From the IMG/VR virus record IMGVR_UViG_3300029267_002792: a stretch of DNA of 64,000 nucleotides, one strand, 5' to 3'. The stretch's first letter is position 1. Each line of letters begins with the position of its first letter. Below are positions 1-64,000 of the stretch, one piece after another. The position numbers were made by a program, and so were the translations under genes. This DNA comes from a virus. The notes beneath the pieces are model-generated. The model saw nothing but the letters and a program-made list of their open reading frames with translations. It was not told the origin of the DNA and made no database searches.

Positions 1-64
1 GCACGCGCAGACTATTCACACAATCCCAGAGCCGGCACAGAACCCTCCTCACACCACGACGTGG

Positions 65-733
65 TCACTTCTGGTCCGTCTCAAACTCAAGTACCTCGCA
101 TCTACCAGTACTTTCCTCGATGGTTACATACGTTTGGTGGTGAACCCAATCCCCTGCGTTCACCAACAGCACGCCTTCAATAGTCGACATCCCAGGCAAG
201 TGCGTATGCCCCGCAAGCAAAACGTCCACATCCCAATTCGCCCGAACAAGCCGCCTGTGGAGACCCATACGAGCGCGCGCTATCACCTTGCCCGCCAAGC
301 GTCGAGCCGCCTCCTGGATGTCCCAACCAAACAGAGAGTACACGACTGCCTCGAATCGAGTGATCACCCGCGACAGCGTCCGATGGCACGTGTAGAAGCG
401 ATCGACGGAGTGCCCGTGCAAGAACCGGAACCTAAGGCCTGCAATCTCCTCGGTGTGGTGCGGGCACACTTCAATCTTGTGGTCCCAATGGTTGATCTCC
501 TTGACTACCTCTTCGTCGTGATTGCCGACCGTGTACACCACATTCGCGTCTAGCCGTGAGAGTGTAGCAAGCGTTGAGTCCACCATCGTGACCTCAGGGC
601 GCTGCCAAAGGTCGAACAGATCGCCGAGGACGAAGATCTTAGACCACTCACGCCCCTCCATCAGCGCGAACGCCCGTTTCCACCCCTCGTGACGATTGCG
701 CCCAATATGAAGGTCTGAAACGACGAGAATCAT
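65..733 (-). CDS. Calcineurin-like metallophosphoesterase, LpxH/YbbF-like (222 aa; ATG at 733 overlaps the upstream stop)
   Basis: Motifs SDLH, GDLFD, GNHD, LHGH, GHTH and NAGDW. The track ORF 65..868 is over-extended at the N-terminus. Confidence 0.85.
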   Translation of the reverse strand: MILVVSDLHIGRNRHEGWKRAFALMEGREWSKIFVLGDLFDLWQRPEVTMVDSTLATLSRLDANVVYTVGNHDEEVVKEINHWDHKIEVCPHHTEEIAGLRFRFLHGHSVDRFYTCHRTLSRVITRFEAVVYSLFGWDIQEAARRLAGKVIARARMGLHRRLVRANWDVDVLLAGHTHLPGMSTIEGVLLVNAGDWVHHQTYVTIEESTGRCEVLEFETDQK

Positions 734-1242
734 CCCTGCACCTTTGTGAAATACGGAGAGGTCTCGCAGAACGACTGCAATGCCCCAGAGTCCATAGTCT
801 CGGGGTCCCACTCTTCGGTCCCAGGCACTCCGGCACCCTTCAGAATGCGAGCTACAAACTCCGAGCACGTAACTTTACTAGCGTCCCGACTCGGATTAAG
901 AATCCGGCGACCGAGAAGCCACCAGGTCATCAAGCGTAGAATGTGACCACCAAGGCTCACAAAGTCGTACCCTGTGCCAACATAGGACCTGTTCGTGCGG
1001 ATTCCGGGGGTGAGGTCGATCTCGCACGAGTATCCCACCCAGGACGACCACACCGCCTTTAGCTGTTCGGCCGGGACCTTCTGCACCCCCGCCCCCGTCG
1101 AATGCGCTATCCACCGACCACCCCAAAGCCCGGACCTGTACTCGATCCAAGAATGCGCCCACCGAGAACCAGTAAAGACCCGGATCAGCCACGACACAAA
1201 CGTCTTCTGACTGGAAAAGCCGACTGTGACGTCATACGACAT
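730..1242 (-). CDS. Permuted papain-like NlpC/P60 (YiiX/YebB-like) amidase or lipid hydrolase, 170 aa
   Basis: His (WAHSWI) precedes Cys (TCSEFV), with the intervening YDF motif typical of circularly permuted NlpC/P60. Confidence 0.75.
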   Translation of the reverse strand: MSYDVTVGFSSQKTFVSWLIRVFTGSRWAHSWIEYRSGLWGGRWIAHSTGAGVQKVPAEQLKAVWSSWVGYSCEIDLTPGIRTNRSYVGTGYDFVSLGGHILRLMTWWLLGRRILNPSRDASKVTCSEFVARILKGAGVPGTEEWDPETMDSGALQSFCETSPYFTKVQG

Positions 1243-1243
1243 G

Positions 1244-1504
1244 TCAACCGCTCCCCCTCAACAATTTCTCAGTGAGACCTAGAGTGTCGAGTACCCGACC
1301 GGACCACGCCTTGGGAGTTTCCCCGTCCTGTCTTGCCAACCGTTGGACCAACGCCCTGACCGCCTCGCGAGCTTCCACCCAAGTGAGGCTGTCCCGTCCC
1401 TGCACCCACCCCACTTCACGTGTCCGCCCATCACACCCACACAAACCGTAATGGCCGTAACAGACAGGGCACAAACGAACGGCCACCTCGATGGGCCTGC
1501 CCAT
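1244..1504 (-). CDS. Small hypothetical protein with CPVC...CGC motif (86 aa)
   Basis: GGGGAG ribosome-binding site before ATG 1504; fills the gap between genes. Confidence 0.55.
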   Translation of the reverse strand: MGRPIEVAVRLCPVCYGHYGLCGCDGRTREVGWVQGRDSLTWVEAREAVRALVQRLARQDGETPKAWSGRVLDTLGLTEKLLRGSG

Positions 1505-1506
1505 GG

Positions 1507-2547
1507 TCAGCTCCCCTCTGCTAGGGACACACAGTAAAAGGCGATGGTCCCCATATCTCCTCGACATGGAATGTCGTGCTCGAGGGACACTCGTACCTCC
1601 ATCCCTTTGGAGTGGTAAAGATTGATCGCCGTCCGATACACCCACGGGATCTCGAGAATCGGACTGGAAGTGCCACGAACAGGGCCGCCTATCTGTGGGA
1701 TCGTCGGATACGCACCGTTTGCTTCGTTGATAAAATCCCCCATGGTCTTGTAGACCTTGTCCTCAAGCTGGATCTTCGTCCCAGACGGTATCTGACCCTC
1801 CTCATTCCCGATCATCTCTGGCGGGAGAAAGTAGTCTGCAATCCCCCAGACCGAAAAGCGGATCGTGTCCATCAGCACGACATTCTCTGAAAACTGCACC
1901 TCAGATCCCACCATAGATAGAATCGTCCCCTCATTAGGCGCCATGATCCATTCCGACGTGGTAACGTACGAATAATCCGCTGTGACAACAGCCCCTTCAG
2001 GAACAGCTTCATTGAACTCGACAATGCCATGCTCGTGGTGCACAACGTAATCCCCTGGCCAGTTACCGTTGGGGAGAGAGTCCAAGCAAGTGAACGGAGA
2101 TACCTCCGTCTGTACCTCGTCGTCGACGTAAATGACGGGTAACTTGCCGGAGCTGATCGAGTCCTCGTCGGACACTCTCCCGTGGTTGAGATCGACCCAG
2201 CGATGATGCTGTGCAAAAAATCGCGTTCGGTCGTGGTTGGCCTCCAGCTCCTCCCCCTCAACCCGCACTGACTTGGTGTGCCATGTCAACGGGTCGCAGA
2301 AATTTGGAGAGATGATGTTCGCGCGCGGCTCAGTCGGCTTCTCTGGCCGAATCTTCATATGCCCCGACGTGTCGAAAACTGGCTGATCGCTGTAGACCTC
2401 GACAATACATGTCTTGGTGGTATCGATCGTGTGTGCCGTATTTTTGGGGCAGGTCGTCGGTGTCGGCTCACCTTCGGCGATCAGCCAAGTTACCCACGCT
2501 GACTCGTCTTCGCACCACAACCTGTACTTGTATGTGGTCGCCATCAC
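1507..2547 (-). CDS. Putative virion structural protein (346 aa)
   Basis: Beta-rich, acidic ORF coupled to the fibre genes; no catalytic motif recognised. Confidence 0.55.
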   Translation of the reverse strand: MMATTYKYRLWCEDESAWVTWLIAEGEPTPTTCPKNTAHTIDTTKTCIVEVYSDQPVFDTSGHMKIRPEKPTEPRANIISPNFCDPLTWHTKSVRVEGEELEANHDRTRFFAQHHRWVDLNHGRVSDEDSISSGKLPVIYVDDEVQTEVSPFTCLDSLPNGNWPGDYVVHHEHGIVEFNEAVPEGAVVTADYSYVTTSEWIMAPNEGTILSMVGSEVQFSENVVLMDTIRFSVWGIADYFLPPEMIGNEEGQIPSGTKIQLEDKVYKTMGDFINEANGAYPTIPQIGGPVRGTSSPILEIPWVYRTAINLYHSKGMEVRVSLEHDIPCRGDMGTIAFYCVSLAEGS

Positions 2548-3743
2548 GTCTTCTCCCGTACAAACTCGATATGGCCGCTGTGGACCGTGTAACGGCCTGC
2601 AGCAAGTTGCCTCACCTGAAGGTCAATGATAGCCCGCCCAACCTGAAAATCGGAGATCGGGCGGTCCGAATCGGCGAGCGTCACGTAACCAACTCCAGCA
2701 CCAGAGGAGGAGAGAACATCGCCGACAACCACCCTATGAGTCACATCGAATAAGCGGAGTTCGACAACCCCGGCAGTTGACAAGTGCGCCGCTACCACAA
2801 AGTTGTAGACGGCCGTAAACCCAGGAATTCCGTAGAGGGATGGGTCGATGCAACACCGGACAGCCGTTCTCCATGGCGTGGGATAAACTGGATTGATCGG
2901 AACAACCAAAAGGGAGGAACCGACTGGCATGTCCACACTAGACACGATCTTCGCACCAGAGGGGAGGGTGGGAGGATGGGTATGTAGACCAGTTTCTCCA
3001 CCACCTGTCAAAGCATTCAAATTTGCGTCCGTACGATTACCGCCAACGGTGAGCATGTTTGGCGAATGCTTGTTGTTCCCGTGAACAGCTGTACCGCCTG
3101 GGCGCGGAGCCCACTTCCACGGGGCTTCTGGCGCTACCTGGCGATACTCGATGTCCTCGTCCTGGACAGGAACGACTGTACCATCTGCCGGAGCCGTAAA
3201 CTCCCACACGCTTCCGGACCACTCCACTATCTCACCGTCGTGACCGACCCAATCACCACTACCAGTCCCCAAAATCAGATAGCGATCCTCAACTTCTGGC
3301 GACTCGGGAGGCTCCAAGACACTCGCGCTGATTACCGGCAGCTCCCACGTAATCCCCTCAATGGCCGCGTCGAGGGACGCTTGGTCAACAACAGGGTTTT
3401 CACCACTGAGTGCTATGTTCGCATCCAGAGCGGCCTTCTGCGCAATCGTCTGATGCCGATCATCCAAACCTACATCCGCAAGATCGCTGTGAGCGAGCAC
3501 CCCCTGTACTGGCGGACCATTTGCTGCAACCGACGAACCCTCGGCGTCCAAGTCGACCCCATCAATCGTGAGAAGTACGCTCCCGCCATCAACAGCCGCC
3601 CCTAGCTCTGGATCGCAAAGGATCTGATAGAACGGTGCGTAGTCAGTAAGAACAGCCTCCCCACTTGCCGGAATCACTACACCGATCTCGTACAACGGGA
3701 CTGGACTGCCAGTTTGATTCCTGGCCACAATCGTGTCGACCAT
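2544..3743 (-). CDS. Putative tail fibre protein with DUF2793-like domain (399 aa)
   Basis: Segment PPESPEVEDRYLI...GDWVGHDGEIVEWSGSVWEF..P resembles DUF2793; an HTH (HxH) metal/trimer motif follows. Confidence 0.65.
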   Translation of the reverse strand: MVDTIVARNQTGSPVPLYEIGVVIPASGEAVLTDYAPFYQILCDPELGAAVDGGSVLLTIDGVDLDAEGSSVAANGPPVQGVLAHSDLADVGLDDRHQTIAQKAALDANIALSGENPVVDQASLDAAIEGITWELPVISASVLEPPESPEVEDRYLILGTGSGDWVGHDGEIVEWSGSVWEFTAPADGTVVPVQDEDIEYRQVAPEAPWKWAPRPGGTAVHGNNKHSPNMLTVGGNRTDANLNALTGGGETGLHTHPPTLPSGAKIVSSVDMPVGSSLLVVPINPVYPTPWRTAVRCCIDPSLYGIPGFTAVYNFVVAAHLSTAGVVELRLFDVTHRVVVGDVLSSSGAGVGYVTLADSDRPISDFQVGRAIIDLQVRQLAAGRYTVHSGHIEFVREKT

Positions 3744-3745
3744 GA

Positions 3746-4546
3746 CTACGCCCTCCGCTTCAGCACAGCCAAGATCTGGCCATTCGTGACAGCAGCCCCA
3801 CCAGCAGCATTAGCAAAACCAAGATGGCCAGCGGCAAGATCGATATCAGCGGAGACGTCCTCAGTGAAGTTCCCAGTGTGCGCGAGAGACCCGACTAAAG
3901 ACACCCCCTGATAGACCTCCAAAGTCGAGGAGACGACGTTCTCCGTCTGGATTGCGAGGTACACGATCGTTGACTTCGGAACCGGGATGCCGGCTGTAGT
4001 GGAGAACTGCACGTACCCGACAGCACGGTAAGGTATACCAGCACCGGTACTTACATACCGACCAGCCTGAATGGCCAGGGTACCCACGGAGAGCCACTTC
4101 GCCCGAACGCTGTCGTACCGCATCTGCTCTTGCAACGTCAGATTGAAATACTGATCCCCTGGGTACGGAGAACCCCCTGGATCTGATATTGCGGGGGTGT
4201 TGTGCATGATCTTGTTGATGCGCGCGTCGTCCCCTAGGTGCACCCCCGAGTTCTGAAGGAGCTTCCCTGTCGCACCATCCCACCGAGCGATAGAGTTGTC
4301 CGTAGAAGAAGCAGGACCTACGACGTCCGCGCCTCCACCTTGAGCTTCCCACGCCGTGTTGGCGGAATTCCGCTTGTAGAGCTTTGCCTGATCATCCCTC
4401 CAAAAATACTCGTCCGCCTGAGGGGAGATCGGGAAGCTCGTACCATGGGGCGGGATCAAAATGCCACCAAGGCCGCGATCATACTCGTGTTGACCGACAG
4501 CAACCCAGGTATCACTAGGGTCGACTATGACTTGATTCACAGGCAT
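3746..4546 (-). CDS. Putative tail fibre protein (266 aa)
   Basis: Two PxSPxxG/AD-F...LY...W fibre motifs and DVVGPASSTDNSIARWDGATGKLLQNS, a recurrent fibre segment. Confidence 0.6.
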   Translation of the reverse strand: MPVNQVIVDPSDTWVAVGQHEYDRGLGGILIPPHGTSFPISPQADEYFWRDDQAKLYKRNSANTAWEAQGGGADVVGPASSTDNSIARWDGATGKLLQNSGVHLGDDARINKIMHNTPAISDPGGSPYPGDQYFNLTLQEQMRYDSVRAKWLSVGTLAIQAGRYVSTGAGIPYRAVGYVQFSTTAGIPVPKSTIVYLAIQTENVVSSTLEVYQGVSLVGSLAHTGNFTEDVSADIDLAAGHLGFANAAGGAAVTNGQILAVLKRRA

Positions 4547-4547
4547 G

Positions 4548-5234
4548 CTACGTTCTCACCCAATCCACATTGTCAATCCGCGATCCAGAATATGTGTAAG
4601 TACCCGTCATCGTCTCCACTAAAACACCTAGCCCATCATACTGCTTTCGCTCCTCAGTGGTGATCCTAGAACCCGTATATGTGTAGTCGATCACTCGAAT
4701 AGGGGTCGTCTTCGAGGCGTTCGTCCACCATCCTTCCTGCACCAACCGCCAACCAGAATACGTCGGCTCGTAATATGAGGTCTCGTCTATTTCATGGGTG
4801 AGCTGGTCTATTTGACGGTGCTGCTCATCCGTCATCACGCCTTCGCGAGGGTTGAACACACCAAGCGAGTCACGCATTCGGAAAGCACTGCCGCTGTACT
4901 TAGCCTGACCCGGGGTTGAAGGGTCCGGTGCGTCTGACAACAACTCGAGGGTATGGTTGATCCGCGTGAGATTACTTGCGAGAGCCTCGAAGATGAGGCC
5001 GTCACCGCTGTCCGTGACACGGAAGAACTCACTGGCTGAGGTTCCGCCGAGCTGGTAGACACCCTTCTTGCAATTCAAATAAAGGGCCTGAGCATCAGGC
5101 CCATACACAGAAATCGAGAAGTTCCCCGCGCTCCGTCTCAATATAGCGTAGCGTGATTCATCATTCGGATCGTAGATGTGGACCGAATCCTCTTCATAAA
5201 GAGGACCGTCAAAGGCCTGCGGAGTACGTCCCAT
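4548..5234 (-). CDS. Putative virion protein with C-terminal YTY/YD-like beta repeats (228 aa)
   Basis: C-terminal DYTYTGSRITTEE...YTYSGSRI; located in the fibre cluster. Confidence 0.5.
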   Translation of the reverse strand: MGRTPQAFDGPLYEEDSVHIYDPNDESRYAILRRSAGNFSISVYGPDAQALYLNCKKGVYQLGGTSASEFFRVTDSGDGLIFEALASNLTRINHTLELLSDAPDPSTPGQAKYSGSAFRMRDSLGVFNPREGVMTDEQHRQIDQLTHEIDETSYYEPTYSGWRLVQEGWWTNASKTTPIRVIDYTYTGSRITTEERKQYDGLGVLVETMTGTYTYSGSRIDNVDWVRT

Positions 5235-5240
5235 CCTGCA

Positions 5241-5810
5241 CTACTTACCCTTCTTGCTGCTCCCTTTTCTCGGTTTCGCGCGCTTTGCTTTGGAAACCTT
5301 CTCAACCTCAACCTCAGCCACCCCCTCATCCTCGCGCTGGTATTTCAACGGGAGAGGAGCCTCACGATCCTGCACATCCTCAACCTTCAGCTCGCCTGAC
5401 TCGATCTGCCGCTGCAGCTCGCGCAGCTTCGCAAGCTCCTCTTCCGCCGACTTCTGGACCACAGCCTCCGCCTGCTGGAGACCTTTCATTCGTCCCGCAG
5501 CAACTTGAATCGCGATTCCGGCTGCCGTTGCTAAGTTATCAATCGCTCCGACAGCCCTCCGATTCCACTTTTTGATGAAGATTTCGACCTGCTTCGGGTC
5601 CTTCAGCATCTCCGCCGTCAACTCCCCGTCCTTGAAAGCCCGGTCGAGCTTCAACCCAAGGTCCCCAACGGCTTTGGCGGCTTCCTTGAGAGCGTCGACA
5701 GCCCCCTCCTGGCGGAGACGATCTTTCTCCGCCACGGAGGCCATTTTGGAGTACTGAGCACCTAGCGATTTTGCCAGGTCAACTTTCAGCATCGACTTGT
5801 TCACATTCAT
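5241..5810 (-). CDS. Hypothetical helical/coiled-coil protein with basic C-tail (about 189 aa)
   Basis: ORF track 5241..5828; GAGG ribosome-binding site favours ATG 5810. Confidence 0.6.
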   Translation of the reverse strand: MNVNKSMLKVDLAKSLGAQYSKMASVAEKDRLRQEGAVDALKEAAKAVGDLGLKLDRAFKDGELTAEMLKDPKQVEIFIKKWNRRAVGAIDNLATAAGIAIQVAAGRMKGLQQAEAVVQKSAEEELAKLRELQRQIESGELKVEDVQDREAPLPLKYQREDEGVAEVEVEKVSKAKRAKPRKGSSKKGK

Positions 5811-5856
5811 CCACGTCCTCACTTTCATCCGTCATAGGTAGGGAATTCAAAAACTG

Positions 5857-7464
5857 CTACGGAACGGGATCGCCCCACGTGAGCATCGTGATCACGTCCG
5901 GACGGGTACCCCCGCGGTAGCGGAGTGGATACTCCGCGTAGAAACAGCCGTACTGACGCTCCGCCGCAACAGCACTGGGGTAAACATCGTGGTTAGCCGC
6001 GGCGTCCGCGCCGTTACGCTGGAGGAGACCGTTGATGAAAACATCCACGTCGCTCGTGAACGTCAGCGCCCGGTAGTCGCAAAGATCGGCTGTAATGTTG
6101 GCCGTTCCGGGACCACTTGGCCCTTCGATCAGGATGTCTGCAGGGATGTTCTGAGAAACCTCAGCCACAGCCTTGCAACGGGTCACGCCTTCAGACGCCT
6201 GAACGATGGCGTTGAGGAGGGAGACCTCCCCAAACTCTGCCTCGAAGGCATCCCACTCAGCCGTGGTTTCGGAGAGCTTGATACCGTCAGTCTGCGCCCA
6301 CGTCGAGCCGGTCTGGTTCACGTCATCCAGGAACATCTCGGCAGCCGCCTGGAGATGCAAATCGTCGGAGCCCGTGGTCTCGACGTGGCCGGCGGTTACA
6401 CCGATGTGGATAGGGGTCGACCCGGTCGCCACCTGCAACTGGTTGGCGAAGTCGTTGTCGATGGCGTCGTTGTCGAAGACATCGACATCAGAGCCGAACT
6501 CGATCTCAGAGGTCGCCCCGGCCGATCCCTCGATGACCGAAAACAGGTTGGCTTCCAGATCGTCGCGGATACGCCAAATAAGCCCAGCTCCCTCCAGATC
6601 GAGGATGGCGTTGGTCGTGAGGTCGACGGGAACGACTCCCTGGTTGTCGTAGACACCCTGCCGGTTCTGGGAGGCCGCACCCTGATCGGTGAAGTCATCA
6701 CCGAGCCACGCGTGCTCAGGAATGTCCTCGAAGGCCCAACGCTCGGTCGGCTTGTAGTCGATGGACTTACCATCCATAGTACCAGCCGCTGCGAGTTCCA
6801 GGTCGTCGCCCGTCGCGTTCGCCACAACAAATGAAATCTGCACCCGGTTCGGAGTGGTGGTACTGATGGTGTGACCGTCCGTGTTGCTCTCACTCTGGAG
6901 CAGACCGTACACCTCACGCCCAGAGCCGTCTGTGATCGGATCTCGTGTGGCTGCGTCCACGATCAGGCAGAGGTTCTTCGGAGTGAGAGTGTCACCACCC
7001 GCAACCTCGGTCAGCGTCGCAGTATCGAAGCTAGCCTCATACGCCACAATGGTACCGAGCGTCTGCACAGCACCAACTGCCGCCGTAGTGTTCCCCGGAA
7101 GCTCCCCCGCAGCCGTCAAAACAACGTGCTGGGCATTGACGGCGATCGGGCCGACGTCCGCACCAACGACCGCTCGACGCTTCAGGATTCGTTGTCGCTG
7201 AACGTCCCAAAGGTCCTGACCCAGGCTATCCACGCCACGTCTTGTCGGGGACTCCGACACAAACGTGGTCGGAATCGTGATGTCGTCGTACCAGTTCCCA
7301 GTCCGCACCTTCAACAGGTTGTGAACGGCCGATCGCAGGTTGTTGAAGTCGTCCTCGGCGTGCGAGGTGTTCGTCTCATAATTCGCCAACGACGGCGCAA
7401 TCGAATCATCGTAAGTTTCGGAAGGCTGGACCTGCTCTTCCTGTCTAACCGCGGTGCGCGTCAT
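5857..7464 (-). CDS. Putative tail/baseplate-associated structural protein (535 aa)
   Basis: Acidic, Thr/Gly-rich; C-terminal VDVFINGLLQRNG motif common in virion proteins; follows the wedge gene. Confidence 0.55.
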   Translation of the reverse strand: MTRTAVRQEEQVQPSETYDDSIAPSLANYETNTSHAEDDFNNLRSAVHNLLKVRTGNWYDDITIPTTFVSESPTRRGVDSLGQDLWDVQRQRILKRRAVVGADVGPIAVNAQHVVLTAAGELPGNTTAAVGAVQTLGTIVAYEASFDTATLTEVAGGDTLTPKNLCLIVDAATRDPITDGSGREVYGLLQSESNTDGHTISTTTPNRVQISFVVANATGDDLELAAAGTMDGKSIDYKPTERWAFEDIPEHAWLGDDFTDQGAASQNRQGVYDNQGVVPVDLTTNAILDLEGAGLIWRIRDDLEANLFSVIEGSAGATSEIEFGSDVDVFDNDAIDNDFANQLQVATGSTPIHIGVTAGHVETTGSDDLHLQAAAEMFLDDVNQTGSTWAQTDGIKLSETTAEWDAFEAEFGEVSLLNAIVQASEGVTRCKAVAEVSQNIPADILIEGPSGPGTANITADLCDYRALTFTSDVDVFINGLLQRNGADAAANHDVYPSAVAAERQYGCFYAEYPLRYRGGTRPDVITMLTWGDPVP

Positions 7465-7569
7465 GGGTGTCTCCCTTCCCCCGCCAAAGTGTCAAACTTG
7501 GCTCAGTGTACCACCCAGCACGCCGATCCCGCCACCGCGTCCGGTGTAAAATCTCAATGAATACAGCGC

Positions 7570-9738
7570 CTATGTGGTATAGACCTCGGGGTTCACAGTG
7601 ATCGTGCCCAACGTAATGACTTCGCTCTCCTCGATGATTAGGTTACCGCTCGCATCCAGCTTCGAGGTGAGTGTCGTAGTACCGTCCGTATCCAAGTGGC
7701 CAGAAATACGGGCGTTGACGAAGGCTACCCCGTCAATCGCGAGAATCACGTCGTCCAGATCAGACTCGTAAAGCGACACCCCCACCGCTCGGCCGCGAAG
7801 GACGCCCTGCACCGCCGCTTCCACTGCCGTCTTTATGGCTGCCGTGGAGTAGTTCTTGAAGATCCCCACACGCACGGTAATCACAGGTCGAACGAGTGAA
7901 TTCTCCCCTGACGTGACAGCTACCGACTGGGTCACCTCCTTACGAGCGTCCAAGTCCGTTTGAAGAGAATCGATGAGACCAGTCGATGGCGCCGTGTAGA
8001 ACCCACCCGCATCCCGAGCCAGAATTGCCACTGTTACAAGGTTCGCCTTGCAGTCGGAAGCGAGCACGCGATCCAGGTGAGCGTTGATCCCGTCCCTGGA
8101 AGTTTCCACCACAGTCACGAGGTCCGCATTCGCAGTGTCAATAGCGTCCGATTCTGTCTGGATAATGGCCACCTGGGCCACGAGGGTGACCCCTTGCTGG
8201 GTCGCATCGTTCAGGTAGGTACCGGAGGTGACAAGATCGGTCCCGGTCTCCTCCGTCGAAGTGCGGATCGAGTTGGCATCGCTGACGATGGCATTGGCCG
8301 AGGCCTCCACACTCGCCGCCGCGGAGGTGATAGCATCCGCCTCCGCATCGATCAGGTTGAACTGGGCATTGATATTACTCTTCTCGGTAGGGTCGGCACT
8401 CGAAGCGTTCACCAGAGCAATACCACTCGAAACGTGCCCCTTGATATCGGAAGCGTCCGTAGAAATCTCCCCCGTGCTGTTCTTTATTGCCCGTGCGGAC
8501 GCCCTGGCAGTGGTGGCCTCCGACTCAATCGAAGCCAGCTCAGAAGCGATGTCCCCAATAGCCGAGGAAAGGTCAGTCAGAGCCGTTCTGGCGATATCAA
8601 GAGCATCACCTATGTTACCCGTCGATATTGTGAGCGACGAATTCAGAGCATCGACCTGGTTCAGAATATTCGTCATGTAGTTCTGAACCGTCAGGTCCCC
8701 TCCGGCCGATCTGGAAGAGATCGCTTTCGCCACAGCTACACGCCCGAACAGTGGGTCCGCGTATGATCCCGCCAGACCGTCGTAGTCCTCGCCAGTGATC
8801 GCCTTCCCAGCCGATTTCCAAACCTTGGGTGCGAACGCCTTCGCGCTGGCAAGCGTCTCGCGATCATCCCCACCTGAAGACCCCTCCGGGTTGGTAATCG
8901 TGAGAGGAATCTCTGTGAACGCCACAACCAGTGGGGTCGTTTCCTCGTCAATCGTGCCCGAAGAGACCAGCCCCGACTTACCTCTGGAAGCAACGTACGT
9001 GACGTTTATCGACGCCCCGGCCGTCGGGATATTCCCGGCGATTCCATCTCCAAATCGAATAGTGGACGGATCGTCGTTGTACCCTGCCTCGAACTGGTCC
9101 GTTGCACCATACTCGAGTAAGTCGGACTCGTCCCACACCGCCCCATCAACAGTCACCTCCACAGTGCCCTGAACAACGAACTCGTCCTCCGGAATGCGCC
9201 GAAGCTCGAACACCTGGGCAGAGGTCCCATCCGATACAAAACTCTCCTGTATCGTCTCTCCCTCGTATGCCGGGATGACTTTGTGGTTGGCAATCCCCTG
9301 CTCAGCGGGGGTGAAAACAACATCCTCCGCGCACTCGAAAATCAGCCCGTCCGGCCCATCGAACTGGAACCTGGCTGGAACCGTCACATCGAACGCAAAC
9401 ACTTCCCGAACCGTGACGTGTAAGTCGACCGATGACGCAACAGCTCCGCCCATCTTGTACCCGAGCTGCCTACTCGTGCGGGACACGCTGGCTCGTGTGC
9501 GGGCGGTGGCGAGGTAGGTGTCGGTCGCCCGCCGATCCAGATAGAAACTCATCGTATCCAACCCGTAAGCCGTCAGGTCCAACAACATGATCCCGAGGCT
9601 AGACACGGAGAAATCGTTGAAGTCGGAAGCGTACTTCACCTGTAGCTGGGCCAACAGGTCATCATTGTGGGTATCGAAATCCAGCCCAGCATACCGGGCA
9701 CGGTTCAGGGACCCTAGTGCAAGCTCCACCATAACCAC
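7570..9738 (-). CDS. Baseplate wedge protein, T4 gp6/P2 gpJ-like, with helical insertion (722 aa)
   Basis: N-terminal LDFD...NDF...LLDLTAY...DR...YL.TA...S; IRFGDG..G.IP..G; GGDDRETL...K..AP; KAITGEDY. Confidence 0.85.
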   Translation of the reverse strand: MVMVELALGSLNRARYAGLDFDTHNDDLLAQLQVKYASDFNDFSVSSLGIMLLDLTAYGLDTMSFYLDRRATDTYLATARTRASVSRTSRQLGYKMGGAVASSVDLHVTVREVFAFDVTVPARFQFDGPDGLIFECAEDVVFTPAEQGIANHKVIPAYEGETIQESFVSDGTSAQVFELRRIPEDEFVVQGTVEVTVDGAVWDESDLLEYGATDQFEAGYNDDPSTIRFGDGIAGNIPTAGASINVTYVASRGKSGLVSSGTIDEETTPLVVAFTEIPLTITNPEGSSGGDDRETLASAKAFAPKVWKSAGKAITGEDYDGLAGSYADPLFGRVAVAKAISSRSAGGDLTVQNYMTNILNQVDALNSSLTISTGNIGDALDIARTALTDLSSAIGDIASELASIESEATTARASARAIKNSTGEISTDASDIKGHVSSGIALVNASSADPTEKSNINAQFNLIDAEADAITSAAASVEASANAIVSDANSIRTSTEETGTDLVTSGTYLNDATQQGVTLVAQVAIIQTESDAIDTANADLVTVVETSRDGINAHLDRVLASDCKANLVTVAILARDAGGFYTAPSTGLIDSLQTDLDARKEVTQSVAVTSGENSLVRPVITVRVGIFKNYSTAAIKTAVEAAVQGVLRGRAVGVSLYESDLDDVILAIDGVAFVNARISGHLDTDGTTTLTSKLDASGNLIIEESEVITLGTITVNPEVYTT

Positions 9739-9742
9739 CCTC

Positions 9743-10120
9743 TCACAACGCAGGAATCGCCATTGCAGCCGACCCCGGCTTTCTCGTGGACAACACTATG
9801 TAGCTGATCGTCAGAATGACTTCCGAACGCCGCTGCTCGACCCGCACATCGACCAGCTGAACCCGAGGCTCGTACTTTCCGATCACAGCCTGAACCTCTG
9901 CCCGGATAAGATTGCCGAGGACGACATCGTTGTTCTCGAATACAAACGCCTTGGCGTTGGTGCCGACATCGGGGCGCATCACGCGCTCACCGTTCGTCGT
10001 CATGATTAGCTGCGTGAGCGAATCTTTGATGACGTCGTCATCCGTCGCTGCTGCAGGCAACCCTGTACCACTCTTCTGAAACGGATACTTGATCCCCTTG
10101 TAAATAACCGGAGTAGCCAT
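9743..10120 (-). CDS. gp25/GPW-like baseplate sheath initiator (125 aa)
   Basis: IKDSLTQLIMTTNGERVMRPDVGT and YEPRV motifs; ATG overlaps the upstream TGA. Confidence 0.9.
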   Translation of the reverse strand: MATPVIYKGIKYPFQKSGTGLPAAATDDDVIKDSLTQLIMTTNGERVMRPDVGTNAKAFVFENNDVVLGNLIRAEVQAVIGKYEPRVQLVDVRVEQRRSEVILTISYIVLSTRKPGSAAMAIPAL

Positions 10121-10680
10121 CAGAACACCGTGCACGTGTTGGTTATTGCAACCGGGGTGGGCGTCGTCGTGTCCTCCCCAGTGATGAGCACCGTCACAGC
10201 GCTCTTCGTTACTCGGTCCATCGCGTCTGCCAGCTTCCGCGCCTTCAACCGCGCCGGCTCGTCCGAGGTGGTCAAGACCGGTAGTACCGCATCGTACATC
10301 GCCCGCGGAGACACCTCCGACACCACGGCTGCGGTCTCAACAGAAAACTCGCCCGTGCCCCCAACATTCGGACACGGCGGATCTGCCGGAGGCACCACCA
10401 AAGTAGGAAACGTCAAGTCCTGCCAGTAGGCAACAAAGGCAGCATCGAGCTGATCGGCGAACTGTCGAGCGGTCTGGCTGCGCTGAAACGCGAGCTGATC
10501 TCTAAACGGACGTTCCGAAGCGTTCTCCAGCCTCTCCCCCGACACATCCTCCGCGTCTTGCGCGTAGACGTGGTAGACACTCGCCATCTTCGCTTCCGCC
10601 TGAGCGTAAGTGATCACGCTCTGCGGCGTCTCAAACCACGTCACAAACCCGTTGTAGAGCTTGTTTACGTCGAGGCTCAC
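10120..10680 (-). CDS. Hypothetical baseplate-associated protein (186 aa)
   Basis: Coupled between spike and gp25; no PAAR motifs seen. Confidence 0.6.
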   Translation of the reverse strand: MSLDVNKLYNGFVTWFETPQSVITYAQAEAKMASVYHVYAQDAEDVSGERLENASERPFRDQLAFQRSQTARQFADQLDAAFVAYWQDLTFPTLVVPPADPPCPNVGGTGEFSVETAAVVSEVSPRAMYDAVLPVLTTSDEPARLKARKLADAMDRVTKSAVTVLITGEDTTTPTPVAITNTCTVF

Positions 10681-11549
10681 TTCATCCTCACGATCTGGGA
10701 GAGGATCGAAGGGTCAGGCGGCGGCGTTGCAACTCCAGACGGCCCTACCGGAGTCGCGTGCGTGTGCGAGACAGCCCAGGTGTACCACTTTGTTCCCAAC
10801 ACACCCGGCTCTGTTGATGGCGATGTCTCGCTCCCACCGAGATCGATCGAAGCAGCCTCGACACGCGCTCCTGCTGCGCTGAGAACCACCTTGTTCCCGT
10901 TCTTGTCGGCGACCTCGATTGTCCCATCGGTCGCATTTGTCTTGATCGTCTGGGCAGGATTCGCGCTGTCAGTAATCTCCATCGACCCGTCAGCAGTGAA
11001 CTTGATCGAGGCACTACCACCTCCCTGCGCGACCTCTCCGGGCGCCGCTGTCTTCGACCGGTCGGTGCGGGCCTCATCATCCGAGTTCGGCTTGTTCCAG
11101 ATGATCTCTACGCGCTCATCCCCATCTGCATCGCTGAACACGAGCTTGTGACCCAACCGGGTAACCATCCCGCGGATGTCTGGATAGTCCCCCGAGTAAC
11201 CAAGGCCCTCAGGCACGTCCGACGTCCCGTCGCGCTGACCCCACCAACCGCCGATATAGCACTCCGGGCGTCCGGGCTGCCCCTGTGCGAACGACACGTA
11301 CACCGGATCTCCTACCTCCGGTGGCCAAAAAATACCGCGACCGTCTCCAGCTCCTAGTACCGCCGCCTTGATCCAGATGTCCGGAGGCTGCTCCTGCATA
11401 GACGGAACGTGTGCCTGAATCCTCCCACGCGATTGCGGGTCGTCGTTGGCCGTCACGATGCCCCGGTAAAGCCCTGGGTAGATACGATAGAACTCAATCC
11501 CGTATCGGACGATGTTGTCCAAAATCTCTTCGGCCGTGATAGCCATCAA
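10677..11549 (-). CDS. Baseplate spike, gp5/VgrG-like OB-fold without lysozyme domain (290 aa)
   Basis: YRGIVTANDDPQSRGRIQAHVP...W...G.GIFWPPEVGDPVYVSF.QG; C-terminal HTH metal-binding tip. Confidence 0.9.
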   Translation of the reverse strand: MMAITAEEILDNIVRYGIEFYRIYPGLYRGIVTANDDPQSRGRIQAHVPSMQEQPPDIWIKAAVLGAGDGRGIFWPPEVGDPVYVSFAQGQPGRPECYIGGWWGQRDGTSDVPEGLGYSGDYPDIRGMVTRLGHKLVFSDADGDERVEIIWNKPNSDDEARTDRSKTAAPGEVAQGGGSASIKFTADGSMEITDSANPAQTIKTNATDGTIEVADKNGNKVVLSAAGARVEAASIDLGGSETSPSTEPGVLGTKWYTWAVSHTHATPVGPSGVATPPPDPSILSQIVRMK

Positions 11550-12994
11550 CCACCCCCTCGAAGCTCCGCCCTCGCTCGTTCCGCCTGACTCCGATGCACG
11601 GATGCGGTGTACGCAGGACTATCCTCCACATCGGTTGTATTGGCACGACCGGTTGGCTGCCTCGTACCTTCGGATCGAGCAGCATCCACATTCGATTGGA
11701 GCCGCAGATTCGTCGTAAACCCTCCCATCCCTATCGAGTGTGTGACGGCATCCACCCGGTATACCTGGTTATCGAACCGCCTCCCCAACCCGGACAAAGC
11801 CACCATATCCCCAGGAAGTATTGTCGGGTCGCCGATCGTCTCCAGCTCACACTGCAGACTCATCGCTGCCCCAGTACGAACCTCAGCTTCGGCCCTCGCC
11901 ACAGCATCCGGGTTATCCGGATCACCGGGAACCTGATTCGGGACGTCCGGAAGCTCATCAGTCGCGGTCAGTGTCTGCCCTCCCTCTCCGCTATCCACCG
12001 GCTCATCCGTCTGCTCCAGTGTGATGATCTCTTCCGACGGCTCAACGCTATCCGGATCAACACTTCGGAGGGCAGCCCCATGGTTGAGGACATCTTGGTA
12101 CGTCAGCGCATTCCAAACGGCTTCGGTGTTGCACGAAAAAGACAAAATAGGTAGCTCCACCTCGGATAGCTGTCCAGCCTGTAGTTGTAGACCGCCAACG
12201 CCCTGCAACCTCCCTCCCGGATAGTGGTAAAGCCTGAACCTGCGAGTAGGAGGTCGAGAGAACGTGTCCACCCGAGGAAGCCACAGCAAGCGCGAAGCCC
12301 CTCCTGACACACGCGGCCCGACAATGAGCATGAAGCACTGCGTGCGCTCCGCCATCTCCCACAACGCAAACCAGTCCGATCGGCCGCCCTGCACAAACCC
12401 GGCAGCCGACTCATTCAGGTATCTCCCAGCTTCGGACGTCTCAGGCACACTCGAGAAGTCCACCTCTAGCGTTCTCCGCCCTTCCCCTTCCCCAGCTACC
12501 AATCTCCGTATGAGGTTCTTTCGGGTCTCTCCTCGACCCGGCGTTATACGCCCGGGTTGCCGTTGAGCCTGACTACCTAACCCTTGACCCTTCAGGTTGA
12601 TCTGCACGTCAACGTCTATCGAGACCTCAGGAGCAACCAAGGCCACTGCATATGGAGGCGATAGGAGCGCTCCTCCGTCGCTTGTACCTCCGGTGTACCC
12701 GAGCTGGACTTCGAGGCGGTTCGTCAAACGTCCGTCCGCAAGTGGAGAGTCCAAAAACTTCATCCCGTCCTCAAACGGAGGGCTCAACTGAGCCGACACC
12801 TTAGGTAGGCCCGAGAGGTTCATCTCCACTTGCACTTCCTGCAGAAAGGACAACGCTTGCAAACTCTTCTGCCCGGGCACAGCAGGAAGACCAATCTCAG
12901 CTCCCCCTGTATTCGTCCAGAGCGGGTACGCATCCCCACTCGGAAGAATGATCCGAGCCGCTACAAACGGAGCCGAGAAGTCGAAAGTTGGCAC
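11546..12994 (-). CDS. Baseplate hub, gp27/GpD-like (482 aa)
   Basis: C-terminal IGDPTILPGDMVALSGLGRRFDNQVYRVDAVTHSI...FTT.L signature; position between LysM and spike genes. Confidence 0.8.
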   Translation of the reverse strand: MPTFDFSAPFVAARIILPSGDAYPLWTNTGGAEIGLPAVPGQKSLQALSFLQEVQVEMNLSGLPKVSAQLSPPFEDGMKFLDSPLADGRLTNRLEVQLGYTGGTSDGGALLSPPYAVALVAPEVSIDVDVQINLKGQGLGSQAQRQPGRITPGRGETRKNLIRRLVAGEGEGRRTLEVDFSSVPETSEAGRYLNESAAGFVQGGRSDWFALWEMAERTQCFMLIVGPRVSGGASRLLWLPRVDTFSRPPTRRFRLYHYPGGRLQGVGGLQLQAGQLSEVELPILSFSCNTEAVWNALTYQDVLNHGAALRSVDPDSVEPSEEIITLEQTDEPVDSGEGGQTLTATDELPDVPNQVPGDPDNPDAVARAEAEVRTGAAMSLQCELETIGDPTILPGDMVALSGLGRRFDNQVYRVDAVTHSIGMGGFTTNLRLQSNVDAARSEGTRQPTGRANTTDVEDSPAYTASVHRSQAERARAELRGGG

Positions 12995-12995
12995 G

Positions 12996-13319
12996 TTACC
13001 GCCTTTGAACCGAGGCCTTCTTGAACAGCACCTGGGTCACATAACGAGGAGACGGAATGCGGATCTCGTCCCCTACATTCAACTCCGTCGGGACTTCCTC
13101 CATATCATTGGCAACAGCTATCGCCCACCACAACCGCGAGTCCTGGTAATACCGATGAGCTAGGAGATCGAGACGATCAGCTCCGATCACACGATGCACG
13201 AGATCGTCCTTCTGCGTAGGGATGGCAGGAAGATCAAGGACCTCCCAAAACTCTACACCGTCAACCTCGGTCAGTTCCCCAAAACGGAGCCGACTCCCGC
13301 TCTGCACCGATACAGCCAT
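12996..13319 (-). CDS. LysM-like tail protein (gpX/gp53-like, 107 aa)
   Basis: DRLDLLAHRYYQDSRLWWAIAVAN...G..IRIP. Confidence 0.85.
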   Translation of the reverse strand: MAVSVQSGSRLRFGELTEVDGVEFWEVLDLPAIPTQKDDLVHRVIGADRLDLLAHRYYQDSRLWWAIAVANDMEEVPTELNVGDEIRIPSPRYVTQVLFKKASVQRR

Positions 13320-13322
13320 GCC

Positions 13323-16300
13323 TTATCTCCCTGGACCACCCGGCATACCAGGATGGCCCCCAATCCGAGAAACCGCTGCTTGGGCCTCTCGAATCGTTCG
13401 CCGGCGCTCCTCAGTTGTTCCTGCCGTTGGATTTACACCAAGAGCAGCCACCGCCTCCCGGAGTTCGTCCATCTTGGCCACGAACAACTGCTGGTATCCC
13501 CCGCGACCTCCCACTCCTCGATACCAATCCGGATGGTGGATGGCCTGAAGGACCTCATTCCCCCGAAGTTGAGCTAGGCGCCGTCGCATCGCCTCTTCAT
13601 CCGCCGGGCGAGCCAGTGCTGATGCTGCTGCTCCCCGAGCCTCAGCCAGACGCGCGTTAGCCGCGGTTATCGTCCGAAGCCGGGCAATGATGCCTTCAAC
13701 AGCTGTCTCGGTTCCTTCCATCGTGACGAGCGACTGCGCCAGCACCCGACTGAACAGGTCTGTCATGATCTCGGAGATGCCCTCGGCCATGGTCGTGAAG
13801 TGATCGACCATCGCCTCCGAGAACTCGCCCATGTTCTCCACTACAGCGGCGAAGCCCTCCTGGAACCCAGACACGATCGCATTCACGGTTGCGTCGTGGA
13901 GAACAGCCTGCATCGTCTCGGACACACTGTTAGCGGCCGAAGTCATGACTTCCTCGGTCGCCTCCATATCTCGCCCCACCACTGTGTTGATGGAGTTCCC
14001 AAACAACCGTACAGCGGCAGCCAGAATCGAATCGAGCTGCCCCCGTCCAGCGTCACCCAGAGTTTGAAACGCTTGCGTCACTGGCTGGATAGCCTGTGTC
14101 AGGCTCTCGAAAATGGGAGACAGGATAGCCGTCAGCCCACTCCACCCCTCTTGAATCCGCTCCGGGACACCTACCAGATCCTCCCACACACTGCCGATCG
14201 ACTCGCTGATCGTCGACCACACCGTACCAGCCACCTCGCTGATTCCCTCCCACGCCGCCGTGAGGTTGTTGAAAAACGGGGTTATCACCCCCTCTTGAAC
14301 CGACGACAACGCTAGAGCTATGTTCTCCCGGATACTTCCCCATATCTCAGCAAGACGAGTCCTAAGTTCCTCAAATCGAGCTACCCACTGCGGGAGCACT
14401 TCCTCGATAGCTTGGGTCGTCTGCGGAAACACGTTCCGAAACCACTGCACAAACCCGGTCCAAAGACCACGCAACCACCTCTCGAAGCGCTGTGGCGCAG
14501 ACGTGGCGTTCTCCCACATCGACTCGAAAGTACCAAACGCCCCATCCCACAGCTCCAAAAACTCCTCAGCTACAGGCTCCCACAGCTCTTGGAACCATAC
14601 CGCTACCGCTCCGACAACCTCCCGGACATTATCCCCCCAGCGCTCCCACCCCTCAGCAACGATTGCCCAGAGGCCTACAAATGGGGCTACCAACAAAGCC
14701 GCTCCAACCGTAAGCGCGGCAACCAACGCCGCAACGATAGCTGCCGACAGCGCTGTGCTCGACACCATGAACACGTCAAGCCAATGGTCTCGGAACCACT
14801 GCCCGATCATCGTCCCAAGAACCTCCAGAGCCGGCTGGACAGCCTCCCACAAGCTAGCGGCGAGGTCACCGATCTGGCTGAACACCTGGTTCCAATCAAT
14901 CCCCTCCCACCATTCACCGATGCGATTCCAAATGATCTCCCGGAACTGAGTCATCTTGGTTTCCAGCCATGGCCGAATGTGCTCAAACAGGCCCTCCAGA
15001 CCCTGCCGAATGTTCGCCCATATCCCGGCCCAATCTACCTCCCCTAGTCTCTCCACCACTCGGCGGATAGCACCCATGACTCCGCGATCCTCTTCTCCAG
15101 CGGCCGGACCCTCGAAGAGCTGATCGAAATTCAGGTTGGAAAACGCCTCCGCCGCGCGGACCACCCACTGTTCGATATCACCAATCCACTCCTCGAAGAT
15201 GGAGGCGTACCGTTGCGCCTGGTTGTCGATCGCCCGGCCAAGCATCACCATGGGGTCGATGGCCTCTTCCCCGGCTTGGCGAGCGCTTCTAGACAAACGC
15301 CCCCACTCGGTAATCACATCCGTCGTGAAGATAGAAATATACCCAAGCACGGTGTCGAGAATGCCACCCCACGACGTGAAAGCTTCAACAAGCGGCATGA
15401 TCTGCCCACGTAGCTCGTCGGCCGCTATCGCCGAACCGCGCAGCTCGGCGGGCATGAGAGCCAGAGCCCCTAGCTGTTGGGACCGAGAAAGAAGCCCCAT
15501 GACATCCCGGAGAGGTCCGGTAGACCGCGCCGCTTCGCCCGCCGCCACTCGAAGATCCCTCAGGCTGTCGCGCGTGCGCCGGAGAAAGTCCCGCGAGTCG
15601 GCCCGCGAAATCCGACGCATCGCCGTTTGAAACCCGGCCCGCATGCGTTCGAGGACCTCGTCCATCGTGCGACCGGTCGTGTGGGCGTCCCGAGCCAACT
15701 GTGTGAGGTCAACGGAGGCGTTGCGAATAGACCCCATCGCCTGGACGGTCTCCGAGTCCATCGTTCCCCAGAAGTTGATCAGCGTCGCCGTCATCTCAGG
15801 ACCAAATACCTGCTGCAGCCGCCCACGCATGAACTCCATCAGACGTCCAACGTTGCCCCCGCTATCCCGGGTGCTCTGGACCAGCTGCCCCATGCCTTCG
15901 ATAAGGCCGCCCGGACCGGCCTGCATGAGGCGGAATGACTCGTTCACCTCACCTCGGGTGACAGCAAGCTCCGTGACCAGCTGAGGAAGCTGATCCTCAG
16001 TGCCTGCAAACATGTTCTGGAACGCTTCTCGACTCTCCGTTACAGTCCCGGCCAGCTCGGAAGCCATCTGACGGGCTCGATCTGAGTCCTGCGTCAGTGC
16101 GAACAATCCTCGCGCAGCCGCAGCGGTGTCAGCCGCAAACGCAGCCATCTGCTCCGGCGTATCCCCCAGAGCCCGACGACGTTCAAGCATCTGCAAAACC
16201 TGTGGAAGCTCATTCAAGGCGCCAGCTACATCCCCCGTCTCACGACCCATCTGCGTCAGAGCAGAAGTGACCAAGTTGATCTGCTCGTCCGAAGCCCCAA

Positions 16301-17120
16301 GATTTCGCAGCTCTAGAGTCGAATTACGAAGAACGTCGGCGTTGATTCCGAGCGCCGAAGTTAGCCTAGCCACATCCTGAGCGCTCCGGAGACCTGTCGC
16401 TCCCAGCACCTCAGCAGATTCGTCCCACGCACGAATGGCCCTGGCGGCCTCATCCGCCCCGATGTTGAGTCCCATAGCCATGCTGGTAGACTGCTGGACA
16501 AACCGATTGAGGTCGCTGCCGATATACCCCATGTTCGCGCCGACTTGCCGTGCCGTCTGACCCAGAGAGACAGCCTCGGCCTCCAGGCTGTTGGTCAGGT
16601 TCACGCCCTCATTCGCGATCCGGTGAATCGCGTCCCCGGCCCGGCGAGGTAGGCCTGTCACAGCATCAACCATACCTCCGGCCGACTCCGCCGCCTGACC
16701 AAACCCAGCAATGATCGGCCCGAGAGCCATACCAACCCAGCCCAGAGCCCCCGTTATCTTCCCGGCCCCTCCAAGAACCGAGTTCGCCATGCGACCAAAC
16801 TTCGTACCACCGACAGCTGCCTCGGCAGCCATACCACCCATAGCGACCGAGAGGTCGTCTACCTGCTCCTTGGGGTCGCTCGGAAGACTCAGATCTAGGT
16901 CGTCGAATGACCACTCGACGCCCTCGAACTCTTTGAGTTCATCACCAAGACCGCTGAATAGCCCTCCAGCCGGGGCGAGCCCTTCTGCGGCGGTGTGCTG
17001 AAAGTCACTGAGCGAGTCGTTCAGCTGCTTGAACTGGGTGTCGACGTTACCGAGCGCAGCGTTCAGACCAGAGTCTTTGGCCCCAAAGCTGAAACCGCAG
17101 CCCATGAAGTTCAAACCCAC
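13323..17120 (-). CDS. Tape measure protein (1265 aa)
   Basis: Long helical Ala/Gly-rich ORF with periodic Trp and hydrophobic segments; directly after the chaperone frameshift pair; GGAGG before GTG. Confidence 0.9.
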   Translation of the reverse strand: MGLNFMGCGFSFGAKDSGLNAALGNVDTQFKQLNDSLSDFQHTAAEGLAPAGGLFSGLGDELKEFEGVEWSFDDLDLSLPSDPKEQVDDLSVAMGGMAAEAAVGGTKFGRMANSVLGGAGKITGALGWVGMALGPIIAGFGQAAESAGGMVDAVTGLPRRAGDAIHRIANEGVNLTNSLEAEAVSLGQTARQVGANMGYIGSDLNRFVQQSTSMAMGLNIGADEAARAIRAWDESAEVLGATGLRSAQDVARLTSALGINADVLRNSTLELRNLGASDEQINLVTSALTQMGRETGDVAGALNELPQVLQMLERRRALGDTPEQMAAFAADTAAAARGLFALTQDSDRARQMASELAGTVTESREAFQNMFAGTEDQLPQLVTELAVTRGEVNESFRLMQAGPGGLIEGMGQLVQSTRDSGGNVGRLMEFMRGRLQQVFGPEMTATLINFWGTMDSETVQAMGSIRNASVDLTQLARDAHTTGRTMDEVLERMRAGFQTAMRRISRADSRDFLRRTRDSLRDLRVAAGEAARSTGPLRDVMGLLSRSQQLGALALMPAELRGSAIAADELRGQIMPLVEAFTSWGGILDTVLGYISIFTTDVITEWGRLSRSARQAGEEAIDPMVMLGRAIDNQAQRYASIFEEWIGDIEQWVVRAAEAFSNLNFDQLFEGPAAGEEDRGVMGAIRRVVERLGEVDWAGIWANIRQGLEGLFEHIRPWLETKMTQFREIIWNRIGEWWEGIDWNQVFSQIGDLAASLWEAVQPALEVLGTMIGQWFRDHWLDVFMVSSTALSAAIVAALVAALTVGAALLVAPFVGLWAIVAEGWERWGDNVREVVGAVAVWFQELWEPVAEEFLELWDGAFGTFESMWENATSAPQRFERWLRGLWTGFVQWFRNVFPQTTQAIEEVLPQWVARFEELRTRLAEIWGSIRENIALALSSVQEGVITPFFNNLTAAWEGISEVAGTVWSTISESIGSVWEDLVGVPERIQEGWSGLTAILSPIFESLTQAIQPVTQAFQTLGDAGRGQLDSILAAAVRLFGNSINTVVGRDMEATEEVMTSAANSVSETMQAVLHDATVNAIVSGFQEGFAAVVENMGEFSEAMVDHFTTMAEGISEIMTDLFSRVLAQSLVTMEGTETAVEGIIARLRTITAANARLAEARGAAASALARPADEEAMRRRLAQLRGNEVLQAIHHPDWYRGVGGRGGYQQLFVAKMDELREAVAALGVNPTAGTTEERRRTIREAQAAVSRIGGHPGMPGGPGR

Positions 17121-17129
17121 TGCCGCCTC

Positions 17130-17345
17130 CTACCGTCTTCGTGCTCTCGCCCGAGCCTGCTGAAGAGCCGCGTTGTGATTCTGCTGACGCGTCCGCTCGA
17201 GGTTGGATTTCTCGACCATCAAACGGTGACGCCGTGTCACGGGCATGCCCATGACAGCTTCGTAGGAGATACCGGACCAACACTCCATCAAAAAAAAGAG
17301 TTCCTTCTCTAGCGCTTCCGCCGACCCCCAGGGAAGAAAAAATTT
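17130..17345 (-). CDS. -1 frameshift extension (gpGT-like) of the tail assembly chaperone
   Basis: Slippery A AAT TTT TTC at 17345-17336; the -1 frame reads LPWGSAEALEKELFFLMECWSGISYEAVMGMPV... to a stop at 17130, just before the tape measure gene. Confidence 0.8.
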   Translation of the reverse strand, partial: KFFLPWGSAEALEKELFFLMECWSGISYEAVMGMPVTRRHRLMVEKSNLERTRQQNHNAALQQARARARRR

Positions 17346-18163
17346 GCAGCGCTGAGATCCAGATCCTTCTCCCACTCGCTCCCACACGACGGGCACTCCA
17401 GCTCCAAAGTCGTATCGATGCCGCCCTCCACCTCCTCAAACTCGTTCCGGAGGAATTGGCGATCACGCATCCCTAGCGACTTTACCATCTTGAGGGTGGG
17501 CTTTTCACCTCCAAGCAGCTCCAACCGCATAAGCAAAGACTGGGACGGCCCATCTGCCTTGTGTTTCTGCCGCTTGATGATCTTGTTGAAGTTGGCCTCA
17601 TCGGCCCCTGTCGGTACCCGAAATCTGGCTGTGGTACCGGAAGGAAGCTGCACGTCGTACACCCGCTTCCGCGGGTTTTTCATCTCCTTCGGGTTCAGGT
17701 CTTCCGCAAGGTCAACCATGAACAGCGTAGTTACTCCGCAGTCCGGACACTTCTCTCTCACCGGGAGGTCGTCCCCGAGAGTGACGCGCCGGATGGCGAA
17801 AATGAGAAAGACGCGATCCCCGATAACCAGGTCCTGCACCATCCCCGAAATGAGGCCCTTGTCCGTGACGGTCCCAATACGCTCCACGCACCCGGCTAGA
17901 AGAGTCGACACCTTCTGTGCCGAAGGAACCTGTTGCGAGGACAACATGTCCTCCTCGTGTCCCGTAATCTCCCGAACCTGTACCTCCCGGAATAGCTCTT
18001 GAGTGTGCGGGTCCAGGTAGCCGCATGGCAGCTCGAACACACCTAGCGTACCTTTCGGCGTCTCCATCTGCTGCACGGTGTGCATGTGCTCGATGGCTCC
18101 ACCCACAGGTGCCTCAGGCTTTCCATCGCTGATCTCGTTCTGAAGATTTTGTTCGCCGTTCAT
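17309..18163 (-). CDS. Tail assembly chaperone, T4 gp26-like (284 aa)
   Basis: VREITGHEEDML; CPDCG and CPSCG zinc pairs; ends ANFFFP upstream of the tape measure gene. Confidence 0.8.
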   Translation of the reverse strand: MNGEQNLQNEISDGKPEAPVGGAIEHMHTVQQMETPKGTLGVFELPCGYLDPHTQELFREVQVREITGHEEDMLSSQQVPSAQKVSTLLAGCVERIGTVTDKGLISGMVQDLVIGDRVFLIFAIRRVTLGDDLPVREKCPDCGVTTLFMVDLAEDLNPKEMKNPRKRVYDVQLPSGTTARFRVPTGADEANFNKIIKRQKHKADGPSQSLLMRLELLGGEKPTLKMVKSLGMRDRQFLRNEFEEVEGGIDTTLELECPSCGSEWEKDLDLSAANFFFPGGRRKR

Positions 18164-18741
18164 GGTCTCGTCCTTCCTACAATCCGCCGGGTCTCCGCCT
18201 CATACATGCGGATGAGCCCTTTCAGTGTGTCTGTCACCGTCGTCCCGTTCCTGTCCGCGATGGCCTTGAAGCTCGCGTAGACGTCCCGACCAACCCAAAC
18301 GTTGATCTTCACGTCCGAGCCCCCATCCTGGAACATGTCCAGATCGTCGAACTGGTCTGCCTCCGTCACGTATTTCGACATGAGGAAGCGGACCAGAGAC
18401 GACACGCTCCGGAAACCGTGCCTGGCAGCCAAGCCATTTTTGAGCTTTCTGTGGAGGCCTTGGCTCACGAAGAAGTTGATTGGGCGCGTGTGCTCCCCAG
18501 ACGCCGGCTGTGGCACCTTGGCCTGTATATCCCGAGCCATAGCGCACGTCCGGCACAGGAGCACACCGTTGCCGACAACCCTCTTCCCACCGGCCTCTTC
18601 CGGCACGATCATGCGCACCTTCAACCGCTCAATGTCCCCGCAGTTCGAGCACCGGCCCCCACAGGCATCAAAGACACGAGTCTCCCAGGCGCCCCTCCGA
18701 TCCTTGACAGACGCCTTCAGAACCTCTGTTCCACCGTCCAT
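18160..18741 (-). CDS. Degenerate HNH zinc domain fused to two ribbon-helix-helix domains (193 aa)
   Basis: CSNC...MIVP...GN..LLCRTC lacks the catalytic His residues; two RHH-like segments RPINFFVSQGLHRKLK... and VKINVWVGRDVYASFK... Confidence 0.65.
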   Translation of the reverse strand: MDGGTEVLKASVKDRRGAWETRVFDACGGRCSNCGDIERLKVRMIVPEEAGGKRVVGNGVLLCRTCAMARDIQAKVPQPASGEHTRPINFFVSQGLHRKLKNGLAARHGFRSVSSLVRFLMSKYVTEADQFDDLDMFQDGGSDVKINVWVGRDVYASFKAIADRNGTTVTDTLKGLIRMYEAETRRIVGRTRP

Positions 18742-18748
18742 TGTACGC
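18735..18748. promoter_or_regulatory. Operator-like palindrome, copy 1 (CGTCCATTGTACGC), overlapping the HNH-RHH start codon
   Basis: 14/14 identical to the reverse complement of the copy at 59570-59583. Confidence 0.6.
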
Positions 18749-18762
18749 TTCCTCCACTACTG

Positions 18763-18776
18763 CAATTCTTAGGTAA
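18763..18776 (-). promoter_or_regulatory. TTACCTAAGAATTG motif, 21 nt upstream of ATG 18741
   Basis: 13/14 identical to 19811-19824, at a similar distance from a start codon. Confidence 0.45.
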
Positions 18777-18816
18777 ACCTACTCACACGCCGACGACCCC
18801 GAAAGGGATCTCGGAC

Positions 18817-18999
18817 CTATTTCTGCTTGGGCTTCTTCTTCGATCGCTTGACAGGCTTGTAGGGTGGTACCGGGGGCCGAAGAGGTGCCCCCAAAGGAAC
18901 TTCGTAACCACCCACCCCACTTGAGGTTGTCTGCTCCTGCTGATCGCGTTGACGGCGAAGCACCTTCTCAGTATCGAGAGTCTCCCAATCCTTGCCCAT
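18817..18999 (-). CDS. Small hypothetical protein with basic C-terminus (60 aa)
   Basis: GAGG ribosome-binding site; fills the gap after the tube-like gene. Confidence 0.55.
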   Translation of the reverse strand: MGKDWETLDTEKVLRRQRDQQEQTTSSGVGGYEVPLGAPLRPPVPPYKPVKRSKKKPKQK

Positions 19000-19002
19000 A
19001 GC

Positions 19003-19788
19003 CTACCTCGCAGTTACGCCGCCTACAGCGTCAGCAATCGCAATACCCATAGCCACTGGAGCCGCCTCACTACCGAGCGACAGCTCGTCCCAAGATTCAA
19101 CGGCAATCTCTAACTCCTGGATCGAGATCGACCCGTCAGATGCGTCGAAATCGCCAGCTGCCTTGTATCGGGCCGGAACGCAACCGTAGAGAACCCACGC
19201 CTTGGCAGGGAGTCGCGGAGCGAACTCAAAAGGCCCAAGGGGTGCCCCGGCAGCAGACGACGCTATTGATTGCGCCTGAGCCGCAGAACCGGCCAAAAAA
19301 GCCGTCGAGGCTAGAGACGAGGGACTTCCTACCAGCGCCGTCGCCGTCCCTTGTAGAGCCAGTACACCGGCCGCAGCCGCCAATCCCTGTGCCGCCCCCG
19401 CCGGAATCGGGTTCCTGGACATAAAATGCACCAGGAGCAGGTCTCTTCGAGGCGTTGCACCACCCAGCGCTGTAGCGTGGAGCGGCCCCCTTCCACCAGT
19501 GTTACCTGCTAACGCAGCCAGAACCCACCGATAGAAGTCACTGTCGTACCACTTCGAGGCCCGCGACAATGTCATGTTCGAGGCGTCGCCGCCTTTCACG
19601 ACCTTGCGCTTGAAAAACCAGTTGGCCTCGGTAATCTCTGTGATCTCGACATTCACCTCAGGGGCCGTGATCGAGGAGAAACCGAGAAGCGGGGAAAAGA
19701 GAGGAAGGGCCAAAGGTTCGATCGGCGCGATATCCATCAACCAGAACGGATAGTTCTGCAGGTAGTCAGTCAGCGAGCTTCTGGCCAC
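19003..19788 (-). CDS. Second tail-tube-like (gp19-family) protein with Ala/Gly hydrophobic insertion (261 aa)
   Basis: GFSSITAPEV..E...ITEANW; MTLSR...DSDFYRW; W.LYGCVP..YKA.GDFDAS...ISIQELE.AVE. Confidence 0.8.
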   Translation of the reverse strand: MARSSLTDYLQNYPFWLMDIAPIEPLALPLFSPLLGFSSITAPEVNVEITEITEANWFFKRKVVKGGDASNMTLSRASKWYDSDFYRWVLAALAGNTGGRGPLHATALGGATPRRDLLLVHFMSRNPIPAGAAQGLAAAAGVLALQGTATALVGSPSSLASTAFLAGSAAQAQSIASSAAGAPLGPFEFAPRLPAKAWVLYGCVPARYKAAGDFDASDGSISIQELEIAVESWDELSLGSEAAPVAMGIAIADAVGGVTAR

Positions 19789-19810
19789 GGTTCAACCCGA
19801 TCCAATCAAT

Positions 19811-19824
19811 CAACTCTTAGGTAA
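19811..19824 (-). promoter_or_regulatory. TTACCTAAGAGTTG motif, 22 nt upstream of GTG 19788
   Basis: Lies just after the terminator; matches 18763-18776. Confidence 0.45.
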
Positions 19825-19835
19825 CGCCCCGCGCG

Positions 19836-19872
19836 AAAAAGGCCGCAAGCCGCGTGAACGCGACCTACGGCC
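19836..19872 (-). terminator. Intrinsic terminator after the tail tube gene
   Basis: GGCCGUAGGUCGCG-UUCA-CGCGGCUUGCGGCC gives a 14-bp stem (with G.U pairs) followed by UUUUU. Confidence 0.8.
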
Positions 19873-19877
19873 CTCTT

Positions 19878-20414
19878 CTACGCCGCAGCGTTGACGATCA
19901 GCTCGTAGTACTCCAGCTCCAAGTCGAGTTCCATGATGGAGATTTCCGACGCCGTGGCATCCAGGTCACCTGCCACCTTGTACCGGGCCGGGAACGCCTC
20001 ATGGACCAAATAGGTCCGCTGGGCGTCCACCTCCGTCGGGATCGCCGTCAGGTTGCCCTCTGTACTTCCTGTGAGCGCTTCCTCCCGGTGGTAGTGCTTG
20101 ATCCGCACATCCTCCCGATAGTTCCCAGCGCCCTCCATGACCGTCTTGGTCCACTTCCAGAAAGCTTGGTCGGTGATCGCCACCCCTCGAGAAAGCGAGA
20201 TCGGTGCGAAAGTCGTGTTCCCCGGCTGCTTGCGGGTGTAGATGTACGTACCTTCCTTGTACTCTACCGCCTCGATCGTAGCCTCAGGAACCGAACACAT
20301 CGAGAAGCCCGCCTGCGGGGGGCCGAGACGTTCCTCGGCCGCCACCTCTCCGCTGACAACCTCGACGTGGAAACGCATCGAGTGAAGGAAGTCTTCTGAC
20401 ACTGGCCGAGCCAT
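19878..20414 (-). CDS. Major tail tube protein, T4 gp19 family (178 aa)
   Basis: D......RFHVE...AGFSMCS.PE...E.VEYKEG...KQPG...F..ISLSRG; ARYK..GDLDATASEISI.EL.L; GGAGG before ATG 20414. Confidence 0.92.
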   Translation of the reverse strand: MARPVSEDFLHSMRFHVEVVSGEVAAEERLGPPQAGFSMCSVPEATIEAVEYKEGTYIYTRKQPGNTTFAPISLSRGVAITDQAFWKWTKTVMEGAGNYREDVRIKHYHREEALTGSTEGNLTAIPTEVDAQRTYLVHEAFPARYKVAGDLDATASEISIMELDLELEYYELIVNAAA

Positions 20415-20501
20415 GTAACAGCCTCCGTCCCTGGTCCCGCCGCAGCGAGTTCCCGTCAAAGACGGGCGAGGTCAAAAACCTCTGCCGGAAGGGCTTCCGG
20501 T
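20415..20501 (-). ncRNA. Structured 5' leader RNA motif, copy upstream of tail tube
   Basis: ACCGG-AAGCCCUU-CCGG CA GAGGU/ACCUC G CCCGUC/GACGGG AA CUCGC/GCGGG, then AGGG and GGAGG; homologous to 24196-24290 and 31290-31374. Confidence 0.8.
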
Positions 20502-20543
20502 CGTTATTCCAAACCTACAACAGCCGAGCTACCAACCGCAAGC

Positions 20544-21182
20544 CTACTCGAAAGCCGTGATGTGCACGACGTCCGTATTCGCCAGGTCACCGCCACCGCC
20601 ATTCAAAGTAACGACCACGTCGTTCCCTGAAATGACAAAGGTGTCCGTGATCGCCATCTTCAGCGCACCCGTCGCATCGAGGACAGTCACCTGAACCGCA
20701 GCCGGCACGAACGAGAACGAAAACCGCACCGCCCCAGCCGTGATCATGGCCGTGGTGATCGCCAGCTTGGTAGCCGCGAGAACCTGGTTCCCCGACTCTT
20801 TCCCAGCCAGAGTGTTGAGGTTGACATCCCCAACGTCACTGGCCCAGTTCGTCACCCCGCTCGCATCGAGTGCAATATCGGGGTTCCCAGAAGCAACCTG
20901 CCCGTTGGCGGATACTGCCGAGCGAAGACGGAGCTGAGTCGCGCTCAGCTTGTCCCACACCAGCGCCTCTGTCCCACTCGCCTGGGCAGCTGCGAGGAGA
21001 TTGTCGAGTGACGCCTCAGCGTCCGCGCCGATCTCGACCTCGATGTCAGCTGTGGCCCCTGCAGGGGCGGTAAGAAACTTGTAGGTGTCGCTACCAACGA
21101 CAAGATCCTCGTCGTTGCTTGGCTGCCCACTCTGCGTCAGAGTAGCCACAGCGACAGAGCCACGTGTAAACCTGAAGCTCAT
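20544..21182 (-). CDS. Putative virion structural protein (212 aa)
   Basis: Ala/Thr/Gly-rich beta protein between sheath and tube genes. Confidence 0.55.
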   Translation of the reverse strand: MSFRFTRGSVAVATLTQSGQPSNDEDLVVGSDTYKFLTAPAGATADIEVEIGADAEASLDNLLAAAQASGTEALVWDKLSATQLRLRSAVSANGQVASGNPDIALDASGVTNWASDVGDVNLNTLAGKESGNQVLAATKLAITTAMITAGAVRFSFSFVPAAVQVTVLDATGALKMAITDTFVISGNDVVVTLNGGGGDLANTDVVHITAFE

Positions 21183-21204
21183 GATGATCTCCTCTCAGAC
21201 TCGA

Positions 21205-21552
21205 TCAGGTGATAACACCCGCCGCGTCCCGCCAATTCGTTCCATCCGTCCAGTTCAGCGCATTGTCATCCGTGTTCCAGATGGCGCCGAAGAGCGGCCA
21301 GTCAGCCGGGGCCGGACGGCTCAAGTCCGTGAAGGGCGGCCAAGGCTCGGTGCCGAGTGCAGCGTCGTCGCCGTCCTCGACCGCGAACGACAGGACAATG
21401 GTACCGGCCTGAACGAGCTTCTTCAGCTCCTGCTCCATGTCCAACTCGGAACGCGACTTCGAGACCGTCACGGCCTCGCCTGCTGCCAAGTTTTTGTAGA
21501 GCAGGCTCAGAAAAACGTCGCCCGACGAAGCGTTCGTGAATGTTACCTGCAT
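21205..21552 (-). CDS. Hypothetical virion-associated protein (115 aa)
   Basis: GGGAGG ribosome-binding site; C-terminal WNTDDNALNWTDGTNWRD fibre-like motif. Confidence 0.6.
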   Translation of the reverse strand: MQVTFTNASSGDVFLSLLYKNLAAGEAVTVSKSRSELDMEQELKKLVQAGTIVLSFAVEDGDDAALGTEPWPPFTDLSRPAPADWPLFGAIWNTDDNALNWTDGTNWRDAAGVIT

Positions 21553-21615
21553 GACCTACCTCCCTAAACACTTCCTTATCTGCTGAAACCGCTACCGAAG
21601 TCCGCCCCGCTAACC

Positions 21616-24195
21616 CTATGAATCCAAGGTTTTCTGCTGAAAGCGGAATCGGATAAATTCTGCAGGCTTGTTCGGAGCAATCCCGACGTCAATGATCACC
21701 TGACCAGCGTCGATCGACGCCTGGCTGTTGTTGGACTCGTCCACCGTGACAAAGAACGCCTGGGAGGGCGTCGTTCCGGCGAATAGGCCATCGTTGAAGA
21801 GATTGGTGAGGAATGCCTGGAGCTGCGCCTTGATCCGCGCCCAGAGCCCCGAACCATTGTTCTCGAAGACGATCCAGTGCGTCGAGTTGTACACGGACTT
21901 CTCGACGAACATGAACAGACGCCGGGCGTTGATGTACCGCCACTCGGACTGCAACGACAGCGTCCGAGCACCCCAGACAGCGAGGCCGGTCTGCGGTCCG
22001 GACACGAGGGGGTTGATCCTCGCGGGGTAAACCGTGTCGCGCTCCCCCTGGCTGATCGAGTCGATCTCCAGGCCAGAGAGGAAACTCAGCGCGCCATCCA
22101 CCGTCCCTGCCGGGACCTTGCCCACGTTTCGGTTCGTGTCCGTGCGAGCATAGATGCCTGCCAAATGTCCAAGAGGTGGGAACACGACCGGACGGTTGTC
22201 CGCCAACGGGTCCGCAACCTTCACCCACGGCCAGTAGATAGCCGCGAACTTGGAGTACTGCCCCACGTCGAGCCGCACGAAGTCCACCGCCTCCTGCGCC
22301 GACGAGCCCTGCGGCACCATGAGGATGGCAAAGCGATCACCACCAGAAGGGAGTGTCTCGCGGCTGTCCACATAGTCGAGCAGGTCCTTCGTGATCTGCA
22401 CGTCCCCTGCGAAATCGGGGATGATCACCTGCATCAGCTCTTCGATCTTGTTCAAGGCGTACAGGCCCTGGAAGTTTGGCTCCAAGGTGATCGCCGTGAA
22501 CTGGCTCCGACCGTAGTTGGTAGCGTCAAAGGTGCCGTCCGCACCCCCTGCGAACCCATCTAGGTGGCTGTCCTCCTCGGAAACCGACCGATACGTCGCA
22601 GACACGAGCTGATCCTGATCAATCGCATTCGACAGAAGCACGTCGATCGCGCCCGTGGTGTAGTCGATGGTGTTGTTCCCGGCGGCGTCCACATCACCGA
22701 TCAGGTTCCCTGAACCATCGTCCGTGATGGTCCGGGTCGTGCTCGTGGTGTCAGTCCAAGACAGACTGAACGAACGAGGAACGAGTGGGACGTCGAGGAG
22801 CGTGGTCGCGATAGCTCGATTCGCAGCCAACTCGTCGCCGGCAGCGACGACCTGACTCCGAGACTCACCATTGAGCTGCTGCGGCCCCTCAGCGTTGAGT
22901 GCTGGCTCAACCACGTTCACGAGGTCGGACAAGTCATTGAGCACATCGGGGAAGTACTGCGCCGAAGTCGCGTCCGTAAACGTGATCTCCTCGTAGGTCT
23001 CCTTGATGTCGTAGAGATTGGTCAACGAGTTGAGTAGCCGGACGTTGATGTTGAAGCGGGTGTAGGTATCAGTCGCAACCGTGTAGTAGTCGTCGTTCCC
23101 GATCACCTCAATCCGCATGTCGTTAGCCCACGCACCGACCGAGATCGGATCGATGTCCCAGGCCTGAATGTCGTAGTCACAGAGAACCGGGCAAGCCGTT
23201 CCGGGCTCGTACCCAGCCGCCGTGGTGAACGTGTAGTTACCAGCCGTGGCTCCCACGTAGTCGACGGAGCCCGCCGCAGTGAGGATCGGCCCGACGTCGG
23301 GGATGGCACCGCTGCCGTCGTCGGAGATTGACCGTACGTCCGTGCCGGGCGTGTAGTCGAGGGTGATGTTGGTCCCGTCTCCAGCGAGCACCGGAACCTC
23401 GGTACCGCCAAAGGTGACGACGAGGAATCCGGAAATGAGATCGAGAGTGGCCACCGTGCCTTGCGCGGATGTCCCGCTCGCGCGCATGGTCGTGCCGACC
23501 TGCGTCAGGTTGAGGGTCGTCGGCGTGGCACCATCCGGGTCCCAATTCAGGGTGATAGTGCCACCAGGAATGATGCTTGGAAGAGCCGAATCGACACCGT
23601 CAGAAGGCATCGACGTAACAACGCGGCCCTCGTAATGGTGACTCGGGTGCCCAACGGAATCCTGGACAAGCGCGGTCACACCGTCCCGCTCGAACAGGTT
23701 CTCAGTCGCTACCGGAGTATCATCCGAACGCCACCGGAAGGTGACACCAGCCGAACCCGGCTCCGCCACAAGGTCCGTGATCAGGGCAACCGGCGTGAGC
23801 ACGGCCTGAGTGACCGTCGCCGTGGCACCATCACCGGTGTTGCATTGGAAATCTCTCCGAGCACTGGTGACCTGACCTTTGTCGTAAGCCGAGGGAGCAC
23901 CCGACTGGTCGGTCCCGGCCTCCACCGCGTCTCCGGGCATCACCCGGACGACATAGGCTCGGCGTCCACCATTGGCGAAGAACGCGGCCATGGAGAGACC
24001 GGTTCTTGACTCCGCAATGAGATCGCCGAAGATGCTGATGAATTGTCCGAACGAGGTGACCAGGATCGCTTCGTCCGTAGGTCCTCGCTGAGTTGCTCCA
24101 ACGATGCCCAAGTTCGACGTGGAAACCGGCTGCACGACCTGGACGGCACTCGGCACCTCTTCTACGAACACACCGGGCGATAGTATTTCGGCCAT
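21616..24195 (-). CDS. Tail sheath protein, gp18-family, with large inserted domains (859 aa)
   Basis: SPGVFVEE; FFANGG..AYVVRV; YWPW.KV.DP...PP.GHLAGIYARTD; INP...WGARTL; YINARRL; WIVFENN; GIAPNKPAEFI. Confidence 0.95.
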   Translation of the reverse strand: MAEILSPGVFVEEVPSAVQVVQPVSTSNLGIVGATQRGPTDEAILVTSFGQFISIFGDLIAESRTGLSMAAFFANGGRRAYVVRVMPGDAVEAGTDQSGAPSAYDKGQVTSARRDFQCNTGDGATATVTQAVLTPVALITDLVAEPGSAGVTFRWRSDDTPVATENLFERDGVTALVQDSVGHPSHHYEGRVVTSMPSDGVDSALPSIIPGGTITLNWDPDGATPTTLNLTQVGTTMRASGTSAQGTVATLDLISGFLVVTFGGTEVPVLAGDGTNITLDYTPGTDVRSISDDGSGAIPDVGPILTAAGSVDYVGATAGNYTFTTAAGYEPGTACPVLCDYDIQAWDIDPISVGAWANDMRIEVIGNDDYYTVATDTYTRFNINVRLLNSLTNLYDIKETYEEITFTDATSAQYFPDVLNDLSDLVNVVEPALNAEGPQQLNGESRSQVVAAGDELAANRAIATTLLDVPLVPRSFSLSWTDTTSTTRTITDDGSGNLIGDVDAAGNNTIDYTTGAIDVLLSNAIDQDQLVSATYRSVSEEDSHLDGFAGGADGTFDATNYGRSQFTAITLEPNFQGLYALNKIEELMQVIIPDFAGDVQITKDLLDYVDSRETLPSGGDRFAILMVPQGSSAQEAVDFVRLDVGQYSKFAAIYWPWVKVADPLADNRPVVFPPLGHLAGIYARTDTNRNVGKVPAGTVDGALSFLSGLEIDSISQGERDTVYPARINPLVSGPQTGLAVWGARTLSLQSEWRYINARRLFMFVEKSVYNSTHWIVFENNGSGLWARIKAQLQAFLTNLFNDGLFAGTTPSQAFFVTVDESNNSQASIDAGQVIIDVGIAPNKPAEFIRFRFQQKTLDS

Positions 24196-24290
24196 TGCCT
24201 AGTCCCTCCTAAGGGTCCATCCCCGCATACTGCGAGTTCCCGCCACGTCGGACGAGCAGGCCTTGCGACCTTGCCGGCTGGAACACCGGT
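24196..24290 (-). ncRNA. Structured 5' leader RNA motif, copy upstream of tail sheath
   Basis: ACCGG-UGUUCCAG-CCGG CA AGGUC-GCAA-GGCCU G CUCGUC/GGCGGG AA CUCGCA/UGCGGG, then UGGA and GGAGG. Confidence 0.8.
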
Positions 24291-24325
24291 ACTAAGTTTT
24301 CAACACCACACCACCGGCGTGGTAG

Positions 24326-24700
24326 TTACTCCGACCCTTCGATCGCTTCCAGGATCTCCACCTTAGTCCAACTTGATGAGATCTCCAACCCCTTGGCCTG
24401 AGCATACTCGACAAGCCTGGCTTTTTTCCACTCCATGGTTGGAGACTCTACCGGTACAGGCTGCGATTGAGGTTTCACCGGAACCTGTACCTCCGGTACC
24501 GCCGGTGTTGGAGCCGGAACCGCCGCCGGCTTATCAGGGAGCCTGACAAGCAGATTCTTTCGCACACGAGAAAGGATGCTGGCCGATCGATCTTGTTCAG
24601 GTGTTACCGTGAGCACCTGCTTGGGAGCGACGATCGCCGACTCTCCGTTCCTCAGAGATACTGTGACAGGTCCACGAGTTCGATTGAAATACCTTGCCAT
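24326..24700 (-). CDS. Small protein with Pro-rich linker and C-terminal HeH/Rho-N-like domain (124 aa)
   Basis: PTMEWKKARLVEYAQAKGLEI....TKVEILEAI; paralogous to the C-terminus of 28655..29029. Confidence 0.65.
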   Translation of the reverse strand: MARYFNRTRGPVTVSLRNGESAIVAPKQVLTVTPEQDRSASILSRVRKNLLVRLPDKPAAVPAPTPAVPEVQVPVKPQSQPVPVESPTMEWKKARLVEYAQAKGLEISSSWTKVEILEAIEGSE

Positions 24701-24702
24701 CG

Positions 24703-25527
24703 CTACAACACCTCAGACCGGAGAGTCGCTGCCGTTGCCGCCCGCCATACCACCGGATCGGACAAGTCAAGTTCTGCCTCGACCCGCAGCGTCACGGCGA
24801 ATCCTAGCACACGCTCCGTGATTTCGGGAACCTCATCCAGATGGGAAACAGCTTCCATGAACGCAGAATACTTCCGCTGGTCCCCAACGCTATCTTCCAC
24901 GAGGACTTGGCAGTAGGGAGGGTAGCGTCGGAGCACGTAGTCTAGAACCGCGTTCACCTGGTTTCGAGGGGACCCCGCAGCGTTCGTAAACCCGGTCGGA
25001 ACACCCTTCTTAGGGAGCGGTCCCTTTCCTCGGTGTCTCGCATAGATGGAGATCGTGTAAGTAATGTCGAACGGAACGCCCGTATCCTTGGTCTCGTACC
25101 GATCGAACCCCTCCAAGCGCATCTCCCCGAACGTGTCAGGATTCCGGACCACTGTCACCGGATTAGCTCCCTGCGCCGGAGCCTTCCACGACTTGTGCCC
25201 AGGGTGCCAGCGATTCATCGCTGGTGAAATATCATCTCTGCGAACAACAATCACCGGCTGTCGGTAGCGCTCGTAAACATCCTCCGGATGCGAAAACGTG
25301 ACAGGGATTCCGGGCAACCCGGGGGCCGGCTCCACCGGAACCATATCGCTCTGCGCGATGTAGTAGTTCGAGTGCGGCCCTTTCCCGGTGTCGACCTCGT
25401 GCACCTCGGCCCCGAGCGTCTCCACAACTCCGGCGTCGAAGTTACGCAGCCCTACAATTCCAGCTGGCGCCGTGCCTTGCTCACGTGAGCTTTCACCCGA
25501 AACCGGGATCTGCATGTCCCGCGTCAT
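24703..25527 (-). CDS. Putative tail terminator/completion protein, gp15-like (about 274 aa)
   Basis: Position before sheath; P.I...R.DIS and VPFDITYTISIYAR, similar in pattern to tail completion proteins. Confidence 0.6.
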   Translation of the reverse strand: MTRDMQIPVSGESSREQGTAPAGIVGLRNFDAGVVETLGAEVHEVDTGKGPHSNYYIAQSDMVPVEPAPGLPGIPVTFSHPEDVYERYRQPVIVVRRDDISPAMNRWHPGHKSWKAPAQGANPVTVVRNPDTFGEMRLEGFDRYETKDTGVPFDITYTISIYARHRGKGPLPKKGVPTGFTNAAGSPRNQVNAVLDYVLRRYPPYCQVLVEDSVGDQRKYSAFMEAVSHLDEVPEITERVLGFAVTLRVEAELDLSDPVVWRAATAATLRSEVL

Positions 25528-25838
25528 GAGCACACCGCCTCAGCCATGAAATCCGCAAACCCGTAGTCCGCCGCCGCTACAAGCCAAGTCGCCATCACAT
25601 CGTAACTGACACGCCCTTCTGGGAAAGGCGGAAGCTCCCCTTCCTCACCCAGCAGATCGACCGCGTTGAACACAGCCTCGATAGCCACGGTATCTTTCAC
25701 CCCCGCGGCTACCAAGCGATCTACAACCGCGTCCAAATACCCGTCGAACGCTTCTTGAACGATGTGCTCCCGGCGGCGAATTTCTCGCGCCTGGCGTCGA
25801 GCTGCCGACCGCCGCACCGCCCTGGCTGCTCTGCTCAT
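25524..25838 (-). CDS. Hypothetical protein (104 aa)
   Basis: ATGA overlaps at both ends; only the C-terminal part of track ORF 25524..26672 looks protein-like. Confidence 0.6.
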   Translation of the reverse strand: MSRAARAVRRSAARRQAREIRRREHIVQEAFDGYLDAVVDRLVAAGVKDTVAIEAVFNAVDLLGEEGELPPFPEGRVSYDVMATWLVAAADYGFADFMAEAVCS

Positions 25839-26650
25839 CGCTGCCCCACTTGCAGGCCCAGTCTCTTTTGGAATGGCACGTACTTCCGCGCCTCCGCAAT
25901 AGTCGCAAAAGTCGGTGTCCTTCGCGGCCATCTCTCCCAGGCGCTGAAGCGCAGGTCGGTCATCGCTCTCGTAAACTCTCGTTTTCTGGCGATCATACCA
26001 GCTCCACCCCGGAGAGCCAACTTCAAGATCGCTCTCCGCCAGTGAGAGTGTGACCCCGAGCCGCCCAACCCGAACTCCAACCTCAATGACTCGAATGCCG
26101 TATCCGGAACCGCGGCCAGAGAGCCTACAGTTGGACCTACCGTGCGAATCCCAGCCCGAACCATCCTCCGACTCCACTCGGGCCGATCTCGTCGTCGCAA
26201 CCGTCGAACCCGCACGACCTCCCTGCGACTGACCCGGCGAGACACGACCTCGGAAGTTTTCGGGTCTGGCGCGTAGGGCATAGTGTCCAACGTCCACGGA
26301 CTGTAATCCTGAAGGATGGTCGTCTCCTCGGGTACAGCCATCATCAAGTGATCTCGCGCAGAAACGTAGACGACCGTGGTCTCCCCCTCCGCCTTCGCTA
26401 CCCCCCGCCCCTTCGGAATCGACCGAATGAGGTACCCATTCGCGGAGTCTGGAAGCCCGCGAATCGTCTGAACACGAAGCGAGTCTCGAAGCTCCTTCCG
26501 ATCTGGAGGCAAGTGCCCGAGTATGTCGTCGTGAACCTGGTTCACCGCTCGATAGAGGAACTGTCCCCGAACAGCTCGTGCCCGACGCTGCCATTCTTGC
26601 ACCAGCAGGTGTGCTTGATGGAACTGGGCCGTGTCGACCGTTATCTTCAC
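25835..26650 (-). CDS. Putative virion morphogenesis protein (about 271 aa)
   Basis: GTGA overlap with the upstream stop; basic protein in the head-tail joining region. Confidence 0.55.
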   Translation of the reverse strand: MKITVDTAQFHQAHLLVQEWQRRARAVRGQFLYRAVNQVHDDILGHLPPDRKELRDSLRVQTIRGLPDSANGYLIRSIPKGRGVAKAEGETTVVYVSARDHLMMAVPEETTILQDYSPWTLDTMPYAPDPKTSEVVSRRVSRREVVRVRRLRRRDRPEWSRRMVRAGIRTVGPTVGSLAAVPDTAFESLRLEFGLGGSGSHSHWRRAILKLALRGGAGMIARKREFTRAMTDLRFSAWERWPRRTPTFATIAEARKYVPFQKRLGLQVGQR

Positions 26651-27117
26651 GTACGGCCCCGCTTGGCCGCATCCTCGGCCCACTCCATCTCAGTCTCGAC
26701 CATCACATCCACCAAGGAGGGCTTCTTCGGGCCGAAAAATTGCCTCTGAGACAGGCGCCCCAACTTCCGATCGATGAGATCAGCCACGCTCTCACCATTG
26801 AGAGAAAGACCCACTGGCTCGACCTCTCCGAGCATCTTGACGTGCTCGTCGCACATCCCGATAACACGCGGCTCCTCCCGAACTCTCACACCTTTGGTGG
26901 CCCGAGCCCCACACACGAAACACCACTGAGTGAAATCTCGAATCGGGCCGTCGTATTCTGGAAATGTAAGCGCAGCGAACGGAGAGCCACACGGCTTCGC
27001 TGCCGTACACTTTGACCCGGGAAGCCCGCGCTCTCGTCCCGCCCAGTACCGCCTGCATGTCGCACACACAATCGACACACCGCTCGCAATGGCCTGCCCT
27101 ACCCTCACCATGTCCAT
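26647..27117 (-). CDS. Cys-rich hypothetical protein (156 aa)
   Basis: CATC, C...PCG, CFVC and MCDEH metal-binding pairs. Confidence 0.6.
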   Translation of the reverse strand: MDMVRVGQAIASGVSIVCATCRRYWAGRERGLPGSKCTAAKPCGSPFAALTFPEYDGPIRDFTQWCFVCGARATKGVRVREEPRVIGMCDEHVKMLGEVEPVGLSLNGESVADLIDRKLGRLSQRQFFGPKKPSLVDVMVETEMEWAEDAAKRGRT

Positions 27118-27130
27118 AAACGCACCCTCG

Positions 27131-27715
27131 TCAGCCGTCCAGGCGGCGCTCCGGCGTAAACTCCGTACGGCGGATGATGTTGATCGTCAGCCCAACAAAG
27201 TGATCCGAGTCCTGAACGTGCCCATCGTCGTCCACATTGATAACGTCAAAGAAATACCCGCCGTGGACCCCATGCTCTGCGTTGACCCCGTGCTCCGCAA
27301 AGAACTTGTTGTCCCAGTATTTGATGACGTCCCCTTCCAGCGGAGCCGGGGTACCGGTGTCCTCTAGCTCCTTGCGCGCGACCCAGATACTACCCTCCCA
27401 ACGGACGGTCATACCCTCCTCCCGCATCTGGGGAGAGCCTGGGATGTACGCCACGTACCCCTTGAACTTGTAAGGACCAAGCCAAACCCGATCGATCGGC
27501 TCGTCGTAAAGGGGATCACGAACCGTCTGTTCCAAATTCTGGTGCCAGAGCAGAATGTCCGTGCCAGAAGCCTGCGTATGCTCCTGCGCGAAGTGATCAA
27601 ACATCGTAGCGTCCCGGCCGTCGAGCGCGAATGGCCCGCACTTCTGAGGACCTCTCTTCTTCAGCGTAGCAAACTCACAACTGACGACCCCGGAGCACTT
27701 CTTTGTGACGGCCAT
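27131..27715 (-). CDS. Neck/head completion protein, gp14-like (194 aa)
   Basis: DPLYDEP and PLEGDVIKYW...FFDVINV; follows the gp13-like gene. Confidence 0.65.
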   Translation of the reverse strand: MAVTKKCSGVVSCEFATLKKRGPQKCGPFALDGRDATMFDHFAQEHTQASGTDILLWHQNLEQTVRDPLYDEPIDRVWLGPYKFKGYVAYIPGSPQMREEGMTVRWEGSIWVARKELEDTGTPAPLEGDVIKYWDNKFFAEHGVNAEHGVHGGYFFDVINVDDDGHVQDSDHFVGLTINIIRRTEFTPERRLDG

Positions 27716-27731
27716 TACCTACCCCTCGAAC

Positions 27732-28475
27732 TCACCCGGACACCAGCCCCATCGGATACCCGGCCCCCATGATCTCCTCCTCAAGACGCTCGATCTCCTC
27801 CTTAGCTTCATCGAGCAGTCGGTCCCAATTCAGAGTCGTCGTGCCCTGAGCACTCGGGTACTCACCGTACTTACCGCGGCTCCACCCTAAATCCTGCTGA
27901 GCCTTGGCTAGCGCGTACCTCTTGACCAGCTCATGGTCTCGCTCCTCCAGCTCCTCGATCTGCGTGAAATTGATCTTCGCCCAGACAATCAGCTTCCGGG
28001 AGTCCACAGGCGGCGGGGCGATGAAGAGCTTGTCGTTGACCTCGTACCACTCGAACTCAGCGCTCAAGATCCGCTTCGCCTGCTCGATGTACTGAAGCGC
28101 CTGCACGTAGCTGGAATAGAGACCGCCAGAGCCTCCGGAAGCGAACACGTCGTAGGGGATTTTCTCTTCGAGCAGCGTGAAAGGGGAAAAGATGAGCGAG
28201 AGGTCCAGTTTGTGTGTCTCATAGGCCACATCCAGAACGCGATCGATCTCGCTGTCCAGCTGGTACTCGACAACGCTGGATTGGGTTTGAATGGCGAAGA
28301 ACTTGGACACACCCTTCTTCGCAGCAAACCACCGAACCGCCATCTCCACAGCATCCTTGACGTGCTCTTGGCAGAGTTCGATATCCCAGAAGGGCGCACC
28401 GAGTCGACGGAGAATCCACTCGTACAGCTCCTCCCGGTCCATTAGCTTGTTTCCAGGCGGGCGAGCCATCACCAC
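27732..28475 (-). CDS. Neck protein, gp13-like (247 aa)
   Basis: EWILRRLGAP...IEL...HV.DAV..A; VKRYALAKAQQ.LG..RGKY...P...G...LN...L..EA.EEI..LEEE. Confidence 0.8.
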   Translation of the reverse strand: MVMARPPGNKLMDREELYEWILRRLGAPFWDIELCQEHVKDAVEMAVRWFAAKKGVSKFFAIQTQSSVVEYQLDSEIDRVLDVAYETHKLDLSLIFSPFTLLEEKIPYDVFASGGSGGLYSSYVQALQYIEQAKRILSAEFEWYEVNDKLFIAPPPVDSRKLIVWAKINFTQIEELEERDHELVKRYALAKAQQDLGWSRGKYGEYPSAQGTTTLNWDRLLDEAKEEIERLEEEIMGAGYPMGLVSG

Positions 28476-28484
28476 CTCCCACGA

Positions 28485-28652
28485 TCAGGATAGCAGGACG
28501 TTGCCGCCACCTACAGTGTCGAGAAGCAGTTTTCGTCCCTGACCATCCCTGACCTCATCCAAACCGCACTTCGCGCAGCGAACTCGCTTGTCACCCTTCG
28601 AGCCAACCGTCTCGACCAGGACTCCCGGATTTCCACACTTTGGGCACTTCAT
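28485..28652 (-). CDS. Small zinc-ribbon protein missing from the ORF track (55 aa)
   Basis: Hand translation: MKCPKCGNPGVLVETVGSKGDKRVRCAKCGLDEVRDGQGRKLLLDTVGGGNVLLS; GAGGGG ribosome-binding site. Confidence 0.75.
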   Translation of the reverse strand: MKCPKCGNPGVLVETVGSKGDKRVRCAKCGLDEVRDGQGRKLLLDTVGGGNVLLS

Positions 28653-28654
28653 GG

Positions 28655-29606
<952 letters not shown>

Positions 29607-29616
29607 CGTCCCCTAA

Positions 29617-29633
29617 TGCGTCCAATGGACGTA
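29617..29633. promoter_or_regulatory. Operator-like palindrome, copy 2 (sense TACGTCCATTGGACGCA)
   Basis: Sits between an extended -10-like TGGTAGACT and the ribosome-binding site of 29606; 16/17 identical to 59569-59585. Confidence 0.6.
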
Positions 29634-29798
29634 GTCTACCAGAATAAACAACCGTTTGCTCCCTACGAAGCTTGCAACCAGCGCCGCTCACATCTCCTTA
29701 GCGGGCGGGCTTTTCGCACGCGCACGGAGCACCCGAGATCGTGGCCAAGGCTCGCGCAGTCTAGGTGGAATTTCAGATGTGTGTGGAAGTACCTGTTA

Positions 29799-31289
29799 TT
29801 ACAGGTTATTCACGGTCAGCTGGCCATAAAAATCTGGCCGAAGCAGCTTCTTGGCGTACCGCGTGCGGAGACCCTTGCGGAAGCTGAAGTCCGATGGATC
29901 GAGGAAGGTCGGAGTGACCTGGAGTGGCACGTAGGGAGCCCAAACGAAGCCGCTCTCCAAGAAGGAGCCGCCCTTCAACCCGATCATCATCTTGTTGGTC
30001 GTGAAGAAGGGGTCTTCGTAAACGGTCCACTTGTTCATGAGCGTTCCGGTCTTGTAGATGGAGAACTGACCGTGGCTCGTCCTGGGCCGCATCATGATGT
30101 CGGTGGGCGAGTTCGGGTTCATGTCTCCCGACCAGATCGGCTTGAAGTCACCGTGTGTGGTCAGCTGGGTCAAGAGCGCCGAAATCTCGGGGCTCGTGAC
30201 GATCCAGTTGGCAGGCGCGCGGAGCGTCTTCTTGTGGATGAGATTCGAGACCGTGCTGATCTGCGTGATCATGGCACGCAAGTGGTCGATCTCGGAGATG
30301 CCACCCGGAGGGATGCGATCGAAGGTACCAGTCGTCCCGGTCGAGTTCAGGAACAGGTCCTGAATGATCTCACGGTCGATTTCCAGCGCAATCTCCTGCG
30401 CGATGATCGACACGATCTCGGTCTCGGCGTCGAGGCCGTGGAAAGCTCGGAGATCCTCCGCCGCCTCGGACGACCACAGGGCCTTGAGCCGACGCGGCTT
30501 GGCCTCCACGGGGGACTTCTTGACGTCGAGCTTGACCTCGGGGACCTTCGTGTTCAGCTCGCCGTCGAAGTAGTAGTACGCCTTGACCTGGTTGCCGGTG
30601 GCCGGCGGGTTCGTGAACAGGAAGCCGGTGATGGCACCGTTCGAGTAATTGATCGTGCCCGCAGTGACAGCACCAGTGAAACCACCGGACCCGTCGTCGG
30701 TGGCTTCCTGCACGGTCGCGCCAGCCGAAGACACCTCGCGAACGATGCACGAAAACCCACGAGTCGCGTCCAGTGGTCGAACTGGCGTCCAGGCGAGGTC
30801 GGCATCGAGCGGGGTGCCCGCACCACCGTAGTTGACGTTGTCTCCCGTGACCAGCGGTTCGCCGTTGACATACTCACTGGAGTAGTCCCGATCGAAATCC
30901 CGAGGGAAGACCGCACCCTCGGTCGTGCCGCCCTTGGTGGAGCCGTACACGTAATCTAGGAAGAAAACCGCGCCGATCGGAGCGGTCATCGGCTGGACGC
31001 TGACGATCTCGTTCGCGATCAGGTTGGGGAAAACTCTCCTCAACACCGGGAAAATGAACTTGGTGAACGAGCCGACGTTGACGGTCCTTGTCTCCTCCGT
31101 GAGAGACTGGAGCCACAGGGACTCGTTCTCCATGAGCATGGCCGTACACCCGAGGATGTACCGATCCTGCTCTGAATAGTCGGCGAGGCCCTCCAGGAAG
31201 TCTCCCCACTTCCGAATCAAGGCCCCGACGTAGCTCTGGTCGGCGATGGTTTGACGACCTTCTTCTTGAAGCATCTGTCGAGCTTCCAC
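29799..31289 (-). CDS. Major capsid protein, T4 gp23-like (496 aa)
   Basis: LRRVFPNLIANEIVSVQPMTAP.G.VF.LDY; RRLKALWSSEAAEDL.A.HGLDAE.E....A.EI..EIDREI; YAPY/WAPYVPL; TRYA. Confidence 0.95.
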   Translation of the reverse strand: MEARQMLQEEGRQTIADQSYVGALIRKWGDFLEGLADYSEQDRYILGCTAMLMENESLWLQSLTEETRTVNVGSFTKFIFPVLRRVFPNLIANEIVSVQPMTAPIGAVFFLDYVYGSTKGGTTEGAVFPRDFDRDYSSEYVNGEPLVTGDNVNYGGAGTPLDADLAWTPVRPLDATRGFSCIVREVSSAGATVQEATDDGSGGFTGAVTAGTINYSNGAITGFLFTNPPATGNQVKAYYYFDGELNTKVPEVKLDVKKSPVEAKPRRLKALWSSEAAEDLRAFHGLDAETEIVSIIAQEIALEIDREIIQDLFLNSTGTTGTFDRIPPGGISEIDHLRAMITQISTVSNLIHKKTLRAPANWIVTSPEISALLTQLTTHGDFKPIWSGDMNPNSPTDIMMRPRTSHGQFSIYKTGTLMNKWTVYEDPFFTTNKMMIGLKGGSFLESGFVWAPYVPLQVTPTFLDPSDFSFRKGLRTRYAKKLLRPDFYGQLTVNNL

Positions 31290-31374
31290 GGTTTGCCTCC
31301 GCCCCGAGTCCCGCTCTCACGGGTTCCTGTGTTCAACAGGCGAGGTGTCAACCTCTGCCGGTCGGGTATCCGGT
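31290..31374 (-). ncRNA. Structured 5' leader RNA motif, copy upstream of major capsid
   Basis: ACCGG-AUACCCGA-CCGG CA GAGGU/ACCUC G CCUGU/ACAGG AA CCCGU-GAGA-GCGGG, then UCGGG and GGAGG. Confidence 0.8.
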
Positions 31375-31427
31375 CTGCTAGATCATTCTGTCACGGCGGA
31401 GCGTCGTTGCCCGCCAGAATCTCCCAC

Positions 31428-33092
31428 TCAACGCCTCATGCCCGACAAGTTCTTCAGATCGGACAGAGACACTCCGAGCCCATTATAGTTGTCGGCCCTG
31501 CCTCGATGAGACCTGACCTCCTTTGTGTCTTCCTGTAGATGCTCGTACCCGCCTTGAAGCTTCGCGCGGACACGGGCTCGAACATTCTCCAGATCGTCAA
31601 CATCTCGAGTCGGCTCGCGGAACTCCTCAATCACCGCATCCACGTGTTCCCGAGACTGAAACCCGGATCGTTCCAGCATGCGAAGGATCTTCGCACCCCA
31701 CGGATGAGTTTGCAACCTTTCACTCGCGTAGACCCTTACAGCGAGATCGCGGTTGGCCACGAGCGCCTTCTCCAACCCCTCCGCCAACTCCTGGTTTCGG
31801 GCTCGGAGAGCATCCGCCTCTTCTGTCTGAGCGCGAAGAACCCGCTCCTCTTCGAGGCGAACCGTACGCAGCTCCTGCATGGCCTCTTCAACGCTTTCAC
31901 GAAGATCGTCCGGAGTTTCGTATTGGGCAACGTCCCCAACGATACCTCGAATGCGTCTAGCATCCGAGTTGTCCTCGTGAAGCAAACACTCCAAGTGATA
32001 CCTATACCCTGCTTCCCGAGCCGCCTCGGTCAACGTTCCGATCAGCGACTCTTGCTGCTCGATCGTAGCCTCGGCTTCTTCGAGCTGGGAACGAAGCTGC
32101 GTAATCTCCTCGTCGCGCTCGGCAACGAGGGCCGTAGCATCCTCGGTCAGAGCGAAGGGCAGCAAAGCACGCTGCACTTCCTCCAGGGCCGCCCTGGCCC
32201 CGGCCACAGCAGGGTCGGTCGCCATCTCAGTGCGCACCTGCTGCTCAACATCAGCGCGCAATGCCGCAATGCGATCCACGAGCACGGATGCGAACTCTTC
32301 ACGCAAACGCTCGACCGGGACCGGGTCGCCATTCATGTCCTGAAGGACGCGATCCGCAAACCGCTGGGCCATCTCGGCCTCACCAGGAGGAGCCGACGAC
32401 ACGTTAGGAGCGTCAGATGTTTCCGACTCCTCCGATGCCTCGACCTCCTCTTCCTCCCTCGAAGCGGCCTCTACCTCTTCCTCGGAAGCCGGCTCAACCT
32501 GAGCATCCAAATCCGCACCCTCAAACATCATGGCCGCACCGCTCTCGGAACTCTCGAACACCGCCTCAGGGTAGGCCGTCGGATCAGCAGGCTCGGCAAC
32601 GAAATCGAAGGTGATGAGCTTGTAGTCGTCCTGAACTTCCTCAATACCCTTCCCGTCCGGCTTCGTACTCCCGAATCCTCGAGAGCTGATGCCGACAGGA
32701 ACACCGGCAGCCAAGATGGCTTTGAGATCACGACCCTTGGCCGTATCCAAGATCTCCGCCTCACCAATCACCTGATCGCCCTTCAACTGAAGATCAGTGA
32801 TTACGTGCGAAGCGCGCTGAAGAGCTGTCCGACCGTCTGTCGGATGGTCTAACTCTCCAATCACTTTTCTGGCTTGCAGGTTCTCCTGGAGGCGGGAGAT
32901 ATTGCTCTCCCAAATGCGATGACGATAAAAACGGCCATTGGCAGTTGGCTTCGCCGCGTGGCCGAATTCGCCACGTGCGTACACACGGCCCTTCTTCTCG
33001 CCCTCCCCTTCAATCAGCTCGAGTTTGCAGTGTTGAACCTGCTCATCGATCAGCTGATTTTTCAGGGACTGGGAGTCGACAGGAGTACTCAC
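31428..33092 (-). CDS. Prohead protease (T4 gp21-like) fused to an acidic coiled-coil scaffold (554 aa)
   Basis: NGRFY, GELDHP, SHVIT, GISSRGFGS, TFDFVAEPA; C-terminal ~350 aa helical and Glu-rich. Confidence 0.9.
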   Translation of the reverse strand: MSTPVDSQSLKNQLIDEQVQHCKLELIEGEGEKKGRVYARGEFGHAAKPTANGRFYRHRIWESNISRLQENLQARKVIGELDHPTDGRTALQRASHVITDLQLKGDQVIGEAEILDTAKGRDLKAILAAGVPVGISSRGFGSTKPDGKGIEEVQDDYKLITFDFVAEPADPTAYPEAVFESSESGAAMMFEGADLDAQVEPASEEEVEAASREEEEVEASEESETSDAPNVSSAPPGEAEMAQRFADRVLQDMNGDPVPVERLREEFASVLVDRIAALRADVEQQVRTEMATDPAVAGARAALEEVQRALLPFALTEDATALVAERDEEITQLRSQLEEAEATIEQQESLIGTLTEAAREAGYRYHLECLLHEDNSDARRIRGIVGDVAQYETPDDLRESVEEAMQELRTVRLEEERVLRAQTEEADALRARNQELAEGLEKALVANRDLAVRVYASERLQTHPWGAKILRMLERSGFQSREHVDAVIEEFREPTRDVDDLENVRARVRAKLQGGYEHLQEDTKEVRSHRGRADNYNGLGVSLSDLKNLSGMRR

Positions 33093-33096
33093 GTCC

Positions 33097-33342
33097 TCAT
33101 CCTCGCTTCCACCGGAAGTTGGATCGGAACGGGGTGCGGCCAGTTATGGTGTCCAACACACCCCCAAACCCAGGACGGTCGAGCACGGAACCATCCCTAC
33201 CGACAGTACGTGTCTTCCGCTTCACTGGGCTCTTCTCCACTCCGACCACTTCTTTTCTCCCCGAAGAATACGCCGTTCGGCGGCGCCTCCACGATCCGCC
33301 CTTCTTTGGCGGAAGGGGCCGACGCCGCTCTATTCGTTTCCC
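33097..33342 (-). CDS. Predicted -1 frameshift extension (79 aa, basic) of the acidic prohead core protein
   Basis: G GGA AAC heptamer at 33342-33336, 7-nt spacer, then a hairpin; the -1 frame stays open to TGA at 33099-33097, 4 nt before the next start. Confidence 0.65.
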   Translation of the reverse strand, partial: GKRIERRRPLPPKKGGSWRRRRTAYSSGRKEVVGVEKSPVKRKTRTVGRDGSVLDRPGFGGVLDTITGRTPFRSNFRWKRG

Positions 33343-34235
33343 TCGTTCTCGCCTTCGCCGATCTCCTCGTCCGAATCACCTTCCTCAGAGTCGTCGGCAT
33401 CAGCATCGGAGTCGTCATCCATCGCCTCGCGGATGACGGCGTAGGTCTCCAGACCGCTCAGGACCGTACCTAGATACTCATTGAGCATCTCAGTCACAGC
33501 ATCGAGGTTGATCGCGTCCGGGTCCTCGGTCTGAAGTACAGTCACAATCTCCGCTGAGCACTTGGCGATATCCTCGTAGGTCTCGGCGATCTCCGCGTAC
33601 TCCACATCATCTTCGACCGTGGCCAGCTCCTCGAAGAACCCGTACAGCTTCTCGGCAACGAGGGCCAGGTTGGCGAACGCCGGTGCCGCCTCGTCCATCG
33701 ACTGCGGAGCCCCCACGTCCTCGTCAAGGAGAGACTCGATCGCTCTCATGGCCTCAGCCACGGACTCGTACGGGTGTGCCTGCCCCGACCCATCTTCCGC
33801 ATCGTCAGCGTCAGTCTCCTCGTCGTCATCGAGGCCCTCCCCGATAACGTCCCCGGAAAGCTCCATGACGGACTCTGCGAAGCCTTCCAGCTCCTCCATC
33901 TGGTCGTCACTGAGATCGACAGTCTCGACACCGGCCTCGCCCCACTCATCCCACTTCGACTTCAAGGCGGCGTGGAAAGCCAAGGCCTCCGTCACACCGG
34001 ACTCGTCCGTGTCCTCGTCCTCACCTTCGGCGTCGGCATCGACCTCGTCGTCTGCCGACTCGGCCGCCTCATCGGACTCATCCGACTCATCAGTGCTCAG
34101 CTCGGACTCAGCCTCAGCCTCCTCCTCTGTCTCCTGAGCATCTTCCTCGTCGCGGTGCTCCTCCGTGATGAGGCCGATCCGTCGAAAATCCTCCTCCACG
34201 GAAGTAATCACTACCGGATGTCTCAATAGACTCAT
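33330..34235 (-). CDS. Very acidic prohead core/scaffold-like protein (301 aa)
   Basis: Asp/Glu-dominated; AGGAGG before ATG 34235; lies between portal and protease. Confidence 0.7.
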   Translation of the reverse strand: MSLLRHPVVITSVEEDFRRIGLITEEHRDEEDAQETEEEAEAESELSTDESDESDEAAESADDEVDADAEGEDEDTDESGVTEALAFHAALKSKWDEWGEAGVETVDLSDDQMEELEGFAESVMELSGDVIGEGLDDDEETDADDAEDGSGQAHPYESVAEAMRAIESLLDEDVGAPQSMDEAAPAFANLALVAEKLYGFFEELATVEDDVEYAEIAETYEDIAKCSAEIVTVLQTEDPDAINLDAVTEMLNEYLGTVLSGLETYAVIREAMDDDSDADADDSEEGDSDEEIGEGENEGNE

Positions 34236-34245
34236 CTCATTCCTC

Positions 34246-35148
34246 CTAGTTGGCCTCAATCATCCGATTGGCCACCACGACGGCGAAGCGACTCGCAACC
34301 TCGCGGTCACGCAGTCCCTCGACGATTGTGTCGCAGAGTTTACCACGAGAACGGACATCGTCCATCATCTCTGCAGCCTTGGAAGCCGTCTCGTGTAGCG
34401 AACGCAGGTCGCTCAGCAAATCCCCAGCGAACTGCGCGAACATGGCCGTTACCTCGTCATCTGGGTTCGAGAGTAGCCCGGCCACTGATTCCAGCGACTC
34501 GCTAACCTCGTCCCGGAGACTCCCCAGCCTGTTGAGCACGATCCGCAAATCCTCGATCACTTGATCCTCGTCGCAGTCACACTCGTGCTGCGTAGGCAAT
34601 GCGATCGACTCATCATACAACTTCCCGAACTTCGGGTGCAACTGGCCGCCTTCGCCAGCCAGCGAGGACTCCGCCAAGAATCGAACCACGAATTCGCGGC
34701 GAGCCTCCAACACCCGTCGCCACAAGCGAGGAGAGAAAACGACTGCCGAGACCCGAGAAACGTCGTCATTCGGAAACGCAGCCAGCGGAACGAGCATTTC
34801 TAGCAGCCCTACAGCTCGCTTCACCGAACCACCCAAAAACAAGTCCACTACCCTCGTCGCCTCGCGCTCCACAAAACTCCGCACGTTCCCTGGAGTGAAC
34901 ACCTCGGCATCAAAATCCCGTAGGACGGGTCCCGACTCGCTCAAAACCATCCGGAGAAACCGACCATCGGAATAAACGATCGCCCCGTCCTCCCGAGTGG
35001 CCACCACCTGGAAGGGGGTCTCACCTAGCAACAGCCGAACGATCACTGCCGCTTCCTCGATCTTCTCCTCGTAGCTCCCGGACCGTAGCCTCCGGAGTTC
35101 GCTACCCGGCAGGAGTTTTTCAGAACGAGCGATCATATTGGCCGACAC
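34246..35148 (-). CDS. Hypothetical head-module protein (300 aa)
   Basis: ORF between portal and core gene; no motif recognised. Confidence 0.65.
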   Translation of the reverse strand: MSANMIARSEKLLPGSELRRLRSGSYEEKIEEAAVIVRLLLGETPFQVVATREDGAIVYSDGRFLRMVLSESGPVLRDFDAEVFTPGNVRSFVEREATRVVDLFLGGSVKRAVGLLEMLVPLAAFPNDDVSRVSAVVFSPRLWRRVLEARREFVVRFLAESSLAGEGGQLHPKFGKLYDESIALPTQHECDCDEDQVIEDLRIVLNRLGSLRDEVSESLESVAGLLSNPDDEVTAMFAQFAGDLLSDLRSLHETASKAAEMMDDVRSRGKLCDTIVEGLRDREVASRFAVVVANRMIEAN

Positions 35149-35178
35149 TATCCGCTTCCTGGACCATCTGTCAAACAG

Positions 35179-38100
35179 TTAGCGCCCCCGAGCAGCAGAG
35201 GCTACATCCCGAATCAGCGCCACGCTTTCCTTGAGCCGACGGCTCTGAGCATCGCTCGACCGTAGGATACGATCAAGCTTTGTCTCTGCTCGCTTCTCCG
35301 CCTCCCGACTCCCTCTAAGCAATTCTTGTTCAGAAATACCGCCACGAAGCCTACGTGGGAGCGAATCGATCTTGCGCTCCAACATACGCATCCCAGACCG
35401 GAACCCTGAAGGCAACCCCAACGACTCCACGCCCCCTCCCACAGCGGCCGACGCTCGCTCAACATCAGCCTGAGCTTGCGCGCTCATCTTCTCGACCTCG
35501 GCCTGCGCCTTACCCTCGCGAATGACATCCTCGGATCGCTCCTGAATGATGATCCGGATGTCCTCCTCCGACAGCTGGTAAACGTTCTCCAAAACCCACC
35601 GAAGGGAAACGTGCTCCTTCATACGAGCCGCCAAGTCCGCCCGAGCGTTCCGAACCTCCAACTGCGCCAGCTCGAAAATCGCTGACGGCACAGTCATGTG
35701 AATCGTGTACTCGTGGTCGTACGGGTTGACGTTGATTGCGGCCAAGTGCGTCCGGCTGATCTTCCTCAAGCCGTTCCGAATCTCACGCTGGACCCGGAGC
35801 ACAGAGCGAGCGAACCGGACATCCTCGCTGGAGAGCACGGCGCGAGCCGTATTCTCGTCCTGAGCAAGATATGCCTTCGGCACCTTGAGTGCGGAAAACA
35901 TCTTCGTCTGGAAGTACTCGACGTCGTCCATGTGCTGCCAAGAAGGACCACCGAGAACCTCAATCCGAGTACCCTCCACTCCTTGGCGGACCGGCACCCA
36001 GAAATCGTCATCCTGGCTAAGTGGTTCAAATTTCAGGTCTAATTTACCTGTGGAAGGGTTCACAAATCGCTTCTTCTTGTGCTGCTGCCGAATCCTGTTC
36101 ACAAACGCCAGCGCCTCCTGGGGAGGCAAATTACCTACATCTACGTAGAACGCAAAGCGCTCAGGCGCTCGCTGGAGCCGGTAGATCATGGCAGCGTCTT
36201 CCAGGAGCATCAATCGCTTCCATATCCAGCGCGCAGGCTCGAGAACGGAGTTGTGAACGACGAGCCCGTCAGCAACAAAGTTGTGCGCTTCGTGATCAAC
36301 CTCAATGTCGTAAACAGGCTCAGGCGGAGTATCCTGCTCGGTGACAGAAAGCACCCCCTCCAACTTGAAAGGCCCGTCGAACAACGGCGTAGTGTGGAAG
36401 TGAATAATATACCCAGGCCCTGAATCCACCACCTTACCCATCATGGCAGGATGCGTCGACACCACACCACGACGCGCCCCGCGGGTACAGACATTCCCAC
36501 ACGTCCAACCCAACCCATCGATAAGAGTTTTCAGATCGCGGACCAAGTCGTAGTTGCTCAGCTCCACTCGCTTCGCCCGACACCCAGCCTGCTCAACCTC
36601 CCAACCGTCAGCCGCTACAAACCCCGCAACAAACGCCTCCCTGATATCTCGCGACGACTCAAACACCCACTGTGGCACACGCTTATCATGAGAACCATTG
36701 ACAAACCCGAGCCCTCGCAAAATGTCCACGAAGTCGGCCGAGTGAACAACAAGCTGTCGAAGGACACGAACCTCTTCTCCAGTGTCCTCATTGACAACCC
36801 TCTGATAGCGCTCCTTCGGCTCCAACCCATACACCCGAAACCGCTCACGAATGTTCTCAGTCAGTGATTCGTCCAAACTGACAGCCACACCAACATCATG
36901 CCCCTGCGAGGTCCATCCATCGCCCAAGAGCAACCCAAACAACCACGCAAATTCCTCGTCCACATACTCAGGGCACCGGACGAAGTTCCCTCGGCATCGT
37001 CCATGAACCACAAACGCCCCAGGGCGTGCCAGCTCAGGAACTGCCCCACACATCCGATCAAACACATCCCGAACAACACTTCGATCACCGGCACAAAATA
37101 CGTCAGCCCCGGCGTCGATATCGCTTAGCCCGGTCCTTCGGTAGAAATACCGCTCCCCTTCTCGAAGTCTAGCCACCGCTTCGACCCCTTCAGAGGTCAA
37201 CCGCACTCGATCAAACACCTCCGGGCTCTTAGTCCGTGTAAGTACCCCGTCAACCTCAGGAGGACGAGGAAGAACAAGTCGATCACCTCGACACAACTCC
37301 GAAACAGGCTTGTAGGTCAACAAATCGGTCTCGCTGAACACCATCACAGGGTGCTCTGCCGTGGCAAAGTTTTCGCGATGCCGAGTCTTGATCGAATAAA
37401 CCTTCTTCTCTCCACTACGAACCACGTCAAGAACCTTCACCCCGATCATTCGGCTGTTGTCCATAACATGAACAACGTCTCCGGGACGTAGGTTCTGGAT
37501 CTCCTTCACCCCGAACGGGGTAGAGACCTTTGACGTCGCCCTTTCGCAATAACCGTATACACTTCGGCGATGCTTTCCCCGCAAGCGAAAATGGGCGACC
37601 TCCCAAGGTTCGAGCGCATTGACCCGCTGAAGCATGTTCCCGGGCACCCGAGCCTGGCCCGGCTGCATAGCCTGGCGAATGGCATCGGTACGCTGAGCGA
37701 GGATCTTCTGAAACCCCTGAGGACTATACCCGAATCGACCTTTGAAATCCTGGACGAACCCGTACAGCTCCCCGCGCGGGCCTTCCACGCGCCGGACCGT
37801 AGGAGCGGGGAGAAAATTCAGACCGACCACACCCTCATCCGTGACAAGCAGCTCCTCAAAGTCGTTCCCGTACTTGACGAGAGACCGCACTATCTCCCAA
37901 ATCTCCTCGTCAAGTCGGAGGCGCTTGTAGAACAGATCGTCCAGTACACCTTGAAGGGTCTTGTCCGGACTCGACACCCACACCGTTCGTTGAAGCTGAG
38001 TATCGGGCTGAGAAGCATCGTCCGCGTACACGTCGATCGCTGATGCTATCTCGGGATAGTCATCCATCTCCTCGTAGTCGACGTATCGGCTTAGGAGGTC

Positions 38101-38277
38101 GTGTTCGAGCCGGAGATAGTCCGACAGAGCGTCGTACCCGTAGGCTTGCAGAAGGTCGTACCCCGAATCCGGGTAGGTCGGAGACGTGCTGCCCTTCGCG
38201 AGCAGCTGTCCCCCACGCTCTTTATCTGCCACGAACGCGCCGCGTAGGCGATCAATGACGTTCTGTACAGCGCCCAC
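35179..38277 (-). CDS. Portal protein, T4 gp20-like, interrupted by an intein (1032 aa precursor, about 599 aa mature)
   Basis: YEEMDDYPEIASAIDVYADD; RSLVKYG..F; LLEDAAMIYRLQRAPER.AFYVDVGNLP; DDFWVPVR.G..GT.IEVL.G; ALKVPKAYL; EDVRFAR. Confidence 0.95.
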   Translation of the reverse strand: MGAVQNVIDRLRGAFVADKERGGQLLAKGSTSPTYPDSGYDLLQAYGYDALSDYLRLEHDLLSRYVDYEEMDDYPEIASAIDVYADDASQPDTQLQRTVWVSSPDKTLQGVLDDLFYKRLRLDEEIWEIVRSLVKYGNDFEELLVTDEGVVGLNFLPAPTVRRVEGPRGELYGFVQDFKGRFGYSPQGFQKILAQRTDAIRQAMQPGQARVPGNMLQRVNALEPWEVAHFRLRGKHRRSVYGYCERATSKVSTPFGVKEIQNLRPGDVVHVMDNSRMIGVKVLDVVRSGEKKVYSIKTRHRENFATAEHPVMVFSETDLLTYKPVSELCRGDRLVLPRPPEVDGVLTRTKSPEVFDRVRLTSEGVEAVARLREGERYFYRRTGLSDIDAGADVFCAGDRSVVRDVFDRMCGAVPELARPGAFVVHGRCRGNFVRCPEYVDEEFAWLFGLLLGDGWTSQGHDVGVAVSLDESLTENIRERFRVYGLEPKERYQRVVNEDTGEEVRVLRQLVVHSADFVDILRGLGFVNGSHDKRVPQWVFESSRDIREAFVAGFVAADGWEVEQAGCRAKRVELSNYDLVRDLKTLIDGLGWTCGNVCTRGARRGVVSTHPAMMGKVVDSGPGYIIHFHTTPLFDGPFKLEGVLSVTEQDTPPEPVYDIEVDHEAHNFVADGLVVHNSVLEPARWIWKRLMLLEDAAMIYRLQRAPERFAFYVDVGNLPPQEALAFVNRIRQQHKKKRFVNPSTGKLDLKFEPLSQDDDFWVPVRQGVEGTRIEVLGGPSWQHMDDVEYFQTKMFSALKVPKAYLAQDENTARAVLSSEDVRFARSVLRVQREIRNGLRKISRTHLAAINVNPYDHEYTIHMTVPSAIFELAQLEVRNARADLAARMKEHVSLRWVLENVYQLSEEDIRIIIQERSEDVIREGKAQAEVEKMSAQAQADVERASAAVGGGVESLGLPSGFRSGMRMLERKIDSLPRRLRGGISEQELLRGSREAEKRAETKLDRILRSSDAQSRRLKESVALIRDVASAARGR
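36250..37548 (-). mobile_element. Intein with LAGLIDADG homing endonuclease (433 aa) in the portal gene
   Basis: Starts at Cys (GY|CERATSKV), ends VVHN|S; block B FATAEHPV; LAGLIDADG motifs FGLLLGDGW and AGFVAADGW. Confidence 0.93.
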
Positions 38278-38618
38278 TATCCCCTCGCAGCCAGATACTC
38301 AGAGAAGGACCGAGCAAACTCTTCCGATCGAAGAAGATACCCTACGATTCGTTTCGCTACCACCTTCGGGAGATCGGGAAGGTCAGCGTAGTCAGCCGGC
38401 CGCAGCGATGCCTGTTCCAGCTCGTCGGCCAACACCCGAGCTGCGACAGCACCAACATCGCGATACAGACCGTCGAGAGGCATTCTCCGCACCACTTGGT
38501 CAGCCACATCCAACGACAGCTTCGAGGGGCGAGTGAGCACAGCTCCGGTGCCTCCGGGAGCCACGTTCATACTGGCACCGAAGATCTCGTCCAGCTGTTG
38601 TCTAAGTGCGCGGTTCAT
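38277..38618 (-). CDS. Hypothetical protein (113 aa)
   Basis: GAGG ribosome-binding site; TGA overlaps the portal start. Confidence 0.65.
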   Translation of the reverse strand: MNRALRQQLDEIFGASMNVAPGGTGAVLTRPSKLSLDVADQVVRRMPLDGLYRDVGAVAARVLADELEQASLRPADYADLPDLPKVVAKRIVGYLLRSEEFARSFSEYLAARG

Positions 38619-38657
38619 GTAGTCCTCATACCATGGTCAGCCAGAACTTGGAACCGA

Positions 38658-40676
38658 TCAGTCGCCCTGCCCGAATCCTGAGCCTATCAGAAATGGAGGC
38701 AAAACCGTAAGGTCTTCGCTTATATCCGCCACATCCTCGCTCCCGTAGCTCCGAGCTAGCGCGGCCTGCTGGTGCTCGCGCATCCACGCGTCCCCATGGT
38801 CTGGAACGCTCTTTAGCATCTCCAAAGGAATAGACGACGAGTTTTCCGTCAGTGTCCACACAACCCCGGCCACAGCGTCCGAGGTGTCCTTCCGCCCGCG
38901 CAGCGGGTGGTCAACCTTCCGTTTTACCCGGTCGTGTTCGAGTTCCCTCAGCTCCTGAAGCAGGGGCTCGTAGTCGTAGTAGTACAGCCGATCTTCATAG
39001 AGCGCCGACTTCAACAGGTCGTACGGCCCCATCGTTCGATCGATCGAGAGCTGGACAGCGTTGAACCCTCTCTGGTTCAATTTCTGAATAGCATCAGCAG
39101 AGTTCCACGAGTCGATCGACACGCACGTGATCATGTAACCGTGGCGACCGAGCTGGTACACAAGCTTCCGAATGTCCCCAAGAATGATCTCCCCGCCCAC
39201 CGGAGGGACAATCCGCAAAACCACGTCAATCGTGATCTCAGGGGCTCGCTCCGGATACTTGTTCCCCTCGTCGTCCCTGCGTACGACCTCTCTCCACCCC
39301 GAAACGTGCCCCATCGCAAAACCCGTCGCGTCTCCAGACAATGACGGGTCGATGTGGATGTGGCGTGGAGCGTACGGGCTCAGAATCGGGCGCATTCCCC
39401 CTTCCGCATCATTCGCGGGTCGGAGCATTTTGTGCCAGTAAAACGTACCTGGTTGGGAGGGATCGTAGACCTCCACACTGAACGGGTGCTTCATGTCCGA
39501 GCGAACCGCATCGATAATTTTCGTCCGGCGCTGGATGTACGGGCTCACAGACACCGTAGCCACGCCAGCCAAGTCGCGGATCGCCCCTTCCAGGTCGTTC
39601 TCGAAATCTCCCCGGAAGTCCTCAGGCACCTCAATGATGACGCAGTCCTCGGGAAGTGTGGCGCGAACCTCGTCGATGTCCTCATTGTCCTCAATGATCC
39701 GACTCGGTGCCTGCTCGTTACCCACAACGGTGTGGAACCACTCGCCGGAGTAGTAGATGTCCGGCTTGACGTCCCAGAGCGCGTAGTCCCGGACGAACAC
39801 CGTAGGGTCTAGCGTTGACTCCTTGATTCGCTTGGCCGTGAAATCGTCGTTGGTTTGTTTCGAGGAAACAACGAACAGGATGCCCGGCAGCCGGCCCTTG
39901 CGCTCGAACCTGGACTTCATCCGGCGCTGCATAGCGTTGTACAGCACCTCAGCCCGGTCTTGAAGGTTGAACCGTGGGTCCTGCCCCTTCGTCGCCTTCG
40001 GCATAAAGTTTGTCTCATCCAAAAGGCCACCGATCACGTTGAGACCGAGCACAGACCCGTCATTACTCGCTCGTGCCGCCACCCACACCTTCTTCGGGAA
40101 CCGGAGTTCCTTCTTGGTCTTCTCGAACGGAAAGTGTTCCTGAAAGTACGGGCTAGCCTCGATCTTCGTGGCAATGTTTTCGTAGGCGACCTTGGTGGCC
40201 AAAATTTCGTTGACCGAGAGGCACACAATCGAGATGTTCGAGTTCGCCGCGATACCGAACGACCGGTGAGGGTCGCGCATGCAAGAGAGGATGTAAAGAA
40301 GACGGCAAATACCAATGGACGCGGCGAAGGTTTTCCCCCACCCGATGGCTCCCGTGAGCACCGCCTCCCGGTACCCCTCGTCAAACAGCGTGGCCAAGTC
40401 ATCCAGCAAGATCGAATACAGGTTGTCGCACGTGTTCCCCAGGTAGTAGGGGTCCATGCAGAACGTTTTCATGTCCACGGGCGTGCGAACCCACTCGAGA
40501 TTTCCGATCGTTTGGAGAAGAGCGGCGTCGCTCTTCGGGTCCTTCAGCTCCGCCAGGATGAGTTCGATCGTCTTCCGCTCGTCCGGTGTAAGGGTCTCCA
40601 GGTCCTTTTCCAGGAGCCCAGTCTTCTCCAGAGGCGTACGGATAGATCGCCAGTGGCCTTCCTGATACTCGATCAT
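38658..40676 (-). CDS. terL: Terminase large subunit (672 aa)
   Basis: Walker A GAIGWGKT, Walker B GLLDE, RNase H-like HIHIDPSLSGDATG, D.W, C-terminal KVDHP...KD.SDAVAG. Confidence 0.93.
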   Translation of the reverse strand: MIEYQEGHWRSIRTPLEKTGLLEKDLETLTPDERKTIELILAELKDPKSDAALLQTIGNLEWVRTPVDMKTFCMDPYYLGNTCDNLYSILLDDLATLFDEGYREAVLTGAIGWGKTFAASIGICRLLYILSCMRDPHRSFGIAANSNISIVCLSVNEILATKVAYENIATKIEASPYFQEHFPFEKTKKELRFPKKVWVAARASNDGSVLGLNVIGGLLDETNFMPKATKGQDPRFNLQDRAEVLYNAMQRRMKSRFERKGRLPGILFVVSSKQTNDDFTAKRIKESTLDPTVFVRDYALWDVKPDIYYSGEWFHTVVGNEQAPSRIIEDNEDIDEVRATLPEDCVIIEVPEDFRGDFENDLEGAIRDLAGVATVSVSPYIQRRTKIIDAVRSDMKHPFSVEVYDPSQPGTFYWHKMLRPANDAEGGMRPILSPYAPRHIHIDPSLSGDATGFAMGHVSGWREVVRRDDEGNKYPERAPEITIDVVLRIVPPVGGEIILGDIRKLVYQLGRHGYMITCVSIDSWNSADAIQKLNQRGFNAVQLSIDRTMGPYDLLKSALYEDRLYYYDYEPLLQELRELEHDRVKRKVDHPLRGRKDTSDAVAGVVWTLTENSSSIPLEMLKSVPDHGDAWMREHQQAALARSYGSEDVADISEDLTVLPPFLIGSGFGQGD

Positions 40677-40684
40677 GATGCAGC

Positions 40685-41368
40685 CTAGTTGGAACCCTCA
40701 GAAGAGGACGAGGATGGCGCAGGCAGCTTCATGAAGCGCTCCACAATACCCATCACCTTCCGCCGTGACTCGGCGTCCTGAAGCACCTCCTGAACAGCAC
40801 CATCGCCGAATTTAGCCAGCACCTCGTTCGACAGGTTCGCCTCGACTTCCACGCCGACATTGACATCGACCCCCTTCGGAGCCCGACCCAGGATTCCCAA
40901 TTCCATCTTCAGCTCAGCCATGTCCTTGAGCAAGTTACGAGCCTCTCGGATCTCCGCTGTCATCGACGGCATGAGCTTCTTGATACCTTTCTCTGTGCTG
41001 AAATCGATCCCGATACGGTGCATTTGGATTCTGTACAGCTCCTCCAGCTCCTCCAACTCGTCGATGCTGGCTTCGACCTTCTCCTTCGCCTGGTCGAAGA
41101 CGTCCGGAAATCTCTTCTGGACCAGGTCCCCCGGAGGCATGTTCTTCCGGAACTCCGCCAGCTGCTGCTCCAGTCCATGATGAGAGATCGATGTGTACTC
41201 CTTGCGCTCCTCTTGGATGAACCGCGCCACCTGCGCCAGAGGCCACCCCGCACAGATGCGGTCATAGACCTCCTGGAAGCACGCCAGCGCTCGCAATTTT
41301 CTGAATCGTGTGTCGCGGCCAGGGGGCTTCGGCCGCTTTCGCCCAGTCCGTGCCATCTTGACCATCAT
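40685..41368 (-). CDS. Putative terminase small subunit (about 227 aa)
   Basis: N-terminal HTH-like region plus a helical oligomerisation region, directly before terL (positional inference). Confidence 0.5.
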   Translation of the reverse strand: MMVKMARTGRKRPKPPGRDTRFRKLRALACFQEVYDRICAGWPLAQVARFIQEERKEYTSISHHGLEQQLAEFRKNMPPGDLVQKRFPDVFDQAKEKVEASIDELEELEELYRIQMHRIGIDFSTEKGIKKLMPSMTAEIREARNLLKDMAELKMELGILGRAPKGVDVNVGVEVEANLSNEVLAKFGDGAVQEVLQDAESRRKVMGIVERFMKLPAPSSSSSEGSN

Positions 41369-41498
41369 AAGCCAACCTGGCAGGCGTGACCAGTGAAGGA
41401 CTAGCAGGGACAGTCGGACAGAGGAGCCTGAGCGGTCTCGCACATAGCTTCGGCCCATTCGGCTAAGGTGCGCTCTTCTGGGCAGATGTAGGTAAGTG

Positions 41499-42008
41499 TC
41501 AGCCAGAACTGCGGTGATGACGCCCGTCGTCTCGGGCGGACGAGGAAGACTCGATCCCTAGGAGCGCAGCCCGCACCCGAGCCAGCAAACTATCGCGTTC
41601 TGCCTGGTAGTTCCGGATGATCGTAACCGCAGACAGATACAACTCGCGATATCGGGCTAGCTTCCGCTCCGCGCGCTCCGCCCTTTCCCTGCACAACTCA
41701 CCAAACCGGGCTGTGATCCGCTCCAAAGCCTGGTCATCAAGCGTGTCGAGCATGTCGCGCAGGGTTGCTACCTCAGTCATGTCCCCATCCCGACAAAACA
41801 AACGCAGCATGCGCTCCCCTCGCCGGATCACGACGCTCATGTTCACACGCCCGTTCTGACCTGACTCGAACACCGGGCGCTGCGCCTCCACCACCACACC
41901 AAGGTCCTCTTCTCCCACCGTCAGAACATTGCTATGGAGAACCTCAACCGTCTCCCAGTGGTCGATCGAGGCTCTCTTCTTGCCGTCGCTTCTCCTGTCG
42001 TCTGCCAT
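41499..42008 (-). CDS. Hypothetical protein with C-terminal coiled coil (169 aa)
   Basis: GAGAGAAG ribosome-binding site before ATG 42008. Confidence 0.6.
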   Translation of the reverse strand: MADDRRSDGKKRASIDHWETVEVLHSNVLTVGEEDLGVVVEAQRPVFESGQNGRVNMSVVIRRGERMLRLFCRDGDMTEVATLRDMLDTLDDQALERITARFGELCRERAERAERKLARYRELYLSAVTIIRNYQAERDSLLARVRAALLGIESSSSARDDGRHHRSSG

Positions 42009-42016
42009 TCTTCTCT

Positions 42017-42709
42017 CTACCCTCCTACCCGAAGCTTTGCCAGGTCCCAAGCGTGGTCGTAAACGTGCAACCCTTTCGAGGAGCAAATGATCTCACCTGC
42101 CTCCACTCCGATGGCCTCCGCCATGTACTCCTGCATGAGGCGAATAGCTGCCATGTTCGCCGGGAACCCGTTCCACAGGTCCCAAGATCGGAAGTACGGG
42201 AAAAAGTGAAGCCGGTGGCTCTCCCCCTCCCGCAATCCGTCCGGAGCCACGATCCGCGTGTCGATCTGGCGAAGACAAGGAGGATCGTCCAAAAAGATAT
42301 CCGAAGGCTTGGCCACGGCGATGCATTCCTGATTGGAACCGAATCCGTTACTCCGGTACCTCCGGATGATCGCCTCCATCTGCGCCTTGATCCGCTCGCC
42401 ATAGGTATACTGCTCGTTCTCCGCAAGCGCCGAGTCCTCCATAAGATAAGGCAGGTACTCTTCGACATACTCCATGGTCGTAGGAGGAGGCACATGCGAC
42501 AGGTGTGCAGGCATCTCCGGCACAAGCGGCCGAACTCCTGGGTGTGTGATGTGAATCGTAACCCAGTCAAGCTCCCATCGTTGCTGGCCCTCGTACGACC
42601 CATGCTGGACTGTCCACTTGCGACCCACCTGTAGCACCGACTCCACCGCGAGGAACCAAGCGTCGGGAAGGTCTCGAGCCGAAATTTCTACTGGTATCAA
42701 GGTAACCAT
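42017..42709 (-). CDS. thyA: Thymidylate synthase, short ThyA type (230 aa)
   Basis: YTYGER, PPCL catalytic Cys, RSWD, FPAN (Asn implies dUMP specificity), LHVY. Confidence 0.88.
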   Translation of the reverse strand: MVTLIPVEISARDLPDAWFLAVESVLQVGRKWTVQHGSYEGQQRWELDWVTIHITHPGVRPLVPEMPAHLSHVPPPTTMEYVEEYLPYLMEDSALAENEQYTYGERIKAQMEAIIRRYRSNGFGSNQECIAVAKPSDIFLDDPPCLRQIDTRIVAPDGLREGESHRLHFFPYFRSWDLWNGFPANMAAIRLMQEYMAEAIGVEAGEIICSSKGLHVYDHAWDLAKLRVGG

Positions 42710-42716
42710 GCGCCCG

Positions 42717-42745
42717 ACCGTACCAACTAGTCACAGGATAGTCAA
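42717..42745 (-). promoter_or_regulatory. Sigma70-like promoter TTGACT-17-TACGGT (extended TG), probably leaderless
   Basis: ATG lies 7 nt after the -10 element, with no room for a ribosome-binding site. Confidence 0.6.
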
Positions 42746-42752
42746 CAACAAA

Positions 42753-44555
42753 CTAATGAATTTCAGCCCAGGACCGACCATTCGACGGATCGACCACAAC
42801 GGGAACGCGTTTGACGAACTTCTCCATCCCCTCAACCATGCTCGAACTGAGCAGGCTCTCCATCTCAGCTACGATTGCATGGTCGTCCGGCACCTCGGTG
42901 ATGATCTCGTCGTGCACGTGGTGAACGATAGCTGCCGGCCCATCAGGGGTCTCCGGAGGAGTGACACCAAAGCGCTTATCGATCCGATCCTGAACAATCG
43001 CCATAGAGGTCTTCAGGGCGTCCGCCCCTGTGCCCTGCACTGGCGTGTTGAAATACTCATTGTGCGACTCGCTCGGGTCCAAATAACGAATGCGCCCGGA
43101 AAGCGTTCTCGAGAACCCGTTTCGCTGCCCATCTCGGAGTACCCTGCGGTGCCAGCGCTCTACGCCGCTGTAGCGCTCGAAATACCTCGCCCGGTACTTC
43201 TTAGCCTGCGACGGAGTCAGAGTCACACCGTAGTTCGACATAGCATAGAGAACGAGTTTGTCCGGCATCATACCGTAGATGAAACCGAAGTTCACAGGCT
43301 TAGCGTTCTGGCGATCTTTTTTAGACACCTGGTCAAGCGGAACCTCGGCAATGACAGCCGCAGTCGCCCTGTGCGCGTCCATGCCCTCCACGAAAACGAG
43401 CGTCAGCGCCTTGTCGCCCGAGATCTCCGCGCACAACCGCATCTCTATCCCGCTGTAGTCTGCCCCGACTAACCGACACCCCTCAGGAGCCTCAAAACAC
43501 TCCCTGAATTCGTCCTCACGGGGTATCTGCTGCATGCTCTTGTTTGCCGAGAACCTACCGGTGGCGAGCATGCCGAAGTAATCTGGGTGGATGCGCCCAT
43601 CCGCCTCAACGTGGCGCAGAAAGGTCAACCCGAAGGTCTTCACCCGCTGCGCGATGTGGCGATAGTCGAGCACCTTCTTCACGAGGGGATACCGACTCGC
43701 GAACTGAGCTAGCACGATCTCTGGCGTAGCCTCGATCTCGAGTCCCAGCTTCTGCAGCGAAGCCAGCATCTGTTTTGGAGAGTCCGCATTCCATTGGCCA
43801 CCGAACCCTGGTAGGGCGAGCTGGTCCTTGGGATGCGGGAGCTTGTACAGCAGTTCTTCGCGAGCATTCGAGCGGAGCACGATGTTCTTCTCGGCGAGCG
43901 CCTTCCATTTGTCCATGTTGAGGGCGAAGCCACTCAATTCGACCCGCCCCTCAGCAAACACAACTCCGAACTCAACAAGAGCCGTCGTGAGTAGGCCGTA
44001 CTGCGTGAGCTTCTGCTTCAGCACGTCTCGCAACCCGGCCAACCGCAGAACGTCCTCGGCCGCATAGTCCTTCTGCTCCTGCGTCAAACGCGATCGTGAC
44101 CAGTTGGAGTCGCCCTGCCCCACATTCACCGGGTGCTCGCCCAGCTCTCGCGTAATCACGGAGTCGAGATCGTGCCTCAGTCCCTTCTTCCCGTTGTAGA
44201 TGATCGAGCTTGCACGGAAGGTGCAGAACACCGGCCATATGCGAAACCGGAATTTCCACCACATCCACTTCTGCTCGAACTTCGCATTGTGGATGACGAA
44301 GATCGCCTTCGTCTCCTGGAGAGCAGAGAACACAGGCCCCAGGGTCTTCGTCTGGTAGAGGTCGATCACATATATTCGACCTCGAGAATCGTTCTCCGGG
44401 CCAGGAACACTCAGCTGGACCAGGCGTATGTCCCCATGACGAGGGTCGAGAGACGTTGTCTCGATATCGAACCCGAGAACAGCCGCCCCTAAGACGTCCC
44501 TGGCAACTCGATCGAGATCGCCAGCCTCAGTGATGTAGTCGTAATCCAGACGCAT
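42753..44555 (-). CDS. polA: DNA polymerase, family A (3'-5' exonuclease + polymerase, no 5' nuclease; 600 aa)
   Basis: ExoI FDIET, HNAKFE, YAAEDV; motif A ADYSGIEMR; motif B RQNAKPVNFGFIYG; motif C VHDEI. Confidence 0.95.
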   Translation of the reverse strand: MRLDYDYITEAGDLDRVARDVLGAAVLGFDIETTSLDPRHGDIRLVQLSVPGPENDSRGRIYVIDLYQTKTLGPVFSALQETKAIFVIHNAKFEQKWMWWKFRFRIWPVFCTFRASSIIYNGKKGLRHDLDSVITRELGEHPVNVGQGDSNWSRSRLTQEQKDYAAEDVLRLAGLRDVLKQKLTQYGLLTTALVEFGVVFAEGRVELSGFALNMDKWKALAEKNIVLRSNAREELLYKLPHPKDQLALPGFGGQWNADSPKQMLASLQKLGLEIEATPEIVLAQFASRYPLVKKVLDYRHIAQRVKTFGLTFLRHVEADGRIHPDYFGMLATGRFSANKSMQQIPREDEFRECFEAPEGCRLVGADYSGIEMRLCAEISGDKALTLVFVEGMDAHRATAAVIAEVPLDQVSKKDRQNAKPVNFGFIYGMMPDKLVLYAMSNYGVTLTPSQAKKYRARYFERYSGVERWHRRVLRDGQRNGFSRTLSGRIRYLDPSESHNEYFNTPVQGTGADALKTSMAIVQDRIDKRFGVTPPETPDGPAAIVHHVHDEIITEVPDDHAIVAEMESLLSSSMVEGMEKFVKRVPVVVDPSNGRSWAEIH

Positions 44556-44558
44556 AGA

Positions 44559-44966
44559 TCACGCCGCGCGAGCGAGCTTCCTCCGCCCGGACTCGGTGAC
44601 TCGGTACCTACCTCGCTCAACCTTCTCCACTAGGCCTCCCTGCACCAACCGCCGAAGCGAGTTCCGCGTCCAGGAGTTCCCCTTCGCCTTGCTCTGAGAC
44701 TTGAAACACGTCTCGGCCAGCTCCGCGATGGACATGATCGCCCGAACCCCAGAACCCGTCCCGTTGAGCGCCGCGAATACCTTACCCTCCTTCGCATTCA
44801 ACCGGTCCACGGAAAGCTCAATAGCCGCCCCGCCCTGACCGCCTCGAGTCGTGGGTTTCGCGGTGCGCTTTTTCGCAGCCCCGCGCTTCTTAGCCGGCTG
44901 GGCTTTCCGCTTCGCCTTCTGCACAGCTTCGGCCACAGACTTGATCTTGGACGTTCCAGTTGCCAT
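44559..44966 (-). CDS. Lys/Ala-rich winged-helix DNA-binding protein (135 aa)
   Basis: Basic N-tail; RNSLRRLVQGGLVEKVERGRYRVT wing motif. Confidence 0.7.
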   Translation of the reverse strand: MATGTSKIKSVAEAVQKAKRKAQPAKKRGAAKKRTAKPTTRGGQGGAAIELSVDRLNAKEGKVFAALNGTGSGVRAIMSIAELAETCFKSQSKAKGNSWTRNSLRRLVQGGLVEKVERGRYRVTESGRRKLARAA

Positions 44967-45016
44967 CGTCCGTATTCCTTTCCCTGGGAGTGAATACCCC
45001 CGCCATCCGTGATCGG

Positions 45017-45045
45017 ATTATCACACGTTTGCTCTTGAAATGCAA
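45017..45045 (-). promoter_or_regulatory. Sigma70-like promoter TTGCAT-17-GATAAT (extended TG)
   Basis: AT-richer intergenic gap upstream of 44966. Confidence 0.6.
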
Positions 45046-45074
45046 CCGATTCTGTGGACAAAAAGAAGAGCAGA

Positions 45075-45485
45075 TCAAATAGGCCCGGGCTGGAACTTGG
45101 CATGCAACCACGTCAGGATGTCAGCCTGCTCGATCTCATCACCGTCACCGTCGGTACCGAACTCGTCCCAATACCACGCCTGCAGAGCCTCGTCCGTTGA
45201 AACCATGCCTCGGAGATAATCGAACTGACCGATATCGGCCCGCATCCCCTCAAAGCGCCCAAGCGTCAAAGGCTCCAACACCGTTCGGAACCGATCCCCG
45301 ATCACAACAAGCTTCCCCTCAGCCCCTTCAAAAACCCTCCCAAGCACGTCCGTCGAAGGCTTCGTGGTGCTCGCTCGAAGCATCCAGAGCCCACTATTGT
45401 CCGGATAGGGAGTCACCCCCATGACAACTTCCCATGAGTCGTCGCCGTCGACCTTCATCCTGTACACGCGCTTGAAGGGAATCAT
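45075..45485 (-). CDS. Hypothetical acidic protein coupled to the giant protein (136 aa)
   Basis: TGATG stop/start overlap at 45483-45487. Confidence 0.65.
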   Translation of the reverse strand: MIPFKRVYRMKVDGDDSWEVVMGVTPYPDNSGLWMLRASTTKPSTDVLGRVFEGAEGKLVVIGDRFRTVLEPLTLGRFEGMRADIGQFDYLRGMVSTDEALQAWYWDEFGTDGDGDEIEQADILTWLHAKFQPGPI

Positions 45486-48400
45486 CAGTACCCCAGAGGC
45501 TTCAAGTATTTATTATAAATGGACCCAGCGTTGTCTTCAACCACCACAAAGTCCTCAATAGGTACTTTGTTATGCTCCGTGATGCCCGCCTTCTCACACT
45601 CCTCCAAAACAACCTTCCGAACGGACTCGCTGCTCACACAGGCCCGCTTGATAAGGTGCGGGGGAACCCCCCGACGAATCTGAATTTCCGTGTTCCCCCG
45701 GTGGGTCGCCGAACCACCTCCGTCGAACGACTTGATCGCAGCGCTCATACCTTTGCGGTTCTTGAAATAGTGCCCTTTAGAATGGTGGACCGGGTTCTGA
45801 CACCCAAAAGCATCCCCGGAGGCGATAGAAACATCGAGGCGGTCAAGCAGTTCGGGCGCGATGATCAGTCGAACCGGACGACGGACATTCCCGACAGTAC
45901 TGATCGCGGTGTTCTTCGCCTGAGCAGTGGAAATCCGCATCGTGGTCGTGTCCGCCCCTCCAGTCTCGATATCCGTAGTCTCGGAAGCCCCGGTTCCGCT
46001 ACCTCCGCCAGGAAGCCCCATCCGCACGCGCTCGTGGATACCCGTAGCCGCAGACTTCAGGATTTTTGGAAGGCTCGTCTTGTTGACGTTCCAGAAAACA
46101 AATCGCACCGCTGGTTTCTCCGGAGTTCCTCCTCCAAGCTTCCTCCAGAGGCCTGGAACCATCGCTGCTCCCCGCCCCACCGTCCCTCGCACTTGGCGAA
46201 TCGAATCAATCTCATCTTTCGCGAGGTGCCCCTTGAGCTTCTTCGTGATCGCCTCCGCCGTCATATCCCCACCAGCTACTAACGTCTGATGTGACTTCGG
46301 AGAGAGATACCAGAGGGCTTGTGAGAGGTTGTAGAGTCGCATGTCCTCCTTCGTCGGGTTTTTCATGACCTGACCAGCGACCCCGACCGCCTTCAACATC
46401 TTGTCGAGAACCGACCTCACCTTGTCACCGCCGGATCGGACGATGGCATAGACAGACCCCATGAACGTGTAGGAAGCACTGTCCGTCATAACATAGAGTT
46501 CGTCCTTCCCGAACTTCCAGTGACGCGCAGGCTTCGACAGCGCTCCCGTTTGGTACCCCTCGCTGACCACCAGGGCATCCTGACCACCATCATACGCACC
46601 TAGGGACCACGTGAACGTAGAGGACTTGCCTAGGTTCTGAAGAGAACGCCAATACGGTTCCCGAAGCTTGAAATGGACCCGGTAGTACGTCTCGCCGTCC
46701 TCGACTACCCGCTGCACCGACGCCGTTTGCTGCTCCACCGCATCCGCATCGAGTGTGAAATCACGCCCGAGCGGACCAAGCTGCATTGTATGAACCTTGG
46801 ATAGCCCCTCAATGTCGCCCGGAGAAGCCTCCGGAGCTAACACCTGAGACAGGTATGTGGGGGAACCGAGGTGGTCTGCGTACTTCTGCCCCGGGTCCTG
46901 CTTGATCTCTTGCTCCTTCGTCACGACCTTGTTCAGATCGTCCGCTCGCACAATGACACTGTTGTAGTTCGAGCCAAAGATCGGATTGTTGGGAATAAGA
47001 CCCCCATCCGGATCGTGCGTGGCAGGCTCTACGCCCATCGTGCTCAAAAACTCCTGGACCTTCGTGACTGGCTCCAAGCGATCCACGCGAACCAAAACCA
47101 GCTCGGGGAACTCATTGTGAGGCTTCAAGGCCTTCGGGCCGAATTCGCTCAAAATCCACTCGCGAGCGCTCTGAGAGATAGTCTGGAACTTCGGTCCCAC
47201 CGTCTCCCCCTCAGGGACCCAACCGGTATTGAAAGTGAACTTGCCCTTCTTGCCAGTGCGCTTCTCGTACTGCTCCGTGATGAACTGCTCGAAGTCGTAC
47301 CGGAGAGTGTTCTTCCGGCTCAGCATCTTCTTCACAAAGGCATAGCGATCGTAGGCCTTGGTCGGACCTCGCATGTCATCTCGGGAGGCAGCATAGTCCT
47401 CGAGAGCCGCCTCCATCTTCCGCGGGTCCATCGCCTCCAGATTCTCCAGAGTGGCCTTCATCGCCTCTGGATCAAAACTCATCGAACCATCAGCAAACGC
47501 CTTCCAGAACTTGTTGTAGTAGGGCTCCTGCTCGCCGTACAGGACCGAGTTCGGCTTGTAGTCCGTGGCGAGTCGATCCGACTGAGTAGCGTGATCGACG
47601 TACTTCCAACCCTGCTCCTTGTCGATCCCAACGATCCGACCATCTTTTGTCAGCACTAAGTTCGCAGCAAATGAGTCGTGCTGGGACATGAGCCAATCCA
47701 ACAGGTGTTCAGACGCCACATCGACCTTCTGCTGCTCCGTCAAATCAGCAGGAGGCACTCCAGCGAGATCGGGCTGAGCCTCATCCAAGTCGAGCATCGG
47801 CTGGAGAGTACCGAGCTGGCCTTTGTACTTCACCGTCTCGACCGGAACGTGAGCGTCCGGACGCCCCACAGCAGCGATCGCGGCAAAGGCTTCTTGAGAC
47901 TTCGCCTTGAACGCCTGAGTCTTCTTCGGTCCTGTCTTCGGCAGCGCTGGCTTGAACAGATAGAGCTTGCCCGTCTCCGGATCTCGGAGCCGCGTCTTCT
48001 TGCCAACCCCCTTCAGGCTCGCTGCGCCAATATCCTCCAACGTGTTCGGATCAGGCAGATCCCCTTGGGGCGTCACAAAGACCGCTGTCGGAGGCGCTTT
48101 TGGAGCCGGAGTAGGCTCGGGCTCCGGTTCCTCAGGAACCGCTCCAGATGATTCCAAATCACTCAGACTGAACATCTTCTGCGGACTTGCCGCTGCCCAA
48201 GCACCCATGTCGGGGCGATACGCATACACGTGGTAAAGGCTTACCACCTTCCGCCACTTCGCGTAGACGCCGTTCGGGAGCATCGACAGAACCAGCCCCT
48301 TCGAGACTCCAGAGGTGACCTCGACATACGGGTAGCTGTTCGGGTCAACCGAACCCGTAAGCTTCAATGTGTCCGCAGGCTTTAGATGTGTGTCCTCGGG

Positions 48401-50779
48401 GTGCGCCTTCTCCGTCCCCGACTTCAAGTACATAGCGTTCACATCGTTCAATGTGAACCACTCGGCAGGGACCGACTGATACCACACTGATGGCACCTCA
48501 GGGTTATCCGAAGCCTCATGGTCGTATCGCCGATATGCCTGCTTTGCGAAGTTCCACCGAGCGAAGTCCCCGTTCGGGAGCAAGGTAAAAACTGCCCCGA
48601 TTTGGGAGCCCTCCGTCACCTTGTACGTGGAAAGGCCGTGCACGTCCACCTCCCCCGTAGGCTTCAGACTGAGATGCGCACCCGTCTCAAGGCCCAGGAT
48701 GTCCTGGTTCGTCAAGACCTCGCCGGTCTTCTCAAACACCTTTCCCTTCGTCGGATTCACCTTCAGGACAGCATACTTGCCCTTCGAATACTGAACGAAC
48801 TTCCCGTTCGGGAGGACAATTGCCTCAGTTCCAGCGCTGTCCATCACCTGGGCAAAGTCCTTGCCACCAATCAGAGCTGTTGAGAGCGCTCGATGGTGGC
48901 CAGGAGGAGTCCAAATGTGGGCGGTGTTGTAGAAGCTGTCGCTCGACGCGTCGTACTTGTATAGGATATAGGCACCGTTAGGCCCGGACCACTTGCCAAC
49001 CTTGTTGTCCGGCAACATGCTGTACGTATCTTTGTGGTAGGACCCCGTCGAGTAGCCTTTGGGGTCGCTCTTTCCCGTCGGCTTCAACATCCCAGCCAAA
49101 GCAGCGGATATCGCCGGCTTCTTCGGCGGCGAGGACTTTGCCCAGGTGATGGGCAGTGGCGGTGCAGGAGCTTTCTTCGGCTTCGGCGGAAGCCCTCCGC
49201 CAGCCTGAACCGCCATCTTCTGCACCTGCTTCAAGTTGATCCATTCGGGCGGGTGGGTCGGGTAGTAGTTGTAGTCCCCGAAAATATCCCGCCACTCCCA
49301 GTAGAGGTACTTGTTCGCTTTAGCGTCCCATCGTGAAAGCCGGCTATTCGGGAGGAGTGTCAGCTCGTGCACCTCCTCATCCTCGTCGTCCGGGGTTGAA
49401 ACAACCATCGGAAAGCCATGCAGGTCCTTCTTGGAGATCAGCTTGCAGCCCTCAGGCAACGGATACGCGTGCGTTGAAACCTGAGGCTTGCCCGCCCCGG
49501 CATGGGAGACCTTGTGATAGCGCCCCTTCTTGACCGCCAACGACAGAGCCTGGAGCAGCTGATCCGCCTCATCCACCGTGACCGTGTCCCCATGCTTCGA
49601 GTACATGAACCCGTAATGCGGGTTGTACTCGTACACCAGGTAGTGACCGGCGTTGGGCTTCCACCGGGCAACCCGATCATCCGGCAGGAGCGTGAGCCCT
49701 TTGACTACATCTTCGTCCTCGTAATCTCCCTCTGGCACCTCGTCCACGAGAGGGAGCCCATTCGGGTCCGTCATCCCCGTGTACACCGTCAAGTGCGGGG
49801 CCGGCTCAGGCTCGTCCGACAAAACCATCTTCGTTCCCGGCTCGGGCACAGAAGGGGCACCCTTAGGCGAGGAGGGCTCCTCAGGCTCCGGGGCAGCCTT
49901 GGCCTTAGACTTCTTTGCCTTGGGCTTATTCGGCGGTTCTGGAGCTACTCCGGCCGCCTGCAGCGGCTCGTGCTCCTTGTGAGGTTCATCCGCGTGGACC
50001 CAGTGGTCGGTCACGCTGATCCACTTCACCTTCGTACCATCCGGTGCCGTAGCCACTACGTGCGTCGGCGTCACCTTCTGGACAGCATAATTCGGAGGTA
50101 GCTCAAAATGCTCCGGAGGCTTTGCGTCCGGCTCGTCTTTCCCCGGCACCTGGGGCAGCTTCGGAGGAGCGGCCTGAACATCCCCCAACTTATACTTCGG
50201 AGCGTTCCACACCACCATCATGCCGTCCTCCTCTACGACGGCATAGTAGACCCCCTCCGAAGCGTCCCACTGGCCGAACTTACCGTTAGGAAGGACCGAA
50301 AACTCTTCTCCCGAATTCTCGTCCTCTCCCATCGGATACCCGTTGGGGTCCTTCTCCGCCGTCCAAACAACCCCAGACGGCACCTTCAAAGCTGCAACCT
50401 TTTTCCCAGATGCAGACAGGACGGGGGGCTTGAACTTAGCCTTGACGGAGGCCCCTAGTAGTTGATCCGGCTCCAGCGAATCCCCAGCCTTCCAGGTCGC
50501 TGGGTAGATATCAGCAGGACCCGAGTACGAGGTCGGGTCGATCATTCCGGCATACGTGATCACCTGATTCGGCCACCCCAGCTTCGCGCTGAACTTCTGC
50601 ACGTGCGAGTTCAGCAGCTTCGACGGCCCAACGATCTTCCCACCCGGAGACCGCAACCAAACCCACACGTGGCTTGAAGACCAATCAAAAACAGGAATGA
50701 ATTTCTCAGGGTTTGGCCCTTTCTTCGCTTCTAGCAGGGCCGGCAAGGGCTGTTCCGTGACTTCAGTCATTACACCCAT
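45485..50779 (-). CDS. Giant multidomain (polyvalent-like) protein: repeats + PI3/4K/HipA-like kinase + ART-like domain (about 1764 aa)
   Basis: About 7 copies of a DPxG..LLPxG..W..Y module; kinase YLFKP...DWLMSQHDSFAAN...GIDK; C-terminal ILKS...ER..G, TGGAD, EIQIRRGVP. GAGAGG favours ATG 50779. Confidence 0.65.
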   Translation of the reverse strand: MGVMTEVTEQPLPALLEAKKGPNPEKFIPVFDWSSSHVWVWLRSPGGKIVGPSKLLNSHVQKFSAKLGWPNQVITYAGMIDPTSYSGPADIYPATWKAGDSLEPDQLLGASVKAKFKPPVLSASGKKVAALKVPSGVVWTAEKDPNGYPMGEDENSGEEFSVLPNGKFGQWDASEGVYYAVVEEDGMMVVWNAPKYKLGDVQAAPPKLPQVPGKDEPDAKPPEHFELPPNYAVQKVTPTHVVATAPDGTKVKWISVTDHWVHADEPHKEHEPLQAAGVAPEPPNKPKAKKSKAKAAPEPEEPSSPKGAPSVPEPGTKMVLSDEPEPAPHLTVYTGMTDPNGLPLVDEVPEGDYEDEDVVKGLTLLPDDRVARWKPNAGHYLVYEYNPHYGFMYSKHGDTVTVDEADQLLQALSLAVKKGRYHKVSHAGAGKPQVSTHAYPLPEGCKLISKKDLHGFPMVVSTPDDEDEEVHELTLLPNSRLSRWDAKANKYLYWEWRDIFGDYNYYPTHPPEWINLKQVQKMAVQAGGGLPPKPKKAPAPPLPITWAKSSPPKKPAISAALAGMLKPTGKSDPKGYSTGSYHKDTYSMLPDNKVGKWSGPNGAYILYKYDASSDSFYNTAHIWTPPGHHRALSTALIGGKDFAQVMDSAGTEAIVLPNGKFVQYSKGKYAVLKVNPTKGKVFEKTGEVLTNQDILGLETGAHLSLKPTGEVDVHGLSTYKVTEGSQIGAVFTLLPNGDFARWNFAKQAYRRYDHEASDNPEVPSVWYQSVPAEWFTLNDVNAMYLKSGTEKAHPEDTHLKPADTLKLTGSVDPNSYPYVEVTSGVSKGLVLSMLPNGVYAKWRKVVSLYHVYAYRPDMGAWAAASPQKMFSLSDLESSGAVPEEPEPEPTPAPKAPPTAVFVTPQGDLPDPNTLEDIGAASLKGVGKKTRLRDPETGKLYLFKPALPKTGPKKTQAFKAKSQEAFAAIAAVGRPDAHVPVETVKYKGQLGTLQPMLDLDEAQPDLAGVPPADLTEQQKVDVASEHLLDWLMSQHDSFAANLVLTKDGRIVGIDKEQGWKYVDHATQSDRLATDYKPNSVLYGEQEPYYNKFWKAFADGSMSFDPEAMKATLENLEAMDPRKMEAALEDYAASRDDMRGPTKAYDRYAFVKKMLSRKNTLRYDFEQFITEQYEKRTGKKGKFTFNTGWVPEGETVGPKFQTISQSAREWILSEFGPKALKPHNEFPELVLVRVDRLEPVTKVQEFLSTMGVEPATHDPDGGLIPNNPIFGSNYNSVIVRADDLNKVVTKEQEIKQDPGQKYADHLGSPTYLSQVLAPEASPGDIEGLSKVHTMQLGPLGRDFTLDADAVEQQTASVQRVVEDGETYYRVHFKLREPYWRSLQNLGKSSTFTWSLGAYDGGQDALVVSEGYQTGALSKPARHWKFGKDELYVMTDSASYTFMGSVYAIVRSGGDKVRSVLDKMLKAVGVAGQVMKNPTKEDMRLYNLSQALWYLSPKSHQTLVAGGDMTAEAITKKLKGHLAKDEIDSIRQVRGTVGRGAAMVPGLWRKLGGGTPEKPAVRFVFWNVNKTSLPKILKSAATGIHERVRMGLPGGGSGTGASETTDIETGGADTTTMRISTAQAKNTAISTVGNVRRPVRLIIAPELLDRLDVSIASGDAFGCQNPVHHSKGHYFKNRKGMSAAIKSFDGGGSATHRGNTEIQIRRGVPPHLIKRACVSSESVRKVVLEECEKAGITEHNKVPIEDFVVVEDNAGSIYNKYLKPLGY

Positions 50780-50875
50780 GGTCAAGCCTCTCGAATCGAT
50801 CCACCGGACGACTCTATGAGTACCATAGGTTAGCGACAAACTCGAAGCCCTTGTAGGAAACGAGACGACAACGCA

Positions 50876-51676
50876 TCAAAAGCAAACGTCGTCTTGGACT
50901 GGCTCAGCCTTCTTCGGGGAGGCGTCTTTCTCAAGGACGTCCGCGAGTGCCTGGAGTGCGGGTCCAACCACAGTGTTGATATCCTTCGCGTGCCCCTTGC
51001 AGTGCGCTCCGATCTTCTTCACCGCCTCGCGCGTCTTCTTATCCATGGAGATGTAGAAGTGCTCCCGGCGGCCGTAAGTGAAGATCATGAACGAGAGCTG
51101 AACCGTGTCCCCGTAGCTCGACCACAGCTCATTGAGAATCCGCTCCAGGTCCTTCAGGGTCTTCGCCTCTTTCGCCTTCTCGGTGAACTCTTTCTGCTTC
51201 TCCTTCGGAAGCGCCGCCTTGGAGAGACCCTGCTTGATACCACTGACAAGCTTGTCCCATGCATTCTGGTCCGTGTAGGCAAACAGATTCTGAAGAGCGT
51301 CCTCCCCGTACTTCTTCGCCATCTGGCGATATAGAATCGCCATCTTGTCTGGATTGACCTTCCCAGTCAGCGCGTTCAGACGAACTGTTACGAGCTTCTG
51401 AAGCTCCTCATCCTGCCACCGGGGTCCCTCCAGCACCATCACCGGAATCGTGCCGAGACGCAGCTCCCTCGCCGCCGCTACGCGATGTTCGCCTCCGACG
51501 ATCCGATACCGACCGCCCTCGATCGGGACGACCTGTACAGGGGCGATGAACCCAACGTCTTCAATCTCCCGAATGAGACGATTGAAGTCGTCCTGCTCCA
51601 TGAAATTCGGGTTCCATGGGTTGTTGTCGAGAAGCCCAGGGTCCAGGTTCTCCAGTCGTGTAGGAACGTCGGTCAT
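50876..51676 (-). CDS. ParB-like N-terminal domain protein (266 aa)
   Basis: NPWNPN.M...F..L...I...GF..PV.V...YRIVGGEHR..AA. Confidence 0.85.
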   Translation of the reverse strand: MTDVPTRLENLDPGLLDNNPWNPNFMEQDDFNRLIREIEDVGFIAPVQVVPIEGGRYRIVGGEHRVAAARELRLGTIPVMVLEGPRWQDEELQKLVTVRLNALTGKVNPDKMAILYRQMAKKYGEDALQNLFAYTDQNAWDKLVSGIKQGLSKAALPKEKQKEFTEKAKEAKTLKDLERILNELWSSYGDTVQLSFMIFTYGRREHFYISMDKKTREAVKKIGAHCKGHAKDINTVVGPALQALADVLEKDASPKKAEPVQDDVCF

Positions 51677-51912
51677 CGCTCGGATAGGACTACAGCCAGA
51701 TTCTGGCACTTGCCTGCGACAAGAATCAGCTCCCCGGTGAGCTGACGCATGAAGGCATCCAACTTCGCCTCAGCATCTTGAGTCGGAATGTCGATCCCTG
51801 GGAGTCCCTTCCCCACTGCCTCCCGCCACTTCTTCACGAGCTTCTCCACGCTCTCCAGCTCCTCGTGAATGTTGTCTGGAGACACAGGCAGCGTTATACC
51901 AACGTCCGTCAT
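51673..51912 (-). CDS. Hypothetical helical protein (79 aa)
   Basis: ATGA overlaps on both sides. Confidence 0.65.
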   Translation of the reverse strand: MTDVGITLPVSPDNIHEELESVEKLVKKWREAVGKGLPGIDIPTQDAEAKLDAFMRQLTGELILVAGKCQNLAVVLSER

Positions 51913-52772
51913 TCGGAATCCTCCATAGCCTCGGCCGCCTTCTCCAAAGCGTCCATCCCGTACTCAATCAACCACGTCTTGGCATCTATGACTACAAGCC
52001 GCTTCCCCATCAAGCGCTCGAACTTCGCCAGGAAAACGAGATGCCGATGTGGGTCGTCCGGACGCTTGAAGTCGTTCGTGCTGAGGAAGTCAGTGCAAAT
52101 GAGGTCGAGACAGTGCCCCGACTTGGTGGAGTTTGCGAGCTGCTTTGCTCGATCCAAAGCCATCTCGATATTCGCCTTCTGTTCGGGCGTGAGGCGGAAC
52201 TTCAGATCCTTGAATCGCCCAATGTCGTCCGGAGGGTCTACGCCTTTGAACTCGTCGTCCTCGTCCTCGTCTACTGTACCGACAGCTGCCGCCTGGTCAT
52301 GCTTCTCTTGGTCCTTGAGAGCCCGCCGAACGGCTTCGCACAGCTCGTTGTAATTCAGATGCTCCGCCACCTCCACCCACTTCTCCGCATTGTGCTCGTC
52401 GAGCACCCGTATCAACTCACGAACCTTCGTCCACCCCAGGGCGATGATCTTCCGGCGAGCGCGGTCGTCGAGCTTCCCTCCGAGTGTAACATGGAGATGG
52501 TGCCAGATAGCCTTTAGGACCTCCGCCTTCCGGCGCCGAATTCCCAGCTCCTCCTCCGCCCACTGGACATAACTGTCGTACCCCCAAGCCACCGTCACAC
52601 AGGCGTTGTGGCGCTCCCCGTTGATCGGCGTGGACCACACCGTGTGCAGGATTTCAGCCAGCTCCATGTACCCCTGGTCGATCGACTTGACGAGCATCCT
52701 CGCTCTACGTCGGATCTTCGTACCCCAGTTTTCCGTACCGGGAGCATCGGCTATCGAAGCGACGGCACTCAT
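51909..52772 (-). CDS. Putative DNA-binding protein (287 aa)
   Basis: GYDSY.QWAEEELGI..RKA..L and IALGWTK..EL pattern seen in phage DNA-binding proteins; RHH-like C-terminal segment. Confidence 0.55.
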   Translation of the reverse strand: MSAVASIADAPGTENWGTKIRRRARMLVKSIDQGYMELAEILHTVWSTPINGERHNACVTVAWGYDSYVQWAEEELGIRRRKAEVLKAIWHHLHVTLGGKLDDRARRKIIALGWTKVRELIRVLDEHNAEKWVEVAEHLNYNELCEAVRRALKDQEKHDQAAAVGTVDEDEDDEFKGVDPPDDIGRFKDLKFRLTPEQKANIEMALDRAKQLANSTKSGHCLDLICTDFLSTNDFKRPDDPHRHLVFLAKFERLMGKRLVVIDAKTWLIEYGMDALEKAAEAMEDSE

Positions 52773-53080
52773 TCGCGACCTTCCTTCACAAATACGATTT
52801 CCCTCGCCCGGATTTCAGTGAGCCGCCCGTACTTACCGTCCCGGTTCATCAGCTCCCCATCCACGATCACGTAACCCCCGCACATCAGCTGACCCCGACA
52901 AACCTTGATCAGCGCATCGAGGTACACATTCACCTTCACCCACGCCGTGATGGTGGTACCGTTCGCCACTCGATCCGACGCCATGGTGAAGGACAACGCC
53001 GACCCCCCACCTGGCATCGTCCCGTAGTGGATATCCCGAGACACATTGCCAGATATGATCGTACGATTTATACCTCTCAC
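52769..53080 (-). CDS. ssb: Short bacterial-type OB-fold ssDNA-binding protein lacking the acidic tail (103 aa)
   Basis: INRTIISGNVSRD...G....F..AS...W..V.V...G..VIVDGEL...EIRA..I.F. Confidence 0.8.
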   Translation of the reverse strand: MRGINRTIISGNVSRDIHYGTMPGGGSALSFTMASDRVANGTTITAWVKVNVYLDALIKVCRGQLMCGGYVIVDGELMNRDGKYGRLTEIRAREIVFVKEGRE

Positions 53081-53084
53081 CTTC

Positions 53085-53666
53085 TCACCCAGACATCCCC
53101 CGTGCCATCTTCAGCACATCCGTATCGAGGCATGTCACCACAGCTCCGGCCGCATCGAATCCGTGCTCCCACTGCCCATTAGGCTGGGGAGGCTTTCGCG
53201 CCGGAAACCGAGTCTTGAAAGCATCGAACTGCCCCGGGTACCTGCCCTCCATCACACGTCGTACATCCTCCTTGGAGGCCGATTTGTCGTCGCACAGCGC
53301 CTTCTTGATCTCTTGCGGGCTGGCCTGAACCAACGGAAGCTGGTGCACAAGGCACAAATCCGCAACCACACCCCACGCCAAAGCAAGCTTCACAGCCGCA
53401 CTGGCATTCCTCGGGTAGGAAGCCGACTCGGCAGCGAACACCATCGGGCAGTACTCTCGCACGATTTCATGTAGGACAGCCCCGATAGCTTGGGATCTCC
53501 GAAAATTGTCATCCGCTACCTTGACCCCGCGCTTCTTCGCCGAAGGCTGCGTCCGGATGACATCCGTCCGAACGATCTCCTCATACGAGTCCCTCAGCCG
53601 TACGACACTGAACCCGAACGAAGCAAAACCAGGGTCTGCCCCCAAAATAAAAACTTCACGTCCCAT
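53085..53666 (-). CDS. ruvC: RuvC-like Holliday junction resolvase (193 aa)
   Basis: ILGADPGFASFGF; ES..Y; SPQEIKKAL...ASKEDV; H..DA. Confidence 0.85.
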   Translation of the reverse strand: MGREVFILGADPGFASFGFSVVRLRDSYEEIVRTDVIRTQPSAKKRGVKVADDNFRRSQAIGAVLHEIVREYCPMVFAAESASYPRNASAAVKLALAWGVVADLCLVHQLPLVQASPQEIKKALCDDKSASKEDVRRVMEGRYPGQFDAFKTRFPARKPPQPNGQWEHGFDAAGAVVTCLDTDVLKMARGMSG

Positions 53667-54099
53667 CCGTCCCTCCGAACTTCGCCATCAGCGCTCGCTG
53701 TGCAGCCACACGTGAAGTCACTGCGATAGAAGCCAAAATGCGATCAGCGTCCGAACAAGACCAGAGTCTGCCGGCGTCATCTCTTCTAAAGATCTCCCTG
53801 GATGTTAACTCCACCGCGCGGAGCATCTTATCCACATCCGTCCGCCTAGCCCTCCCCCAGTCCGACTGATATAGCCAACAGAGCGAGCAGACCGGCTGAC
53901 CCTTCTTCTGTGCACCATCCTCGAAGACCTCCCACACCGACTGCATCTTGTCGCACCATGAGCAGGCGTGCCCCCACAGCGCCGGGGGTAGGGGGCGCAC
54001 TACCTTCGGATCGATAATCAAGGGTTGGTGGGACCTGCGAACTTCAAGACCGTCGCTCATCACGCGGCCTCCCGGAAGCACTGCCTCGCTACCGAGCAC
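53656..54099 (-). CDS. Hypothetical zinc-finger protein (up to 147 aa)
   Basis: CSWC...CSLC. Confidence 0.55.
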   Translation of the reverse strand: MLGSEAVLPGGRVMSDGLEVRRSHQPLIIDPKVVRPLPPALWGHACSWCDKMQSVWEVFEDGAQKKGQPVCSLCWLYQSDWGRARRTDVDKMLRAVELTSREIFRRDDAGRLWSCSDADRILASIAVTSRVAAQRALMAKFGGTDGT

Positions 54100-54905
54100 A
54101 CCTCGGCCCGCTTACAGTCCGGAGAGGCGCAAATGCGATCAGGGAGCTTCCCCCCTTCAACCCCGGTCCAGATAGCGCGTATCAAATTCTGAATGGCCTC
54201 GACGTGGTCATCATCGTACTCGATGGTGTGCTCGATCAGTCCCCGCATTCCAACGGTGCCCTTGTCCCAGTAGAGAACCTTCCCCCATCGGCAGTCGGTC
54301 ATCCACATGTAGCACTGAATCTGGGCCACGTGGTCCAGCTTCGCACAGTTACGGACCTCGTAGGCACCTCGGGGGCTGATCGACTTCACCTCGAGAAGAC
54401 CCAGACCCGGCATCCCGGAAAGGCGAATGAAGCCGTCAGGGTGACCGGCTATGCGGTATTCCGGTTCCTTCACCCACTGCTCCTGATAGAGACTGTTGTC
54501 GGATGTCAAGCCAGTCTTACACTCTGGGCAGACCTTTGGACGCAGAATCTGCGAGGACTCAAAGCCTTCCATGTCCGCGCCGTCCCACTCATCCTTCCCA
54601 CCCAAATACGCCCCGCAAGACCCACACAACCACCGACCATAGAGAGTTTTCGTCAGGGGTAAGATCCGATTCTGCAAGTCCCAATGCAGACCATTGCCGT
54701 GCTCGAAGATCATCATGAGGTCGGCGTCGACCGCGTCTTCCCTCACAATCCCGTACCGGACACATAGGATCTCCTCCCGCGCACACATCATCGCGAGCCC
54801 AGATACTCGAATCCACATGTCGTGAGTCAGAGGAGGTTTGTCTCGTCGCTCAGGTATTGCCTTCCGGATCAGCGCTCGGAGGTCCCCATGAGCTTCCTTA
54901 CCCAT
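54060..54905 (-). CDS. Cas4-like PD-(D/E)xK exonuclease (281 aa)
   Basis: N-terminal Cys (MCAR), GHPDG, LLEVKS, QIQCY, C-terminal C..C/C.....C cluster; internal CGSC/CPEC. Confidence 0.8.
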   Translation of the reverse strand: MGKEAHGDLRALIRKAIPERRDKPPLTHDMWIRVSGLAMMCAREEILCVRYGIVREDAVDADLMMIFEHGNGLHWDLQNRILPLTKTLYGRWLCGSCGAYLGGKDEWDGADMEGFESSQILRPKVCPECKTGLTSDNSLYQEQWVKEPEYRIAGHPDGFIRLSGMPGLGLLEVKSISPRGAYEVRNCAKLDHVAQIQCYMWMTDCRWGKVLYWDKGTVGMRGLIEHTIEYDDDHVEAIQNLIRAIWTGVEGGKLPDRICASPDCKRAEVCSVARQCFREAA

Positions 54906-55222
54906 CGTCCGACACCCTTCCCTTCGTCCGTCTCCTCACCGTCGTCAGTCTCTCCGAGCACTTCACCTAGGCCGCGATAGCACGCTCTCAACAACTCGGC
55001 GCCCTCACTATCCGTCGTCTCTTGCCCGCAACCAGAGCAAATCCACCACCCTTTGGAGGAGTCCCATTCTAGCAGCTCATCACAGACAATGCACTCCAGG
55101 TCCAGACGGAGATTTTGGTCGCTCCCGGAAAGAATCACACGCACGCGATCAAAAGCCGGCACAACAAGATGCTGGCGTATCTTCTCGAGGTGTCGGTACA
55201 GGACCGGCTTCCCGGACATCAC
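54869..55222 (-). CDS. Zinc-ribbon protein (117 aa)
   Basis: CIVC...WICSGCG. Confidence 0.6.
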   Translation of the reverse strand: MMSGKPVLYRHLEKIRQHLVVPAFDRVRVILSGSDQNLRLDLECIVCDELLEWDSSKGWWICSGCGQETTDSEGAELLRACYRGLGEVLGETDDGEETDEGKGVGRWVRKLMGTSER

Positions 55223-55716
55223 TCCTCCCTCAACACAGCCAGCAACCGCTCAGCAACGTCCAGAGGAAGCATCATCCAGTCTTCCGCGTGGTTTTGCGCT
55301 TTCTCGAAGTGGAGTACCACGGTCGGGATCTTCAATCGGCGATTCGCCCCCTCGGTGACCTTCGCTAACCACACACGCTGCACCCCTATGGACTTTGTTC
55401 CAGGCTCTGCGCGCTTATGCTCGATGTGGAGATCCGGAGCCGTGATGTCCCCGCAGTCGGTAGTCGGGTCGTAGCGTGACCAAGCCATACCGCCAGAGCG
55501 TTTCAAAGCTCTACCCCCCAAGCGTTCGGCCACTTTCCGCTCCTCGCGTGTCGACCTCTTACCCCGTTCGTAATTCGGATCGAAAACCTTCGGGCGTGGC
55601 CCTACCCCGCCGTCAAAGTTGCCATCAGAACGTCGCCGTACTTTTTCTTCAGCGCCGGCTCCGCCACCATCCGCTTCAGCAGGGCAGACTTCGACTTGTA
55701 TTTCTCTCCGAGGCAT
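55219..55716 (-). CDS. Hjc-like PD-(D/E)xK resolvase/nuclease (start uncertain, up to 165 aa)
   Basis: G...ER.VA..LGG...SG...GDI....IEHK...W..K....A....IP.VV. Confidence 0.7.
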   Translation of the reverse strand: MPRREIQVEVCPAEADGGGAGAEEKVRRRSDGNFDGGVGPRPKVFDPNYERGKRSTREERKVAERLGGRALKRSGGMAWSRYDPTTDCGDITAPDLHIEHKRAEPGTKSIGVQRVWLAKVTEGANRRLKIPTVVLHFEKAQNHAEDWMMLPLDVAERLLAVLREE

Positions 55717-56705
55717 ACCCAGCCACTCCCTTCCTTCCGAACCAGGCTCACCCTGATCCCCATATCCACCATGGCCGGCTCGTCGTAGACCTCGCCCTTC
55801 CGCTTGATCGTGGTGTCAGCCAGCATTAGCCGCCACTCCCCCTCAATCTTCGCCCCTGCTGACTTGTTCTTCTCCACCCTGAACGACAAATCCACGTGTA
55901 TGGGCCTCCCTGTCGTCTCATCCATCTCGTACTTGCCACCGTACGTCTTAGTCTCGGTAGTAGCTGAGAACCCAGGAGCTAGGCCCCCAGGCTGAGTCTC
56001 GGGGTTACCGAACAGAAGCCCAACCTTCATCCGAATCTGATTCGTGAACAGCAGAGTGGGCCTGCGACCGGTCACACTTCCCATGTGGTTCAACGCAGCC
56101 CCGAACTTGCGGATACCTCGACCCAGCACCCGAGCCTGCTCGGCCTGTAAGGCCTTAGCCGTCGACTCTTCGATCTCCTTGGCAGGAGTAAGAAAGGCCA
56201 AAGAATCGATAACGAGGAAGTCCACATCCCCAGACCGGAGTAGCGCTTCGGCAATGTCAAGGGTCTGCTCCGCGTACTCAGGCACCGACAACAGCACCCG
56301 ATCGGGGTTCACACCGTGGAGGCGAGCCCACTCGTGGTCCCACGAGCCTTCTACGTCCAGAAAGGCGCAAAGGGTTTCACGGAAATCTCCGCACGAGCAC
56401 TCGCCAGTCTCTTCATCCGGAAAGGTGTAGCAGTTGGCACACATCTTCTGAGCGTTACCCATAGCCCGGAAGCACAGCACCGTCTTACCCGTGCTCTTGT
56501 GTCCCCAGATTATGTTGGCTCGCCCCGCCGGGAACCCGCCGCCTCCGAGCGCGTAGTCGTAGAAAAAGATCCCTGTAGGTATGCGGGGAACGCTCTTGAT
56601 CCGGAACTCGTCAGCCGGAGTCAGAATGTTGCTCCCGTGCTTCTTCTTGATCTTCTTGATCAACTCGCTCGACATGAGCGCCTTGAGACGATCTTCAGCC
56701 ATCAA
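55602..56705 (-). CDS. recA: RecA-family recombinase with zinc-knuckle insertion (367 aa)
   Basis: IPTG...DYALG.GG.P.GR; GHKSTGKT; FLDVEG; VIDSLAFL.P..E; QARVLG; NQIRMKVG..FGNPET.PGG. Confidence 0.93.
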   Translation of the reverse strand: MMAEDRLKALMSSELIKKIKKKHGSNILTPADEFRIKSVPRIPTGIFFYDYALGGGGFPAGRANIIWGHKSTGKTVLCFRAMGNAQKMCANCYTFPDEETGECSCGDFRETLCAFLDVEGSWDHEWARLHGVNPDRVLLSVPEYAEQTLDIAEALLRSGDVDFLVIDSLAFLTPAKEIEESTAKALQAEQARVLGRGIRKFGAALNHMGSVTGRRPTLLFTNQIRMKVGLLFGNPETQPGGLAPGFSATTETKTYGGKYEMDETTGRPIHVDLSFRVEKNKSAGAKIEGEWRLMLADTTIKRKGEVYDEPAMVDMGIRVSLVRKEGSGWVCLGEKYKSKSALLKRMVAEPALKKKYGDVLMATLTAG

Positions 56706-56710
56706 GCCTC

Positions 56711-57196
56711 CTAAAACAGGTCCGTTCCCGGCCCTCGTCGCTTTTGCAGCTCCTCAGCACGCGCCTTCCCCAGCTCAATCTGATCGAGGAGCCGCTCTGC
56801 TGCTGTCTTCACCGCGAACTTCCAGGCTGCCTCGTGTTCCTCGCGGTAGTGCGGAACGTCCACACCGACCTGGACAGATAGCGACCAAAAATTCCCCAGG
56901 TTGACTGTGTGATTCACACGGAGACTCGTTCGGGCCGGCTCGACATGGAAATCTTGAACTTGGATCTCCTCAACCTCCTCATCCGGAGACGTGACCAGGT
57001 CCCCGTCTTCTTTGTACATGCGACGGACTGTCAGGACCAGAGGTTCGGCGAGAACAGCGCCCCCCTCATCGGTCAACAGCCCCTCCATCGCCTCGCGATC
57101 CTGCTCGACCTGCCTCTCCACCGTAGGGTGGTTCTCCTCGACCGGCCTTGTTTTCATACCCCTAACCTCGCGTCCATAATTCCAAGCCTCGTCCAT
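56711..57196 (-). CDS. Hypothetical protein (161 aa)
   Basis: Contains TVNLGNFWSLSVQVGVD; overlaps the end of the upstream gene. Confidence 0.6.
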   Translation of the reverse strand: MDEAWNYGREVRGMKTRPVEENHPTVERQVEQDREAMEGLLTDEGGAVLAEPLVLTVRRMYKEDGDLVTSPDEEVEEIQVQDFHVEPARTSLRVNHTVNLGNFWSLSVQVGVDVPHYREEHEAAWKFAVKTAAERLLDQIELGKARAEELQKRRGPGTDLF

Positions 57197-57951
57197 CCGT
57201 CCACAATCTCATCATGGAAGTCATCCCACTCTGATCGCCCCCGAATCGTTCCCCCGCGTTTATCAAACGCGGCCTGAACGACCTCGATCATGTCCAACGT
57301 GTAGAGCCGGTACTCCAGCGCCGACAACACGAAAGGTGTTCTGGGCAGCACCCCTCGTTTCTCCATCTGTGTGATCGCAACCACCGTCCGTCCAACTGCC
57401 TTGGCAAGCGTACCTACCTTGTACAACCGCAACCGCACCGGCTCATCAACCCCCTGGAAACACACCTCCCGCTCCACATATGGAGGGCGTGCCTTCGCCC
57501 GCAGCACCCCCACATTGAGTTTTCCAGCCTTCCTCAGAGCACGCTGCACAGACTCGACCATCTCCAAGGTGTAAAGGCGATCCCCCTTTTTCGAGCGATA
57601 CGGAGTCTCGGGAAGCGTCCCGTTTTTTTCCCACACGCGAATCGTGGATATGCCCTTACCTGTAGCCTTGGCCAGAGCCCCAATGGTGAACATGCGCACC
57701 TTGACCCCGTCGACCTCGATTTCCACTGTCTTCCACGATCCAGACGCCTTCATCTTCACAGCCCCACGTGCCTCACGCTCTTCCTCATCAGCCTTCGCCC
57801 GCCGCCGCTCGCGAGCCAACTGATTCCACTTCTGAACCTTGGCCCGGTATTCCGGATCGTTCGCATAACGCTCTCGGCGGCGCTCATTCAAGTCGCCCCG
57901 GTTGCTCTCGTACCACTCCTGAAAATAACCTTGAGTTTTCCCAGCCTGCAT
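57154..57951 (-). CDS. Tandem MerR-like HTH protein (265 aa)
   Basis: FTIGALAKATGKGISTIRVWEKNG...RLYT and YKVGTLAKAVGRTVVAITQMEKRG...RLYT. Confidence 0.8.
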   Translation of the reverse strand: MQAGKTQGYFQEWYESNRGDLNERRRERYANDPEYRAKVQKWNQLARERRRAKADEEEREARGAVKMKASGSWKTVEIEVDGVKVRMFTIGALAKATGKGISTIRVWEKNGTLPETPYRSKKGDRLYTLEMVESVQRALRKAGKLNVGVLRAKARPPYVEREVCFQGVDEPVRLRLYKVGTLAKAVGRTVVAITQMEKRGVLPRTPFVLSALEYRLYTLDMIEVVQAAFDKRGGTIRGRSEWDDFHDEIVDGWTRLGIMDARLGV

Positions 57952-57957
57952 CCTTCA

Positions 57958-57985
57958 CGTCTACCAAATAAGGCTCGATTGTCAA
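57958..57985 (-). promoter_or_regulatory. Sigma70-like promoter TTGACA-16-TAGACG
   Basis: Perfect -35, weak -10; ATG 6 nt downstream. Confidence 0.4.
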
Positions 57986-59319
57986 GTCACCTTCCGGTAG
58001 AACCGGTCTCGCTTCCTCCCCATCGCCTCGAACATGGGAACCGCGTCGTCCCGGAAATCCACAACAATTGGGTCCTTCTTCCCTCCACATGGACGCAGGA
58101 TGCGCCCCACGGCCTGCTCCACATCACTCATAGGTGTAGTCAGAAACAGCGTATCCAAAGCCGGTATGTCTAGCCCCTCGGCAGCATACTGCACCGTGGC
58201 GAAGATCACCTTTGCCTGCGCCGACCTCTCTAGCTGAGCCTTCGTGCGACCTCCCACGTACTGACCCACCGAGACCTCCCCAGCTACCGATGGCCACAGC
58301 TTCCGAATCTCCGACTCAAGACGCTGAAGATGGTTCAAGCGCTCGCTTAGCACCAGGACCTTCCTACCAGCCACCAGGGCGGAAATGAGCTGATCGACGA
58401 TCAGATCGTTTCGATACCGACTCGCGCACAGAAACCGCAGTAGCAACGAACGGGGAGCAAGATGCGGATTGAATCTGTCTGTCTTCACGAGTTTGAACTT
58501 GGACCAGACCCGCTTCACGATGGGCTTCAGACGCTCCTCTTTCCCAGCGAAAACGATCGGACCGATGTGCTGCCAGAAGACATCGTCCGCGCCGTCCTTG
58601 CGCCGGGGCGTGGCCGTAAACCCAAGGCGGTACTTCGCACGGAAACGAGGCGGTACGGGAGCCCACGTGCGTGCGCCTATTCGATGGCACTCGTCCACGA
58701 TAATGAGCCCAGGCCACCCCCAGAGTTCCTCAGGGTAGCGCTGCTCCCCACCGAGGGAGTGCACCATGCCCATAACAACCGTCTTGCCGGAAAAGTCGCA
58801 ATCGTCCTGCTGGACCCTACCGATCTTCGCAGCTGGAAGAAACTTCCCGATCCGATCGGTCCACTGATCCATCAAGAACTCTTTGTGGACCACCACGAGG
58901 GTGGGAACACCTAGCTTCGCCGCTATCGCCAGAGCGCAGACAGTTTTCCCCCAACCCGGCTTCGCCTGGACAATGCCCCCCAATCGCCCGGCCAAGAACA
59001 TGCTGACGACCTCGTCTCTGGCCACCTTCTGCTCAGGGCGGAGAGTCCCGACAAACTCCGCCGGCCACCAGTCTGACGAACCTTTAGTAACTTGCAGGTC
59101 AACTCGGTGAACCGGTCGCCTATTCGAGAAGAAGAACTCGCGTGGCACCCCAAAAACGCCGTCTCCGTGCTCGTAAAGCGGAATGGGCTTCGGGTCCTCG
59201 CCAGGGTAGTCGCCGACCTTCTGGGGGTAGACCGTGAGCATACTTTCCATGTTCACGATCTGGTGCGGAGTCAGCTCCGACTTCGGCAACCACGCCCACC
59301 CATCCACGCGCACATCCAC
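57982..59319 (-). CDS. SF2 helicase, UvsW/XPB-like (445 aa)
   Basis: LRPEQ, AKPGWGKT, IVDECH, GFTATP.R.DG, EGLDIP.LD, QAVGRILR. Confidence 0.92.
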   Translation of the reverse strand: MDVRVDGWAWLPKSELTPHQIVNMESMLTVYPQKVGDYPGEDPKPIPLYEHGDGVFGVPREFFFSNRRPVHRVDLQVTKGSSDWWPAEFVGTLRPEQKVARDEVVSMFLAGRLGGIVQAKPGWGKTVCALAIAAKLGVPTLVVVHKEFLMDQWTDRIGKFLPAAKIGRVQQDDCDFSGKTVVMGMVHSLGGEQRYPEELWGWPGLIIVDECHRIGARTWAPVPPRFRAKYRLGFTATPRRKDGADDVFWQHIGPIVFAGKEERLKPIVKRVWSKFKLVKTDRFNPHLAPRSLLLRFLCASRYRNDLIVDQLISALVAGRKVLVLSERLNHLQRLESEIRKLWPSVAGEVSVGQYVGGRTKAQLERSAQAKVIFATVQYAAEGLDIPALDTLFLTTPMSDVEQAVGRILRPCGGKKDPIVVDFRDDAVPMFEAMGRKRDRFYRKVT

Positions 59320-59320
59320 A

Positions 59321-59560
59321 TCAGCCTCCTGAAATGAACCGTCCCCGTGCCTGTTTCAGCTCCTGAGTACGTTGGTATCGCACTTCACCGACAACTGACT
59401 CGTACCAGTTCTCCGGGGGTGCCCTCATCGTTCCTTGGGCTTGCCATGTGAGATCAATCAGGCGCCGCCGATTGGACACCAGGTCGTGCACAGCAACTTC
59501 CATCCGACACTTCCCGAAGTGGAACCTGACAAACAAGAGCTGTAGTGGCTTACGACCCAT
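59321..59560 (-). CDS. Hypothetical protein (79 aa)
   Basis: GGGG ribosome-binding site; ends 1 nt before the helicase start. Confidence 0.55.
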   Translation of the reverse strand: MGRKPLQLLFVRFHFGKCRMEVAVHDLVSNRRRLIDLTWQAQGTMRAPPENWYESVVGEVRYQRTQELKQARGRFISGG

Positions 59561-59568
59561 GACACCCC

Positions 59569-59585
59569 TGCGTACAATGGACGTA
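59569..59585. promoter_or_regulatory. Operator-like palindrome, copy 3 (sense TACGTCCATTGTACGCA)
   Basis: Directly before the ribosome-binding site of 59560; matches 29617-29633 and 18735-18748. Confidence 0.6.
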
Positions 59586-59693
59586 CTACCACGGCTTCGC
59601 CCGGCCGCGGCTGAGGTCGCCCCTCAATTCTACGCTAGCCTGCTGCTCACGCGCGCTCCCAGCAAGCCCTCGACCTCTGCCCAAACTCTAAGA

Positions 59694-60485
59694 TCAGAAG
59701 GGGACGTCCTCCTCACGCGCAGCGCCCTTGCCCGACGACCTCGGGGCCTTCGAGCCCTTGTCGTCGTCATCCTCCTGCACGCCGCTGAGGAGCAACCGGA
59801 GTTCCTTCGGAGGCTTCGGCTTCAAAGTCTCGAAGTAGTTGAATGGGGGTATGACCCTCGGCAGCGTTCCGTCCTCATTCGGCTTGATCTGGAACGCGCG
59901 CTGCAAGCGAGCCATGGCCTCCGGGTCGTTCTCAGCCGCCTCCCAGAGTTCGCTCAGCTTGGACCCGCGATAGCACACGAAATCGAACATTTTGTCCATG
60001 TTCGCATCACGCACGAAGTCCCAATCGTCGCCAATGTTGGCCGCGTTGTCGTCCTCACGGGTGAGGCGCCACATGGTTCCAACCAGAGAACCACGATCGT
60101 CCTTCTTCCGACGGAACTTCTTCAAGGACCGCAGCTTCATCGGCACCAGCCGCATTTCGTACTGGTGCATGTTCCCGCGCTGATCCTTCCACTCCGAGCA
60201 GTCGACCGCAGTCACGTACCCAACGTAGTAGCGACTCTTAGGCCCGAGCCGTTGGCAGCACACGACCTCATCGTAAACTCCCTGAAGACACGTCATCCAG
60301 TTGCGGTAGGTGCCGTTCATCTTCGGGTTGTGCTCGTGGATACAAACAGGCTCGTCATCAACCCAGACCACGTCCTTGGAACCTCCCCCAGGCATCCACA
60401 ACCGGTGCGGACCCTGAGCCTCATCGAGGCGGCGTTCCTCCTCGTTGATCCCATCAAACCCTTGTTCGTACCATCCTCCACTCAT
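59694..60485 (-). CDS. Phage ssDNA-binding protein, gp32-like, with acidic EEDVPF tail (263 aa)
   Basis: Zn-type HEH...C...CC core, aromatic OB-like strands, acidic C-terminus. Confidence 0.7.
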   Translation of the reverse strand: MSGGWYEQGFDGINEEERRLDEAQGPHRLWMPGGGSKDVVWVDDEPVCIHEHNPKMNGTYRNWMTCLQGVYDEVVCCQRLGPKSRYYVGYVTAVDCSEWKDQRGNMHQYEMRLVPMKLRSLKKFRRKKDDRGSLVGTMWRLTREDDNAANIGDDWDFVRDANMDKMFDFVCYRGSKLSELWEAAENDPEAMARLQRAFQIKPNEDGTLPRVIPPFNYFETLKPKPPKELRLLLSGVQEDDDDKGSKAPRSSGKGAAREEDVPF

Positions 60486-60538
60486 CTTGCTCTCCTCTCG
60501 ATCACGCGATCGTTTACTTGGCCACCCGGCCTATACCA

Positions 60539-61156
60539 TCAAAAGGGATGACTCTCAGGCACTCCGTCACCCTTCGCCCCTTTGACTACGACTTCACCCG
60601 TATTGGGATCGTACTTATCCCCGGTCTTGGGGTCCTCGACGAGACCCGAAGTGTCAACCTGGGAGCTGGCTTCCGCTCCGTTCCCGCCCCCGGAGTTTTC
60701 ATCCGCCTCGGCGTCCGCCATGTTAGCGTCCGCCAGCCTTCCAGCCTCCTCGAAGTCTCGATCTGCGGTGTCCTTCGCCGTGGACGGCTCGCCACCAGGC
60801 GTGGACTTCTCCGCCGGAGCCGCCTCGGTGTACTCCTCGGTGGGAGCAGGGGCCTCTTCCTTCTTCTTCGAGGTACGCTTCTTGGCTACACGCCGGGACT
60901 TCTTCGCCCCCTTCCCCTCCCCGCGCAGCTTCATGAGCAGGTTAGCCACCACCTCTTGACACTTCGGGCAGATGTCCTCGAACGAGAACAGGACGGTGAA
61001 CTTCGGCCCCTCATCCTTGCTTGTTCCGGACGTCTCCGTCACGACAAGGCCCTTCTGCTTGAAGGCCGGCACCTCGTCGCCCGATTTCAGGTACTTCTCT
61101 TGGAACGGTTTCAGGCAGCGGTCGCACTGCTGGATAGAATTAGTCCGAATCGTCAT
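60539..61156 (-). CDS. Hypothetical protein, CxxC...CxxC plus disordered acidic tail (205 aa)
   Basis: CDRC, CPKC; GGAGGTG ribosome-binding site. Confidence 0.65.
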   Translation of the reverse strand: MTIRTNSIQQCDRCLKPFQEKYLKSGDEVPAFKQKGLVVTETSGTSKDEGPKFTVLFSFEDICPKCQEVVANLLMKLRGEGKGAKKSRRVAKKRTSKKKEEAPAPTEEYTEAAPAEKSTPGGEPSTAKDTADRDFEEAGRLADANMADAEADENSGGGNGAEASSQVDTSGLVEDPKTGDKYDPNTGEVVVKGAKGDGVPESHPF

Positions 61157-61204
61157 CTCTCACCTCCCGGCCCACGGCCGTCAAATGCCCTCAAGGCACC
61201 CAGA

Positions 61205-61233
61205 AAACTACCCGGTACCTCAGGAATTGTCAA
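61205..61233 (-). promoter_or_regulatory. Sigma70-like promoter TTGACA-17-TAGTTT
   Basis: Perfect -35 and canonical spacing, upstream of 61156. Confidence 0.7.
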
Positions 61234-62372
61234 GCAGTATTTAGGGGTCCCAAACGCTTCCGGAGATCAGCCGGTGTTAGGGTGTCGGCATCCCTCTTGT
61301 TCGGCATGTCAACAACGTTGATTCGCTCGATACGACGCACCTTACCCTGACCATCATCGAAAGATAGGTCTTGAAGCGTTCTGCGGTCGCGTTCCGCGGC
61401 GTCTCGCCCAGCCTTGTCCCCATCCGGAACGATGACCAGGTGATCAAACCATTGCACCAGCTTCTTTGCCTGGTGATTACTAAGATGCGTACCCATCCGG
61501 GCCAAAGTGTTTGCGTACCCGCACTGCCACGAATAGATGGCTTGGAAGAATCCCTCGAACAGGTAGCCAGTTCGGTTGTGTGTATCCCGCAGGTGCTCAC
61601 CGTACAACACCCGATCGCGCTTGAACCGGCTGTGCAAGTACTTTGGAGGCTGCCGCTTCCCGCACTCTAGGCAGTCTTTCCCGTTCTGTGGAAGGGACAC
61701 CCGACAATAAGCGCATACGCTGTCATCGAAGACCCGACCGCTGATCGCCACGAGTTTTCCATCCTCGTCCCTGATCGGGATGCACACCCGTTGATCCCTC
61801 TGATGCCACCCAAGTTCCCACGTCACCACCGCCTGCTTTGTGAGCCCCCGACCAGGCGTCCCGTGAATAGGGTCATCCGGCCGAGTTAGATACCTGAGCA
61901 CGTGAACCGGCATGTCCGCGACCATCTTAGCCAGGACTGATTCCGGCACTTCTGCCTGAGGCTCGTCATCGGGATGAACAAATGTACTCACCCGGTGCGG
62001 ATTGGGAACGTACTTGACCCTGCAACGGGTCGCCCCCTTTGCAAGGGGAATCGGACGAGGGGTGTCATCGATCTTCTCATAGGCCAGCTGATTGTGCCGG
62101 CTCAAGAAAGCAAGAAGGTCTGGTCTCGACCCCCGACGGTCTGCCTCCAGACGCCACACGAGCGGAACGAGAGGCCCATAAATCCCACACGCCAGGCACC
62201 GACAGTTGCTTTCGTCTCCCGGATCAATCGAGATGGCGAATGACGGCTGCCCGTCCTTGCCGCCACTGTGGCGATGGTCCATCGGGCACGTCGATCGCAC
62301 CCACTTAGACCCGACCGAAATCTTATGGCACCCCATCGCCTTCAGAAATTTACGAATCGCACCAACATCCAT
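61230..62372 (-). CDS. dnaG: DNA primase (Zn-binding domain + RNAP domain + TOPRIM) with extra double zinc ribbon (380 aa)
   Basis: CPM.H...SF...C..CG; IPIRD.DG.LVAISGR; PKYLHS; LFEGFF; PDGDKAGRDAA; DAD. Confidence 0.9.
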   Translation of the reverse strand: MDVGAIRKFLKAMGCHKISVGSKWVRSTCPMDHRHSGGKDGQPSFAISIDPGDESNCRCLACGIYGPLVPLVWRLEADRRGSRPDLLAFLSRHNQLAYEKIDDTPRPIPLAKGATRCRVKYVPNPHRVSTFVHPDDEPQAEVPESVLAKMVADMPVHVLRYLTRPDDPIHGTPGRGLTKQAVVTWELGWHQRDQRVCIPIRDEDGKLVAISGRVFDDSVCAYCRVSLPQNGKDCLECGKRQPPKYLHSRFKRDRVLYGEHLRDTHNRTGYLFEGFFQAIYSWQCGYANTLARMGTHLSNHQAKKLVQWFDHLVIVPDGDKAGRDAAERDRRTLQDLSFDDGQGKVRRIERINVVDMPNKRDADTLTPADLRKRLGPLNTA

Positions 62373-62375
62373 GCC

Positions 62376-62837
62376 TCACCGTCGCTTTGCCCGCTTTGCC
62401 CTGCTCACACGCTTCGGGCGTCTAGTCGCGGAAGATCGCGCCACCTTCGCCTGACGACGCCGTGCCTGTTGCCGGCGCCCTTCACGCGCGTCCAGCATCA
62501 CAGCCTCCGCCTCTTGTGACGTGCTTCCCGCACCCTCGTCCTCTTCGGCTTCCTCCTGGATCAACTTATACAGGGCGTTCCACTCCTGAGTCTTGAGAAT
62601 CGCCCCCTTCTCACGGCGATGCCGCGACTCCGCTTTCTGCCCCTTCGCCTTGAGTTTGATCTTCTCGGGAGCCACCTTCCCAGAGTCCTTCCACAAAAAC
62701 CCGTACTCGATCAGCCGCCGAACCGCGATGTCCAGAGCCTGCTGAACTCGCTGCACCTGCGTTCCGGAGCAGTACCCGGACTTGTAGATCGCTAGAGCAC
62801 AGTGCTTCACCAAAACCGGCATTTGCTTCGCAGGCAT
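62376..62837 (-). CDS. Hypothetical basic protein (153 aa)
   Basis: TGATG overlap with the helicase stop; Arg/Lys-rich tail. Confidence 0.6.
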   Translation of the reverse strand: MPAKQMPVLVKHCALAIYKSGYCSGTQVQRVQQALDIAVRRLIEYGFLWKDSGKVAPEKIKLKAKGQKAESRHRREKGAILKTQEWNALYKLIQEEAEEDEGAGSTSQEAEAVMLDAREGRRQQARRRQAKVARSSATRRPKRVSRAKRAKRR

Positions 62838-64000
62838 CAGAAAGGCACGTCTTTCGTGTCGTCACTGCCGCCAAACAGCAGGCCCGCACCATAGGGGTCC
62901 GGGTCAGGTCCCGAACCCGGAGCCGCTCCCGAGCCCGCACCCCCGCCCGACGATCCAACCGCACCTCCTGCACCAGAAGCCCCTAACGCCGCCATAGCCC
63001 CCTTCGGCAACTCATCGAAGTTCATGGTGTCGAAGTCCCAATGGGTCTCAACCTCTTCACCCAACCCTTCCCGGAACTTCAAAGGGAGCTGGACCATCCG
63101 CTTGTCGCGTACCATGTCATCAGTCCGCATCAAACCAAATATGAGGTCCGCATTCCAGCCAGCAGCATCCGACAGAGCGATCTTCTCAGGACCCGCCGAA
63201 GAAAGCTTGCTCCCCTTCACCTCGCGGTTGAACTGGGTGGAGGCGACCAGAGGTATATGGTTCCGCTTGGCCATCCGCTTCAGCTCATCGAACGAATTGG
63301 CCGCGCGCTCGGTCCTCCCATCACCAGGCACCTTGAGTAGGTACGCACCGTCGAGGAAAACGATGTCCGGCTCGGATTCCTCGATAGCCGCCTCCAGCGA
63401 CTCAACGCGAAAATCGAAGTCGCCTCCGATGATGTACAGACCCTCCGCCGATACCACCTCATCAATCCACTCCATCATCTTCTGCTTGACGAAGCTACCA
63501 AGCCGCGCACGCCGAAGCTCGTTGTAGGGGTACTTCTTGTGCACCGACACCCAGCGCTGGAGGATTTTCTGCCGGCCCATCTCAGTCGTGACGAACAGCA
63601 CCCGCCGCTTCTGAACCGCCCAGGCATGATCAGCGAGGATGATAAGAGTCCAGCTCTTCCCCACCCCGAGTCGCGCAACGTACAGCACAAAGTCTTCCGG
63701 CCAGAACCCGAGCGTAGCCTCATTCACCGTCGGCCACGGCGTAAGAATTCCCGTCTCACCTGCCTCCAGACGTTCGTAGTACGCCAAAAATTCCGGCAGT
63801 AGCGAAGGCAGGCTGACCGTCTTGGAAACTCCTATCCCGAGGCGCCTCAGCTCCCGAACGCTATCCTCGAACTGAGCGTAAGCAGCATGAGGCTGACTGG
63901 CGTTGTAGAGTGCATCGATTCGTCCGAGCTGAGTCCCGACAGCATTGTGCAACCGATCGTTCAGGACCTCGTCGATCCACACCTCAGCAGGAACATTAGC
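62837..64000 (-). CDS. dnaB: DnaB-like replicative helicase (5'-truncated by the window edge)
   Basis: ARLGVGKS, FVTTEM, VFLDGAYL, TQFNRE, ALSDA.G.NAD...GL; the frame is open to position 64000. Confidence 0.9.
   Translation of the reverse strand, partial: ANVPAEVWIDEVLNDRLHNAVGTQLGRIDALYNASQPHAAYAQFEDSVRELRRLGIGVSKTVSLPSLLPEFLAYYERLEAGETGILTPWPTVNEATLGFWPEDFVLYVARLGVGKSWTLIILADHAWAVQKRRVLFVTTEMGRQKILQRWVSVHKKYPYNELRRARLGSFVKQKMMEWIDEVVSAEGLYIIGGDFDFRVESLEAAIEESEPDIVFLDGAYLLKVPGDGRTERAANSFDELKRMAKRNHIPLVASTQFNREVKGSKLSSAGPEKIALSDAAGWNADLIFGLMRTDDMVRDKRMVQLPLKFREGLGEEVETHWDFDTMNFDELPKGAMAALGASGAGGAVGSSGGGAGSGAAPGSGPDPDPYGAGLLFGGSDDTKDVPF

Follow-up and report, generated by a model that had tools for sequence, protein, structure and literature searches.

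The DNA analysed here (the window, 64,000 nt) belongs to a 109-kb IMG/VR record of a T4-like phage. On its minus strand it carries the gene of the major capsid protein of the Gp23 family (29799..31289; Pfam PF07068, E 1.5e-73; PHROG 138), upstream of which a prohead protease is encoded, the tail sheath gene (21616..24195; PF17482 and PF04984, with matches to sheath PHROGs), and the tail tube gene of the T4 gp19 family (19878..20414; PF06841, E 9e-22). An element of ~80 nt is found three times on this strand, and each copy ends at the GGAGG Shine-Dalgarno sequence (SD) of one of these genes. All copies share one layout, in which a hairpin (P1 or H1) with an 8-nt loop (L1) is followed by two more hairpins, a conserved GGAAC, a GC-rich P4 and a short tail.

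The copy in the capsid (gp23) leader, at about 31294-31377 of the minus strand, scores 101.8 bits with our covariance model R1 and 90.9 bits with model R2, which describes the virion copies. Read on the minus strand, it comprises the 5' strand of P1 (ACCGG, 31373-31370), L1 (AUACCCGA, 31369-31362), the 3' strand of P1 (31361-31358), P2 (31355-31342), P3 (31340-31326), GGAAC (31327-31323), P4 (31323-31310), the tail (31309-31301) and the SD (31300-31296), and the gene starts with GTG at 31289. The copy of the tube (gp19) leader, at about 20420-20504 on the minus strand (covariance-model score 91.8 bits), has its L1 at 20496-20489, GGAGG at 20426-20422 and the ATG at 20414. The copy of the sheath (gp18) leader, at about 24205-24293 on the minus strand, is scored at 77.3 bits by R2 and at 23.1 bits by R1; its L1 is UGUUCCAG (24285-24278), its GGAGG lies at 24209-24205 and its start codon, ATG, at 24195. 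All sequence differences among the three copies fall in loops or preserve the structure: P1 is invariant (CCGG/CCGG in each), P2 displays four doubly changed pairs and P3 one, and P4 varies by G-C/G-U changes alone.

Sequences of related phages reveal how these leaders probably came about. Compared with five relatives, the capsid leader is a clean insertion of 77 nt between TAR and GGAGGCAA; in the tube leader of relatives, GTAGGTTTG..TAA continues directly into GGAGGCTGT and the element is absent; and in phages whose capsid, sheath and tube proteins are 77-90% identical to those encoded here, the conserved upstream sequence runs straight into the same SD context. In this phage the element is an insertion of ~77 nt that immediately precedes each SD. 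The motif was found neither in 122 loci of relatives searched with models R1 and R2 (79 capsid, 16 tube and 27 sheath loci) nor in a strain whose capsid protein falls in the same 90%-identity cluster, and the weak matches of the models in relatives (L082/L083) and at L487:12629 lie inside coding sequence and were dismissed. Contigs from sequencing runs contained no variants over the leaders, and those of relatives cease to align at the SD. Rfam yielded no match at the gathering score over the 64 kb, the matches around the three copies being at chance level (E ≥0.9), and a blastn search of the leaders against 50,697 deposited phage genomes returned only matches with E ≥3. Scans with consensus patterns gave, on inspection, chance matches only in viral contigs and, among the matches listed, chance matches only in metagenome and genome contigs.

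A promoter scan revealed no T4 late-promoter consensus, sigma-70 promoter or terminator near the leaders. Words resembling GTAGGTTT and TTACCTAAGA recur upstream of several late genes (18741-18800, 19788-19840 and 20511-20518 of the window, minus strand), and in relatives GTAGGTTTG is conserved ahead of the tube gene, possibly as a late promoter or as a signal of another kind.

The same phage has been assembled elsewhere as a contig of 193,864 nt, which carries mini-CRISPR arrays of type I-E without cas genes. We located at least eight such type I-E-like arrays (L495:13120-13520, L495:16340-16760, L496:14680-17570, L503:7545-7710 and L485:90-400), the repeat of which can be written as GGUUCCCCCGCACGCG(C/U)G(G/A)GGAUGGACC or, in its given form, as GGUUCCCCCGCACGCGCGGGGAUGGACC; the Thermus thermophilus Cse3 repeat, by comparison, ends in GGGGAUGGACCG. 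Each array is preceded by a leader of three hairpins in which the loop AUUCCA never varies, and in several of these leaders a U8-11 tract stands before the first repeat. In the closest relatives we found neither arrays nor array leaders, and since both are lacking there, the arrays and the virion-gene leaders co-occur in this one lineage.

Covariance-model searches connect the two sets of leaders in both directions. In the ~194 kb of this phage the virion-type copies are only three, and on the rest of the contig R2 picks up array leaders weakly, at 23.1 bits (E 1.4e-3) and 15.3 bits. A model constructed from seven array leaders only (R3) returns the sheath leader as the top and single significant match in the 64-kb window (19.8 bits, E 6e-4); the capsid and tube copies escape this model and are linked to the array-leader family solely via the sheath copy. 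The array leaders of R3 exhibit eight covarying, doubly changed pairs across H1-H3 around their invariant loop, and their H1 changes between CG and UA, AU and CG, and UG, CG and GC. The order and spacing of H1 with its 8-nt loop, H2, H3 and GGAAC are the same in both sets. The array leader CL1, for instance, reads GCCGA-UAUUCCAG-UCGGU, H2, H3, GGAAC and UCGCGUGUGUGUGGAGGGGAUUGGCU, and the sheath leader ACCGG-UGUUCCAG-CCGGC, P2, P3, GGAAC and UCGCAGUAUGCGGGGAUGGACC, its L1 matching the invariant AUUCCA loop. The virion copies differ from the array leaders in preceding an SD and a gene instead of repeats and spacers, in a shorter H2, and in an L1 that has diverged in the capsid and tube copies. 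A TTGACA-17-TAATCT sequence noticed by eye upstream of CL1 was not called by the promoter scan.

The sheath copy also resembles the repeats themselves. Its P4 3' strand and tail, GCGGGGAUGGACC (24226-24214, minus strand), agree at every position with the final 13 nt of the type I-E repeats of this phage; these 13 nt comprise the 3' strand of the repeat hairpin and the 5' handle of the crRNA, so that the pre-SD segment UGGA of this copy lies in crRNA 5'-handle sequence. When the sheath P4 and tail are aligned to the 28-nt repeat, the score exceeds those of 1993 of 2000 shuffled sequences, whereas in the same test P4 and tail of the capsid and tube copies exhibit no significant repeat likeness by sequence. 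When the whole repeat is compared with the window without gaps, the sheath leader does not stand out; what it shares with the repeat is limited to the 3' 13 nt and the hairpin shape. The virion leaders look as if they had been copied from the mini-CRISPR array leader of this phage, in the sheath copy together with part of a repeat, and we give this view an even chance. On this interpretation, P4 and tail of the sheath copy would be a still recognisable remnant of a CRISPR repeat (its 3' half) and of the crRNA 5' handle, AUGGACC, behind it.

The other members of this RNA leader family, which is known so far from this phage alone, are the at least eight array leaders and one copy that precedes a tnpB gene and has UCCA in its loop and UGGA in a handle-like CUGGACC. 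The gene in question encodes TnpB (OrfB_IS605 / Cas12f-like; L495:14910-16447), and the family copy ahead of it is accompanied by a degenerate repeat (CL3). Another leader, CL4, and its array are situated directly after the tnpB gene, which raises the question of a functional link between TnpB and the arrays.

A preliminary description of the window had drawn attention to a complementarity between L1 and the segment between P4 and the SD. Its coordinates and base pairs proved correct in every case when read back on the minus strand: in the capsid copy CCCGA (31366-31362) faces UCGGG (31307-31303), which begins 2 nt past P4; in the tube copy CCCU (20493-20490) faces AGGG (20432-20429); and in the sheath copy UCCA (24282-24279) faces UGGA (24219-24216). 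These are five, four and four Watson-Crick pairs, ending 2, 2 and 6 nt, respectively, before GGAGG, within the range of 2-6 nt originally given. In each of the three, the first paired nucleotide of the loop is position 4, and this segment is the sole complement of L1 that they have in common. As to the assertion that both sides change together, two positions are doubly changed among the three paralogues (one from G-C to U-A to A-U, another from C-G to U-A), but the 3' strand of the sheath copy is shifted by 1 nt, and because it sits one column off, only 73% of the cells pair in fixed alignment columns.

Chance complementarity was assessed by shuffling the loops. At least 4 bp with the copy's own tail arose in 8-12% of trials per copy, in all three copies at once in 1e-3 of trials, and in all three with the same loop start in 2.5e-5 of trials. 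The virion copies all come from one phage and are therefore paralogues, not independent lineages; when capsid and tube are counted as one lineage, the frequencies become 0.0086 (≥4 bp) and 0.0018 (same loop start). When the whole family is considered, 10 of the 11 members have a complement of L1 of at least 4 bp at 12-29 nt past GGAAN, where shuffling predicts such a complement in 4.1 (P 4.5e-4). This 18-nt zone was picked after the data had been seen, and the remaining member reaches just 3 bp there. If members are collapsed to lineages, the count is 8/9 (P 7.5e-4), and control windows farther downstream contain such complements in 1/11 and 0/11 members. In this wide zone the chance of pairing is 0.6-0.75 for the capsid and tube copies, which have G-rich tails and C-rich loops.

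The preliminary description further envisaged a long-range pseudoknot that closes P2-P4 into a compact fold. This remains plausible: the minimum-energy fold of the capsid leader uses the helix, and the geometry (3 nt, 4-5 bp, 0-1 nt, then the 3' strand of P1) is consistent with an H-type pseudoknot. On the other hand, the folding z-scores of the three leaders (-0.6, -0.8 and 0.0) indicate energies no better than those of shuffled sequences, and the short helices, calculated as nested closing helices, are thermodynamically marginal (-7.5, -4.4 and -2.6 kcal/mol) and comparable with P1 (about -6 kcal/mol). The array leaders, whose loop never varies, show no covariation in this pairing, and the partner of their loop slides between UGGA, GGAA and GUGG. 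Alternative pairings are also available. Each loop has other complements of 4-5 bp, such as CCCG:CGGG within P4 of the capsid copy and GUUCC:GGAAC in the sheath copy, and P1 of the tube copy can be extended to 6 bp, which leaves a loop of 4 nt.

We consider a real contact between L1 and the 3' segment to be somewhat better than an even bet. The pairing is probably a selected long-range (pseudoknot) contact of the leader RNA family that closes P2-P4 into a compact fold, because the capsid and tube copies have replaced both partners and are still complementary. The UCCA:UGGA pairing of the sheath copy corresponds to that between the array-leader loop AUUCCA and UGGA of the handle, and CCCGA:UCGGG of the capsid copy and CCCU:AGGG of the tube copy are both altered on either side from the array-type pairing.

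The best-surviving alternative, which we regard as rather unlikely, dispenses with the pseudoknot: the hairpins would fold independently, L1 would be recognised, in a sequence-specific manner, by a protein or by an RNA acting in trans, and its complementarity to the tail would be fortuitous. It would agree with the invariance of AUUCCA in eight array leaders whose stems covary, with a chance of matching per copy that is 0.08-0.17 when the true tail is used and as high as 0.75 in the 18-nt zone, and with the near-zero z-scores; a 3x3 swap of loops and tails is, moreover, only partly cognate, the cognate pair not being the best in every case. It does not readily explain why the same loop start together with complementary double changes is obtained in just 2.5e-5 to 1.8e-3 of shuffles, nor why complements are concentrated in one zone in 10/11 members when control zones contain 0-1.

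According to a second and distinctly less probable alternative, L1 really pairs with the invariant GGAA(C) where P3 meets P4, forming UUCC:GGAA, and this contact has been lost in the capsid and tube copies. This junction (J3/4) offers an equally good partner, with 4-5 bp at precisely the homologous position, in all eight array leaders and in the sheath copy (AUUCC:GGAAU in CL5). The capsid and tube copies, however, keep GGAAC but have changed L1, so that only 2 and 3 bp, respectively, can be formed; there is no covariation in this pairing, and GGAAC is partly contained within P3 and P4.

If the contact between L1 and the tail is accepted, its purpose has to be considered. The preliminary description held it to be well placed to present or mask the SD, in the manner of an IRES-type enhancer or a switch, and the position of the element, 2-6 nt from the SDs of the genes for capsid, sheath and tube, the three virion proteins of greatest abundance, speaks in favour of such a role. 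This interpretation fared poorly, and we hold it to be very unlikely. The same fold and the same complementarity occur in the CRISPR-array leaders, which have neither an SD nor a gene behind them and which therefore argue that the contact is not an SD device. No alternative pairing that would sequester the SD is conserved, as the alternative folds differ between the copies, and blocking the pseudoknot strands in silico does not raise the unpaired probability of the SD (0.74 to 0.57, 0.12 to 0.02 and 0.27 to 0.24). Relatives, moreover, express the same genes without the element. The adjacency to the SD reflects the insertion site of the cassette, directly 5' of GGAGG, and does not in itself point to a design for masking the SD. 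Overall, the computations of stability and of SD accessibility lend support to no mechanism.

Leader pseudoknots upstream of or around the RBS are familiar from the T4 gene 32 mRNA and from the E. coli alpha operon (S4), where they are autoregulatory protein-binding sites. The former likewise belongs to a T4-type phage and the latter likewise links a hairpin loop to an RBS-proximal sequence. The genes concerned are different, however, no Rfam sequence or model match was obtained, and the fold described here is shared with non-coding array leaders. As to candidate RNA-binding proteins, no S21 or S1 was found in the 109-kb record, nor was RegA, for which the same search was also empty in its control genomes. 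The phage does encode a small KhpA-like KH-domain RNA-binding protein (L504:12204-12470), which is also encoded by the motif-less relatives G001, G003 and G005.

A role of the element in expression is likely, because the cassette was inserted three times and on each occasion came to lie exactly 5' of the SD of a virion protein, the three proteins being those with the highest copy number. We put forward a tentative mechanism, doubtful in its complete form, according to which the CRISPR leader-repeat module has become a portable 5' UTR. Cas6e, of which we found no gene in the 109-kb record, would be supplied by the host, and would bind and perhaps cut the repeat-like P4 at its 3' base (GCGGG(G)|A). 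Such a cut, 10-14 nt ahead of the SD, would leave the capsid, sheath and tube late mRNAs with a defined, decay-resistant 5'-OH end, stable and insulated from upstream RNA. The helix between L1 and the tail would either present the cut site or keep the handle-like tail out of reach of Cascade assembly; in the boldest version, the pseudoknot would prevent this tail from nucleating Cascade on the mRNA.

Two observations from other phages provide a background for this mechanism: solitary repeats occur in viruses without cas genes, and a phage repeat mimic processed by Cas6f has a 5'-OH handle end that makes it more stable than the 5'-PPP transcript (PMC10651486). Such Racrs, or viral solitary repeat units (Camara-Wilpert et al. 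2023, PMC10651486), are similar to the element in that a CRISPR-repeat-like hairpin comes from a cas-less phage, and a Cas6 enzyme binds them and cleaves where the stem ends on its 3' side, which leaves a stable 5'-OH end. A Racr, however, is a stand-alone small RNA with its own promoter, whereas our hairpin sits in the 5' UTRs of protein-coding genes, with no promoter-like site adjoining, behind three leader hairpins, and the SD follows 10-14 nt later. Likeness to a repeat is clear in the sheath copy alone, and nothing in the phage element suggests an anti-CRISPR role. It is highly improbable that P4, carried in abundant late mRNAs, acts as an RNA anti-CRISPR or decoy of the Racr kind that titrates host Cas6e and Cas7: although the hairpin is repeat-like and the viral genome cas-less, and although Racrs against type I-E are documented (PMC10651486), the phage's own spacer-bearing arrays depend on functional Cas proteins of the host, genes expressed late could not counter the defence in time, and the capsid and tube copies are poor mimics of a repeat.

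A further parallel to the proposed Cas6e cleavage is a synthetic one. In 2012 Qi et al. reportedly insulated an RBS from its 5' UTR by means of engineered Csy4/Cas6 cleavage sites. There, too, a Cas6-type hairpin lies just upstream of the RBS, and cleavage gives the mRNA a context-free 5' end; the difference is that this insulator was engineered, while cleavage of the phage element is our conjecture.

If the mechanism holds, a virus would have reused CRISPR leader and repeat RNA for ordinary gene expression, the element would be the first natural CRISPR-derived RNA module ahead of structural genes, and phage-borne mini-arrays would be tied to the control of late mRNAs. The cassette is compact (~77 nt), has been inserted beside an RBS three times in nature, and is a candidate non-array substrate of type I-E Cas6e. 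Even if the Cas6e step is left aside, it constitutes a structured RNA family that is new, probably contains a pseudoknot and is confined to one uncultured T4-like phage of sediment and seawater metagenomes.

Several other features of this genome deserve a brief mention. The ~194-kb assembly is probably circularly permuted and near complete, because L504:16475-16580 overlaps L485:1-112, the start of the 109-kb record, inside an array leader. It also encodes a Ro60-like vWA protein (PF25045; L502:5670-7415, equivalent to L503:13564-15309), a TubZ-like tubulin (L493:2374-3696) and a peptide deformylase (L503:3044-3688). In the window, the portal gene (Portal_T4; 35179-38277, minus strand) carries an intein (Intein_splicing), and a TARA relative (L491:2098-6285) possesses additional LAGLIDADG homing-endonuclease genes, one of them directly upstream of its sheath gene.

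Follow-up and report, generated by a model that had tools for sequence, protein, structure and literature searches.

A probable programmed -1 ribosomal frameshift adds a basic tail to an acidic head-module protein in an uncultured clade of T4-type phages

To our knowledge, nearly all documented phage frameshifts occur in tail assembly chaperones, and only a few are found in major capsid or tail proteins. The tail assembly chaperone of lambda is reportedly produced as G and GT by frameshifting, and other tailed phages are said to have counterparts of this system (Levin, Hendrix & Casjens 1993; Xu, Hendrix & Duda 2004). In the head, phages T7 and T3 feature a frameshift in the major capsid gene (10A/10B). 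The lambda G/GT frameshift, which yields short and long products in a ratio of 30:1, has been reviewed (PMC5009743), and a frameshift in the gene for the major head protein of Lactobacillus phage A2 (gp5A/5B) is reported by Garcia et al. 2004 (PMC355979). The head genes of T4 are arranged in the order 20-67-68-21-22-23, and gp67 and gp68 are minor core proteins degraded by gp21 (PMC9958956). The C-terminus of T4 gp67 is a long poly-acidic stretch; in gp68, whose gene immediately precedes gene 21, the C-terminal half is very basic. In the literature that we searched, frameshifting in a head-core gene of the T4 type is not described. The mechanism that we propose below for such a gene (heptamer, spacer and stem) is a textbook one, which limits the surprise; the case itself is deeply conserved, in a putative head-core, scaffold-like gene of a large T4-type clade.

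The junction in question lies in a 64-kb stretch of DNA (the window), which is a piece of a 109-kb IMG/VR virus record with a G+C content of about 59%. The genes of the head module around the junction, recognized from the ORF list and from Pfam and PHROG matches, are all encoded on the minus strand. These genes and the elements of the junction itself are as follows:

38277..35179, minus strand: T4-type portal with an intein (PF07230 and intein domains)
35148..34246, minus strand: 300-aa ORF between the portal and the acidic ORF
33330..34235, minus strand: acidic zero-frame gene, 301 aa, with TAG at 33332-33330
33336..33342, minus strand: G GGA AAC, the slippery heptamer, phased as X XXY YYZ and one codon ahead of the zero-frame stop
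33329..33335, minus strand: spacer GAAUAGA of 7 nt, which includes the zero-frame stop
33277..33328, minus strand: predicted stimulatory stem-loop (MFE fold and RNAalifold)
33100..33336, minus strand: -1 frame extension of 79 codons, from CGA 33336 to GGA 33100, with the stop TGA at 33099-33097
about 230 nt between the acidic ORF and the protease, minus strand: gap that holds the -1 frame tail
31428..33092, minus strand: S77 prohead protease with a coiled-coil, scaffold-like C-terminal part, 554 aa (PF03420, E 2.4e-20; phrog_207, E 3e-52)
31289..29799, minus strand: gp23-type major capsid protein

The acidic gene begins at ATG 34235, a start conserved in relatives as MSLLRHPVV and located downstream of TTG 34259, from which the program-listed ORF of 309 aa starts. 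Its 3' end reads GAG GGA AAC GAA TAG. In the MFE fold of the window the outer stem is formed by GCGGCGUC (33328-33321) pairing with GGCGCCGC (33287-33280), and the inner hairpin, UCCGCC-AAAGAAG-GGCGGA, occupies 33313-33295, with arms at 33313-33308 and 33300-33295; the register of the outer stem that is kept in relatives is 33328-33323 with 33282-33277. The -1 frame is translated as GKRIERRRPLPPKKGGSWRRRRTAYSSGRKE...FRWKRG or, in a longer rendering, as GKRIERRRPLPPKKGGSWRRRRTAYSSGRKEVVGVEKSPVKRK...TPFRSNFRWKRG. Only 4 nt (GGAC) separate its TGA from GTG 33092 of the protease gene. The heptamer, the spacer, the stem and the open -1 frame had been proposed in a first-pass annotation of the window, and they held up on inspection. 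The heptamer, the 7-nt spacer and the stem lie exactly where that annotation had placed them, the stem being the one in the MFE fold; a recount of the tail returned the same 79 open codons with 24 K/R and 6 D/E; the -1 stop does precede the protease start by 4 nt within the gap of about 230 nt; and the two isoforms envisaged, of 301 and about 379 aa, agree in size with the predicted zero-frame (301 aa) and frameshifted (379 aa) products.

Two of the neighbouring genes have unusual features of their own. The portal intein (35179-38277, minus strand) carries a LAGLIDADG-like domain (PF14890, PF14528), and in one relative, L012, the portal call reaches 2174 aa and has several intein matches. In the protease gene (31428-33092), the S77 part covers approximately residues 30-180 and is followed by an acidic linker and then by a long coiled-coil. 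This fusion, present in all relatives with a length of 495-580 aa, resembles T4 gp21 and a gp22-like scaffold combined in one gene.

How does this junction compare with the described systems? Like lambda G/GT, it would use a -1 slip on G GGA AAx near the 3' end of a morphogenesis gene; its extension has no start of its own and would be made only as a fusion; the layout outlasts sequence divergence; and the ratio of long to short product is presumably fixed and low. Unlike lambda G/GT, the junction belongs to the head module, where it is located between the portal and the S77 protease rather than ahead of a tape-measure gene. In addition, it has no sequence relation to the lambda system, and its extension also occurs as a standalone gene in some lineages. 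The likeness to A2 and T7/T3 consists in a -1 slip near the end of a head-structure gene, giving a minor form extended at the C-terminus. However, in those phages the gene encodes the major capsid protein and the extension decorates the shell, whereas here the protein is acidic and scaffold- or core-like, and the extension is strongly basic and predicted to be disordered.

Judged by themselves, the features of the window are only partly beyond chance. Stretches of at least 81 stop-free codons are found at 30% of random positions on the minus strand of the window, and the fold shows no significant extra stability relative to shuffled sequences (z of -1.5 and -1.0). GGGAAAC occurs 4 times in the 64 kb versus 8.9 expected. 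Long minus-strand ORFs, comprising 19,620 codons, contain 38 in-phase X XXY YYZ heptamers, of which just 3 are found near a stop with a -1 extension past it. These 38 sites amount to about half of the random expectation (about 77), a scarcity that fits avoidance of accidental slippery sites and that is not significant alone. The case for frameshifting therefore rests on the relatives, where it is strong.

A protease-based scan of viral contigs produced six closely related loci with 51-72% protease identity. The end of the homologous acidic ORF is formed by G GGA AAC in four loci and by G GGA AAA in two, and the stop comes 0-1 codon further on. In every case, the basic ORF occupies the -1 frame and is open from the heptamer; it overlaps the acidic ORF and reaches almost to the protease start, the distance being a few nucleotides. 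The stop of the tail forms a TGATG overlap with that start in L002, L003 and L005 (L002:3958-3966, L005:3995-4003), and the two are separated by a gap of 4-8 nt in the window (33090-33099), L004, L006 and L007. Among 12 aligned close relatives, GGGAAA is invariant and every sequence has an in-phase heptamer, while the acidic C-terminus around it varies (EGNE, EGND, GGNE, RGK). As far as sequence comparison can tell, what the relatives keep is precisely the in-phase slippery heptamer, the position of the predicted stem and the open -1 frame, the features in homologues on which the first-pass annotation had made its interpretation depend.

The segment that follows the heptamer offers no place to start translation. 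Counted from its last stop ahead of the heptamer, the -1 frame of the seven sequences (the window and the six relatives) contains no ATG, GTG or TTG until at least codon 31 past the heptamer, not even where 156 upstream codons are open. In L005, a TGA interrupts the -1 frame one codon ahead of the heptamer. At the same time, the start-less segment bears a clear coding signature. Nei-Gojobori counts of synonymous to non-synonymous differences are 16:2 for the window versus L004, 14:2 for the window versus L005 and 13:0 for L004 versus L005. Over the 28 start-less codons after the heptamer in six gap-free relatives, there are 228 synonymous to 61 non-synonymous differences in the -1 frame; read in the other two frames, the same codons give 32.5 to 251.5 and 27 to 266. 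The dN/dS of the tail stretch is 0.00-0.21 in the -1 frame and above 1 in both other frames, and the variable columns over the whole tail number 24, 16 and 71 at codon positions 1, 2 and 3, respectively. This substitution pattern shows that the start-less part of the -1 frame evolves the way protein-coding sequence does.

The downstream RNA structure is conserved as well. In all 7 sequences of an RNAalifold run, a 6-bp outer stem that starts 7 nt past the heptamer was retained, and across 12 sequences the outer helix is 95.8% paired. The compensatory exchanges within it comprise one pair that is G-C in five sequences, G-U in five and A-U in two, and another that changes from G-C to C-G. The covariation score of 0.223 compares with 0.134 +/- 0.027 for shuffled data, where none of 500 shuffles reaches it, and with at most 0.164 when the partner strand is slid out of the true register. 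More distant lineages have long hairpins of unrelated sequence after the heptamer. The first paired base is 7 nt after the heptamer in 16 of 38 non-redundant heptamer junctions and 6-8 nt after it in 23 of them. Such constant spacing over unrelated sequences argues for selection on structure. The mean fold z-score of the 38 junctions is -1.58, and the lowest value is -5.1; some of this capacity to pair is a by-product of the codons for Arg (CGN), Pro (CCN) and Gly (GGN). A Shine-Dalgarno-like stimulator of the dnaX type upstream of the heptamer was considered and given no weight, since GAGGA-type strings are everywhere in this Glu/Asp-rich gene. A separate observation concerns L012, in which an 87-nt insertion (L012:2915-3000), a multiple of three, is found between G GGA AAA and the conserved tail. 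The insertion is rich in hairpins, and the -1 frame is open throughout.

The same arrangement extends far beyond the close relatives. An alignment of the tail retrieved 67 viral-contig loci, which were dereplicated to 52 junctions. The tail is in the -1 frame of an upstream long ORF in 47 of these non-redundant junctions, and the upstream ORF represents one family: jackhmmer started from the window protein reaches 45 of the 52. In 33 junctions, no ATG, GTG or TTG precedes the invariant RRTAYSSGR motif, and 28 of these 33 have an in-phase canonical heptamer. Five start-less -1 junctions (L029, L033, L045, L057 and L068) contain no canonical heptamer, so some lineages would use a non-canonical site or another route. 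Within the overlap windows of all 52 junctions, X XXY YYZ strings occur 48 times in phase versus 6 and 3 times in the wrong phases. The commonest heptamer is GGGAAAC, located 0-1 codon ahead of the stop. Other lineages have GGGAAAA, GGGAAAG, CCCTTTC (2-18 codons before the stop), AAAAAAA or TTTTTTT, and in some of them CCCTTTC or GGGAAAA is found 9-24 codons before the stop. Thus conservation in homologues, phase bias, selection and stem covariation all support the programmed -1 frameshift that the first-pass annotation had suggested, and we consider it very probable that the junction is a canonical case.

Re-initiation on a near-cognate codon overlapping the zero-frame stop is the only rival explanation with any support. 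In this scenario, or in the related one of an internal start at GTG 33249 or 33240, the basic peptide would be a separate protein. Indeed, the stop is overlapped in the -1 frame by AUA in five close relatives (as AUAG or AUAA) and by CUG in two (as CUGA); however, AUA and CUG are very weak starts, and the overlap is an automatic consequence wherever GAA, AAA or GAC is the last codon before the stop. An internal start might draw support from GGGGAG, located 7 nt ahead of GTG 33249, but this string represents the Gly-Arg codons of the RRTAYSSGR motif. That motif together with about 30 codons is under strong purifying selection upstream of GTG 33249, and the GTG itself is not conserved, being absent in L005 and L006. 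Hence independent translation from the GTG near 33249, which the first-pass annotation had named as the outcome that would speak against it, cannot explain the data: the conserved motif lies upstream and no earlier start is available. A separate peptide would agree with the listing of the peptide as a small protein by gene callers and with the standalone genes having their own ATG in L008, L010, L038, L041 and L062. Yet re-initiation leaves unexplained why GGGAAA is invariant amid a variable acidic C-terminus, why heptamers are so strongly biased toward one phase, why CCCTTTC or GGGAAAA occurs many codons before the stop in other lineages, and why a stem follows 6-8 nt after the heptamer. On balance, we regard separate translation of the peptide at this junction as improbable.

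Even less credible is the possibility that the 230-nt gap is non-coding and represents a regulatory RNA, such as a hairpin, an attenuator or a protease leader, with the open -1 frame being a by-product of GC-rich sequence. The frequency of such open frames at random positions and the conservation of the stem would agree with it. However, most of the variable columns occupy the third codon position of the -1 frame, this frame is the only one with a dN/dS far below 1, and the peptide remains recognizable at 35-50% identity where the DNA of the lineages no longer aligns. Moreover, a terminator scan found none on the coding strand, and the Rfam search gave only two sub-threshold rows at chance level, one of them the frameshift-site family RF01074 at E 0.85 and 18.6 bits versus a gathering threshold of 40. 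The codon-position and selection data thus rule out a non-coding spacer as well as translation only from GTG 33249. The idea that one continuous gene was split into two frames by an indel from assembly or sequencing, or by a recent frameshift mutation, has next to no probability: homopolymer-like GGGAAA runs can cause indel errors, but independently assembled Logan contigs from four public runs of several studies have neither differences nor gaps over 32900-33700 at a word depth of 12-15x, a separate 304-nt contig covers 33059-33362 without an indel, more than 60 contigs from unrelated metagenomes display the same -1 relation, and a search of 1.84 billion representative proteins returned no in-frame fused form.

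About 10 junctions have their own ATG shortly ahead of the motif. Among these lineages are L008 (1451-1666), L010 (3001-3171), L038, L041 and L062, in which the ATG is found 6-21 codons before the motif. In L008 and L038, the protein from the own ATG begins MS[DN]ELQ...EAWRKRRTAY; in L010, the corresponding sequence is MNEAWRNRRTAY, and G GGA AAG is present one codon before the upstream stop. Both L010 and L062 retain an in-phase GGGAAAG or GGGAAAA in the upstream gene despite having their own ATG. These five lineages may be intermediate between two states of the peptide, the standalone gene and the frameshift extension. A phmmer search with the tail against the 1.84 billion representative proteins found no in-frame fused protein and returned only small stand-alone calls of 42-76 aa along with one spurious repeat protein; of the four longer homologues among the results, two start within the conserved domain. 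The contigs that encode stand-alone calls share the same module: a portal, two proteins of about 300 aa each, a small ORF, an S77 protease and gp23. The presence of an own ATG in some lineages means that the peptide can work unfused, and since it is standalone in some related lineages, the functional unit would be the peptide itself. Its distribution suggests an old autonomous unit that, depending on lineage, is made via frameshifting, from its own start or possibly by both routes. The coexisting frameshift-dependent, dual and standalone versions provide a natural series for the gain and loss of recoding sites.

The tail constitutes, by its sequence motifs, a new small basic protein family (SWRxRRTAYSSGRxE...FRWKR). 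Its 52 aligned members share two Arg- and aromatic-rich motifs, SWRxRRTAYSSGR[KR]E and, at the extreme C-terminus, TPFRSNFRWKR, which are joined by a variable Lys/Arg-rich linker. The AF2 model of the tail alone is disordered, with a pLDDT of 60 and no secondary structure. Such a pattern fits a peptide that would fold on a partner, either nucleic acid or the inner capsid surface. Complex prediction of the tail with the capsid protein and with the protease domain gave a score of 0.00, which weighs neither way. Neither Pfam nor PHROGs offered a meaningful family for the tail family or for the acidic protein.

The acidic protein has 106 D+E and 13 K+R when read as the 309-aa ORF. Its family has a conserved N-terminus, MSLLRHPVVITSxEEDFRxIGLIxE, or, in the wider form, (M)xLRHPVVITSLEEDFxxIGL[IL]xE. 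In the AF2 model, a short N-terminal helix at the EEDF motif and disordered acidic stretches accompany a confidently predicted C-terminal helical bundle (residues 155-275), and a fold search with the protein gave only generic helical-bundle and coiled-coil matches. The T4-type cleavage motif [IL]-x-E is found after the N-terminal segment in 25 of 34 members, and the window and its close relatives have a further motif of this kind just before the acidic C-terminal stretch (VIRE, ILRE, ILHE). The positions of these motifs fit T4-type processing by the prohead protease. We infer that the zero-frame protein is a component of the prohead core, probably scaffold-like and processed by the S77 protease. 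The label of prohead core protein was chosen because of synteny (T4-type portal, two ORFs of about 300 aa, S77 protease-scaffold and gp23-type capsid) and also because of the N-terminal EEDFxxIGL[IL]xE that ends in the L/I-x-E cleavage motif.

The closest parallel within the T4 head is provided by gp67 and gp68. The place between the portal and the protease and the pattern of acidic and basic segments agree with T4, and the [IL]-x-E motif after the N-terminal segment hints that the proteins described here may be processed as gp67 and gp68 are. Unlike in T4, where two ordinary genes are present and no frameshift is involved, the proteins here are much longer. When the tail profile was aligned to gp68 and gp67 with hhalign, the probabilities were 0.09% and 0.03%, which gives no sign of homology. 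Because no homology is detectable, we liken the pair to gp67/gp68 by position and charge and do not assign it to them; in these two respects, the basic tail resembles, as a putative analogue, the basic C-terminal half of gp68.

On the basis of these data, the following sequence of events can be proposed. On arriving at G GGA AAC, a ribosome translating the acidic head-module gene would have its P site occupied by tRNA-Gly and its A site by tRNA-Asn, and the GC-rich stem 7 nt downstream would hold it up there. A fraction of ribosomes would then re-pair one base back (GGG AAA), bypass the TAG and read 79 further codons, giving the 379-aa protein ...EGN-RIERRR...FRWKRG, while the remaining ribosomes would terminate and release the 301-aa acidic protein, so that both products are probably made. 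The heptamer G_GGA_AAC is a recognized shifty sequence, on which a tailed virus of haloarchaea relies for its g-t frameshift (PMC5009743). A point against the interpretation is that, in E. coli, ribosomes slip far less readily on X XXA AAC than on X XXA AAG (PMC5009743). ARAGORN identified zero tRNA genes in the 64-kb window; thus, tRNA-Asn, tRNA-Gly and tRNA-Lys for decoding the slip site are not provided by this part of the phage. The basic linear-motif tail would be delivered into the prohead, where it may bind DNA or the inner surface of the capsid or portal. Frameshifting would be one way to make the peptide in a fixed, low ratio to its carrier.

In a more elaborate and rather doubtful extension of this scheme, the frameshift would do more than yield an isoform: it would set the dose in a pro-peptide system that operates within the capsid, with the carrier, release and protease-dosage parts belonging to a single reading. 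Here, the acidic protein would both carry and neutralize a protamine-like basic peptide, and its N-terminal targeting segment would take the peptide into the prohead. The S77 protease would free the peptide by cutting at the [IL]-x-E motif just before the acidic C-terminal stretch, after which the peptide would stay with the packaged DNA. Since only frameshifted ribosomes terminate at the protease start, coupling of protease translation to the frameshift is conceivable, and the efficiency of slipping might then feed the dosage of the protease as well. Lineages would be able to switch between the frameshift arrangement and a standalone gene.

The clade that possesses the junction is entirely uncultured, and its sources are marine and sediment metagenomes. 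No match to the 3.8-kb region was found by blastn in 50,697 phage records, and tblastn with the tail and the standalone homologues P0004 and P0006 against cultured phages gave no match even at E 1. The nearest capsid in GenBank, with 37.6% identity, comes from an uncultured 595-kb phage. The tail is kept across lineages at only 30% protease identity, and this conservation implies that it matters for the assembly of heads or the packaging of DNA. Gene callers either miss the product or call a truncated piece of it, and the long isoform is consequently absent from annotations.

A second -1 frameshift candidate, this time with the layout of a tail chaperone, is present on the minus strand of the window at 17345-17336. 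The gene concerned (18163..17309, 284 aa) ends ...GCA AAT TTT TTC TTC... and has in-phase A AAT TTT and T TTT TTC 8-9 codons before its stop. Beyond that stop, the -1 frame continues for 60 open codons and ends 10 nt short of a tape-measure-like gene (17120..13323, 1265 aa). From its sequence context, this seems to be a separate, classical site of the G/GT type.
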